A stretch of 60,377 bases of DNA, counting the filler, from Sphacelaria rigidula (Eukaryota): the NCBI GenBank assembly GCA_964200075.2. It is 8 parts of 8 records of this genome, joined end to end, with 100 filler letters (N's around TTAATTAATTAA, not from the genome) between each part and the next. Parts side by side here need not be neighbours in the genome. Positions count along the whole stretch, not along the records: positions 1 to 7,460 come from CAXNAA020014823.1; positions 7,561 to 15,020 come from CAXNAA020014824.1; 6 more parts are not named here. One strand, written 5' to 3'. Of this stretch, positions 1 through 60,377 are shown one piece after another. The position numbers were made by a program, and so were the translations under genes. The notes below the pieces were generated by a model. The model was not told the origin of the DNA. It worked only from the letters and a program-made list of their open reading frames with translations, and did no database searches. Position 1 is the stretch's first letter. Each line of letters starts with the position of its first letter.

Positions 1-1686
1 AACACAATCCCGGGGAGCGGTTGATTCTCATTTCAAAATACGTTCTCATTTTTCTAGCAACCCTGTTTATTGTTTGAATTGTGGCTTTTGGTTGATTGGA
101 GAAAAGAATTGGACACATTGAGAAAACATTGAAATTCGTAATGGAACATGCTTCCCTTTTTCGGGGGCGTTGATTATTTTGTGAGGATATATACATATAT
201 GATGTGTGTATATATATATATATATGGGATCGATATTGTCTCGTCAATATTTCGAAAAACCTTTATTGAAAAAGGTTTTACTCCAAGGGAGAAGTATGAG
301 GTATAGGCTTCGAGCAGGGAGGCTGATCGAATTTGCCCGCACCAATTGCACCGAAGGGTTATCTCCTGGAGTCAGGGGATTATTCCTCGGATAGGGACAG
401 GGTAAAATCGACGGAATGGAGGTGCTGTTGAAGCGGTGATCTATTCCGCAGTCAATTGGGTGACGAGGACTAATGACGTTTGACGGTTTTTGTTTCGGGC
501 ACCATGGAACTTCTTCCGACGAGGCGACCTGGAGTTTTGGTCGAATATCCATGGTTGATATTTCTGAACAAACTAAGAATATCCCTAACCCTAACCCTAA
601 CCCCGACCCAAGGCGTACGAGATCCTCGGACAAGGGGGGTACATATGTTCCCCTACGCATAGTGTGCGTTGGCAGACCTGAAATCGACGCCGCAGGCGCC
701 GATTTCGACGAAAACACGTTCTGGACGAGGTAGATCTACTGCTCACCTGCCCCATACCATACATTTTCTCAAAAATTTCTCAAGTCGAAAATCACGTAGT
801 GATGTTGTCAACCATAGATATACGACCAAGGCTCTAGGTCTACTGCATCGAACACTGAGGAAATAGGATGAGGGCGTGTCTTGGCACCTTGTTTTTCAGT
901 ACAAAGAATGGGGCGGTGGAATCGATCTGAGCGAAATTCCCTCGTTCCGATGCAGTTGGGGGCAAATGGATTTTCAAGCTTTCGATCAAAAGAAGACGGT
1001 GAAACTCGTGAAATGGTACATGGTCACTCGTATACAACATAAGTACCGACAGCCTGTAAGGTCTGCACTGCTTGCAAGCAGTGTCTTGAGTGCGTGTGTG
1101 CGTGTTTGGTACAGGAGAATATAGAAGAGAAGCGGGCAACGTGCAGTGCAGACAGCACAGGACTATCAGTTCTCCCTGCTTACAATAGGACGTGAAGAGG
1201 ACTTGAGCAACGTGCAGCTTTGTACTGCCTGCACTGTCCATGAGCGTGCACGCAACTCGGTGGCCTACCGTACCACGCAGTTCCGTCGCTGATCCCTACC
1301 ATGAGAGAAGATGCGCAAGTTTTCGCCTACAAATCTAAACGAAGCACACCCAAGTACTGCAGTGTATTTATCCCTGACTCAACTCGTGCTCTATGCTGCA
1401 GGGTTGCGGTGGTAGCTGAGAATGAGTTGGATGGAACTTGCATGGTCCTGCGGACAAGTGTTACGCGGCGATGTGGTCTGTAAGATAGGAGTCAAGTGCC
1501 GATTCGTGCCTTTCGACCGCATGCTTTCGATCGAAAACGATTGTTTTTTACCTCGACCTATTCTTTTCCGCGCGGCGCTAATTATAATTTTGAGTTGAAG
1601 CCTTCTGGGAACATAGATGCGGTCGGCCTATCAGATCGGCGAAAAACCATCGACCGCACTTTTTCGATCGAAACAAAGGGTGCTAA

Positions 1687-1887
1687 GGGCCTGTCTTAGC
1701 ATGTAAGCGTTCGATCGAAATCGTGCGGTGGAAAGCAAAAATCCCGATCTGATAGGTCGTAATTTCAACCATCGTCATTAATTATGAAGATGGCTGAAAT
1801 CACGACTTATCAGATCGGGACTTTTGTTTCCCACCGCACAATGTCGATCGAAATCTGATGAGCTCAGATAGACCCGAAGACACGCCC
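1687..1887. mobile_element. PIF/Harbinger (Tourist-like) palindromic MITE
   Basis: Termini GGGCCTGTCTT...AAGACACGCCC, flanked by TAA/TGA. The interior is a fold-back (GATCTGATAGGTCGTAATTTCAACCATC / GATGGCTGAAATCACGACTTATCAGATC). Same family as 51026-51208, with fragments near 870-990 and 52290-52610. Confidence 0.7.
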
Positions 1888-1972
1888 TGAACGTCACTCG
1901 AGTGATTTTTCCCAAATGGGGCATGTGTGGAGTTTTCGTGGATGTTTCTTTGGAGGCGACCGGTGTTTAGTC

Positions 1973-2230
1973 TGTAGCCAAATGATACCAAGCCGTAGGT
2001 TTCAGTAAAACCGCATGCATGATTGGAGCAGGGGCAGGGGACAGAGGATCCTGGATTGATGACCCTTACCTGTGTGGCCCCTTGCTGTCTGGCTCGTGAT
2101 GTGGTCTGTTGAGGATCACTCCGTGATAATGACAAGTGAGAACAGAGGACTTGTCGAGCACGAGGCCAGTGATAGTGGAGGAGTCTCTCGTTAAACGTCC
2201 TCTTGTCCAGATCGCCTGGCAGAGGCTATA
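1973..2230 (+). repeat. 5' LTR (258 bp, lacks the MITE insertion)
   Basis: Aligns end to end with 6171-6631 and 6856-7306 apart from their ~200-bp insert. Followed by (AT)n. Confidence 0.88.
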
Positions 2231-2437
2231 ATATATATATATATATGTATATATATATTCTTTTCGGCACGCTGTTGGAAGAGTTTGGCTGGGGAGAGGG
2301 GCCGCAGCTGGAAGTCAGCTTGGCCTGCAGTCGAAGAGATCAACTTGAAGCCAACTTGAAGCGCACAGCAGTGGAGGACGCACCGTAGGCTGGAGGACGC
2401 ACGAGAGGCTCTCGTGAAGTGGTGAGTTCTAGACGAC

Positions 2438-3213
2438 ATGGCTCAAGCGGCTGCAGCGTCGCTGGTGTTAGGTGGGCCACTAGAGCCGCCAAAGTATGAC
2501 GAAGGGTGGACTGGAGAAGCGTCAATAGTTGTTTTTGCCGCATATCTCGATTATTTAAAGGTTGCATTTAGCCAACGCTCACGGAGTCATAAGGCATGCC
2601 AGGGTGAGAATCGGACAACTTATTCCAACATATATTCACCGGTGCTTTGAAGGCATGTACAAGGCCCTTCGGGCTACAACCCCCGACGAAATGCTAGATG
2701 CTGTAAAGCAGCATGCCGGGTACACCACAACAGGCGGTGAGCATGACACTGCGCGGGCTGCAGCAGACGCGCATGTAGTACTTCCGATTCAGCCAAGTGT
2801 TGGACCATGCGTCAAGAGTAGAACAATGATGATCAAGTCGTCGATGGAAACGTTTTCGCTGAAAATCTGACGGTGCAAGCCATGTATCGTGCAGAGGACA
2901 GGAGCCGGTTGCCAGGCCCGGCCAAGTCGGTTTCAACAGCTCTAGTAGAGGCGGGATTTCGCCTCCGGAATTCAAGACGTATGTTAGAAGTGTACTAACG
3001 TATTTCGACGACGGAAAAAGAATCCGACGGTGGTGTTCAAACAAATGTATGAGGCCGCCGACCAGTGAAAGTTTATTGAAGCACATGGCCGGCCCGATTC
3101 TGCAACAAGTGCAGATGGGATGCGCCGCAAACAGCAAAAGCAACAGAAACAGCGTCGTCCACTCGCGCGTGTTATAGCTCCGGCGACACCGGACATATGA
3201 TCAAGGACTGCCC
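2438..3213 (+). pseudogene. gag: gag remnant of the Gypsy element
   Basis: Broken ORFs downstream of the LTR end in a degenerate CCHC zinc knuckle, CYSSGDTGHMIKDCP (~3169-3213). Confidence 0.72.
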
Positions 3214-3432
3214 CGAGCCTCGCGCTCAAGGCGCTGCTCAAGGAAATGTGTGAGATTCATCAGGATCTCGAGGCGGTCGTCACGATGGACGGGGACGTGC
3301 CAATCAGGGACGCGGGCGCGGCGACCGCGGTAGCAAGCAATCGGCGGCGGATGGTGGTCCCTCCGCTGCTTTTTCTTCCACTACGTCATCAGGTGGTGAC
3401 TCTGGATCTTCTGGTTCGCCCGTAGCGGGGCT

Positions 3433-6092
3433 GTGGAGTCGCAGCCCATTACTTTCGCTGTCATGCCCGGTAGGGACAACGTGGTTCTATTTGAAATGGC
3501 GACGATGAAGGAGCTCGGGATTGATTTGTACCCGCTGACGTTGGAAGAGTTACGCCCGCGTGCTGTACCGGTGCAAACCGGCGTGGAAAACCCCAGCTGT
3601 CTTGCTGCAAGGCGTGTGGTCGTATCAATACGGTCGTTCCATAGCGCTAATGAGGAGGAGGCTCCCGCTGATGAAGCGGGGGAGCGCTTGGTCGATCGGA
3701 GGCCCGACATGTTCATGGACTCAGCGGAGGAGAGAGGTGCCGAAGAAAGTGTGCTTGGGGATAGCGTGGAGGAGGCCGAGCAGAAAGGCCCGAGCGCCGA
3801 TGTCGCGCATCGTCTGCGCGATAATTTGGCTCGTCGCGTCGATACATTTTGTCGTGCGCTGTGTGATGATCCGCCAGCGCGCGTGGAGCCCATGAGGGAA
3901 GCTGTGAAGGCCAAGCCGCGCCGCTACGATCCGGTGAAGACCGTGTAGCATGCCTCATGCATCGCAGCTTCGTTGGCGTTTGATTTAGTTGTTAGCAACA
4001 CCCACGCTGTGTGGGCGAGTCCGGCGATGACTGTGTCGAAGAGGGACACATTCCGTTTGGTCAGCGACTACCAGGCGGAGAACGCGCAAGTGGAAAAGTC
4101 TCCGGAGGTGATACCAAGCCAAGAAGACATGTGGGAGTTGCTGGGAGCCCGGTGCTTCGGCAAGTTGGACCTGCTACAGGGGTATTGGCAGATGCCCCTG
4201 GCGCTGGAGGCTCAGGAGATCTTCACGATCGTCACGCCTGACGATTTCTTTACGCCAGGTGAAGCTTGCTTGGTGACGGTTCCTAGCGTGCCTGCTCGTT
4301 CTGTTGCCGTGTGCAGCCCGTGTGATGCCGATGATTCGCTGCCCTCGTTGGACGTTATTCGCACCGCGCAGCGCAAAACAGTCGGCGAACGTGTTCATTC
4401 GTTTCCTACGACCTTTGGTCAAGCTACTTTGGCTGAAGATGATTTGTTTTGCGTGCGTGTTGGCAGTAGTGATGTTTTGTGGATTCCGTCGGATGATAAG
4501 GCTCTACAAACTCGCTTGATGGTCTGCGCTCAAACGCGGTCGGTTGGTCACCGTGTGGCGCCAACTCTGTTTCGTTTGAAAGAATACTGTGTGTGGCCTA
4601 ACACAGACTCCCACGTTCGCAAGTTCGGTTGCCAGTCTTTGCATTGCGTAGACACACGTGCTGGGGCGATTGTACCTCGCCCGTATGGCCATACTGTGCA
4701 TGGTACTGCGCCAGGTGCAGTTTTTCACTTTTATTTTCTGTACGTCGGAAGTAGCGGACCTGAAGGTGCTAATGGTTGGCCTATTGAGAATGCGTTTCGC
4801 TACGTTTGGTTATGATGGATGGTCTGTCCAATTCCGTTTGCTTGAAGCCGACCGAGGCTTGCGCCGCTGAGGTTGCGGCTAAGCGCTTGCTCCATTAGTG
4901 CAAGACTTTGGGGGTGCCGCGTGTGTGGGTAAGTGATACCGCCACGCGCTTCAAGAATCGAGTGATCGCGCAGCTGAGCGACGCGCTCAAGGTGCAACAC
5001 CAATTTTCTGTTGCGTATACCCCTTGGTCAAATGGTGCTTGTGAACGCATGGTGAAATAGGTTACTCATGCGTTGCGATCTATTTTGTCGGAACAAAGAC
5101 GGCCGGTGTCTGAATGGATCGATGTTTTGCCAGCCGCTCCGTGGGCGTTGAATACTTCTTCTCGTGAACGCTACTGTAACACTCCGTATTGTGTGATGTT
5201 TGGGCGTACGCCGCGTACAGCGTTTTCCGCGCTAGCTTCTGTCACCGGCGGAGAGTGGAACGTCGATGCCATGGATGCTGTTTCGTCGCGTGACAAGGCT
5301 CGAGGCGTGGTTGACAAGCAAGTGCGGTTTTGTAACAAAGTGCAAGCTGCGGTCGCGGTGTCTCGAGAAACCAAACGCAAGCTTGCTCAGGATCAGACTG
5401 TGTTGCCCGAGTTTGCAGTTGGCGATTTTGTATTGTATGCCCGTGTTTGAAGGCAAGATGTGACGCCAAAGTTGATGTCCACGTGGACAGATCCGTGGCG
5501 AGTGGTCGGAGCCGATCACGCTCACGTGTAATCGGTGAAGAACAGTTTTTGTGGCGCCGTACACTCGGTCCATGTCGCTCGTTTACGTTTCTATGCTGAC
5601 TCGCAGTTGCACATCACTGCAAAACTAAATGATGTATTTCAACATTTGTGTACTCAAGGTGAATGTCGGATGTGTAATACGTGAGAGGACCGCGTGCTCA
5701 GAGGACCGCATCGGCATTTGAACATCCCCATAGTTAGGGTTAGGGTTTGGGTTAGTGGTAGGGTTAGGGTTAGGGGCGTGCAGGGACTGGCCCGATTGGT
5801 TTCGAATAACGTCGATCCTGAGGTGTTTTGAACTACGGCGCGATCGTCTTAAGCACGCGGTTCTCTCACGCATTACAGGATGAACGCTTCGGTGCACGTC
5901 GCTGAGGATGACAATATTTATTTCATTGTTTTGGTCGGTTGGGGAGGGTTAGGTGCTGAAGAACGTACGTGGGAGTCTCTTCGCAAGATTCATTCTTCTG
6001 TGCCTGAATTGTTTTTGAAGGAACTGCGTAAAATGCGGTTGACTCGGGCGCTGACCAGTAAATTAGCGTCGGTGTATGGTATTTCTTTGTGA
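3433..6092 (+). pseudogene. pol: pol remnant: partial RT, integrase and C-terminal chromodomain
   Basis: RT motif FGKLDLLQGYWQMPL..EIFTIVTP, then a deletion near 4258 (no YxDD, no RNase H). Integrase Zn-finger region GHRVAPTLFRLKEYCVWP. Core WVSDTATRFKN and YTPWSNGACERM. GPY/F-like KLMSTWTDPWRVV. Chromodomain-like YFIVLVGWGGLGAEERTWESL. Confidence 0.9.
5673..5877 (+). mobile_element. Telomere-repeat-bearing TGTAA...TTACA MITE, copy 1 (inside the integrase-chromodomain linker)
   Basis: ~27-bp TIRs and a 5-bp TSD, GGATG/GGATG. Removing it restores the frame ...QGECRM|NASVHV... Internal GGGTTA repeats. Confidence 0.9.
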
Positions 6093-6170
6093 CCTGGCGC
6101 ATGCGATTTCGCCTTGGTTTCTGTTGGTTGTCAAGCTCGTTCGTTTGTCTTGAACTCGCTTTGGGGGTGC

Positions 6171-6631
6171 TGTAGCTAAATGATACCAAGCCGTAGGTTT
6201 TAGTGTACTCGCATGCATGACTAGAGCAGTGGCAGGAGAGAGGGGATCCTGGATTGATGGCCCTTATCTGTGTTGTCCCCTTCCTGTCTAGCTCGTGATG
6301 TGGTCTATTGAGGATCACTCCGTTGTAATGCGTGACAGGACCGCGTGCTTTGAGGGCCGCATCTGAATTTGAACTGGTTGGGGTTAGGGTTAGTGTTGGG
6401 GTTAGGGTCAGGGGCGTGGTTCCCGCAGGGACTGGCCCGATTGGTTTCGAAAAACGTCGATCCTGGGGTGTTTCGGACTACGCCGCGGTCCTCTAAGCAC
6501 GCGGTCCTTTCACGCGTTACACTGTGATAATAACAAGTGAGAAGAAAGGACTTATCGAGCACAAGGCCAGTGCTATTGGAGGAGTCCCTCGTTGGTAGTC
6601 CACTTGTCCAGAACGTCTGGCAGAGGCTATA
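6171..6631 (+). repeat. 3' LTR copy 2 (with MITE)
   Basis: Follows the PPT-like tract and matches LTR 1973-2230 plus an insert at 6324-6521. Confidence 0.9.
6324..6521 (+). mobile_element. Telomere-repeat-bearing MITE, copy 2
   Basis: TIR TGTAATGCGTGACAGGACCGCGTGCTT / AAGCACGCGGTCCTTTCACGCGTTACA. TSD CCGT/CTGT. The empty site is visible in the 5' LTR (CACTCCGTGATAA). Confidence 0.92.
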
Positions 6632-6855
6632 GTGCTAAGAACGTACGTGGGAGTCTCTTCGCGAGATTCATTCTTTTGTGCCTGAATTTGGTTTGAAGGA
6701 ACTGCTTAAAATGCGGTCGACTTGGGCGCTGACCAGTAAATTAGCGTCGGAGTATGGTATTTCTTAGTGACCTGGCGCATGCGATTTCGCCTTGGTTTTT
6801 GTTGGTTGTTGGTTGTCACGCTCGTTCGTTTGTCTTGAACTCGCTTTGGGGGTGC

Positions 6856-7306
6856 TGTAGCTAAATGATACCAAGCCGTAGGTTTCAGTATACTCGCATG
6901 CATGATTGGAGCAGTGGCAGCTTATCTGTGTGGCCGCTTGCTGTATGGCACGTGATGTGGTCTGTTGAGGATCACTCTGTTGTAATGCGTGACAGGACCG
7001 CGTGCTTTGAGGGCCGCATCTGAATTTGAACTGGTTGGGGTTAGGGTTAGGGTTAGGGTTAGTTTTAGTGTTGGGGTTAGGGTCAGGGGCGCGGTACCTG
7101 CAGGGACTGGCCCAATTGGTGTAAAACGATGTCGATCCTGGGGTGTTTCGGACTACGCCGCGGTCCCCTAAGCACGCGGTCCTCTCACGCATTACACTGT
7201 GATAATAACAAGTGAGAAGAAAGGACTTATCGAGCACAAGGCCAGTGCTATTGGAGGAGTCCCTCGTTGGTAGTCCACTTGTCCAGATCGTCTGACAGAG
7301 GCTATA
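6856..7306 (+). repeat. LTR copy 3 (tandem reiteration, with MITE)
   Basis: Preceded by a duplicated chromodomain tail plus PPT (6632-6855). Matches 6171-6631 except for a ~27-bp deletion and small indels. Confidence 0.9.
6981..7196 (+). mobile_element. Telomere-repeat-bearing MITE, copy 3
   Basis: Same TIRs, TSD CTGT/CTGT, and a longer (GGGTTA)n tract than copy 2. Confidence 0.92.
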
Positions 7307-7460
7307 GTGCTGAAGAACGTGCGTGGGAGTCTCTTCGCGAGATTCATTTTTTTGTGCCTGAATTTGTTTTCAAGGAACTGCTTAAAATGCGGTCTGTAGC
7401 CAAAATACACCAAGGCGTAGTAGATGTAGCATGTAGGATCCTGGATGATGACCAGGGGAC

Positions 7461-7560
7461 NNNNNNNNNNNNNNNNNNNNNNNNNNNNNNNNNNNNNNNN
7501 NNNNTTAATTAATTAANNNNNNNNNNNNNNNNNNNNNNNNNNNNNNNNNNNNNNNNNNNN
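7461..7560. other. Artificial scaffold linker (N44-TTAATTAATTAA-N44); identical linkers at 15021-15120, 22581-22680, 30141-30240, 37701-37800, 45260-45359 and 52819-52918
   Basis: The same 100-bp spacer, with stops in all six frames, recurs every ~7,560 bp. The segments between are 7460 bp (x5) and 7459 bp (x3), as expected for size-sorted scaffolds. Confidence 0.98.
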
Positions 7561-9074
7561 CTTATAATACTAAAACCAAGTAATTTCCTGACGAATCATT
7601 ATTTGTCATAACCGTGAAAAAATGTGAGAAGGTCTGAAATTCGGCAGTCTCCTAGGCTCATGATCATCTAGATCTACCGTTGTGTTGCTGTTGGATATCT
7701 CGTTACAGATGGTGGTAATCTCGTCGTTTGCTTGCCTTCGCCGGCAAAATAGAAAGACAAGGTCATACTACCTACCCGTGTATGGCGTTCATAACTGCGG
7801 TAAACATCTTCTCAGAACCTCTCCGTGACACGGGGGGGGCAGTCGGACAGGCTAGGGCGTGATCGACCGGCTCCCTCGGGATGCTGCAGCAGTCCACATG
7901 AGCAAAAATACTGACTGTAGAAAGCCCCGTGTATAGATCGCAGCATGCTTGCTTTCTGTGAGTTGTATGATGAGCAGATACACCCAATTAAACCACCAGC
8001 TATACACTTTTCACACGGTGCGGTAGCGTACATTTGTAGCGGCACTGTAGACAAGTAGGTAGCTACTGGATTGTTTCTGCTCTTCACTTCGGAAGTGCGT
8101 GTCTGCAAACGACAACCCCCGTGCTTGACCACAACAGCTCCAACACCGCTGCTGGGGCGCACACCGTCCGTCTAAGGAGATACATACCGCCAACCCGCGG
8201 TGCCTTTTACTCTACGACATAGCCTAGGGTGTCACTAGCAAGGTTCCTGATGGTTTTCTCATGCTGGCGAGCGCCGCGGCATGCGCCAAGGGCAGCTCTC
8301 CGGAGTATTGCGCTGCGGTTCGAAATATTCGGCGTTCGCCAAACGTGAAGGCTTGGCGAAAAATCTAGCCGCTTCATTTTCGGAGAACGCCAAGCGCCAG
8401 GTGCAAAAACGCCTAAAATCTTGGCGATCTCCGAAAAAATTGTGTCGATAACAGCAGTCCTTGGTAGGAATTGAGTCTCAGATTTTCGAAAAAATTGAAG
8501 GAGAAATTTGGCGTAAGAAATTAAGCCCAAAAGATGGGACATAAGAAATGGAGCGGCAGGAAATCGATCAATATCATCGTGCAATGAAAGTTCGTATGTA
8601 TGAAGAGTAACTGGCGTAAGACATGAAGCAAATGCTGGGCTAGGAGCAAGACATGAGCAAAATAAGAAACAGATGCAATTTTCTTGGAAATATATATTAT
8701 GATGAGGAATGGCGGCATGATGAGTGACGCTCATATCGGCTGCCAAAGCAAGGTTTTGAGCCTCGCTCGGAATACCTGTTTCTAATGAGCGGGCCGGCAC
8801 TGTGCGCACATATACATGACACCCTTGACGCGATAATAATAAAACACATGCATTTCCACCCCTCGTACAGCATGGCAGTCGTATACATGCAGTATATATT
8901 TGCATGTGCTACTAAATATGTCTCAAACCCGAGATTCCGGGTAGTACGTCTACTACAGTAATTTGCAATCAAATATACCAGGAACCCTGAGTTTGAGATA
9001 TCTCCTATAACAGAACGACAAGCACCAAAAGAATGAACCCCAGTTATGGGATAAGAGTTTACAACTCGAACAAA

Positions 9075-9756
9075 CAGCGGATTCTCGAAAATGGGGTTGA
9101 AAAAATAATGAGGTTCAACTCAAAAGCCGTGCTTTCCCTGATCTAAATTCATGGCAAATGACTTTCATACGGACGACCTCATCCCTCCGGACCCCGAGTG
9201 ATGCTACGGTAGGGGTACACAAATATTTCCTGAGGTTAGAATTGCTAGGAGCCTTTTATCTCATCCAAAACACGACTCATGAAAGTATGCGAGAGTACGC
9301 CAGGATTACTATTATTACAATGTGCTGGGAATATCACGAATTAATCTGCAAACGGGGATGCCCTGACCCATATTCTTGTGCTTCTAGAATCGTTAGGAGC
9401 CCTTGAACCGGACAATTTTTTGCTCAAGAGGTGCACCCCTACCGTAGCATTGCTCCCCCCCCAAAACTTTTTCGGGGGATGTCTAGCGTTCCGTCCCCCC
9501 AAAGGATATATGTGCAAAATCACACTTTTGCTTCGATTTCGGGGTAAAAAAGGGACGTTTTTAGCCCAACAGTCGTGCTTTTGCACATACCTTTTGGCGG
9601 AACGGAAGGCTAGAAACCCCCCAAAATAGTTTAAGGGAGGTCGGGAAGGATGGGGTCGTCCACATGAAAGTCATTTGTCATGAATTTAGGTCAGGGAAAG
9701 CACGGCTTTTGAATTCAACCTCATCTTTCTTCAACCCCATTTTCGAGAATTCACTG
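9075..9756. mobile_element. Tc1/mariner-type MITE with ~110-bp TIRs
   Basis: Termini CAGCGGATTCTCGAAAATGGGGTTGAA ... TTCAACCCCATTTTCGAGAATTCACTG, followed by TA (AA on the left). Confidence 0.72.
9196..9455. mobile_element. GAG...CTC MITE (Sola-like), nested in the mariner-type MITE
   Basis: TIR GAGTGATGCTACGGTAGGGGTACAC / GTGCACCCCTACCGTAGCATTGCTC with a 4-bp TSD, CCCC. Confidence 0.75.
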
Positions 9757-10607
9757 TAAACACAAGATTCTCCCTAGAGGTTCATATCAAATCGAGGTTC
9801 CCCAAATCTTCTACTTAAAGTTACAGTGAAATATATCAGGAATCTCGAGTTGCGGAAGATACCTCTTCTAACCTAGCCCCGATACACTGCAACTGAGATG
9901 ATCACGCTGCTTAGCCTACTTTTCGGTCCAATAATGTCCGTGATCGCTAGGAAATCCCTTCATCCAGCGACTTTCTTCAACTCTGTGCGCTTACAGCGCG
10001 GAGCGATGAGCGTGTTAGTTTGCCTTGATGTAAACAACGAAATTACGGTACTTTCTCTCGGCGGTGTGGGCGTGCAGAGTCGGTGCATGCTGGTAAAGAA
10101 GGTTCCACGCATTATCAGGCCGACAATATTACCGTCGCCGTGCACCCACAGCGCTGAGAGCAAATGCCATCTTGCTGTGACCGCCGGGGTATCATACTAT
10201 GATGCATGAGTCATTCGGCCCTCCACCCGTTTCTTCAGTGAAAGTGATGCCAGGTCAAAAGATGACCCACCCTGGCGGCCAAGGGTTGATCTAGGCTAAA
10301 TAAGCTTTTGCCCAGCGCTGTGGGCGTAGAGTCTCTGTGTGTGCAAGCCACGATAGATTTCACGCGATCGACGGGGTATTAGGTCGACCAACACGTCAGT
10401 GGGCACAGTTAGTTTTAGGTTAGGGAAAGCGCTGCGTGTGGGGTTAGAGCCAACTCATGTCTGGAGCTTCTTGTGCACGTACGTGTACCCTGTGACCGCC
10501 ATGGTATAAGTCATCACGATAATTTTTGATGCAGGAAAAGATGCCGATTCAACAAATGACCTACCCTGTTTCCAGAAAGCGAACAGTTTACCGATTGAAC
10601 CAGTGAG

Positions 10608-10660
10608 CGCTCACTGGTTCAATGGGTGAACTTAAGATATGCAGTTCGAGTCCCGGGATG
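10608..10660 (+). repeat. tRNA-derived SINE-like head
   Basis: A-box-like TGGTTCAATGG and B-box-like GTTCGAGTCC. No cloverleaf. Confidence 0.35.
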
Positions 10661-11166
10661 ATCGCCTGTGGAAGGAATGAGTCTGACACGTGAACAGTGC
10701 GGCTTGTGAGGGGCAAGGGACCCCGGAGATCACTGATGAGGCATGCCGGGACGGACCACACAGCATATCTTTTGTTCAGGAAGCGAACAGTTGACCCATT
10801 GAACAAACGGTTCGCTTCCTGAACACCCTGCCTGGTGGTCCAAAGGGTTCAAATGTTTTAACTGTTTTCTGTTTATACTACAAAAATCCCGTGTGTAGAG
10901 TGTGGTACAGGAGAGTTTCACCCCTTCACCATGGCAGGCCGAATGCAGGGAAACTTGCCATTAAGAGTAAACGACAAACGCTAAGGTACGTACGTACAGT
11001 AACCAGGTTTCGATACCGGCGTTTACGGAAATATCGTGATGTGGTACGCCACTTGGACCAACTCCTGACCGGTAAAATACCCGACTCGCTCGCCGCTGGT
11101 ACTCCAATATTGAAGTGCGGATGACTCCATCGACGAAACGAGTCGATGTACTGAGATTCACTCCGT

Positions 11167-11370
11167 TGTAATGCGTGGGAAGACCGCGTGCTTGGAGGAC
11201 TGCATCGTAGTTCTAAACACTCCAGGATCGACGTTTTTCAAAGCCAACTGGGTCAGTCCCCACAGGGACCACGCCCCTAAACCTAACCCCATCACTAACC
11301 CTTACCCTAACCATTGGGGTGTCTATACTCCGATGCGATCCCCTAAACACGGGTCCCCCCACGCAATACA
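11167..11370 (-). mobile_element. Telomere-repeat-bearing MITE, copy 4 (opposite orientation, different scaffold)
   Basis: TGTAATGCGTGGGAAGACCGCGTGCTT ... CACGCAATACA with a perfect TSD, CCGT/CCGT. Degenerate (CCCTAA)n inside. Confidence 0.88.
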
Positions 11371-12642
11371 CCGTCACCATCTCGGCCGTATCACCCACCT
11401 TGTCGTGTTTCCTCCGAGGTGGTATGAAGTTTTGACTTTACTGGTTGACCACTCTTTTCAGGCCTTCCTCCAGTTACTGTACTAGACAATTGATTACCTG
11501 GGTCACGGTCAAATAAAACGCTCGGCTTTTCACCCTCTTTCGTGTTTATTCTGTTTCAAGGAGCCAAATTTACGTAGTACATACCAGTCAGGCGACGCAA
11601 GGAGGCAAACGGCGCATTCTGTCGAGATAATGTTTCGTGATGATCGAGCTACATTGAAATTTTGTCTCATGGATAAAAAAATCGCATGGAAAAAAAAATC
11701 GCTGTTACGTTGTTGCTCGTTTCATGTACCCAGCGTTATGTGCTCGCCGTTTCTTCTTGCGTCGGGTTTCGACCTGCGGCGCCGGCACACGAGCAAGGGG
11801 ATATTACGGGGAAACGTTGCTATTTTTGTAGGAACTGAAAACATGGAACAGGGCAACTGCAGTGGTTGTTGGTCGAATTCAACGATGACTCAGATTAGCC
11901 CTAAGGTCCACGCGATCACCAGCCAGAAAGAAGAAAACAAGAACAAAATGCAAGCAGAACGTTTATAGAGGCGTAAAACGCCCGCGTGATTATCCACGGA
12001 GAAGCCTGCTGTCTCGCACTCTGTCACAGAGAAGCCGTTGACAACGCAGCAAGTAAAGTGCACGGTGTTTACGCTCCGTGGTGCCCTCGGAGGGCTACTG
12101 TATAAATAGGAGGGCTACTGTATAAATAGAAGCAGACACCCGATACCGCCCTCGCCCCCCCAAACGCGATCCCTAGCGTTGTCGAAAGTAGACGAATGCT
12201 CACAAGCGTGGTCATGGTTCTAATATTCATCACATTTGAACGAATTACGTTGCACTATATACATTTCCCTTGAACGAACAACCCCAAACTCCGAGCCCCA
12301 CACATCTCTAGACATCAAGTAGGCCATTGATGACCGCCTGGAGATCATCCGGCGCCCCGTGTGCTGACGTTGATGTACGCGGGCCAAATGCGCTTTGCCC
12401 CCTGCCCCGAATGTGTCATCGGGACGATAGCCTCTACGCAAAACGTTCGTGAGCGTTTTATTACATTGCAAGACGACACTGAGAAACGTTCTCCAGATCT
12501 GTTTTGGGACTGTTCCGGGGAACGCCTCTTTGGATCTCACGCTGGACGTTCCTACGAACGAACGGCGAGCGTTTGGAATAGTGTTCCCCATGAGCTGCAC
12601 GGTTTTTGTCGTAAGTTGCTCACTATAAATGAGGACTGGCGA

Positions 12643-12667
12643 CAGCAAGAACAGCAAGAACAGCAAG

Positions 12668-12705
<38 letters not shown>
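12643..12705 (+). repeat. (CAGCAAGAA)3(CAA)n microsatellite, possibly the 3' tail of a LINE remnant
   Basis: Read directly. Preceded by RTASVWNSVP, which resembles the WNxLP motif near LINE ORF2 C-termini (inference). Confidence 0.6.
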
Positions 12706-12707
<2 letters not shown>

Positions 12708-13445
12708 TCAGCACTGAGCATTGCTGCCACGGCCACAGAAGGCGCGACCGCCACTACATGTTCTTCTAGTTTTGTTGTTTTCTTCTTTCGTTACTACACT
12801 GGTCTCACATCTGACGACCCGGCGTTCCCATGAATAGAAGTATGAATAGTTTGATAGTCTTGCGTGTGTCTGCCGTTACCTCATCAACACCACATATATG
12901 TTGAAGTGGACGGTCCTGTACTCCTTTGTAGAGCAGCCTCCTCACTACCGCGGGCACGTGATTCTGCTTGTGTGCTACTCTCTCTCAAACTGAAGTACAA
13001 GATAATTGTGACTCAAGGTATCTAACCCTCAACCTCACCAATCGAAGGGTATGGGTTTCGCATCCATCTGATATACTATTAATACCATGACTCGCGCGCG
13101 GTCTTCATCGCACGCTTTCAAACCGCCGGATGCTTTTCTCGTCATTGTATTGTGCCCTTTCCTTATCCTCCCCGACCCCCGTCCTTGCTTCTTCGAGACG
13201 AATCCGTGGTCTACATCTCTCTCCCCCGAAAGTAGTAGTTACCTTGAACTTGTATTGTCGAGTATTGGACGATCAGCACCACTGCGGCCCGCCCGCTTTC
13301 ATCGATTCGTTCGAAAATATTTCTCGTCGTGTTTCAAGTGGACATGAATGTCAACAATGCTTTAGCTACCATCGTACAATGCGCGTTCACTGTATCTCCG
13401 TGATTCATCGCGTCTAAATATTACGAAACCCCAAACAACACGCAG

Positions 13446-13610
13446 AGCGAGCTGTGATGAACTCAGGGCTGGCATTGCCGGCATGGCAGGGGACACGACC
13501 ATCACCTTCTCCAGCGGCGCTGTGGATTGCCCTATCCTGGCCGACAACGAACTGGAAGAGTTCGTCATCGAAGGAGGCGTGCTCACGCTCACCGGCGTGA
13601 GCACCACCAA
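13446..13610 (+). CDS. Isolated internal exon, probable secreted or surface protein (N-terminal-like region of adhesin/polymorphic-membrane-protein-like algal proteins)
   Basis: Acceptor CAACACGCAG|, donor |GTAAGA, 165 bp, symmetric phase 2. Encodes ASCDELRAGIAGMAGDTTITFSSGAVDCPILADNELEEFVIEGGVLTLTGVSTT with high GC3. The family call is tentative. Confidence 0.65.
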
Positions 13611-14499
13611 GTAAGAATGGTTGTATCCTGAACATTAGCCCTCTTATGCAGTACATTACTTTGACCCTGTCGTGTGAAACGTCGGCGCGTTCTTAGTACG
13701 TACCACCCAGCTCTTTTGGACGAGTGTTGTATTTCAGAACTGCATCATTTTGTAGTCAATTCTATATTCTCCAAAGAGTTTTGCACACACCGTTCGTTGG
13801 TAGACTGAAACGTTACCGCTTTCCGGCGACCACTTTGTTGTCCATCCGATTTTCATCGTGTGTACGTAGTATCTTGCCTGGCCGGGAAGCTTGCTAGGTG
13901 GTTCAGTCCTCACAAGAAACTTTCAGATGTTGTACCCCATTTCCTCCCTTTATTTCCTCGTCCATCTTGTAGTGCACCGTGTCCACCTCTATCTTTGAGT
14001 TTTCTGTACTGCTCGTCATGCAGCTATTGCTGAAGAAAACGAAATCTATTCCATCGTGTGGGTGATACTTTCTAGATGTGCAGGCTTACGCTGCTTCGAA
14101 AAGCTTGGATAAAATATATCTGAACCCGCTATCACAGGCTTTACCTTTGAGTAGGTGCCACTTTCAGATAAATTCACATAATGCAGCATAGAGCAGGACA
14201 CTCCACGAACTTAGAGTCAACAAACTGAGGACGAACGCAGTCCTCATGGTGGTCAGTGTTACGTGGGAGCATAGTATTCTCAAAACCGTCTTTTGCCTAG
14301 ATTTTCCCCCGTTTTCCAACGTACACCACCGCTATTTTTTGCGCACCATAGCGATGTATACATGGGTTTATATGTTATATACGAAATGATGATAACCCCT
14401 TGACAGACACTGCTGGTAGTATTGTCCATTCATGGGGGTGCATTCCAGATACCCCCCCCGCGCGCCCGCCCTGAGAGAAGGGATCTGAAAGAGGGGATC

Positions 14500-15020
14500 T
14501 GGATGAAAAAATATCGGTATGACCCATGGACGCGGCGATAAAATTGATAGTGCGATTTCGGGTGGGGGACCTGGACCTGCCAGAAAGAAAGAGATATATC
14601 AGTAGTCATGTAGAGGAGGAAGTAGATGCATAGAACTACCCCTGTGGCAAAGCAGTAGAGAGCAGAACTCACATAGTTGCAGAATGTGAACTATACAAGA
14701 AGGAACGGGACGTGCTAGAGGGGGAAATGCGGGACGTGAACGAAGGTGGCATGAAACCCTTTGATGTATTAGACAGTGGCAAGAATACCATGGCTAGACG
14801 AGGAGATAGATAGTGGCGACAGACGGCGAAACAGGATGGGAATAAGATATGTAGAAGGTTTTTGTGTAATGTATTGAAGAGGCGTCATGAGCTATTGAAG
14901 AAACGTAATGAGCACCGGAATATTGGAGGTGTCTCTATTAGGAGTGTAAACGGTGCTCCGTCTCGAAAGGGATGCGTGGTCAATAGTCAAACGACTAAGG
15001 CAAGCAACAAATGAGCACGC
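14500..15020 (+). mobile_element. 3' end of a non-LTR retrotransposon (LINE ORF2 C-terminus and terminus)
   Basis: Degenerate CCHC-like PCGKAVESRTHIVAEC. The terminus GTGGTCAATAGTCAAACGACTAAGGCAAGCAACAAATGAGCACGC recurs at 52707-52750, where poly(C) follows. Confidence 0.7.
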
Positions 15021-15256
15021 NNNNNNNNNNNNNNNNNNNNNNNNNNNNNNNNNNNNNNNNNNNNTTAATTAATTAANNNNNNNNNNNNNNNNNNNNNNNN
15101 NNNNNNNNNNNNNNNNNNNNGTACCCCCCCCCTCCCCCCCCCTCACCGCCACACAAGATCTTCACCAAAACCGACGATGACTACGAGAACGGTAGACGCA
15201 GCTCTCAGAGAGCAGCGAGCACCAAAACGACTGCAATATTGACGTCACCTCCCTTT

Positions 15257-16668
15257 TCAAGATCCCAAACGCGCGACGTCTAGGGGCTGCGTGATGTGTG
15301 ATGAGTGCGACGGAAGCTGAAACAGCTCAATATTGAGCGACATCGCCAACTTGATCACTTCGAGGGTGAGGTGGGACGCGTGCTCATGGAGCACCTGCAC
15401 GTGCGGCTTGCCGTCAGCCTTCTCGGTTGGTGCCAACACTGTGCTTGTGGAACGCCTTTATGAAGCTAATGACCACAGGTCCCTGCATGAATGACGATTC
15501 GGTTGAAGCGTAGAACGCACCCGGTGGACCCCCGCCATTAACCCCCGCCGGCTGCACTCGCTGCCCTTCAGAAATCATCAGCGCTGGAGTCACCTCGCCC
15601 GTCGAAGTGATGGTGGTGACCACCGTAACATTTTCGCGGGAGTTGGAATGCTTTGTGCCGACGACCTTTTGTCCTCTCTCGGCGATGACCTTCCACGCCT
15701 TGGTCCCTTGCGGAGTACGGCGAAGATCTCCACGAGTGACGTGTGTAGGGGGGGGAGGGGGCGGCGGCGGGGGTATTACATAATACTGCTGTACGGTATC
15801 GACTAGTGCGTCGAGTATCGGGTGGTACGCAGAGTACTGCCACCACTTCTAATGCCGATACTTGCAACATCTCTACAGCCAGTATGGGCAGTGCCTCTAT
15901 AAAGAGTGAGTACAATCAACAGAACACGCCGATGCAGGAAGATGACACGCAAAGCAGACTACCGCCAAGTGCGGGGTAGGCTAAGAGTGCGGCGAGACTA
16001 ATACCGTTTAAACGCAGCATATTTCAGATCAGGCAATCACCACTCCACAACAACGGCCTCTGGCTCTAGCTGTAGACACATGCGTTGTATCACATGAACG
16101 GAACGGCTCATAACAGACTGTAAACCACCTGTCTCGTCAGTGTTCCACATGTGGTCGATCGCTGGCTTCTCCCTGTCCACGTACAGTAGTTCTGCCAGGC
16201 CGCATAAAACTCCCACATGCGATCTTCTTCATCAGCCACCACTCTGTCGGCCTTTTAGATGCAGCTGATGCGCTCCGCTAGCCGCAGGTACCTCTGAAGG
16301 AACAAGTCGAGCTATTCTCGGCCTGGGCCTACTGCCGGATCCCATGGCACTGGTCGGTTGTCGTTGCAGAGTGCCATAACCGGCTGTTTCAGGTCATCTC
16401 TTTTCAGGCCCAGTTGACCAGCTGCGGCGAATTTCAGTGTATTTTCGATGGAATGTTCTTCCGCCGTCAACAGTACGGTGCCCGGGCCAACCCTGCCAGC
16501 TGTGCCTACGCTGCCACTGACATGCTTCTGAAGCGAACCGACAGAGATGTCAAAGGTGTACGCAGCAGCACGGAAGGTGATGCGACCTCTGCGTACCGCT
16601 TCTACGGCCTCTGCTGCACGCTCTGGGTCCACCGTTTCAACCAAAAACCTGATATGGGAGAAAGACAC
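15257..16668 (-). pseudogene. pogo/Fot1-type (DDE_1) transposase pseudogene, interrupted
   Basis: N-terminal psq-type HTH (AVEAVRRGRITFRAAAYTFDISVGSL...GPGTVL) and C-terminal HASHLTLEVIKLA...LFQLPSHSSHITQPLDV. Frameshifts, with unrelated DNA at ~15730-16150. Confidence 0.85.
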
Positions 16669-16799
16669 ACACGCTTATGCTCAGAGCTGTGGGATAATGT
16701 TTCACGATGCTATAGGCATGAGCAGTAGCTCAAGCGAAGCGTCGTACTCCTGTGCACACGCAGCGAAAAACAGAACGGAAAACGAAGGATATTCAGCGG

Positions 16800-17640
16800 A
16801 GTTATGGACGATTAAAAACACTTGCATCTTAATTTGTACTGTGTCTTGATAGGGACATTTACCTCTATGGAGAGAGGCCCAAGCAACATATACATCGAGT
16901 AAAAGCACCGTAAGGTGGGAGGAGTGTGCTGTAGCTGGATAAATGGTGAAAACTATGGAGAAGAAAATAAAGAGATTGTGGGAAGATGTAGTTAATGAAA
17001 CAAATTAAGATTTCGATGGCGGGATGAAGCGAATGTGGATAGGGACAAAAGGCAACTGAACAAACAGGCAGGAAAGACAGACAAAGGAAAACCACACCAA
17101 GAGCACAGAACGGTAACATGGTTACTTTGAAGAGGAAAATAATAGTACCAGTAAACAATGCCAAAAACTAGAAACACCAGAAACTAAGAGGAGGTTTGAC
17201 ACAAAATTGGAGATGGACATCAACGCCTGAGCAGAGGCAAATGTATAGGCATCAACATCGGGAAGATAGTGATTTGAACGAATTGCAGGGGGATTACAAA
17301 GAGGAAGTAAAGGAGTCTATAGCTATACTTTAGAAGAAAAAGGCAGCAGAGGTACACGAAATAGTGGATGAATTCATGAAGTGCGGGGGAAAGGAAATAA
17401 TAGCCATGATGATTACAGTATGCTGTATATTGGACCTGGGAAAATGCGTGACGGGGAAATATCGACGCATCTTGACATCTAACGTGGAGTTGCACAAGAG
17501 TGTACGTCATCACTCATCTTATTCAAGGTATTTACCAATGGCATGGTCGTAGCAGTAGAGGCAGCGACACAAGGAGTTTGGGTGGGGGAAGATACGGTAT
17601 CGAGATTGATGTTCGCAGATGATTCCGCGGGAATATCATA
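16800..17640 (+). pseudogene. LINE reverse-transcriptase fragments
   Basis: EFMKCGGKEIIAMMIT (17368+) and GVWVGEDTVSRLMFADDSAG (17573+, FADD catalytic motif) on an A/G-rich coding strand. Confidence 0.75.
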
Positions 17641-18929
17641 AACACCAGGAGGGAAATTCCCGAGAATCGAACCCCTGTTCTTCCGACCGAATGGCTTCAG
17701 GTGTACAGTGTATCATCAGACCACTGGGGTGCGGCGTGTGATTGCAACGCAAATTAGCCGCTAAATGAACGCCTCCGCGGTTACCATGACTGCTTTGCAG
17801 GGGGGTTTGGGTAGCCGCGCGCACTGACTATACATGGTTCGGGGGTAGTCGCCACCCGGGTCAAACCTGAGACCTTGATCCCCCACCCAGATGGCCAATA
17901 GTACCCGTGGTCAACCTGGCTTTGGGGTGATTTTTTTTCGAGCGACCGGAGACCTATGTACGCGAACACGGGAATGCTGAACATTTGTACAAAAAATTGT
18001 GCGAGAGGATCCTTGACCGGCTGAGCCATTTTCGGGCGGTACTACATGCTTCCACACTTTGCAAGACACTTTGCAAGCGGTGCACGCTGTTCTACACCAA
18101 GTATCGCTATGATACGTATACGCAAGCACCATACTCTCTCCCCGTGCTTTGGCCGCCTTGGTACTTTTTGGGGTTGTGCTGGCGCACCTCGACCATAGGT
18201 TGACTCCTAAGTGTTGTACTTCTCTACGTTTACCAACCAGAACTATCAAAATAGTCGCTTCACCCATGCGAGGCTTGTTGCCCGATCTACAGATTTCCTA
18301 CTCACGGCTTATCCGGGAGGGTTTCTCTAACAATCTGGGAACTCGCCCCCCGCCCAAACGAGGGGACCCACTTCCCACTGGGAACCCCCTGGATGCTCCA
18401 GGACTATCAGTCCACTGTACTGGGACGAGGCTTGGGGTTGAAGGGTTCAAATAGTTGGGAGGGTAATCCAGAAATGATGTTCACCAAAAAGCAGGATCAT
18501 ATAGGACATACCCGTGCAAATTTGACGTAGCTAGGGTACGGTACCGATGCGTAGAGAAACTCTGTCTTGCGCATCGGCCGCCTGGGGGAGAATATGCTCT
18601 TCCCCTCTGTTTTTGTCAACACATGCGTGTAGCACATATCCGCCCGATCGATGGGCCGGAACAATTCCGAGTAAAGCAGAGTTTATGAGGTGCTTCACGA
18701 AGTCCGCGAGTTTGTACAAAAAGAGCACCTTCTGGGCGCAATGAATGCGAAGGTATATCTCTTCTAAACTGAATCAGGTTTCTGAACTAGCGATTCGTAG
18801 GGAATTACGCGCCTGATTTCCGGCTTTTAGTCGTACAGCATGATTCTTTGACATATTTTCGTGTTCATCATTCCTACGGCACGACTCTTCTGCACTTTCC
18901 ACTCCCCCAAACCTTGGTTTGTACCGCGC

Positions 18930-19990
18930 ATCAATCAACTGTACGCCTCACTATCCTTGATCCGTGGTTCACGAATTATATTCGTATAATACCGATCATT
19001 CGTATGTATTTCCCGCCCTTGATTTGCACGGTACAAATCAATAGTGCATATCCCACACCCGTTATTCGTGGGATACGTTTTTTTACACAATTTTCCCGGC
19101 CATGATTCGTACGGCACGATTCTCTCGCGTATCTGTCAAACCTGTCATTCATACGCCACGTCGTTGCGACTTTCGCACATTTGATAACTAGTAATCTACG
19201 GCATGCCAAGACTCATACGCAGTTGAAATGTGCGTTCAGGGTGGTTGAACCGTGTATCCCGTACCGTCTTCATGTCCCTTCCATGGATTATGTAATCACG
19301 ATTCACCAAGTAAGCAGCGGAGCAGTCGTGCAGCAGATGCCTGCCCCCATCGCTGTGGCGATCACACGTCAAAACCACTACGCAACTATGCATCGCGATC
19401 GCAATACTCCGAACTGTGCGTTGCGGTTGTGAAGGTTCAGTCGTTTTAGGTTGCAGTGTCAAAATCCGTTCTTGTCGAGGGGTATGGGATCTTGTCCTGG
19501 TGAGGGGAACAAACAGCGCTGTTGGTTTCGAAGTGTCAGTAGCAAGATGAACACAATGTTGTTTTGCTTTGACGCACAGCATCTCGATGGAATGAAGGAG
19601 TGGGCGGACAACGGAGAGGTTGTCAGCTTTTCAGAATCAGTTCTCGTGGTTGGTGTGGCCGAAGAGCAATTCAATAGCTTTCACTCACAGTGGGGACGTG
19701 TTGCTCTGTGGAAGATAGGTTGTAGAACGGAACGAGGGGATGGTCACAGGGGCGTGGGATTATCCACATTGAGCCACAGCAGCGTGGCGGGCGGACAAGT
19801 AAGTCTTATTCAACGGTTGAGTTATTGCCTTGTATTCTCCCCCGTCAATCATGGAGGACTTCATTTCCTTGCTCAGAATTGCGATGCACCGCACGGCAGT
19901 GGTTATAATAATGGCGCTCTGTACTTGTTCGACGAGAAAGTTTACAAGTTCCCAGGGGCTGTGGATGGTGGGCGGGGTGTCCCGTATCGC
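18930..19990 (-). pseudogene. Probable piggyBac-like transposase remnant
   Basis: Ordered fragments PWELVNFLVEQ, ADNLSVVRPLLHSIEMLC (cf. DxLxKvRPLl) and IKCAKVATTWRMNDRFDRY (cf. PxVVxxYNxxMGGVDxxD). Highly decayed, no TTAA ends found. Confidence 0.45.
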
Positions 19991-20600
19991 AGGCGTTCAT
20001 GGATGCTAAGATTATTCTTGGTCGTTTGCACGAAGCAGTGAAGCGATTTCTACACGAACGGTGATTCGTTGTCATTCCAACTATTCGTTCATATTTCCAG
20101 AGCTACGCATGGGATACACGTTTTCCCCGCCCGTCACTTGTCAGGCATGGATCGAGTAGACTTTCCTAGCAGTGACAGCTGTGGTAGCTGTGATTTCCCG
20201 CAAGAAAGGTGACTCACACATGATCCCAAATGATCCCATCCGTGATTCGTGGGGGGGGTGTTCCCGCGTACTGTATTCCTACCCTTGGTCCGGACAGTAC
20301 GCCTCTTTTACATTTTTTTTTCAGTGGTGACTCGTGCGGGACCGATCGCACGAATTTGGACGCAAACTACGCGCGAATGTGCTCAGTCCAGCACCAGCAT
20401 CACCAGGGAGAGACCTCAACTTTGAACCGTAGCCCCAGTATTTGGCCAGAATACGTCCCGTTGCATCGGCATCTCGTATATCAACCAATGGCGCAAAAAA
20501 TGGCGAACTCTTACAGCACGGTCTCCATCTTTGCTTCTAAATGAAGGCTGCAGACAGGCTGGTTCACGGAAACAGACCCAAAAAACACTCATCGGCGAAA

Positions 20601-20868
20601 CTTCACGGCGTTTTAAGGAGTTAGACCCTAAAATTTCGCACAAGTGTTCTATGGGTCATTACCCAATTTTCCAAGGTCGAGTTTTTTTCTCACTTTTTTC
20701 ACTTTTTTCACCATTTCTTGGAGGTCCCAGTTTTTGGGGGGAAACTTCGATCCAGTCGGACCCCCTTAAAACAGTGAAAGGAAAACCTCGCTTATCCAAA
20801 GTTGCGTAATTACCCATAGAACACCTGTGCGAAATTTCAGGGTCTAACTCCTTCTAACGGCGTGGAGT
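20601..20868. repeat. Inverted repeat pair (~65-bp arms), with a third arm copy at ~21200-21260
   Basis: TTCACGGCGTTTTAAGGAGTTAGACCCTAAAATTTCGCACAAGTGTTCTATGGGT versus ACCCATAGAACACCTGTGCGAAATTTCAGGGTCTAACTCCTTCTAACGGCGTGGA. Confidence 0.75.
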
Positions 20869-23800
20869 TTTTCGCGGTTGTGCGATGAACCTTGCCGTGC
20901 CACGGTGAAACCGCAAACTACTAGATTTTAGTATGAAAATAGCGTTTTTTGGACCTTGTTTGACGTGTCATGAAAATTCAAGCATCGGTTAATCGAGTTT
21001 GGCCACGAAATTCTGTGAGACTTTTCCTCTGGGTTTTGCGGCGACAGGGCGTCTGCGAAAAAATGAAAAAACGATCGTAGTGCCGGCTTTCCGGAGTCCC
21101 AGAATGGAGATGACTTCGAGCAAACGACTTCGATCCCGTCGGACCCCCGAAAACGGTAATAAAGTCAAGAAGGAGAAAAACCTCGTCGATCGAAACTGGC
21201 GTAATGACCCATAGCACATTTGTGCAAAGTGTCAGGGTCTTACTCCTAATAACTGCGTGAACGTTTGCGCGTTTGTGCGAGGACGTGAGCTGAAAATGTG
21301 CAAACTGCTAACTACTTGGTTTTAGTATAAAACGTCTTTTTGGGGTATTTTAACGTAAAACTGTACGAGGTTTCGGTTTTCTCGACCAAACTTTGTACGT
21401 GTGTTCCTTGGACTATCCCGGGACGCATCGTGTTATTCTTTTCTCTTTTGGGGCATTCTGTACCGCCGTCCGGGGGTCTTTAAAGTGGGGCCCCCGGAAG
21501 CCGGTAGAGAACGGAGAAAGGTTGAAATATTGCGAAGAATACGGTTTTTCCATTTGGAGCAGCAATACCTAAGGAACTGCTAAGTTTCAGGATGGTCTGA
21601 GCTGTTCTACAACATATATAAGGGGAATCATCACGAGGCTCCATTGGTCTTTCCTACGTATCATGAGTTGAAATTAGACGACGCCAAAACTTCACATCAC
21701 CGAATCATTACGGTTTCGGGCGTAATTCGACCCCGTTGGAATCGTTTTCAAATCTGTTTCTCCCGTTAGATTTCCGAGCTGATGACGGTTACTACGATTC
21801 GAAGCATGAGGGCATTCGGTGGAAATTGGGCTTGGAATTCGTGTTTCCAATGTCAGACTAATTTGAAAGGCGCTGATTGGTAGAGGCACATTTTTGTCCA
21901 TAGCGCCACCGCTATAGCTTCGAACAAAAACCCGGCTATGTTCCCCTCTTTGTCTGTTCATTGCGGTCAGTATAATACCATGTATGCGACTATTGGGTGC
22001 GTAGTGCGGAAGGCGTTTGCTTATGACAGAATTTGGGTCTTTTGCGTGAACCAGCCTGTGGAAAATTGCGGTGCGACTCCTGACGGTCCAATGAAATCAT
22101 GAATCATATGGGCGTTCCATCATATATATTTTGCATTGCATAGAGTCCTCCTCTCAGCCAACGTATTACGTGGTGTATTGAGGCAGATAATGTGTCGACA
22201 CGGTTCGTCACAGTAGGCTACCGTAGCGAAGTAACTACAGTAGGCCACGCACTGGAGCTTGCTGCAGCTCTTGCGCATGAGCTGGCAAGACTGATACGTC
22301 AGGAGCACGCTGAATCAAATGATAAGTATCGTTTTACGAACGCGTTCCTAGTGAGTTTCGAAACATTTGTTTCAGAAGTGATGGCCGCGTAGGTTCGACG
22401 GTCTCGATCCCCTACTGTACTCACTCTCCCTACTTTCCTTCAGCTATGTATCGTGAGATACCCATGACGCAGTGTGTTCCTGTTTTGCTTGTATCGCGTT
22501 TTGTGAGTTTTGAATCTGGGTCTATTTTGTTTTTTGTTTTTTTTGCTAGCCTGTGACCACGGAAGGCGTCCGCATCAGCTNNNNNNNNNNNNNNNNNNNN
22601 NNNNNNNNNNNNNNNNNNNNNNNNTTAATTAATTAANNNNNNNNNNNNNNNNNNNNNNNNNNNNNNNNNNNNNNNNNNNNCCCCACCCCCAAACGCCTCG
22701 GCAATAAACAGGGGGACAACAGGCTGGGGGCCCCCCCCCCCCCCCCATCTAAAACTTGAATTATCGATCTTGGGGTCCACGTGTCCCGAAGTATTTTTTT
22801 GACAGACGCTCGGCAAAGGGTCCATTTTGTGTCTCTAAAATCTGTCACATGTCTCTCTTCATAACGCAGTCCATGCACATATATTTTGAAATCGGGTAGT
22901 AATAGAGCAGCAGACTCGACCAGAGCGCCAGAAGCATAAGTTGATGTAAAAATAACGTTCAAGTGTCATGAGCTGAAGACGACACATTCACATCATGATA
23001 CCATCTCTTGTCCTTGGCAGCGGCGGTCTTCAGTGTGAACCTCTCTGTGCTCGGCGGCTCATGGTCTGCACGTCCTTGGGGCTACGGTCAGGGGCAGGCA
23101 TACGGTGGGGTCGGCGGTTTGTGTTGGGTCACGGCTAGTGGGATGATTAATAATGAGTGGCAGAAGGGACCAGTTTGTAAAAATATTTTCATCTAATTGA
23201 TTGTGGGTTTCGTGGAGAGCCTTCTAGTGAGAACAAGAATAATGGATCATAACGAGGAGGGGTGGTATATCTTTCAGTTCCGGCACCACGCCCACGAAAA
23301 AAAAGCATTTCCTCTCCCGGTCTCCCGCTCATCTCTCTCTCTCTCTCTCTCCATTTTGCTTTCGTCCCCGTGTATGATAGTCGCAGTTTGGTGCCTCGCT
23401 TCCGTAGGGTTCATGAGAAAGAGCTCATGACGAAAATAGTGTGGCCGGACATAGCTAAACCGCGCAGTCTGTTACCACAGCTTCTTTGTTTCCGCTTGGG
23501 TATAAAGTGCATGTGCTTTTACTCGAGATTTTTTCCGTCTGAAGCGACGCTTCAGAGGCCGATCATCTATTATAGTTCTTGTTGTTTGAAGTCTTCATTT
23601 CGTTTTTTTTTTTTTCAGAGTCTCTTCTGTTCACCTGCTCCACCTTTACTGTTTCATTCTCTTTTCTTCAGCGAGCGTTTCCGTTTCGTTTGATCTTGGG
23701 GTGCGTATGTCTTGTGGATAATGACTACGACTGGCTCCCTCGGGGATCATCCAACCCTTTTGGAACTCGCGAAAGACAGTACACACGTCCATATGTGAGC

Positions 23801-25085
23801 TTTCGTCACCGGGAAAACGTCACTTCGAGTTCGGCGCACGAATCTGTCACATTACTATACTTGACCTTGGACTGATGCACGGTTTCGGTTGACTGCGACA
23901 GTTGTTGAAAAACAACCATATATTGCCCAAGAAAACGTCATTTGTAAATCGTCACTTGTCCCATCAACGGTGCCGAAAGGGTTCACATGCGATAATCAAT
24001 CAACTAGTCCCTCAAATCAATCAGCTGGAACCTCGATTGCGCTCTCTCAAAAGTCGAGAGACCATCCGTGCCTATTTTACTATAACTTTTGTCCGCACAT
24101 TAGTCCGATTTCGCGAACCCGTGGTCACAGACGTATCCTCGCCTTTCCAATACCGTTTCCTGCTATTCCTTACAAGACACATTACCAAAAATAAAAAGAA
24201 GACGAGGAATGCTCCGAAAACCGGTGCCTACAAAACAGAATTTGTGGATGAAGAAAGCCGGTCCATATTTCACTAGTTTCATCCATTTGTGTCATCAATC
24301 GTATTCTCAATGGTGCCCGCCGCAAGACGACCTACCAATATCGCCATCTCGACCATATCCCCGTAAGAATGACTGCAACACGCCATCTATCTGAAGATCA
24401 AATCCTGATCAATATCCACATTTTTCCCTGCAGAACTCCAACTACTTGTTAATATATATATATAAACTTTTGACACAAAACAAACAGAAGGGCAATAAAA
24501 AAAATAAAAAAGGATAATCTACGGGTGCACGACCTGGACCAACCGTTACGCCTTCGCCTGACTCGCCAGCACGCACATGTTGCACTGGTTACGCCACGGA
24601 TTCAACTACATCAGCGCTCACTCCAGAAAATCGTTGCAGCGAAGAGAACAATCTTCCTGCCTCGACAACCTTTTCGCCGAATTGCGTCCACGTACGTACG
24701 GATGCAGCGCCGTATTCTGCCCGGCACTCATCATGAAGCATTCGGTGTAAGGGATCACCGTCTGGGTGTAAAATAAATACTGACCACGCGTCCAATCCGA
24801 CATACGTGGGTCCCGTAACGCCAGATTATGTGCCGGATCCAACCGACTACGCGTCGTGTTCAACGATACAAACTTCCAGAATATTTCGACTCCCAACGGG
24901 TCTATGTTAAACAAAATACGAAACTATTGGACGCCACGGTACAGTGCTGCAGGGGGGGGGGGGGGGGGGGCCACTTCGCCGAAACACCACCCGGGGGGGT
25001 GGCGGAACCAATGCCCACACACACAAACCACAAAAAAAACNNNNNNNNNNAAAGGAAACAAAACAGAAAAAAAGTGAGCGGGCCG

Positions 25086-25123
<38 letters not shown>

Positions 25124-26548
25124 CGGGGGCACGTTCGCGAAAAATCACACGTCGTGGAGTCGTCACGAATGCCGCCAACACAAAAACACCAACAAAACCT
25201 CACCTGAGACGGTAAAAGATCGCCTCAAGACGGCTTAGAGACCACCCAACTACAGCCTGTACCTCGGCGCGTTGCTTCACTTCTCTGTACCGACAACATG
25301 GCACTTACTCACGGGGGTGCTACCGACGGTGCCATGAAGCGCCATCACAGTTCTGACACGGCTACCCACGAACGCCGGTATTTTTGTTCCATATACGGTT
25401 GGTCTCGGCAGATGGCGTTACCCGCCGACTTGGGATTTATCACCAATCAAAATGCCTCTCAGAAAAAGTTTGGCAAGGAGACATACTGCAGCGGCTGCAG
25501 TTGTCCCCCCCTCCCTTATCGACGCAGCAGTGTTCTCCCTGCTGCAGCTTGTTCAGACGCACATGCACACACATGAACACCGGCACGTGCGGCATGCACG
25601 ACTTTATTTTCGGCTCCATGCACGCCAAGTTTCTATATCTAGCAGGTTGCAACCTTGTACAGGAACATGACATGAAGGAGCGCCAGGTATCCCATCGCTG
25701 CGTACCATATCCTCTGCACGGAAATTAGAGTGGCATGTTCACGACAGTCGGGGGGCGTGTGGCGGTCACTTATCAAGTCCAATATTGTGTACATACGACA
25801 TGGTCACTGTCCACTGTTGCGCATGTGCAGAACATCAGTTGAGCTGTGCATCTCATTTTTCTTCCAATGAAAACAATTGCGGTCGCTGGCACAAAATATT
25901 TGCGTTGACGTCACGCTCGACACCTATCTCGTCCTGTTATAACGGAAGCACAAATGGAGAAGATACAGTAGGCACCGAGGGTGGGATACACAGGTGGAGA
26001 AACCTGTGCAGGAGATTTTTTCCGCAAAGATCTGCAGCCGTACGCGGACAATTATCTTGTCGTACGTGTGGTCAAAAAGATAATCGACAAGTATGATTTT
26101 TGTAACCGTCAAAAGCATGTGCTCACGGCCACGGGATCCACGTCATGCCCCAAAGCAATTCTCGCAGCATCGCCACTACCAACGGTGGTTGAGGGTCGGT
26201 CGTACGGATCTGTATTTTTCCACACCTTGGACAAAGGAGAGTTTCGGTAAACAAAAACAGGCCGAAAAAACTCAGAGATGGATATCGTTTGATTGAATTT
26301 TAGTAAGAAGACGCAAATTATCCCCGAGTTTTTGGCTCAAAAAATTGTTTTCCGAAACTCTCCATTGAAGGACAACAAATTACATTGACAAATAGTGTAC
26401 TGCGTGCAGTATCGAATATTGCGGCATCCAGGGCTGTCGAGCGCAAATACGAAAAAAGGGGTCAAACGGGCTAGCTCATGATCCGAATCACCATGCTAGT
26501 CTTTGTACGATAGACCCCCCTCCCGAACCAGCGCCCCAGACCTCCCAC

Positions 26549-26650
26549 GAAGAAATGGTCATACAGCGCCTGATGTTCGGTTCCAGGCTGCATGAAGCGC
26601 CTCATATGGGCGACATTGGCGAAAACGAACTGAAGCATGCGAATTCCCAG
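26549..26650 (-). CDS. Putative exon of an unidentified minus-strand gene
   Basis: Acceptor ACAACGAGCAG|, phase 0, LGIRMLQFVFANVAHMRRFMQPGTEHQALYDHFF. The donor position is uncertain. Confidence 0.5.
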
Positions 26651-27597
26651 CTGCTCGTTGTGCTCTCGGCTTTTTTCATTTCGATTCATGTGTAGATTTC
26701 TTCTCCCCAAACCAGCGACTTTTCGGGGGGGGGGGGGGGGGGGGGTAATTTTAAAAGGGGCCCTTTTTGAAAAAAATTATTGGGTAGCCATTAGCGTGCC
26801 GGAGTGGGAGAAGTTTTTATTGGNNNNNNNNNNTCTGGTGTTGTGGGGGGGTTGGTGGGGGGGGGGGCGGGGGGGGGGGGGGGGGGGGGGGGGGGGAGGG
26901 GGCTATCGTAGAAAGCGTCACTTATGAATAAAATATATTGGTAGCTCATGAGCTGTCCGACGTGTGACAGATTTTCATGGCTGGCCAAAACAACGGTATT
27001 CTCACCTTGAGCACAAACACTACACACGTGTAACGGGCTAATCCTTTCAGGTGTAGCATGCGTCACTATCTAACGTCGATTCGAGACAGACTACGGTAGG
27101 CTCAGCTTGCGCAAGGATCTCGAGGATGCAGCCTGTGAACACATACACACCACACTGACCGACAGTCAACACGGGACCCTGAAAAATGTAAACGAGATTT
27201 TTCCATAGGAAAGAACTGAGGTCGAAATCGTAAGTAATGTTGCAACTGTTAAACGTCGAACATACTTTTGAACCTTTAATACAACTTCAACCTCTGTCCG
27301 TTCCCCACAGAATCTTGTTCCCGTTTTCCAAGGCTATTTTTTTCTTCCCTCTCTCTGAAAAACTTGGATTTCCCCCCCTACTTCTCCAAAAACACAAGAT
27401 GCCGGAGAAAAAATAAAACGACGCTAGATTTCCGGAGTAAATGTATAGAAAGTCTCAAATTGATATATTGCTCAACCTGGTCAAGAAATCTGCTTTCTCA
27501 TTTTCCGGGGGGGGAGGCCTCGTCAATGATACCCCTCAGTTGATGCATGCGAATATGGCGCAAGTCTCGCTATGGTGTGACCGTGGACCCGACTAAC

Positions 27598-27732
27598 CTG
27601 GGGTTGTTGTTGATTCAGCCACGTCACGAATCCAGGGGCTCGCTCCGCCAGTGCCACCCACAGGGGATTGGAGGCGCAGGGGCTGAAGAAGGACAGGACC
27701 TTGGCGTTATAATCGCCGGGCTTGCCTTGTAT
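27598..27732 (-). CDS. Exon of an unidentified minus-strand gene
   Basis: Acceptor TGTGTTGTAG|, donor CAG|GTTAGT, 135 bp, phase 0/0: IQGKPGDYNAKVLSFFSPCASNPLWVALAERAPGFVTWLNQQQPQ. High GC3. Confidence 0.65.
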
Positions 27733-29506
27733 CTACAACACATGCACAGCCAGGAGCAATACAGGGAGGAGGGGGGGGATTCGTGTTTTTAATCCCTTGA
27801 TTCATGCGCGCGTTCATTTTTACGTGCAAGTTACTATTGAACGGCGCATGCCATAACTTGTTCACGTCCGCAATTTATGAACCATCGACTTCGCTGGCCT
27901 CAGGTGAGAAAGGGCACAATCCCGTTAATTTCAACCATCGAGAGGCAAAAATAGCTGCCAACATGCGCTATCCAGGGGTATCATAAGCGTGACATATTGA
28001 GGTACAGTTGTTTTGGTGTGTGAAGCCCTGCTACTGTTTCGCTGCCATAAGGATATGGGTGTGATCCGCCTTCACAAGACCGAAAACCATGTTGCTTCCC
28101 CGATAAAAATCTGCAGGCCGGAACAGTGTCATATCGACAACACAGCCGTCAGCCGACTATCTGTCGTTTTTCAGCTCCCGTGCTTCAAGGCTCCATGACG
28201 TAGAAATGAAAAATAATCCTGGGGGAGAAGAAAACATACCTGTATCACAAATCATGAATGTCAGCCCCCGCCCTGCCCACGCTACCGGCAAGTTGCTACT
28301 ATTTACGATGATTCCCCGTGACTTATGATCGACTGCAGTAACAAAAGTGAAACAAAAGCCCAGGCCACTCCTACTTCGAACATGTGCTACGGGGCACCGA
28401 GTTCACAAGTACGGGCCGTTAATTAATCCTTAGGGAACTAGGAATTGCTGCTTTTTGTTTTGGTAAATCGGCATCATTTTCAGTCATTTTCCAGTCAAAG
28501 TTGTGCCGATTCCCAAAGATCCACAAAACAAAAATTAGCACTTCGGTTCCTTAAGGGTTAAACCGAAATCAGCTATTTTACATTGTTTTCCATGATTCTC
28601 GAACGGATTCAATTAAGGATTTCTGTGTTGGTGGACACACTTGCGCTACTCCGACCCAACTACCGCAGAAAGGTCAACAAGATTGAGTTGTTTGTTGTTT
28701 TTTTCTTGTCTAGACCCGGTCTGCGCTTGATTTCCCTCCGCTTTAGCTGGCTACAGCCCAGGACAACGCTGTATATCGATGATATTTTCACAAGCACAAT
28801 GTCATCATGAAGCAAGCTTACGGTATACCTTCGAGAGGGGGCGGTGCCCTAGCACACGGGATCGCACACGCAAGAGAGATATATGTTGACGTTAATTAGC
28901 TGTCTGATGTCCCGTGCACAAAGTGCGCTCGGTCGTGTTCGCCATCGCATCTCTTAACAAATTCTGTCGTAGTGCAGACTGTATCTTTTACCGCAAGATG
29001 CGCCAACCCTGGCCAGGCGGTGGGCATCGCGTGAGTACTGTCTTTACGGCACACCGATCAACACGAGCCATCCAGAACACGTGCACGGCGGCCAACAACG
29101 GGGAGCAAGCAGCATTGATGCCGACTTAGTCCTTTTCTCGGGGTTGTGCCGTCCCGGCAGCATCAAACAACGCACAACGCCGACGACGATAGCACCGTCT
29201 TATCTCATGGCCCGTATCCAAACTTGTGCAGGATACAGGAGCAAGCTAAGCGCAAATGGAGACTGCAACGCCAACCTCGGCCACCGCAACCATACCGCAG
29301 GCACGACGACGCTCATAGCGAACGTCGGATACACCAACCCGTACACAGAAAGACAAATCACCCCTCGTGAGGCCGTTGTCGTCCTGGATGCCATCTCACC
29401 GCAGCACGGTCCTGTGCTGCGGCTGAGGGCTGCAGAAGGTCGGTAAACACAAGTGTGACGGGATTCCATACTAAAATCAAGTGTGCGTTATGTAATGCGT
29501 ACGTAC

Positions 29507-29818
29507 CGTATCGCCGTCAGTCTGGTATCCATCGCGCCCCGCTGCTCTCACCGCCACAGCACCCCCTTCAGCCCACGTCCCCCCCTCTTCCACATCGACG
29601 TCAGCCGGCTCGTCTGGGTTGGCAACACCCCCACGTCGCCTCTGCTGGACTACAGATATAGTGGTGCCCGTGCCGCTTGTTGGAGGAGCAGGTCTGACGG
29701 GAGACGGCGATGATGCTTCCAGGAGAGGTGTTCGAGACGACGGTGTGTCATCGGCGGTGGCTGCAGTTGATGACGGGAGTGCGCACGCGGAAGAGGAGGG
29801 GGGGGGGGCGCAAATCAA
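29507..29818 (-). CDS. Putative low-complexity exon, possibly the same minus-strand gene
   Basis: GC-rich open frame (SRTPLLEASSPSP...DVDVEEGG...RDGYQTDGDT) ending at the donor ACG|GTACGT. The 5' boundary is unresolved. Confidence 0.4.
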
Positions 29819-30441
29819 GATATTAAATAGAGACGGAGGAAGACATTGCCTGCCCTAATCTGCAGACAACAGACAAGGCATTGCCCAGGAACCGAGAACC
29901 ATCAATATATAGAGTATACCTTTGACATTTACTTAGTAGTAGCACTGAAGAGGAAGTACGCGAGATAGCTGCAGACGAGAAGGTTATGGCATGAGCAACT
30001 TCCAAGTATAATTGCGGTGTGCGTAAGTGCCGAACAATCTTTTGATCTCTGGGTGGCTGACGAACACAAATACATCAATGAAGGCGGGAGAGGTGGGGGG
30101 GGGGGGGGGGCGCGAACTCATTTTTTTTGATAGTTTGACCNNNNNNNNNNNNNNNNNNNNNNNNNNNNNNNNNNNNNNNNNNNNTTAATTAATTAANNNN
30201 NNNNNNNNNNNNNNNNNNNNNNNNNNNNNNNNNNNNNNNNATACCACGGTATGGGATACCCCGGTAAATACCGGGGGTACGCTCGGTTCGGTACCTTACC
30301 TACGGTGCCTGTGGAGGTTCCGACAATGGACTCTGAACGAGAATCCAGCTGGGCATTATGAAATGCAGGCACCATGTGGAAAATCGAAAAATCAGTACCG
30401 AAAAATGCAGACACCGTTAATTTTTCATGCCCATCTGCTGA

Positions 30442-31779
30442 GGCCGCTCCTTATAACAGGCAGAAATGAAAATCTAGAAAAGTGCCTTTTTGGAGCTTTT
30501 ACGCCGTTTTACGCTCCAAGAGAGAGGTAGGAGGAGTTTGACACCTTGGAATGACTTTCTCCACTAGTTGAGGCGGTTCCAGGCCATCTTCCCGTTTTCC
30601 GGTGGCCGCAGTTATCATTTTGGCCAAACAAGAATTTTTGCCGAAGGACGGCAAAAAACAGTCAAATCTGGAAAAAATCGCCACGTTTCTCTGGACTTGA
30701 CCAAGGGTCTGTCAAGCGAAATTTTTCGGACACGTAGGCCACCTCCCCCCCTCCCCCCTCCCCCCCCTCCCGGAGGGCATTTTTTGAAAAATTGTCATGA
30801 TTTTTTCGATTTTTTTTGTCGAGTTTCTCTCAAGGACTTGATCAATAAACCCTGTTTTGATCATGTCTCTTGATTTTGTTACAACAAATTGATCACTAAA
30901 CGCTGATGAAAACGGAAAAGTCTGGTGGGCTTTGTGGGGTTCGTGTATCTGCTTCTGCTCCTTGCCCGTTCTGTCCCGATGACCTCAGATGGCGGAGGGC
31001 AATTTTCCGACAAATAAAATTATCCTGTTTTTTTCAATATTTTCTGTTAACTTTGTTGCAAGAAATTAATCAATGAACATTGAAAAAATCCGAAGAGTTT
31101 GGTGGGCTTTGCGGGGTATATGTTTGCCTCTGCCCCTTTACATATTTTTTCATATATTTATAATATATAATATATAATATAATATAAGGATCATACGTTA
31201 TATATTGTATAGCATCTATATATTCATGAATATATGATTATATAATATAGTATATATTAAGGAAAAGAAGCATATGTGTAATATAGACCGATAATGTTGA
31301 CCTATATTACATGGTACATAATATATGATATGTAATATATTAAATTTAGTATATGATATGTAATATATTAAATATAATGTATGATACATAATGTATAAGA
31401 ATCTCTACTGTCCACGGCAGCTGACCACATCCGCCAACGCCTCGGCGAAAAAACAGGGGACACACGGCTGGGTGTCCCCCCCCCTCAAAAACTCGAATTT
31501 TCGATTTTGGGGCCTACGTGTCCCGAACTATATTTTTGACAGACCCTTGAATTGACTGCTTTTTATCATTCTTGGAGAAGAAATCTTGTTGGGCCAAAAT
31601 GAAAACTGCGGCCACCGGAAAACGGGGAGATGTCCTGGAACGGCCTCAACTAGTAGAGCAAGTCATTCATTCCAAGGTATTAAATTCCGCCTAGCTATTT
31701 TTTGGAGCGTAAAACGACGTAAAAGCTGTGAAAAGGCCCTCTTCCAGATTTTTATTCTTGCCTGTTATCAGGAGCGGCC
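30442..31779. mobile_element. Non-autonomous PIF/Harbinger-type element with ~200-bp TIRs and an AT-rich core
   Basis: GGCCGCTCCTTATAACAGGCA ... TGCCTGTTATCAGGAGCGGCC with a TGA/TGA 3-bp TSD. Arms at 30442-30637 and 31581-31779. Low-complexity TA tract at 31140-31400. Confidence 0.82.
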
Positions 31780-32003
31780 TGAGAGATCATTTTCGAAACC
31801 TCGGAGCCAGGCGAATCGGAAAAGTGGGCTAGACTCCTCACGGTGGAGTGATACAAAGTGTCAAAGACTTGCGATGGCGATATTCCCTGCTTGGGGGCCA
31901 AAAACTAAGTGAAGTGTCCCAAGACTGAAGGGTCCAAAAAACGATCATCAACCGTAAGAAACAGTCTCAGCCTAACAAACAAGCAAACGGAGACACTATC
32001 GCC

Positions 32004-32091
32004 GCGCCCTGGTGGTGTAACGGTCCGACGGTCACCGTCACAGTTTGGTTGAGAGAACGCGGGTTCGACTCCCGATGCGTTGAGTTTTTTT
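32004..32091 (+). repeat. tRNA-derived element (SINE head or tRNA pseudogene) with Pol III boxes
   Basis: A-box TGGTGTAACGG (32013-23), B-box GGTTCGACTCC (32062-72), T-arm CGGG/CCCG and T7 run (32085-91). The acceptor stem does not pair. Confidence 0.55.
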
Positions 32092-32760
32092 CATCAAAGT
32101 ATCTGACTCCCACCGTCGAAAGCGTGAGTACGGGAGTAAACTAAAAGTAGTGAACCGAGTTTGTTCAACGAGACTTGATGGGATGCGCGAGTGCTGGTGC
32201 TGACCCCATCCTCGAGACCAAAATGCAAGGGGTGTACCGGGAAAGAGACGAATTTGATCCCTTGAGATCACGGACTCGTCCCAAGGAATAGAAGGGGTTC
32301 AAAGTGCGACAAAAAAAACAATTGCAACATATATTTCTCATGTTTTTCTTGGGGTCTCTATATTCTTATTTTCATTTGGTAATATTTGAGTTAATGGCGT
32401 TTGTTAATGTAAATTGGCTAGAGTCTCTAAAAACATTTATGGAGGACTCCATGTCGTGTAAGGAATAGCATTCACGGTATTGGAAAGACGAGCCTTCGTC
32501 TGTGACCGCGGGTTCGAAAGATCAAACTAATATGCGGAAATGATAAGAGTAATCATATTCATGATGATAATATACACTATATATACTGTATATATTCCGC
32601 GCAGCGTGTAGGGGACGGCAGAGCCTGGAGCTGTGTTACCACCACGTGGTACGCTGGTGTCCAGATTTTTTTTACGTTGATGCAGTAGTGCTTGCTGCTG
32701 AATTACATGTACAGTTCAGTCCAGCACGATAGAGAACGAAAAACAGAGAATGAAAAAAAT

Positions 32761-35368
32761 CAGGGCACTTTGGCGTTGCAGGTCACACTCTCGTTGCACG
32801 TCACAAACGTCACGTCACACCGTCGTGACGTGACGTGACGTATTTTATTTTAGACGTCACAAATGTGACGTGATGTGACGTATTATTATTGAGACGACAC
32901 ATCAACGTATTTTGAAATATTTCTTGTGACGCATGACGAACTAATTGTACGTCACATGTTTGTGACGTCTAAATGAACGTCACAAACGTCACACACCTAA
33001 ATTGTACTACGATGAGTCTGAGATTCGTGGTCACATACATGTACATATATGCATATATGAGGTACGATATGATACATGGGTTCAAGAAGAGTGCCCATAC
33101 GTCATCATAATATGCACGCGATGGAAGCACAAGCCCAGCGCCACAGCATGTGCCGCCACACCACACCCGACCATAGAACACGTGAATATCTGCAAACGTA
33201 GAAGCTAAAATAGAAAATCCGAAAGTAGGAGTTTCGAATTTTCGAATTTCTCAGGGCACTTATCGTTACACGTCACACTATCGTTACACGTCACAAACGT
33301 CACGACACAACGGTGTGACTTGACGTCACGTGTCGTGACGTGACGCTTTTTTTTAGGACGTCACAAAAGTCACGTGGCGTAGGATAAAACGAGCTTGCGA
33401 CCTCGTTGACAAATTCGGTGGCCGTACTGCTGTTCTGCAGTTTTGTTCTTGATTTCTTTGATTTTGCTTTGTTTTGTTTTGTTTTCTTTTCTTCTGTTGG
33501 TATTGTTTGTTTTTTTGTGTGTTTTTGTGCCGTGCTTCTCTGTTCGAGCGGTTTCATGTAAGTTTCTGTCTCTCTCCTTGGCACGCTGTAGCCATCATGT
33601 GTTTCTGCCTTGATGACGTCCGCCCTGCGAACGCGGCTGGATTGGTACCGGATCATCAGTTCATGTGTTGTAGTATCACCAGAATATATCTACATACATG
33701 CCCTGCTGGGTAAGCAATTGATTACAGCAAGAGAGTCCGAAAAACTATATTTGCAGCTTAGAGTCAGAGTGGAAAGAAAAAAAGCCGGTAAAAGGTACAC
33801 GTTCCGCTATGAAAAAGTGTTTCAGAGCGAATTTTTTAGGGTGAGGGCTCGGTTTGGACCTCTCCACTCTGAAAATCGATGTGCTTGTTCAAACTTCATA
33901 TCGGAACGAAAAAGAACCACCCCTCATCCCTACCACCATGGTCACAGGCTGTCCAAAATCAATATTCCCCAACAAGCAAAGTGGGATATCCATCACAACA
34001 GTGACACTTGTCACAATGAACCATTCGCGAAGTAGCAACGCTTGGCATCGCAATCAGAGGAACTCCCTGACGCCGCCATGGTATGAGCATTCGCTTGATT
34101 GTGTTGCGTGAAGTTGATTTGCTCGGCGGGTACACGACGTTGCCCTTGGGTGCAGTTCTTCACTCTTGCCAGCCTCAGCTGGTAAAAGACGATGTGAATG
34201 ATTCGTAGTCTATAGCGCACAAGCAGTACTACACCTGGCTGAATTGCCATTCCGTTAGAGGTCATGGCGTCTTGCACCACCGTTATATGGGTGGCATGTT
34301 GGAAAATCGTTACATTGCAGCTTTGTCTGTTGTTTGAAAGTGCTGCGTACTGTACTACTAGAGTAGTACAACTGACTGTCTGTACGGTATCGCTGTAGTT
34401 CACCGTACCGCAATGTACTGTTGTAGGGTTCTGCACTGCACTCTCTGTACTCTACACTGCACAGCACTGCAGTGCTCTGTAGTTCACCGTAGTGCATGGA
34501 AAGTACTGCAAGTGCAGTGAAGCGTAGTGTACGGTACGTACGGTGCCGTAAGGTACGGTACAACACAGATGCGCTATTGTTACTGTGCAGTCAGTGTTAT
34601 ACTGACCTTTGCATTTTCGAACTGGACGCTGGTCGATCGCACATTTGGCGGCTTTGGCGGCACAACCTGCGGCCAACCATTACGACAAGAAAACTCCACC
34701 TCAAGCCACGTCACATCAGCTTCCGCTATGAACTTTTTAGCGTCCACTCTGAAGTTTCAAATCTCCTCCTCTGAACTCTGACTTCATGATGAGATTAGTT
34801 TCCCCCCCGAAACTCTCTAATACATAATTATATATATATATATATATGTTTTGATGTCCTACGAAATGCCAACCGACTACCAGGTATCACAAAACGTATG
34901 ATCTGTACATACTTGCGTTTGTATGTATACATCATGGGGCCTGCGCGCGTCTTACTATCTAACTATCTTGTCTATTTTTTGTTATTGCAACGTGAGAGTC
35001 AGGGACGCACGAACGATAAATAGATACACTCGGAACGCGCCTCATCATGCTCGAACAAGGCAGTCACCGTGAACGTCCCGTACCAAGTCACGTTACATGA
35101 AACGTTACAACGTCGTACGTTGCGTTCAATTTCCGTCAACACGGTCAAAGTGTAACGTTTTACACTACGTCACATGTCACATATAAACGTTTCAAAATAC
35201 GCCATCGTGACGTGACGTGAGGTATTATTTTTCAAGACGCCACCAGTGTGACGTGACATAACGTGAAGTGTTTGAAAATTGTGGCATGACGTGACGTGAC
35301 GTGACGTAATGTTTTTCAAGAAGTCACAAGTGTGACGTAATGTGTAACATGTAACGTTGAGTACGCTG
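32761..35368. mobile_element. hAT-like element(s) with CAGGG-type ends and (ACGTC/GTGAC)n subterminal arrays
   Basis: Left ends CAGGGCACTT at 32761 and 33252. The right end TGTAACGTTGAGTACGCTG (35350-68) is an imperfect inverse. Dense ACGTCAC/GTGACGT arrays at 32795-32995, 33265-33375 and 35165-35345. No 8-bp TSD found. Confidence 0.5.
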
Positions 35369-35831
35369 ATAAACACGGCTTCCTCAAACCTCCTTAACCT
35401 GCCCTACCGTGCTGGAGGTGGCGGGGTATAAGACCCTGCCCCCCCGCCCCCCCGCCCCCCTCTCTCTCTTACATGTACATTTATTTGAGTGCCCACTCAT
35501 AATCAGAAATTGAGAACAGTGTTGACTCGATTAGATCGCAACTCCTGCCCGGGATCTCGAGAGTGAGCTAGCTGCTTCTATCTGAACTCTTTCATCATGT
35601 GCAATGGAATACCCCCATCAATTGCATCGAAATCGTACTTTTCTCGTGGTCGTGTGAAGTAAAAATAAAAAGCGACTCTGTGCCTGATGACGCTCTTGTC
35701 AGTCTTGCTTTGCTCCGAAAACTGCGTTTGTGGGAACACAGTGAAATTGTCGTCGAGAACGTGTCGTGAGATTGTTTTCGTTGAGAGCGCTCGCGGGTAA
35801 GCTCTCGTGGGAATAGATCCCTTTCGTACAG

Positions 35832-35936
35832 GAGTTCCTCCGAGTCTTCCTGCCTCCAGAAAAAGAGTACTTGGAAATTGAGAGTTCAGCATTGGTGACC
35901 CTTCAGGGGCGGGGGTGTTATTCTGCGCTACATACG
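35832..35936 (+). CDS. Putative upstream exon of the thioesterase gene
   Basis: Acceptor TTTCGTACAG|, donor ACG|GTAGGT, 105 bp, phase 0: EFLRVFLPPEKEYLEIESSALVTLQGRGCYSALHT. Confidence 0.5.
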
Positions 35937-36425
35937 GTAGGTGTCAAAGCTGACCGTTATCAGCAGATCTGATTCGAAATGTTTCAAGTACATGTATACA
36001 CTAAATGAAATTCTCGACAGCAACTCCAGATGCGAAAGCCTGAAAATAAGCGGTATAGCGTCACACCGCGCTGCTCTCCACGAGTTATAATTAACCGCCG
36101 CATCTGATCCGGACGGTGGAACTAAGAAGCGATGAACAAATAAGCGATTAATGCGTCATGCATGTGTTCTACGAGCTATTGATGATACGCATTACGGGCA
36201 TTTGGGATTGCGACCCCTAACCCTCTGAAGATCCGAACAGTGGTTATTACTCTAGAATCAAGTAACCAACCAAACCAATCATGTTTTTTACCACCAATGC
36301 GTAAGCTCTACGGAAATACATATCCCGTGAAAGCGATGAATTGCCACAAGTGTTCGTCGACGTCCATTGACTCTTTCGGTTTTTATCGTCCTTGTTGTTG
36401 CTGCTGCTGCTGCGTGTTTCTGCAG

Positions 36426-36617
36426 GTTGGGTTTGCGAAATCGTTGAGTCTTCCGGATGCAGCCGAAGTAACATCGGTGTCCCCCAGAGGCACGGAAATG
36501 GTGTACCGCGTACCCGCGAACGTGTGTATCACCGGGGGGACGGTGTCGGAGGCGGGTACGTGCGGCGAGGGGCAACCCTTTCTACCTTGTGGAGTAACCA
36601 TCGCCCTTTTCGACGAG
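36426..36617 (+). CDS. Hotdog-fold acyl-CoA thioesterase (PaaI/ACOT13-like), exon
   Basis: Acceptor TTTCTGCAG|, donor GAG|GTGAAG, 192 bp, phase 0. Ends PFLPCGVTIALFDE (cf. LHGGxxATLVD). Confidence 0.8.
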
Positions 36618-36782
36618 GTGAAGGCAAAAAGTGAACGAAATGTCACAGTAGTCGTCTGCACTCTTTAGGCGAGTGGTGTGGAGTCGCCTGAGTCTCTGGG
36701 GAGGATTCTTGTACCCCCCCCCCCCTCCTTTTTTTCATCTATTATCGATTATTTTCCCGTTTTTTTGTTCACAAATGATAAA

Positions 36783-36816
<34 letters not shown>

Positions 36817-36948
36817 ACTATGTATGGAGTTTTGTCGATATCTCGATAACTTTACATGATTGACAGTTAACTTGGAGATTTTGTGTGTGTATGTGTGTGT
36901 GTGCGTGGGCGCGGGGGATTTTCTCATTTTTTTTTTTTTTTAATCCAG

Positions 36949-37049
36949 GTGAGCACTATGGCCATGGTCGTCGCCGACAAGACGCATCGTCCTGGCGTGA
37001 GCATTTGTCTCAGCTGTCAAACTTTCCACCCCGTCGGACCAGGAGAATT
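36949..37049 (+). CDS. Hotdog-fold acyl-CoA thioesterase, next exon
   Basis: Poly-T acceptor ATCCAG|, donor |GTGAGT. VSTMAMVVADKTHRPGVSICLSCQTFHPVGPGE matches the ACOT13-type pattern STxA...PGVSVxxxxxYxxPxxxGE. Confidence 0.85.
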
Positions 37050-37594
37050 GTGAGTCAAGTCATATCACACCGTCTTCGATGCAAAGACACAGATCGGGAC
37101 ACAGTGAATGAGAACCTTTTCCCCGCGGCGTTTGAAAATATCCCCAGTGTATACGACGGTGCGATGGGTACCACGAAGGACGAGAAATGCGTACGGTGGC
37201 GTTTTCACTGCGTTTGGCGCCGTGCATCCCTACACACGTACGCAAATCCCGATATGTACCATAGGGCGGTCTCTTTTCTGAAGATAATCTAGTTTCCCGT
37301 TATTGACATCGTCAAGACGCACGTATGGGAGCAGGAAAGAAGAAAATCGACGAGGGTCGGCGGGATGCGGGAGTACTGATTGTCATGATCCAGTCCCCCA
37401 TAACAAGGTATCAGGGAGGTACGGAACGGTGCGGTACGGAACGGTACCGGGTGAAATATAGGTTGATTGATCCCTTGACACTACGGGCTCCATTTTGGGA
37501 AAGGGGACAAAGTTGAAAGAGTGACGGAAACGGAAACCACGCATACGTACATACGTACGTATGCTAGAGGTTTTGTATTGAAAATAGGCAACCC

Positions 37595-37649
<55 letters not shown>

Positions 37650-38099
37650 ACGACTTCTCCTCTCGGAGGGGGCGAGAAAAAAGAACAAGGGGAAAGGATG
37701 NNNNNNNNNNNNNNNNNNNNNNNNNNNNNNNNNNNNNNNNNNNNTTAATTAATTAANNNNNNNNNNNNNNNNNNNNNNNNNNNNNNNNNNNNNNNNNNNN
37801 GATCAGGATCAACCCCTCGCTGCGAATCTCCCCGCTATGGGGGAAGGATGATGAATGCAGCACTCCTTCCCCGTGGCCAAGAAGCGGGGGGGGAAAGACT
37901 TTGATTAGCAAGAATTGGGGGGGGGCTAATTCTGATCGTGTGTTTTGTCTGGAGCCGTTGAGCTGCTTTGCTTCGCCGGTCACCGAGGGGGAATAAGGGG
38001 TTAAGTAGATGCAGTGAGTGTCTAGTTTGACTTGATGACGTAGGCACTACTGTAGTATGGATTGCAAAATTTGAATTTGAAATTTGATTCTTGTACTGT

Positions 38100-41000
38100 A
38101 GGCAGATGACTGACTGTGAGGTGGATTTTGCAACATGTGATCCGAGTTTCGAAAGTCGTCAACTGCACTGTGTTGTGTGGGTTCATATATGTTACCTAGA
38201 GGCTTGGTCTCGCGTGCGTAGTGCAGGTTACTCGAATGTTAAGTACGACCACCCACGCTATTGTAAGGGGCATGTGGCTAGTACAGTTGAAGAATTTGAC
38301 TTGCGTTTTGCTTGGATTGACCATCAGGAGCTACAGTGTGATGAAACACACAGCTCATCCATCCTTGTTTTTGTCTTGGTGTGAAAAGAAATGTACCGAT
38401 GTATTTGATTCTTGGCTGGTCCCATAGTCGTTGAAAGAAGTAACGAGTTTCGGGATTTGCGGTTGTTTTACGGTTGCTGATGAAATTCATTTCTTGAGAG
38501 GATACACCTGTTGGATGCACCTGTTGAATGCGCCGTGAGCGGAAGAGTTCTTTTCCGGTGAGTAGTTCTGTTCACAAAGTATGGTCCATGAACCTTACTT
38601 TTGACACACGCAGTCTATGGGGGGGTGTTCGTAGGATGGCCTGCGATGTCCAGTAAGATACACCAAGTCAGGGTAAGGTACAACAGTCTAGTGATATACC
38701 TGTTTGAGTTCCGGGTACTACGCAGGATGACTTTATATTGTGATGTCAGTGACTGGACATACGTGAGTCGTGCCTGTCACATCCTGAGACTTTGGCGCCT
38801 ACTGGGGTTACTCCCCTTCCTTCCCTCTTCATCAACAAAGCTTCATATACATTTTTACCTCATCTTGATCGGCAGTCAGCCGTGTCTATTGATCGACTAT
38901 CGCAGTCGTGTCCATTGATCGACTATCTGAGTCGAGTCTGCACCCCATCCTCTCACGGGGTCACGGAGCTACAAACACTCAAATACTCCCTCCCCCACCG
39001 GTGGAATTATTTCAGAACTACCCACCAAAACGGAAGGACCGATGCTTACCTCAGGCTTGGAAACCGTAGGTAAGCTCGATGAATTAGTTTTTCTTATCCT
39101 CGTTGAGGTACTAGGTCCCAATGTTGGCGAGTTGGTCCTCGGTCTTCACGAGGTGGGCGCTGATGATTCCTCCCTCGACCAGTCTCTGGATATAGTACTG
39201 CAGAGGTACATGTTTGTGTGGCGAGCGGCAGGTCCGGTTGCCGGCGGCGGGAGAAGTCGAGGTGTCGTTGGTAAACATGATGAATGCGTAAATTGCGCCC
39301 GTCCTCCGAGTAGGTATAGATGCAGAGTCCCGACTTGGGGCTTGTGAATCAATCTCAAGAAGAATTCGATCGACCGTGCGCTATCAGCAACTTCGATATT
39401 GGCAGGGATTGTAGAGGCGTTCGAGAAGCTGCATCCCGTCAGGGCCCCGTTGTCGTCGAATCCCGCGCATGTATGTAGCTGACGTTTTGACCTATACTTC
39501 CTCAAACTTGTGTTCAAGATAAGTAGTGCTGTATTCGAGATGACAGTACTCCAGGGTGTGACTTGCCACTATTGCCAGCACCGTACGGATGCTAAAACGT
39601 TTTGGGATCGACGCAAATATGTTGCTGCGCTACTCGTCACTGGGCTGAGGCTGCTGCAACAACAGTTGAGGATCCTTGAACGGCAGCCCAGGTATGCTTA
39701 ACGGCGCATCAATTATAATGGTGTTCCTGTTCCCCATGACAACCTGGTGGGCCACGGCGGCAACGCGATAGCTCTGGGTACCACTACTGAATCGGACAAC
39801 TTGGCCTGGGACACGTGGGGAATGTAGTCCTTGGTATCCAGGAGGTGAATGCCCTCCTACCTGATGTGCTCCTCGGTGATGTTGCAGGCGTACTTGTAGT
39901 CCTCACATGTCTCTAGCGTGACCTACCGGATCAGGTATGTGAAGATCATCCGGTGTACGCCCTGGACCTTGCGGTGGGCCGGGACAGTTGATGGAAGTTC
40001 CTACGGTACAAATGTCACAGTCTGCCATGGTTCCGTCGGAACTCCCTGCTTTGTTGTTCACTTCTCCAGGGTGTACAGGCTGTAGCGGTTAAGGTTCCTC
40101 ACCGCCGATGCCATTGAGAGGCGGCAGCGGTAGCTTGCATCTCCAGGCGCGGCGCTCTGCTCCCGCTGATGAAGCCTGAAAGTAAACAGTGGAGGTCGCC
40201 CTCGAACGCTTGGAGCGGTAAGTTGAAGGTGGTATCGCCAGCCTCGGATTGTGCATGTCAAACGTGGACGAAACACCGTTGCGCCCAACCTGTACAACGA
40301 AGAACAGGTTCCGCCCCTCGGCAACGCACGGCTAAGAGTAAGAGGTGGGGTGGGTTGTGCACCCTTTTCCGGTGATGATGCCACGACTCAGTTCCAGACC
40401 GACCCCACTGTGCAGTTGTGAGCATCCGCAGTACAGCTAGCTCACAGTGGCATCTTGTATCTCAATCGCGTAATGATGGCATCTCCGACGACGGACCTCG
40501 ACGTCCCACTGTTGTCGTGTTGGCGAACACCGCCACGTTGGCAGACTTGTTACCTCCGCTTCACAGTTTCACGACTGGCCCCGCCACGGCAGCTTGTCGT
40601 TCTTCGTGTTGTTGGTGCTACTGAAACAGCCAGGCTGCCGCTTGTTGCTGCTGGTCGACGCCAATTGGTGAGGGGGAAACCTGCCGAACGTGAGCCACGC
40701 ATGATGGAACATGACCGCCATCGCCGAAACACGGGTCAAGGCAGGCAGGTCGCCGGTGATGCGGTTTGGAGCCCCCAATGCTTGAGCTCTGGAGCTGTCG
40801 GCTTTTCCGCCGGTAATATCACCGAAAGCTCGAAACAATCCATGGTGCAGTTGCTAGGATCCCGTTCGTGACGCAGCCCCGTAGCCTAAGCTCCGTGATT
40901 GCCCCTTCTTGGATCTCGAAGGCCGATCCACTAGTCTCTTCGACGTCCGCACTCCCGAATTCTGCGCACTTCCTCTGTGCTATAAGTGAAATCTTCAACT

Positions 41001-41100
41001 GGATACTTGCCATATCTCCCGAACGGCGGTGCTCACCATCCTCTAGTTATGTTTGTTGGGAATACAAAATCATGGAGATGTGCAGTGGGAACGGAACAAA
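38100..41100 (-). mobile_element. Degenerate Ty1/Copia LTR retrotransposon remnants (possibly more than one element)
   Basis: RNase H end HFVKTEDQLANIGT (~39115-39155). Integrase-like YKYACNITEEHIR.EGIHLLDTKD (~39825-39900). PPT GGTGGGGGAGGGAG (38986-38999) followed by a putative LTR at 38602-38985. Gag-like frame at ~40820-41010. Confidence 0.78.
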
Positions 41101-41702
41101 TCCGACTATACTTACTGAGAAAGTGTGGGTCGATATTTGAGAATAATTGTTCGGGAATCAATGTGGATCATATCGGACTATTGACGCAGCAGAGGGTACG
41201 AAGGTTGGGAAGGGTGGTGGTAAATACGAACAGGAGGTCTTCACTAAGGCCTGGGAATGTCTAGCGTCATGTCCCAGTGATGACCAGGACGAGTGTTCTC
41301 GCTTTGGTGTTTTTTTGCCCGGAGTAGGGGCGAAGTTAATCCATTTTCGGGTCGGCGGATATTTTTTGTCTGTTTATTTGCCCATGCAGGGTAAGTCGCC
41401 ACAAGAAATAAGAGGTTTCAGCTCGAAAAACGCCGAAGAGTTCAATAAAATAATCGTGTACGGCATCGGACACGGTGAAGGGCCCTTGCTAAACGTGAGA
41501 GAGCTTACTTGTGGCACAGACGAGATATAACGCTGTTGCCAAGCAAGGCAACGTGTTCACTGGTGCTACCGATTGGCCAGGATTTGTGTTTCGTTTGGTA
41601 TTGGCTTACCGTTGGTTGGTGCTTTCCTCATCGCGAACGACGTACCTGGCCCCACCGGATCACATTTCGACGGAGAGTTGCCCACAAGGCGAACCGCGGA
41701 GT

Positions 41703-41844
41703 GAGGAATGCCACGGTAGGAGTGCACATTTTACTCCAAAGGATTTCTGAGGCTGCACAACAAGGCCCAGATATTTGTCATCAAGAGGATCCTACAGCAA
41801 AGTGCCCCAGAAAAAAGAAGTGCAACCCTACCGTGGCATTGCTC
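41703..41844. mobile_element. GAG...CTC MITE (Sola-like), short variant
   Basis: GAGGAATGCCACGGTAGGAGTGCAC / GTGCAACCCTACCGTGGCATTGCTC with a perfect 4-bp TSD, GAGT. Confidence 0.82.
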
Positions 41845-44129
41845 GAGTAGCCCGATCATTGGTTGACGCAGTTCGTGCCAACTTTGTTGCTCCTCTACTC
41901 GCTCGACCGTAAGACGGAGGGGGAGCCTGACGACTGCCTGCCGCAATTCACGCCTCCATTGTGGCTCATCTGCTTCAGCAGGACATGGTATCTCTTGTCG
42001 CGATGTGTGATCGACATGTGGAGCAAGCATCACGGCGGCTTACCTTCCCCCTTTTATCCCCAGACCCCCCCCTTTCCGTCCACAACCCCCCCGTTCTTTC
42101 CATACTGACTCCCCCTTTCCCTAATTGACATTTACTCCATGCGGCGGTGGCCGTCTTACAGTCGCCCATTGCTCAACAGTGGAAGGACGGCTCGCCACTG
42201 TAGTTTCCCCCGCTTACCTCTCAAGCCTCGTCCGGCGAAAACCCGGCGTGCTCCATCCCGACTCTGTAGGAACGGATCCCCTTTGGGGTTGGCGTCGGTT
42301 GGCGATGACGCGGTAAAATATGCCACTCACTTCGTCAGCTAGGCAACCAGGTTATCGCTGTTTTTGCGGGCTTTCTTTTTTTTTGCGGTAAGCATGATGG
42401 GTGATCTAGATCATATTGTGCGGGGTGGAAGGACCTCAATTCCGTGCAAAGGAAATAATCAAACTGCATGAATAGTAAGACATCCATGAGGCAGTGTGGA
42501 ACCCGTGGTTGTGTCTGAAGTGGTCATACCAGAAAATGAAGCAACTCATTGGAGGCTGTCATCTATATGCGAGATAATCAGTACGCTTCGGGCCGAACAA
42601 TCTCAGCTGGACGCAGCTCACCCTTCACGCGACTCGCCGAACACATCACCGCGGTTCGCGCTTGGTAATTGATTGCGAGCCTGGTCCGGCGAAAACATAG
42701 CGTGCTCCGTCCCGGCGTTTTGGGGATGCGAGGTCAATGGCCATATGACTGCGGCATGCAAGATCATGATTACACCCCCCTGCTTGCCTCTCTCGTGGCA
42801 CCGCGGTCCGCGACTGAGTTCGAGTCGCTCGGATGGAAGAAATGGTCTGAGTACATCGTATTCGAAGGTAACATAATATCCCTGATGTCTTGAAAATTGA
42901 AGCCCCTCCTCTCACAGCCGCCATTTTAGTCCCTCTCGTGCTCGGCCGGAACTGCCCAGATAATGACGTCGTCGTCTGTACAGTGTCAGGCATGCGCTGG
43001 TGTATTTCCTTTAGACGGTTGCGATCAGCGTGCACAACGTGGAGAAAGTTGCCGGAATCATCGACGGGCTGGATCATGGTGCTGTAGAGCTTTTCGTGAC
43101 ACGTCCCCGTAGCAATCTTTGTGTTGCTTTTGTACAGATCTTCCAGGGCCTCTCACACCGCTTGCCCGTTGGTGACCCCACCGTCCCGAGTCTTGTCCAT
43201 GTGTTTTTCACGATGCTGTAGGCAGATCATCCTGCCATAAAGAACAGCGTGCCGAAGAGGTCGTTGTTTCCGCGTGGTCGCGTCGCAAGAGTCGTCGTGT
43301 TTTGCGGTGTGGTATCACTTCCGATCAAGACAGACTCGGGCTTCGGGTCTCCTTCAAGAATGCCGGCGACGCGTTCTCTACAGAACGTCAAGATGACAAG
43401 AATGTTTCGTGTGATTTCCTGAAGTCAACTCTCTACCTTCAATACACACACGGGAGGTCTTCGGTATTCAGCACCGTGTGAATGTGTACCCCGGCATGGT
43501 AATTCTACTCGACTCGTCGAACTTCCTTTGTACAACAGTGGAGTATTTAGGAGGTGAAATTATCCCCGTATCGCTCCATTCACCCCTCTCCAATTTTTGT
43601 ACGCCCAGAGCTATGGGCTCTAGAGCGTTGAGGTAACCACATTACTTTTATTTTCGACCACGATCTCCTTGTCTTTTTTCGATAAATCCCATCTCTGTCC
43701 ACGTTTCCCTGTTTGGGGGGGGGGCGTACTCATTTGTTGCTTACCTTAGCCGTGTGACCATTGGGGGGGGGGGGTCAGTTTACTCGTGGTGTGTTTCCGC
43801 GAACTGGTTGTAAATTTTCCATAGTTAAACATGTTTTGCGCTCGTCAAACCCTGAGGCTGACAACACGAAGCCCCACCCGAGGCGCACCGAGAATCCTCA
43901 GGCCAGGGGGGTGAGCATGGTGTTCGAGGCATGGTGTGCGTTGTCAGAGCTCAAGTTGACGCCGCTGCGCAGATTGAGCACACACGCGTCATGCGCACGC
44001 CGGTGGGCACCTGGGGCTGTCAGCCCCCCTCAAGATCCGACTACGACAGTCGGCATTCAAGCAATCATGTGGTCAACCATGGACTTTGTCGGCGAGTGCG
44101 CGTAAGCTCCGTTGGTCTCGTTCGTTTTT

Positions 44130-44285
44130 TCCAACAGGGGCGTCTCCCACGTGGCACACGCTGGTCAAGTTCTCAAAGCCATTGCCAACAGGTTCGGTAG
44201 TCTCTGCGAAGAGGTAGAGATCTCATTGGAAGAGTCGTGCGGGTTCCGGCACCAACAGTTGACCACCGACATGATGTTCGTGCCA
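44130..44285 (+). pseudogene. LINE (RTE-like) reverse-transcriptase fragment
   Basis: NRGVSHVAHAGQVLKAIANRFGSLCEEVEISLEESCGFRHQQLTTDMMF matches the RT domain pattern YRGISL..GK.....RL......QxGFR..RSTxD. Confidence 0.8.
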
Positions 44286-47200
44286 TGCTCTGTTTGTATA
44301 CCAGAAGCTTGGACGAGGGAATATACATTGACTCAATTCCTCGTTATTCACAATGCATGCGTGCACTCAGGGTACACGGACACCCCTGAGGGTCACTCCA
44401 AGCGAATGAGGGGCGCGGTGCAAGCCAGTTGACTGTATTCCTCCCTATATAGTCATCTCCACACAATGCTCCGACTACAGTACCCGTAGATCACAATCCC
44501 GGGGCGATTACCCAAAACAGCCCCCCTTATCGGAACGAGATAATGATCACGAAAATTTTGACGAATTGTCAAGAATAAACAATAATCAATTAAACCTCAA
44601 TTTTGTCCTTCGTAACAGTAATAAACCTTCCAGATCTCTTCATTCCAAACGTTTTCCGGAAATGTCAAAAACAGTAAAAATCAAATCAGTTTAGAATCAA
44701 TCATCCCCCTCAAGAAAATATTCCATCAAATCTGATTTGATCTCAGCAACTCCTTAATCCGCGCCAAATACAATATCATTCTTGGGAAAATTCCCAACTC
44801 GAAAACAACATTCCATCCGAAAACAGCTCCGGCATTTACGCGCATCCTTGTGGTTACGTGTCCATGATATGTAGTTGTACACAAGAATTTTCTCCTTGAG
44901 GAATGCGGCAACGTATCAAGACAGAATCTGGAGATAAAAATCGTGTTTCAATCATATCGATCAATTTTAACCAGTTTCCGGACGCACAAAAGCCTAATCG
45001 ATGACTCAGCAAAAAATGTCGACAATCCATCCTTCAATACATCACGAAGAAAAAAAGCAGTACTCGGCAAAGTAAAAACTCTGCGTGTGATAACGCAAAG
45101 CATAACCTTCCCCAAAGCTTACTTTCTATACTGTTGTTTGAAAAGCAGAACACTTTCAACTGAATGTTCAACAGTCCTGCAGCCCCCCTGCTACAACATT
45201 ATTCTCGAGTGTATAATCACCGGCACAGAACATAACACAGAACACGCCCCGCAGTAAGCNNNNNNNNNNNNNNNNNNNNNNNNNNNNNNNNNNNNNNNNN
45301 NNNTTAATTAATTAANNNNNNNNNNNNNNNNNNNNNNNNNNNNNNNNNNNNNNNNNNNNGTCACGAGTCGACTCATGATACTAAAACCAAGTAATTTTCA
45401 GACGAATCATTATTTGTCCGACCCTTGCAGAAATCACACAATCTCCACACATACTCTTGACATACTGTATATGATAAGCAGCAGAAATCTCACCAAGGAG
45501 CGCAACTTGAACGCCGTGTACACATTTGATATAATGTGCTGGAGGAATGATTTATAATACTGTTGTTGTACTTGTACCCTTCTTTGTTGAGACCCTCAAC
45601 AATAAACAACGGCGACTGATGACCAACGGGATGCCTCAATATTATTGTGCTGCTCCAACACTGAATATTTCGAATCTCGAATATGTCACCCACTTTGATA
45701 CAAGAAGGTACAACCGTTGTAGATACCTTTATGTGTCCAGTATACGATTTGTTTTTTGTTGACGTGCCCACTTTCCTGCCTTGCGCGACGAGCCCTCTTT
45801 TTTGTTGTCCCTCACTGTCTGAGGCGGGTACCGGACACAAGAGCAAGACACGCAACGGGTGATAAGGACAAAACATAGCAGGGCATCTCATTGCTTCACT
45901 GCAGTTACACAGCTTGCGCAGCTCGCGTACAGTTCAAAGGGCTCCTATTAGGTGGCACGCGTTGTGGTGGCGGTGACGGCGGCTGCGGCGAAGGTGCCGA
46001 CTGGATTGGGGGGCGCGCGGTAGAACCGAGGTGATACTTGCATAGATGATGCTGGGAATCGGTACAGTAACAGCGTGTACGCACAAAGAAAGCAGAGTTG
46101 GTGTGCAGCGGGTGTGGTGGGGAAGCATACAGAGACTTGCTTGTTCGTACTGTGCTCACTATCTCCATACGGCCGTATCAGCTACGGTACTAGTTGTCTT
46201 GCGATTCGTGTCCTGCTGTGCAGTCATGTGTTGTTGCCCTTATTTTCGTCGGTGCGTGGTGCGAAATCAGAGACATCCTGTGTTCAGTGTCGGAGTGCGT
46301 GCAGTACGGGGAATAACAGATGTATGGTATGACGATTATACACGTAACAGCCTTCCGTGTGAAAGGGGGTACGAATAACAGCAACGCATCCAACACACCC
46401 CGCACATGACGGGCCTGAGACTCACAGTATACACTACGTGGTGCACTGACTACGGGTAGTGTTGTATTGCATTTACATTCACTGTAGACAACAGCACTTC
46501 ACTAATCTCCATAGCTGATACGTAGACGGCATGCTCCCCACCCCCGCCCCTTGCAGATTTTTCTAAAACTCGGCGGTTTGTCCTGAGAGAACAGCCAGCG
46601 CACAGATCATCACACAGACACCAATGCTTTTGCTGGACACCACATACGCACCGACACGCGCACACCTGGATCGAATCGCGATCATAGTCCCAGCAGTCGT
46701 TTATACTGCACATTGATACTTGCGAGTGTTACTAGCCATCTTTGTCCCATTCCCTTCTAATGTTCCGCGTACATTTGGGCTCTTGTTGAACAGCCCATGT
46801 TATGTGCTTCACACACGTTCGTTGTGCTTTCCAAAAACTTTCATCATACAGTCGGTTCGTACAGACAGTAATCAGAAAACAAAGTCTCGATACTGCTTAT
46901 CGCGCAAATTCTTCATCTATGATACTAGTCATAGCACAAAATCATTTTTGAACAGACCTTCCGGGTCTACCCGGGATTTCGACCATGTCCTCAAGCACAC
47001 ACACCACAGACGTACTTGTATGTAACCTATGACAAGTGATGTGCTGCCACGCCATGGCGAGCTGGAGATTCATTCTCATGCGGATGGATCGGGTACTTCG
47101 AGCACACTGTACTTCCTTTACTATAGAGTGGCCATCAGCGTTTTCGCTGTTGCTTGCTTGGCTGTTACGCAACGGCTACCCATGTTGCTTGTATGATTTT

Positions 47201-50200
47201 TCCAGTATGGCGGTTTTATAGTCAAGTTTTCTGTTTTTCAAGGCAACATTCCGCCGAATGCTGCCGTGCAATTTGTGTTCGCTTCGAAGTGGGAATTGTG
47301 CTGCTCAGTTGTACGATGCAGTGTGGTGCAGCACAACCCGGGTAATACTTCAAATGCTTTGGTCCCAGGCGTATCGTTTTCGATGTAGTCAACCAAGCAC
47401 TACTGCTTTACCGTAGACAGCAGTGCCGGACAAGACGGTATGCTTGCGTCAAGGTGCGTCTTTTTGTTACAATATTCCTGTCAGTTCAGTACAACTTTCA
47501 CGGGTCAGTAGTATCACGACCGCACAGGAATGGTACACCGTTCAGTACAGGTAGTGCAGTAACCGTTACCTAGTGGGCCGCAGTTAGCATGCAGAGTCTT
47601 CGACAATCTAACGCGTTGGATGAGGTTTTGAGGCCCGCCAAGAGCTTGTTATGCAGCAATAGTAACGTCACGGGTGTGATAAAGGGCCCTATTCGAGTAC
47701 AGTTCAGTCACAATTTAGCGGAGCAAGTACTGACTACTGCTCTGCAATGTCTGTACATGAAGGACACGCCCTAGTGACAGACTGTCTGTCTGTGCGTACT
47801 GTTGTGTTGTCTACACTTCGATGCAAACAGTAGGTACAGAAACAAGAGCGCGATTTTCCCTCCCGTTATTATTCTCGCGGAGATGCTACGTTTTATCCCC
47901 CTCGATTTTTGCCGTCTGCCTTGAAACGCTGCCGCACCCACCTTCCCCTTCCCGTCCTCCCTCATCCGCCCTGCTCTTCTGCATCCGAAGCGCATGTGCC
48001 TACGTCGAATCAATTTCCTCAGAAAAGCCGCAAACATGTTGGCTTCTTGAATACTCCGCCTGCTTCCAATTTCACGAGTGACAGCTGCTGTGCCGTGCGG
48101 TAATAGCCGAGACATTTGCCACATGGCACCTCAACAGCAAGTAAAATCAGTAGTGTTTGCTCGGCTGCCGGCGCATAAACGATACCGACTTTGTTTCCCA
48201 CACTGCAGCTCGTTAAAGTACAGACGACACCTGATGAATGTCCCCGCGCACTCGCCAGTACAAGAGACGGCAGTACACAGACATCAAGTACAGGGCGGAC
48301 AAATGTAGAGTCGTACTGACTGCACTTTACTATATTGTACTGACTGTCGTCATACTGATGGTAGTTTGAAAAAGTGAGATGCCGGAGCAGTGCACATAAT
48401 TTCTCCTCGGGTGAAGATCAGCCGTTCAACGACCGGACGGCCCACCAGCCGGCACACCGCACCCAGACCAACCGGTTGCAGAACTATTTCAGCAATATTC
48501 AACGTGCAAATTGCAACCAACTCCTTACGGCGGGATGGTGAGGGCGGGGGCGGGGGTGGAGGTAGGGGTCGAGGCACCATTGATCCGCCCTGGTCAGTCC
48601 TAGCTGTCTATCCCAGGTGGTATCGGCGAATGGGGTCACGGAACGGTTCAATTGCAGCCCGTCCATCAGCTACTCCTGGTTACGGTTCGCGTTTTGAAGG
48701 GGGCTGTCACACTTGTGGTGATGGCTCTCGGGGTGAAGCACGAGCGAGAGAGCCAGCGCAGCCTACTACGACAGTAGACCCGATCGGAGGATAGTTGGAT
48801 ACAATTTATTTATTGATATCCAAAGGCACGCGGCTCATCCCACCCAGTAAGGCGCAGGGGGGATGTACGGTAGTTGCTCGGGAGTGAAATTTTTTCCATC
48901 TCCTAAAAGTATGTGCATGCCAGTGAAAAGCTACACTCTATTATAGTCGACTGGGTGATGAGTGATGACAAGAGTAATGGATTGAGTTGCGGGAATATTG
49001 CGGAGTCTCCTGGTAAAGTTACCTAGTAGTTATCTCAACAAACCATGCACTGGGTACGGACAGACAGTGCTGTTGAATAATGTGCCAACTGTATGGTAAC
49101 TGTCGTTGCAACAGCTCCCTGCTGTGATTTCGTCTGCAGCTAGTCACCACCAGCTGCACTAGCCATATGCGGCCATAGCTCTGCTTAATTCAATCGACAT
49201 GTACACGAATAGAAGCTACGCAGCTCGACACGAGCTCACGTCACACGTCTATTTTGTCCTGCCGTGTTTCCTGTCCAAAAGAACGGTCAGTCAACGCCGA
49301 TGTTCCCGAGGTTTTCGTTCGATATCAACCTCACTGTCTGCCCGAGAGCGAAACTTGCAACTGTCGTATTGAACGACAACAAGTATTGCTCGGTATTTTT
49401 TTAGCACGGGACTGCATAGTTCACGGGCCATTTCGAATATGTTATACTGCCACCGTACTGGCCTTTTGCGTCAGCCTGTACCCCAAAGGGCCCATGTTGG
49501 AAATCAAACGGACGTTCTGATATGCGCCAACTTTCGAGAGAAAATATTCCGAAGCACCGCACAATTCCTAGCATAGCCTGGGGGGGCTAGTCGAATACTT
49601 TCTTTGTTTCTGCTGCGACCCTTCATGGGTATGAGAGCAATTTCCTCAGACTCGGTAACTGTAGTTATTAGCATGTTTTGCCTGCGACAACCGTGAAAAT
49701 TCGCGGAGGTGAGGATGTACGAGGTATTGAACAGCGTTAACCCTATGGGGTATCTTTAGATGAGGTGAAAACCTGCTTGCATGCCTGCGTGTGGACAGGT
49801 TAGTACGACAGCACTGTGCAACAGCACGAGTACAGCACAGTTTGCACAACAGACAGAATTAGCTGGCCGCGCCGAAGCCTCGTGCGGTAGCGAGTGGGTG
49901 GCATCGCTCCACGGTGGTGCTGTACTGCCTCCACTTGATCAAGAGACTGGCTAGTTGTTCAGCCCGCCGTTCCGCACGTTTGCGAATGCGTCTCGCTCGA
50001 CCAAGCTCTGAGAGAATGAATTGCCAATCGCGTCGATTTTTGTACACGGTGGTGTTTCTCATGGAACACTAACTTCACCTCGATTCTCGTCGCCTTCCCC
50101 TCTCGTACAGTACAGTCAGTGCAGTGCGTACAACTGTGGCAGCACTTCATGTCTGGGACACCAGCTATGTATACCGAGCTGCCCCCTAGTATCGGCCTGT

Positions 50201-51025
50201 TACACATGCATATTAGATATGCTGCACTGTTTGTTGCATTGCGTGAGGCACTATCTGCACACGCACTACTGTACGCAACGATATTTTTGACTCCGCACTA
50301 CGTAAGCATGTTTACAACTTGAAGACTATGAATCGCTGAAATACGGTCTGGATCATCCATACGCAGCAGCATACAACACTCACTTCGAATACCACCTTTT
50401 TCTACTTTGAATACCACCCCTTCCATCCCTTGATAACAGCATAAGCATTGGCTTCTGGGTACAAGAGAATCGTGAAATGAGCTATAATAGTATTCAAAAC
50501 ACAGTCTCGTGTAGGAGGGATTGTTGAAGTAACAATACAAAAAGAATATGTGCGAGAAGATGGCCTGTCTGTGTGTCGGGATTGCTAAACTAAAGCAGGT
50601 CAAGTAAAATGTGCCCGATATTTTGGTATCTTGAAAAGTGGGGATTCGACCAATACCCACAGCAGCAGCCAATCTGGTGCTGTTGTTCCCCTCTGTGAAT
50701 CCCGTGCAAGTCGTCGCGACGTACTTGGGCAGGTGGTATGCGACTTTTTAGGAGCCCAAAATATCGGTTTTACCCTACCCGACTTGACCTTGAAAACTAT
50801 TATTATAATAAAACTTTGTGCGGTCTCCCTTTGAATACCACCCCCACCCGTACACATACGTTGAATATCACTCCCTTCAATACATTTGAATACGACCTCC
50901 GGGTGAACGAGAAATTGGGTTATTTCCGGAACCGTATCACTGCTCACAACAAAATATCGATGTGCGTGGTTACATGTACAACTTGTATACATATATTATA
51001 TATACATTAAGCTTCTGAACCCTGA

Positions 51026-51208
51026 GGGCCTGTCTTGGCACTTTTTTTTATCGAAAATGTGAGGTGGAAGACAAAAATCCTTACCTGATAGGTCATGACT
51101 TCAACCATCTTCAAAATAAACGACGATGGTTGAAATCACGTCCTATCAGATCAGGAATTTTGTTTTCACCGCACTTTTTCGATAAAAAAAAAGTGCCAAG
51201 ACACTTCC
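51026..51208. mobile_element. PIF/Harbinger (Tourist-like) palindromic MITE
   Basis: GGGCCTGTCTTGGCACTTTTT ... AAAAAGTGCCAAGACACTTCC, TSD TGA/TGA, fold-back over its whole length. Confidence 0.82.
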
Positions 51209-51517
51209 TGAGTTCCACCCCCGCATGGTGAGTTTAAGGTTTTCAGAGTTTGTTCCTCGTTTTCATGTCATTATTTACGAAGCAGTACTGTTCCGAAAAT
51301 GACTGTTTCGCGCATTTTTTTCGTTGGTGTCGCGTGCTCGATGCAGATATTCTGCTAGAAGTGAGGCAAGCCCGTTTCGGGCTTGTGATCGTTGACAGCA
51401 ATGAGGGAATTACGGGTGGAGGATGCCCTCCTGTATCTTGATCAGGTGAGCTGTTATTTATCATTTTCAGGTACAGTAGGCCCTTCCTAATTATGCTATA
51501 CTATGGTCGGGTCTTCA

Positions 51518-52192
51518 TATCGATTGTAGTATAGGAAAGTTCGGTAAGAGCATAATCGATCAGAGCCTACTCACAGCGATGGTTAGATCTTTTACATCGA
51601 TTATAGCATAGAAAAGTTTGGTGAAAGCATAATCGATCAGAGCCTACTCAGCTACTTCTTATGTATAAAAAAATAAAACTCGATGAATAATGCATTTTTG
51701 GCCCTTCTTCGTCGTTTTTCCCCCGAAAAGAGGGCTAGACGGATGTTGACACTTTTGAATGACTTGCTGTGCTCGTTGAGACCGTTTCGGAGTATCTCTG
51801 CGTTTCCCGCAGGTTACGGTTTGTTTTTGACCAAACTTGCATTTTCAATAACAAACGGCCAACTTATCAAAAAACAGGGTGAAGACTGCCATATTTCTGA
51901 TTACTTGACCGTTTGTTATTGAAAAAGCAAGTTTGGTCAAGAGCAAAACTGCGACTTGCGGGAAACGCAAAGGTGCTCTGGAACGGTCTCAACGTGCACA
52001 CCAAGTATTTCCAACATGTCACATCCACCTGGCCCCATGTTCGGACGAAAAACGACGAAGGAGGGTAAAAACTGTACTTTTCAACAAGATTTATTTTTTG
52101 ATACATGAGAAGTAGCCTTACAGCGACGGTTAGATCTTTTACATCGATTATAGCATAGAAAATTTTGGTGAGAGCATAATCGGTCAGAGCCT
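51518..52192 (+). repeat. ~78-bp tandem repeat (3 units) interrupted by a MITE
   Basis: The unit ATCGATT(G/A)TAG...AGCATAATCG(A/G)TCAGAGCCTA occurs at ~51518, ~51596 and ~52142. Confidence 0.8.
51651..52117. mobile_element. Fold-back MITE, Harbinger-type 3-bp TSD
   Basis: GCTACTTCTTATGTATAAAAAAATAAA ... TTTATTTTTTGATACATGAGAAGTAGCC, TSD TCA/TTA. The empty site CCTACTCACAGCG is in the preceding repeat unit. Confidence 0.82.
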
Positions 52193-53489
52193 ATTTACTT
52201 GCGCGGAGGGTGTAGCTGCTGACTCGTTCTCTTTTTGTTGCTTTGGTTGTTTTTGTTGCTTTTTGCGCTGTGTGGTACCGTACCGAAATGAGGGCGTGTG
52301 TTTAACCCTTTTGGAGCCCACTGACGACTTTTGTTTTCGTGAATCGGCATCATTTTGACTTGAAAATGACTTGAACTGATGCCGATTCACAAAAATAAAA
52401 ATCGTCAATGGGTTCCAAAAGGATTAAACACCTTTTTTTTCGATCGAAAATGTGTGGTGGAAACGACGGTGGAAAAGGAAAACTCCGATCTGATGTTGAT
52501 GGTTTCAAATATCGTCACTCATGTTGACATCATGACCTATCAGATGAAAATTCACGACCTATCAACGCGAATGTTCGCAAATCTTTTTTCGATTGAAAGG
52601 GTGCGGCGGAAAAAGGAAATATGTTGTCTCCCCCTTGTCCAAAAAATATCATTCAATCCCAACCAACCCCCCCCCTCAACCAAAGCCTTAGTCTTATCGT
52701 GGTCAGTGGTCAGTGGTCACACGACTAAGGCAAGCAACGAATGAGTACACCCCCCCCCTCTCCCCCCCCCCCTCCCCCCAACACCCTTCCCTTCACCCAC
52801 CCTCACCCCCCCCTTCACNNNNNNNNNNNNNNNNNNNNNNNNNNNNNNNNNNNNNNNNNNNNTTAATTAATTAANNNNNNNNNNNNNNNNNNNNNNNNNN
52901 NNNNNNNNNNNNNNNNNNGCGGGCATTCTGATATATTTTTGTCTTTTATTTTGGCGCAGGACTCACCCGATAGGCAGTACCCCCCCCCCCCCCCTGTACC
53001 ATTCTTGCGCCAAGACATGAAGATATTTTGTAAAAAATCTGATCTCATTTCACACCGTTGGGCACTGCTGCAATACGCAGCCCCAAATTCATTGACATGG
53101 ACTTGTTGACTGCGGTTCACATGACATATAGCCGGAGTTGCAGCGCGTCGTGGCGACGATAGTTTTGTATTTGGCCGTCCCTCCTAAACTGAGCACCTTT
53201 ACAGGTGATATGTAAACGAGTTTTGTACAGATCGTCATCATTCACAGGGTGCCCCAATACAGATTGATGTGTTTCGCCAGCGCAGCAGTCGCCCATGACG
53301 TGGAAGTTATTGCACCAGCGTATTCAGATATGTTTTCATCCACGGTGCACGAAGTTTAGGCTGCGGGATTGCCGTTTTGAAGGCGATGTTGTCTTTGTCG
53401 TTGCATCTGTTTGCACGTGAGTAGCGTTTGTTTACTGCAGGATTTCCCAACGCGGTACTGCTCGGTAATATTTCTTGAATTTTATGTGA

Positions 53490-53627
53490 CAGGTGTGCGA
53501 CATCGCACAGCAGAATCATCACAAAATAGGAATTGAGTCAAGGACGCATTGCATAGCAGGAGTGCGACATCGCAGAGCAGGATCATCACAAAATAGGAAT
53601 CACGTCAAGGACCCATCGCACAGCAGG
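53490..53627 (+). repeat. 67-bp tandem duplication upstream of the sulfotransferase ATG
   Basis: CAGG(T/A)GTGCGACATCGCA(C/G)AGCAG(A/G)ATCATCACAAAATAGGAAT... at 53490 and 53557. Confidence 0.85.
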
Positions 53628-53705
53628 GTTGTTACTCGGCGTTTCCGATAGAAGCGAAACAAACGGTGCCTGTGTTCCCTTCAAAGTCTCAAGTCTCGCG
53701 AAAAT

Positions 53706-53769
53706 ATGAGGCCACGGGTTTCGCGCGTGGTATCACGGATGGGATGTCTGGCAACACTCGGCGCAATCG
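53706..53769 (+). CDS. Sulfotransferase exon 1 (start, cytosolic tail, start of the TM anchor)
   Basis: ATG..MRPRVSRVVSRMGCLATLGAI, donor ATCG|GTGAGC. Phase 1 joins exon 2 to give the hydrophobic stretch CLATLGAIGLVLLSA. Confidence 0.7.
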
Positions 53770-54184
53770 GTGAGCAGATATCAGCGTAACAATCTTACTT
53801 TGTTGTTTTATTGACATCGGTGAGTGTACGTGAGCGTGTTCGCCAATGAGGCAAACTGGGCCGCTGACTACAAACCTGCTGTTTGTCCTCCCATGCTTCA
53901 TGGATATTGTGTGTAGACGGACAGGAGCTGTGCAGAGTAGCTTCATGTGCCCCATCGTGTGCACACAGCTCCTAATATAAATGCGCCGAGCATATTGACC
54001 AACGCCGACGACGCTGTAAGCTCTCGTCACCGCATCGCCACGTCTGCCATACGTGACGTTCTCCGCTAGCTCGGATAGCATCGTATTAGGTTATATTTTC
54101 GATATCTCGCCTGTCCACTCATACCAGTCCTCCGGCATGATCATGTGGTGATATGTCGAATCCCTTTCCGGTACCATGTGTCAG

Positions 54185-54402
54185 GTCTAGTTCTTCTCTC
54201 GGCGAAGATCTCGTCCAATCTGAGGGGCAGTATCTCTTACTCTGACACTAGCGGCGACAACAATGGTTTCGCTGTTAGCAAGAATAGTGCTCTGACGGAG
54301 GCGTTCAAAGCGGGCGCCGGGGATGACAACTATTGCCCCATATGTAACCTCTTGTTCAACCAGATCGAGGCAACTCCAGGAGAGCGCGCACAAGTCGTGG
54401 AG
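54185..54402 (+). CDS. Sulfotransferase exon 2 (TM end and stem)
   Basis: Acceptor GTGTCAG|, donor GAG|GTGAGA. Encodes GLVLLSAKISSNLRG...YCPICNLLFNQIEATPGERAQVVE, phase 1 to 0. Confidence 0.75.
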
Positions 54403-55532
54403 GTGAGAGCGTTTATCGTGAGATCTGCCCTTCCCCCCCCCCGCCCCCCCCCCCCCCCCGCCCCCCCCCCCCCCGCCCCCCCCCCCGCCCCCCCCCCCGC
54501 CAACNNNNNNNNNNGGGGGAGGTCCGGGGGGCGCGGCCCACGGCTGGGGGGGGGGGGCCGTTTGGGGGGGGCCTGCCCTCCCCCCCCCCCCCCCCCCTCC
54601 CCCGTGCGTCTCACCGTCTTCGATTTAAGATCTATACTTGCCCAGCCAAACTACAGCGTCGTTACCATGACATTGCGGCACCCGACGTTCAGACCTGTGT
54701 CCCCTGACATGTAATCCAAGTGCCTTGATTTCGGCCAGCAGTCTTACTCTAGAGGTCTGTCTGTTTGCTGAAGAAGAATCTTGGGAGACGCGTATCGTGA
54801 CAATGGTTCAGAGGGCCTTCGTTATTCATTTCTGAGATATCACGCGCGCGTTTGCTGCAAGTTGAGAGCATGAAGTATCTCGTAGAATATGGCGTTGTCG
54901 ACCATGATTATGGTTATGACATGTAACTGTGCGTCAGCTGGGATTGTACTTAAGCATGCGTCGTTGCTGGAGTCGATAGATGTTTCGATTACATAAACAC
55001 CTGAATATGGCGCCTACACTACTCTCACCGTTATAACTCGGAGTTGGAAATATGTGGTAGGCAGCAGACACAAATCCTCTCCAACCAGACGTTGGTGGTC
55101 AGAACCATTCGCAAGTTGCCATCACAAGCATACCTAATCGCGCTGCGAGTATCCAAAGCGCCATGTGCAAACTCCCTCAAACCCGAGACTCTATTCATGT
55201 ACTTTACTTCGTTGATATTCTGTATTGGGAGTGACATCCAGCCGCAATCTTTCCTATCCGCTCATTCCCACGCCCCATGCATTAGACTGATATCTGCATT
55301 TCGTACTCCCGCAGAGGTAATGCACGGCAAACGTTTCCAAATTGAGCCGAGGCTTCGTCGTTTTCTTCACCTTTTGCTCGGCATTTTGAGCCGCGCTGTT
55401 TGTGTTGTCATCCTTGTGTTTGTGCCCCTCTCCCCCCCTCCTTCCCCTCCCCGTCGACTCTTGGAGGCCAACCACACGGGCATCATATGTTTGCTGTACT
55501 CTGCATGCTTGACTCCTCTCCCTTTTCATCAG

Positions 55533-55768
55533 GTGCAACTACGAGGAGAGCCAAAAAGTGGCACAACATACATGTTCGACTGGGCCGGGGGAATGCTAAT
55601 GCATGCATGTAGATATCTGAAGACAGCTTTTGGCGAGGACAGTTGTGAGGTCGAGTGGGAAACCGTCGACGTGGATGGACTGACAAGTTTGCAGAATTTC
55701 CAACTCAAGTTTGAGCCCAAGGCTGGCTTGGAAAATGACGCTCCATGTCGGTGTCACACTGTGGATCG
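55533..55768 (+). CDS. Sulfotransferase exon 3 (5'-PSB loop)
   Basis: Acceptor TTTTCATCAG|, donor CG|GTGAGA. VQLRGEPKSGTTYMFDW contains the PAPS-binding motif PKSGTT. Phase 0 to 2. Confidence 0.9.
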
Positions 55769-55936
55769 GTGAGAATGTATAGGTTCGCGCTAGCGTTGGT
55801 ACCTTGGGGTCTACGCGGCTCCCCCGCACTGTGAAATCGTTCTCGCTGCAAAAACCCGTCTCCTTGCTACAAACGTTTGCTTGGGCCCCGTGCCCGTCAG
55901 TGTACGACCTGTTGTCACCAACGCAGTTGTTTGTGT

Positions 55937-56421
55937 GAGTCCATGATGTGCAGTTCATGAGCGTCTGACAGCATGTTCGTGAGATTAGGAACGAACATTT
56001 TTTCGGTACGGCAGGCTTTTGCGTGATTTGCACCAAGACAGTCGAATCGTCCGAAACAGTCGTCACCTCCTGAAAGCCCGTGATGTGACGGAAATGTTGA
56101 TATCACAAGATTTAAAGTCAACATGGTCAGTGCAGAGTTACGAGGAAATATGTGTCCAAGAAAAGAAAACTATTTGATGCATTTTATCGGCCATATCTTC
56201 CATGAAACCTGATTGCGCCACGATTCCCGTCAGATCGCGGATGTTCAGGGGGGTGACGGCCGTTACGGACGATTCAACTGTGTTGGTGTAAATCACGAAA
56301 AACCTCCCGTTCGAAAAAAAGTCGTTCCTAATCTCACAGACATATTGTTGCCTTGGTGGAGGAAGAATTGTTCATGATAAGCAGTACAAAAAAGTGGTGA
56401 ATTGGTATGATGCATGGACTC
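55937..56421. mobile_element. Fold-back MITE in sulfotransferase intron 3
   Basis: GAGTCCATG...CATGGACTC ends. The arms (e.g. GTGAGATTAGGAACGA / TCGTTCCTAATCTCAC) pair imperfectly over ~150 bp. No clear TSD. Confidence 0.7.
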
Positions 56422-56620
56422 AATGATTTTGCGGCCGAGGAGTGAAGGGCGCGGTACTATCAACTAAGCGTACATTAGTATCGAACTACAAACACTTGAA
56501 TTTTTCCTGACCCTTCGTCTCTTTGCCCATTCCCCCCCTGCGTGCTCCCACTTGCCTTGCAACTACTCTCGTGGCCACTTGCTGCGTTACTACTTCCTGG
56601 AATGAAACGAACGAACGCAG

Positions 56621-57359
56621 CGTATCTGTTAGTATTACGAAACACGCGAAACACAAGTTTCCGGTCCCTTCCAAGTGTCCATGGGCACACACCGACACGA
56701 TCGCTACGGGGGAGAAACCACCGTGCAGCTTCAAAGATGGCACGATACCGAAAAATTTCTCCGAGTTGCGGCGGTGTATGGAGGAATCGCCATGCCGGCA
56801 GGAGGACAATCGGCGACAGATGGTAATTTTGCGAGATCCGAGGCCAATGGCGGTTAGCACATACTTTTACTTGAAAGCGCATGGCCGAGAGTTTAAGGTC
56901 GGGTTCGGCGAGGGAAAAAATTTGGAGCAAGAATTGACTGTTGACGAGTACGTCGTGCGCATGATTGACATTTTGTGCCAGTGGGTATCTATTCGATATC
57001 TCCTGCATGCCACGGGCCACACGTGGGAGAGATCGACTTTTTTCTGGTATGATGACGGCATGTCCGACCCGTTCAATTGGCACCGAAGTTTCCTCGGCTC
57101 CGTGGGCATGCAGATGCCCTTATCGGTGGTCTCTAACGCCACCAATGCAGCCCTACGGAACGACTTTGGCTTCAAGACCAAAGGCGGATTGGATGAGCAT
57201 CCCGGTGCAAAGGGCGTTGCCAAGAATGCCACAAGCCGCTCGTATAAGGATGAAGTTCGACCGGACACGCTACGGGTTATGGATGATGCTATGCGGACGT
57301 GGCTGCCTCCAGTGCTTCAGACGAAATTCGGCATGACTCCTGCAGATGAAAGAAAGTAA
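56621..57359 (+). CDS. Sulfotransferase exon 4 (3'-PB motif to stop)
   Basis: Acceptor AACGCAG|, phase 2. VILRDPRPMAVSTYFY (3'-phosphate-binding motif), FWYDDGMSDP (cf. YEDLxxDP) and stop TAA. The spliced CDS is 1257 nt, 418 aa. Confidence 0.92.
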
Positions 57360-58194
57360 AGCGCCGAAAAGGTTTTGGGAGTACACCCACATGTACGTTT
57401 TTTCGGAAGCGCCAGATCCTTCGCGAGTGCGGTGCTACAATCGCGTCGCTGGAAAGGCGCCACAGACAGCTGTAGATCAAAACATGACTCATGGTCAACC
57501 GCACAGGTTGTTCTCTTGTAGATAGTCGCTCCTGGAAAATGTCGGCGCTCCGGTGTCGATGTCAAGTGAACTAGCACGAGTTTATAATACGATTTTCAGG
57601 GTACTTGATTTGGAATTTTTAGATGGAATCGTTTATGACACAATTTATGTTCTTTTGTTTTTAATTTTTACGTAAAATTCATGAGATTTGTCAGGACGGA
57701 TTCTGCCGTGTTTTTGGTTTTGTAGATCTTAGTAGAGCACTACATTGCGATCTCCTAATGAAGTCGCTCCACACGTTCAGCTCAGCATGTAGCCATCGAA
57801 CTACACAGGTCATGCGAACGCTTCCTCGCATGTGCTGCCAAGTTGGTTGCCCACGAGCTTGAGTTTCCTGTCGCACCGGTACGCCGCGGTGATCTAGCTG
57901 CCCGGTCGAGCTTAAAACCGGTCGACCCTTTGACCGCGAGGGTAGGTCACCTGCTGAATCAACATCAAAATTCACTTGAAAAAGTATGCGTGATCCAGAT
58001 GGACTACCCGCATCGCGGTCTAAGGGTTAAGTTGGGCTGGGGGGTGTGATACCTAGCACATACAGTTCTTCGCGATATCGTTTTCGAGAAAGCATCTGAT
58101 CTCCATCGTTGAAAACGTAAGGACGTGCGTGAAAACGAACATTTGTCGAAAGCCGCCGCAGTGCGGGAGCGCTAACCCAACCCGTGATACGAAA

Positions 58195-58449
58195 GAGGCG
58201 TCCTGCGGTAGGGGTTGTACATTTGGACCCACATCTTTCTCACTCAGCTGCGCCTGAAGTTAGGAGCTACACAAGAATATGGGTCAGGATAGTCCCTATT
58301 TTCATACCCATTCGGGGTATTCCCAGTCCATTGGAAGACTAGTCGTGGCGTGCTTTCCACATCTCATAAATTGTTTTTGGATAAAATAGAGAGCTCCCAA
58401 CAATTCGATCCGCAGAAAATATTTGTGCACTCCTGCCGTAGCACCGCTC
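58195..58449. mobile_element. GAG...CTC MITE (Sola-like), diverged, inverted relative to 9196-9455
   Basis: GAGGCGTCCTGCGGTAGGGGTTGTAC ... GTGCACTCCTGCCGTAGCACCGCTC, flanks GAAA/CAAA. The interior matches 9196-9455 in reverse. Confidence 0.7.
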
Positions 58450-59187
58450 CAAAATATCAGGATGTGCAGTATCGGGGAATAAGGGATAAATCCCCTGAGA
58501 CGACGGGTTCGCCCTGAGGGAGGAGGCCGGTTGAAAATGACAACACTAGATGCTATCTTAAGCATTGACGAGATTATTTACGGCATAGATTTTTCAAGAC
58601 TCACTTTTGTGATTTTCCCAAGTGGGTTTTACCGTGGGAAACACACGGTAATTTGGTGAATACTTCGTCCCCTTTATAAATCGGAAGTATCATCACCACC
58701 TTTGCCAAGCAAATTACATTCTCTCGATCCAAATCAACTCGTTTCCTAGCAAATGGTATTTTTCCATCCCTGTCCAAACAAATCTGCGCAAATGCCGGCA
58801 TTTCTCATATGATACCTTATCACCATCCAAACAAATACCACGCCAAATATATTTCTTCCAATTGCTGCATAGGAAAGCGAATGGAAAACCTTGAAAATCA
58901 AAGCCAGCAATCCAGCGGCAGCTTTGTGCCAAGAGGAACTCGCTACTGTGGAGGCTGCCTCACTGTGTTAGCGTGGAGGCTTTAGCTAAGACGCCTATTG
59001 TCTCATCTCTTCGAGCCATTATGAGATTAATAGATCAACAGCTGATTTGGAGCACGGGGAAACGATCGATACCCTCACCTTCACCTAATTCGTCATCTAT
59101 CTAGAGAGATGACGTACAGAGGGATCCATACTAAACTCAATATATTGCGAGCAGAGGCAATAAGTGCATCATATATATCTGGATTTA

Positions 59188-59630
59188 ACACGGGATCTTA
59201 CAATTTGGGGATAGATTTTTTATTAGGATGAGAAATCCGGAGAATTAAAATCTTCGTATTCACACCAAATCTTCGAAATATGGTTCCATTTCTTCACCTA
59301 CTAATAGCTATTGATAACTGCTACACGCCATACAAATTTGGATTTCAATCACCGAAATGTTGGGGTCCTAGGTAAAAAACCAACTTTTTGGAGAATTTTG
59401 GGTGTCTGAACGGACGCCAAAATGATTCCAAAAATGGTTTTTCACCCAAGACCCCAAAATTTTGGTATTCGAAATCCAAATTTGTATGGCGTGTAGCAGT
59501 TATCAAGAGCTATCGGTGGGTGAAGAAATGGAAGCATATTTCGAATATTTGGTGTGGATACGAAGATTTTAATTCTCCGGGTTTCTCATCCCCAATAAAA
59601 GATCCATCCCCAATTTGTAAGATCCCGTGT
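59188..59630. mobile_element. Near-perfect ~445-bp palindromic MITE flanked by TA
   Basis: ACACGGGATCTTACAATTTGGGGAT ... ATCCCCAATTTGTAAGATCCCGTGT, with arms of ~190 bp. Confidence 0.88.
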
Positions 59631-60377
59631 TATTTCGCGTCTCAATTTTGAGAGTTACTCTCTAAAATTTGGCATGGATGGAGACTCGTTAGGGCATAAT
59701 AAAAAAGCTCCAGCTCCTTGAAATTTTGTTCATATGTTTTCGTGTGCTCGTGGTGTTTCAGTGAAAGTTGAATACTATTTTCCCTCCCATCTCAGTTTCT
59801 CAGCTCAATTTCTGGAATTGTGATTCGAAATTGAGTACAGTATGGAGAATGACAAGGGCATATTGGAAACATGACTTCGAAAATGAGTGTGGAGAATCGC
59901 AAGGGAAAACTAGAAACATAAGAAATGGGCTTCGTTTGTGGTGAGTTGAGTGTTTTCGTGAAAAATTGTCTTTATTGATGTACTAGAACGTCCTGCAAAC
60001 CTCACGGAAAAATGAAAAAATCAATGTGTTCCATTTAATTTTTTTTTTGCCCTAGCGATTTCCCACGCAAAATTTCGAAGCACGAGTACCAACACTAGGC
60101 TGGTAAATGGCCTGCAATCTGATGTTCCGAATCTCAACCAGCCTGGGTTTGATTTTGAGAGTTGGGCTTTGTGACGCCAGCCATAAGAACAACTGCTGGA
60201 TCAATCAATGCTGTTAACGGGACGCCCCAGTCACACTAGCCTCAGTTGCAGTTGTCAGCCTTTACAACATTTCATTATCGGCAGACGCTCGCAGACGGCA
60301 GGCAGTGAGTAGAGTAGATCAATGAAATCTCCAGATCGCAGCTGACGCACCCCTCTGCACGACGCTAGCAACAGTTA

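Follow-up and report, generated by a model that had tools for sequence, protein, structure and literature searches.

An old, high-copy MITE family with a telomere-like tract and a candidate Ginger1-like mode of mobilisation

Inspection of a 60,377-base stretch of DNA (hereafter the window) revealed four copies of a MITE with a telomere-like repeat tract, each 198–216 bp in length and without a reading frame. They belong to a high-copy, old family, newly recognised but of a known and fairly ordinary sort, whose members inserted with target-site duplication (TSD), end at exact termini and occupy many unrelated sites. Its classification as a MITE rests on its terminal inverted repeats (TIRs), its TSDs as judged against empty sites, and its small, non-coding sequence at many unrelated sites. 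The original prediction of a non-autonomous TIR transposon that disperses telomere-like repeats is thereby well supported, namely by empty sites, exact termini and hundreds of unrelated flanks. We assign a probability of about 50% to the reading that this MITE is mobilised in a Ginger1-like manner.

Copies, termini and the telomere-like tract

The window consists of eight pieces of ~7460 nt each, joined by N/TTAATTAATTAA/N linkers. Three copies reside on the plus strand of piece 1: c1 (5673–5877; 205 bp) in a degenerate Gypsy pol frame, at its 3′ end, c2 (6324–6521; 198 bp) inside the 3′ LTR of the host Gypsy element, and c3 (6981–7196; 216 bp), which duplicates the c2 insertion together with its flanks (repeat families D1, D5–D7 and D9). 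The fourth, c4 (11167–11370; 204 bp), lies on the minus strand of piece 2, and its interior runs opposite to that of c1–c3. Pairwise identity among the copies was 79–93% over aligned positions. As c2 and c3 are one insertion doubled by a ~675-bp tandem repeat, the four copies amount to three insertions. The predicted starts of all four copies and their derivation from three insertions on two scaffolds were borne out, and the ends have now been corrected.

The host Gypsy element has a 5′ LTR (1973–2230, plus strand) beginning with TGTAGCC and a 3′ LTR (6171–6631, plus strand) that is split by c2 and belongs to a 2.5-unit tandem array (5944–7393); the 5′ LTR and the 3′ LTR halves are 84–87% identical. 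Its internal region contains a degenerate RT and integrase, and the relatives of its pol possess RVT_1, RNase H, H2C2 and rve domains.

The MITE TIRs are well paired over ~37 nt in c2 and c3, with weak pairing up to ~50 nt, rather than over the ~27 bp originally proposed. The predicted TGTAA start was present at seven of eight termini, the remaining one (an end of c4) reading TGTAT. A 29-nt TIR probe (≤3 mismatches) matched seven of eight termini and no other place in the 60,377 bases, and no match of any kind occurred in 100 shuffles. When c2 was folded as DNA, its ends formed a terminal stem of 37 bp (z = −7.1).

Besides the TIRs, the MITE contains a conserved internal block and the telomere-like tract, which comprises 6–9 degenerate TTAGGG units (hexamers with ≤2 mismatches), in agreement with the variable length predicted. 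The tract of c1 (5734–5775, plus strand) holds seven hexamers, four of them perfect, and a G-quadruplex-type motif by regular expression; that of c2 (6378–6413, plus strand) holds six (two perfect), that of c3 (7035–7088, plus strand) nine (four perfect), and that of c4 (11275–11310, C-rich strand on plus) six (two perfect). The tract thus changed in length after the duplication, c2 and c3 being one insertion yet three hexamers apart, a difference that would fit replication slippage. Most likely, the tract is passive cargo from the founder copy, and every insertion would create a short interstitial telomere-like site.

Target-site duplications, empty sites and copy number

All four TSD pairs of the original prediction were recovered: GGATG at 5668–5672 and 5878–5882 around c1 (5 bp), CCGT at 6320–6323 and CTGT at 6522–6525 around c2, CTGT at 6977–6980 and 7197–7200 around c3, and CCGT at 11163–11166 and 11371–11374 around c4 (ACGG in element orientation). 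Counted by independent insertion, the TSD is 4 bp in two of three cases (both CCGT) and 5 bp in the third (the non-CG GGATG).

Two of the three insertions are confirmed by empty sites. For c2/c3, the predicted empty site is present in the 5′ LTR (2117–2130, plus strand), where CACTCCGT is followed directly by GATAAT and a single CCGT occupies 2121–2124. In addition, contigs of four public sequencing runs (X3, X4, X5 and X1) skip c2 (6321 to 6524) in 4, 5, 5 and 6 cases, respectively; together with the single CCGT in the empty 5′ LTR (2117–2128), this defines a duplication of 4 bp. Contigs skipping c1 (5668–5877, with five ambiguous letters) numbered 4, 4, 1 and 2 in the same order, and Gypsy pol is collinear with protein P0001 across this copy (residues 1539–1578 upstream and 1579–1647 downstream; break 1578|1579). 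Since these contigs contain a single GGATG and the pol protein is collinear, the c1 duplication is 5 bp.

The same runs provided the flank data, with 24 of 1679 loose-end rows listed. Among these, loose ends fell exactly before 5673 in 164, 175, 171 and 170 contigs of X3, X4, X5 and X1, and behind 6521 in 92, 108, 104 and 118. The flanks at these ends were mutually unrelated (agreement 0.31–0.34 among the rows listed), and the summed depth of TIR bins far exceeded that of Gypsy bins. The family is high-copy, as hundreds of contigs break exactly at its ends into unrelated flanks.

Target preference and the Ginger1-like assignment

Ginger1 was described from animals, including Hydra and Branchiostoma (Bao, Kapitonov & Jurka 2010, PMC2836005). 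In the portions of that paper available to us, Ginger1 elements have TGTNR 5′ ends, TIRs of 40–270 bp and 4-bp TSDs (CCGG in 75%, CCGT/ACGG in 24%), non-autonomous copies in Branchiostoma carry the ends of an autonomous element, and the transposase, the defining trait of the group, is encoded in a longer element with matching TIRs and combines Gypsy-integrase-like YPYY, H2C2, DDE and GPY/F motifs without an RT. Measured against this partial description, the Ginger-type assignment originally made holds in part. In its favor are the TGTNR...ACA termini, the long TIRs, close in length to the lower Ginger1 bound, and, at two of three insertions, a duplication of 4 bp that is GC-rich around a CG core, CCGT/ACGG being a described Ginger1 TSD class. 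Against it, the TIR of ~37 nt falls just under the 40–270 range, one insertion has the 5-bp non-CG duplication GGATG, and the family-level flank consensus is neither CCGG nor CCGT among the rows listed; the MITE moreover has an internal telomere-like tract, and it seems to reside in an alga rather than an animal.

The most likely scheme for transposase type, cut-and-paste chemistry and family-wide target preference is that a DDE transposase of the Ginger1 kind, related to Gypsy integrases, would act on the MITE in trans. It would bind both TIRs, excise the element and join the TGT...ACA ends to the target, cut with a stagger of 4 nt and occasionally 5 nt, so that repair would yield the 4–5-bp duplication. 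Preferred targets would be GC-rich with a CpG core (CCGT in the window). No autonomous element or integrase-like ORF with these TIRs was found in the window (Pfam search of 150 of the 178 ORFs of ≥85 aa), nor an autonomous partner in a scan of the window for TGT...ACA TIRs, and scans of metagenome, genome and viral contig collections yielded no hits.

The predicted preference for CCGT is only partly upheld: CCGT occurs at two of three insertions, but these sites may be one homologous LTR-derived target, and the consensus of the listed run flanks points to GCGG/CCAC-like 4-mers with a CpG core instead of CCGT. The upstream context said to be shared by the c2 and c4 sites, CACTCCGT, was confirmed and widened to 16 of 20 identical upstream bases, so the two sites may not be independent. 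An exact collinear 12-mer likewise links the LTR (2093–2104) to the c4 flank (11033–11044), and CACTCCGT occurs four times in the window (1.72 expected), with a MITE at two of three independent loci. All this is compatible with the tentative alternative that a longer motif of this LTR family is targeted, or that c4 sits in a diverged, homologous site of LTR origin. However, the c4 flanks lack overall similarity to the LTR, their global scores being matched by 330 of 500 (upstream) and 374 of 500 (downstream) shuffles, and the best local score was reached in 14 of 300. The inverted orientation of c4 with respect to the motif speaks against simple inheritance, and the run-level flanks lack a long common motif (agreement ~0.32 among the rows listed). 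Consensus 4-mers of the listed run flanks include GCGG, GTGG, GCAC, ACAC, ACCC, CCAC and CCCA, neither CCGG nor CCGT; 10 of 11 such 4-mers have C at position 2 and nine a purine at position 3, a pattern that points to a GC-rich target around a CpG core, with decay. G directly preceded the 5′ end in at least 84 of 259 contigs (X4), and C directly followed the 3′ end in at least 65 of 157 (X3) and at least 68 of 186 (X1). Among the rows listed, G at −1 and C at +1 thus reach ~32–41%, far under the ~87% that the TSD frequencies of Hydra Ginger1 would predict.

These low frequencies and the GCGG/CCAC-like consensus, along with the mixed TSD lengths, the resemblance between the two CCGT sites and the empty-handed partner searches, would also be expected if the MITE belonged to another or undescribed superfamily with 4–5-bp duplications, its Ginger1 likeness being convergent or owed to one repeated target. 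We consider this rather unlikely. No other superfamily, in the partial descriptions at hand, unites TGTNR termini and a GC-rich, CG-centred duplication of 4 bp. Duplications of 8 bp characterise hAT, 9–11 bp Mutator and 3 bp PIF; CACTA combines 3 bp with CACTA ends, Transib 5 bp with CAC ends, and piggyBac and Kolobok duplicate TTAA, and none of these fits. It is highly improbable that the copies are instead solo LTRs of a very small, TRIM-like LTR retrotransposon with unusually long TIRs, inserted by a retrotransposon integrase. TGT...ACA ends with 4–5-bp TSDs are typical of LTR elements, and contigs that run from the 3′ terminus of a copy, across other letters, into the 5′ terminus of a second one (5877 to 5672/5673) numbered 3, 18, 18 and 13 in X3, X4, X5 and X1. 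Yet LTR end inversions are usually far shorter than the near-perfect 37-nt TIR, and the flanks before the 5′ and behind the 3′ end (92–175 contigs per run) are unrelated among the rows listed, so that no internal region is shared beyond the MITE ends. Nor did the window contain copies in direct repeat enclosing an internal region (PBS, PPT), c2 and c3 being separated by duplicated Gypsy sequence, and, with respect to the shared flank motif, c4 points the other way.

Significance and comparison with known systems

At present, these data constitute a solid transposon-family annotation, not a new kind of system. Should a Ginger1-type partner be confirmed, the known host range of integrase-derived cut-and-paste transposons would reach beyond animals, and the family would be a clean case of a MITE spreading telomere-like repeats through a genome. 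Such a case would help the annotation of repeats in algal genomes, in which sites of this sort can be misread as telomere fusions or assembly errors, and would aid work on interstitial telomeric sequences, on G-quadruplexes and on how integrase-like enzymes choose their targets. Improbable, by our estimate, is the more far-reaching scenario of a Ginger1-type lineage outside animals, in a photosynthetic, stramenopile-like alga, whose MITE would have scattered interstitial telomere-repeat sites capable of G-quadruplex formation, hundreds to thousands in number, and would home to a longer motif, ~TGAG..TCACTCCGT, not only to a 4-bp target; such sites could bind telomere-repeat-binding proteins or seed chromosome healing.

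Other integrase-related systems share some features with the MITE, as far as the available portions of their descriptions go. Ginger2_NA MITEs of Bombyx mori and Rhodnius prolixus (PMC3845634) are short and non-autonomous, and they and Ginger2/TDD have TGT-starting TIRs, 4-bp (TDD, 5-bp) duplications and an integrase-like transposase; Ginger2/TDD was rejected, since it targets AT-rich sites (TATA or RTATAY) as opposed to CCGT, CCGT and GGATG here. GingerRoot/IS3EU, with an integrase-related transposase, was discarded for its 6-bp TSDs and mostly TA..TA ends, compared with 4 and 5 bp and TGT...ACA in the MITE. IS481EU, also with an integrase-related transposase, has TGT...ACA ends and includes one family that mixes 4-bp and 5-bp TSDs, but in these sources it is reported only from parabasalids and its TSDs often measure 15 or 25 bp. 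Solo LTRs and TRIMs match in size (~200 bp), TG...CA ends and 4–5-bp TSDs, but the MITE differs in its 37-nt TIR, in having no common internal region beyond its ends and in its presence in both orientations at one target motif. With respect to the tract, the closest parallel is the brown alga Ectocarpus, whose telomere is (TTAGGG)n and whose subtelomeric satellite carries TTAGGG motifs within a non-telomeric repeat (bioRxiv 10.1101/2024.05.11.593484); that repeat, however, forms a tandem satellite of ~98 bp restricted to subtelomeric regions, whereas the MITE is a dispersed TIR element with TSDs.

Copies and boundaries of the MITE family

All four MITE copies claimed in the original prediction are present in the window and spread over two scaffolds: c1 (5673–5877; 205 bp), c2 (6324–6521; 198 bp) and c3 (6981–7196; 216 bp) reside in the first piece (1–7460), and c4 (11167–11370; 204 bp), whose internal part is inverted relative to the other three, in the second (7561–15020). 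Independent copies were pairwise 79–88% identical, c2 and c3 93% (aligned positions). A 29-nt TIR probe (up to three mismatches) matched seven of the eight termini and no other site in the window, and none of 100 shuffles contained a match. TGTAA was found at seven of the eight ends, the exception being one end of c4 (TGTAT). The inverted termini exist as proposed but exceed the ~27 bp first assigned to them: in c2 and c3, pairing extends over ~37 nt. Folded as single-stranded DNA, c2 forms a 37-nt stem at −51.2 kcal/mol vs. −28.4 kcal/mol in shuffles (z = −7.1). Beyond c1 to c4, the window held no other TGT...ACA TIR pair with a 4–6-bp target-site duplication (TSD).

The window itself is composed of eight ~7,460-nt pieces with identical linkers between them (44 N, TTAATTAATTAA, 44 N). 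These linkers, located at 7461–7560 and then every ~7560 nt, constitute stops in all frames, and features are not readable across the joins. Further 10-N gaps at 25041, 26824 and 54505 adjoin homopolymer-rich sequence.

Logan contigs from four public sequencing runs—three, from two samples, of the coded ‘organism A’ and a fourth labeled ‘algae metagenome’—were placed on 5450–6640 at ≥80% likeness, giving 9,752–13,145 contigs per run. The runs (X3, X4, X5 and X1) are not independent, with X4 and X5 stemming from one sample. The telomere-like part of the MITE was masked, and contig counts bear on the unmasked parts; the counts of contig ends and joins below are lower bounds derived from 24 of 1,679 loose-end and 15 of 170 joint entries. 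TIR bins were far deeper than adjoining Gypsy bins, with summed depths of 417,167, 1,187,907, 646,278 and 608,582 at 5690–5729 and of 6,562, 45,113, 15,845 and 22,549 at 5890–5929, summed depth not being equivalent to copy number. Matches ended exactly before 5673 in at least 164–175 contigs per run and exactly behind 6521 in at least 92–118, and the continuations past these ends disagreed among contigs (agreement 0.31–0.34). Because contigs stop exactly there with discordant continuations, the MITE termini are true boundaries, common to hundreds of different loci.

Insertion events and target sites

The degenerate Gypsy element bearing c1, c2 and c3 has its 5′ LTR at ~1973–2230 and its 3′ LTR, which holds c2, at 6171–6631. 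An empty site had been claimed in the 5′ LTR and was indeed found at 2117–2130, where CACTCCGT is directly followed by GATAAT; at the filled c2 site the order is CCGT, element, CTGT, GATAAT. Comparison of the two LTR sites therefore defines a 4-bp duplication for c2 with one later C-to-T change at a CpG, and contigs with an empty c2 site, joining 6321 to 6524, numbered at least 4, 5, 5 and 6 in X3, X4, X5 and X1, respectively. Copy c3 has the same flanks and belongs to the following unit of a tandem array (5944–7393; ~675 bp per unit), each unit consisting of the pol 3′ end plus LTR. Given these shared flanks and neighboring units, c2 and c3 represent one insertion that was duplicated later, leaving three independent insertions, as had been predicted. 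The array comprises ~2.5 copies, 82–96% identical, of ~220 nt of Gypsy pol end/3′ UTR and the MITE-bearing LTR, with a period of ~675 nt; an internal deletion in its third unit joins pol straight to the LTR start at ~7394. It could be genuine, a tandem array internal to the LTR, or else have been produced by the assembly.

Copy c1 is bordered by GGATG at both sides. A 4-bp duplication does not fit here, with GATG just before and GGAT just after the element. Two separate lines of evidence instead give an insertion of 210 bp that includes a 5-bp duplication, upholding the TSD proposed for this copy: Logan contigs bridged 5667 and 5878, leaving five letters ambiguous (at least 4, 4, 1 and 2 in X3, X4, X5 and X1, respectively), and the pol frame is collinear with P0001, a related Gypsy polyprotein, whose residues 1539–1578 correspond to the frame upstream of c1 (5550–5672) and 1579–1647 to the frame that resumes downstream (5883–6092). 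Copy c4 has CCGT at both sides. Insertion of the MITE entails a duplication of 4 or 5 bp and takes place in either orientation at numerous unrelated loci, among them the LTR and the coding region of another transposon. In three of the four duplicated sites at 6320–6323, 6522–6525, 6977–6980 and 7197–7200, CCGT has become CTGT, a C-to-T change at CpG, and the MITE copies contain 11–18 CpG vs. 22–27 TpG plus CpA dinucleotides, a pattern suggestive of CpG decay within the repeat.

Upstream of c2 and c4 (6304–6323 vs. 11147–11166), 16 of 20 bases are identical, so that the shared context noted at two independent sites is borne out. An exact 12-mer just upstream in the LTR (2093–2104) recurs collinearly in the c4 flank (11033–11044), and global and local alignment of the remaining c4 flanks to the LTR revealed no overall similarity. 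The window contains four occurrences of CACTCCGT vs. 1.72 expected by chance, and the MITE is present at two of the three independent loci with this sequence. These sequence patterns point to one of two situations: either the MITE homes to a longer motif (approximately TGAG..TCACTCCGT), or c4 was inserted into a divergent piece of LTR-derived sequence. Either way, the two CCGT duplications are not separate evidence of a 4-bp preference. Descent of c2 and c4 from a single insertion by simple inheritance is disfavored, since c4 is inverted relative to the shared upstream motif.

In X4, at least 84 of 259 contigs had a G immediately upstream of the 5′ end; a C immediately downstream of the 3′ end was present in at least 65 of 157 contigs in X3 and 68 of 186 in X1. 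Among the rows listed, the 11 consensus 4-mers at the termini were ACCC, GCAC (twice), ACAC, GCGG (four times), GTGG, CCAC and CCCA, with C at position 2 in ten and a purine at position 3 in nine; GCGG was found on both sides of the MITE, as expected of a preferred duplication. With flank strings of low agreement from non-independent runs, this gives a weak hint of a GC-rich 4-bp target with a partly decayed CpG core. As for the CCGT preference originally put forward, CCGT does occur at two of the three insertions, but these sites are so alike that they may not be independent, and the run flanks do not appear to be CCGT-dominated.

Concerning the host Gypsy, P0001 contains zf-CCHC, RVT_1, RNase H, H2C2 and rve domains. 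Of 13 sequences related to the Gypsy RT fragment, the only one with an informative name stems from Ectocarpus sp. (45% identity); the best (73% identity) is filed under a Marinobacter MAG, which we infer to be a stray eukaryotic contig. The Ectocarpus match and the run labeled ‘algae metagenome’ hint, thinly, at an algal host. The C-terminal pol tail after c1 gave no match to Pfam Chromo and is accordingly not assigned as a chromodomain. Searching Pfam with 150 of the 178 ORFs of at least 85 aa returned no rve or RVT match, the degenerate Gypsy included, and only HTH_psq and one sub-threshold plant cysteine-rich domain. The HTH_psq ORF (16315–16674, minus strand; E 1.1e-07), the sole clear match among the 150, is probably what remains of a pogo/Tc1-type transposase. 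The longest ORF of the window (56511–57359) yielded only two matches, neither of which named a host, and no Rfam family or tRNA gene was detected anywhere in the window. Just upstream of the 5′ LTR, a foldback at 1687–1875 (92-nt arms, 80% complementary, 5 nt apart) sits amid a 24-nt motif that ends in TTCGATCGAAA and is present five times (1513–1853); the foldback is probably another small inverted-repeat element.

The telomere-like tract

The predicted telomere-type run of variable length is present in every copy, with 7, 6, 9 and 6 TTAGGG-like hexamers (up to two mismatches) in c1, c2, c3 and c4, respectively, of which 4, 2, 4 and 2 are perfect. As c2 and c3 differ by three hexamers though both descend from one insertion, tract length alters after insertion, and does so by whole hexamers. 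With two to four perfect units left per copy, the tract is probably passenger DNA from a founder copy, in neutral decay. If loops may be as long as 12 nt, all four copies retain at least four G-runs, and c1 and c3 still do so at a loop limit of 7 nt; G-quadruplex formation by the tract is therefore predicted to be possible.

Ectocarpus telomeres are described as (TTAGGG)n (bioRxiv 10.1101/2024.05.11.593484), and the MITE cargo would match the telomere motif if its host is a brown alga. A second unit with inverted repeats, at 526–840, carries three perfect CCCTAA units (583–600) and has 33-nt arms, 85% complementary and 249 nt apart; it displayed no BLAST similarity to the MITE and no clear target duplication. 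Telomere-like cargo may not be limited to one family in this genome. The MITE family helps annotate interstitial telomere-like sites and should be of interest to transposon specialists.

Possible relationship to Ginger transposons

That the MITE is of Ginger type, as originally proposed, and more precisely Ginger1-like, is supported by its ends and by CCGT at two of three sites; we hold the probability of this assignment to about one half because no partner element was seen, one TSD measures 5 bp, the CCGT sites are alike, and the run-level flanks look different from those of Hydra Ginger1. A transposase supplied in trans would bind both TIRs, excise the MITE and then integrate it at a 4–5-nt staggered cut. 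No longer element with the same TIRs and an RT-less, integrase-like transposase was present in the window. The TIR pattern (fitting seven of the eight window termini) had no match in metagenome, genome or viral contig collections, nor did a pattern of the internal block in metagenome contigs. With P0001 as bait, the genome contig collection gave 34 pattern matches, none confirmed, and a protein-cluster search for RT-less integrases with the P0001 integrase part returned generic rve/H2C2 clusters only and no algal Ginger1.

The main alternative, that the MITE belongs to a different superfamily or to one not yet described, is possible yet somewhat unlikely. Related groups fit worse than Ginger1 according to the available descriptions: Ginger2/TDD prefer AT-rich targets, GingerRoot/IS3EU have 6-bp duplications and mostly TA..TA ends, and IS481EU are recorded only from parabasalids. 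We consider it unlikely that the copies are solo LTRs of a tiny LTR retrotransposon, for which a 37-nt TIR would be atypical; sequences past the MITE ends are unrelated among loci, and no direct copy pair around an internal region was seen in the window. Some contigs do connect the 3′ end of one copy with a 5′ start across intervening letters, as an LTR pair might, but we read these as closely spaced or nested MITE copies.

In a literature search of main texts, neither a Ginger family from algae nor a MITE with telomere repeats was described. The present family could nonetheless be included in a curated repeat library for algae; a table of one automated kelp annotation gives 875 ‘ClassII/Ginger’ fragments with no further description (PMC12595068).

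Ginger1 elements are defined by a Gypsy-integrase-like transposase, TIRs of ~40–270 bp, TGTNR 5′ ends and a 4-bp TSD, the latter being CCGG in 75% and CCGT/ACGG in 24% of cases (Bao et al. 2010, PMC2836005). The MITE matches the TGTNR ends, and its TIRs of ~37 nt are borderline. A 4-bp CCGT duplication accompanies two of its three insertions (ACGG in element orientation for c4), whereas the third departs with a 5-bp, non-CG duplication; by our own calculation, the chance that a pair of random 4-bp targets would belong to the CCGG/CCGT/ACGG set is ~1 in 7,000. MITEs derived from Ginger elements are already known, for example Ginger2_NA in Bombyx and Rhodnius. The run-level flanks of the present MITE, neither CCGG- nor CCGT-dominated, weakly suggest a target similar in kind to that of Ginger1, GC-rich with a putative CpG core.
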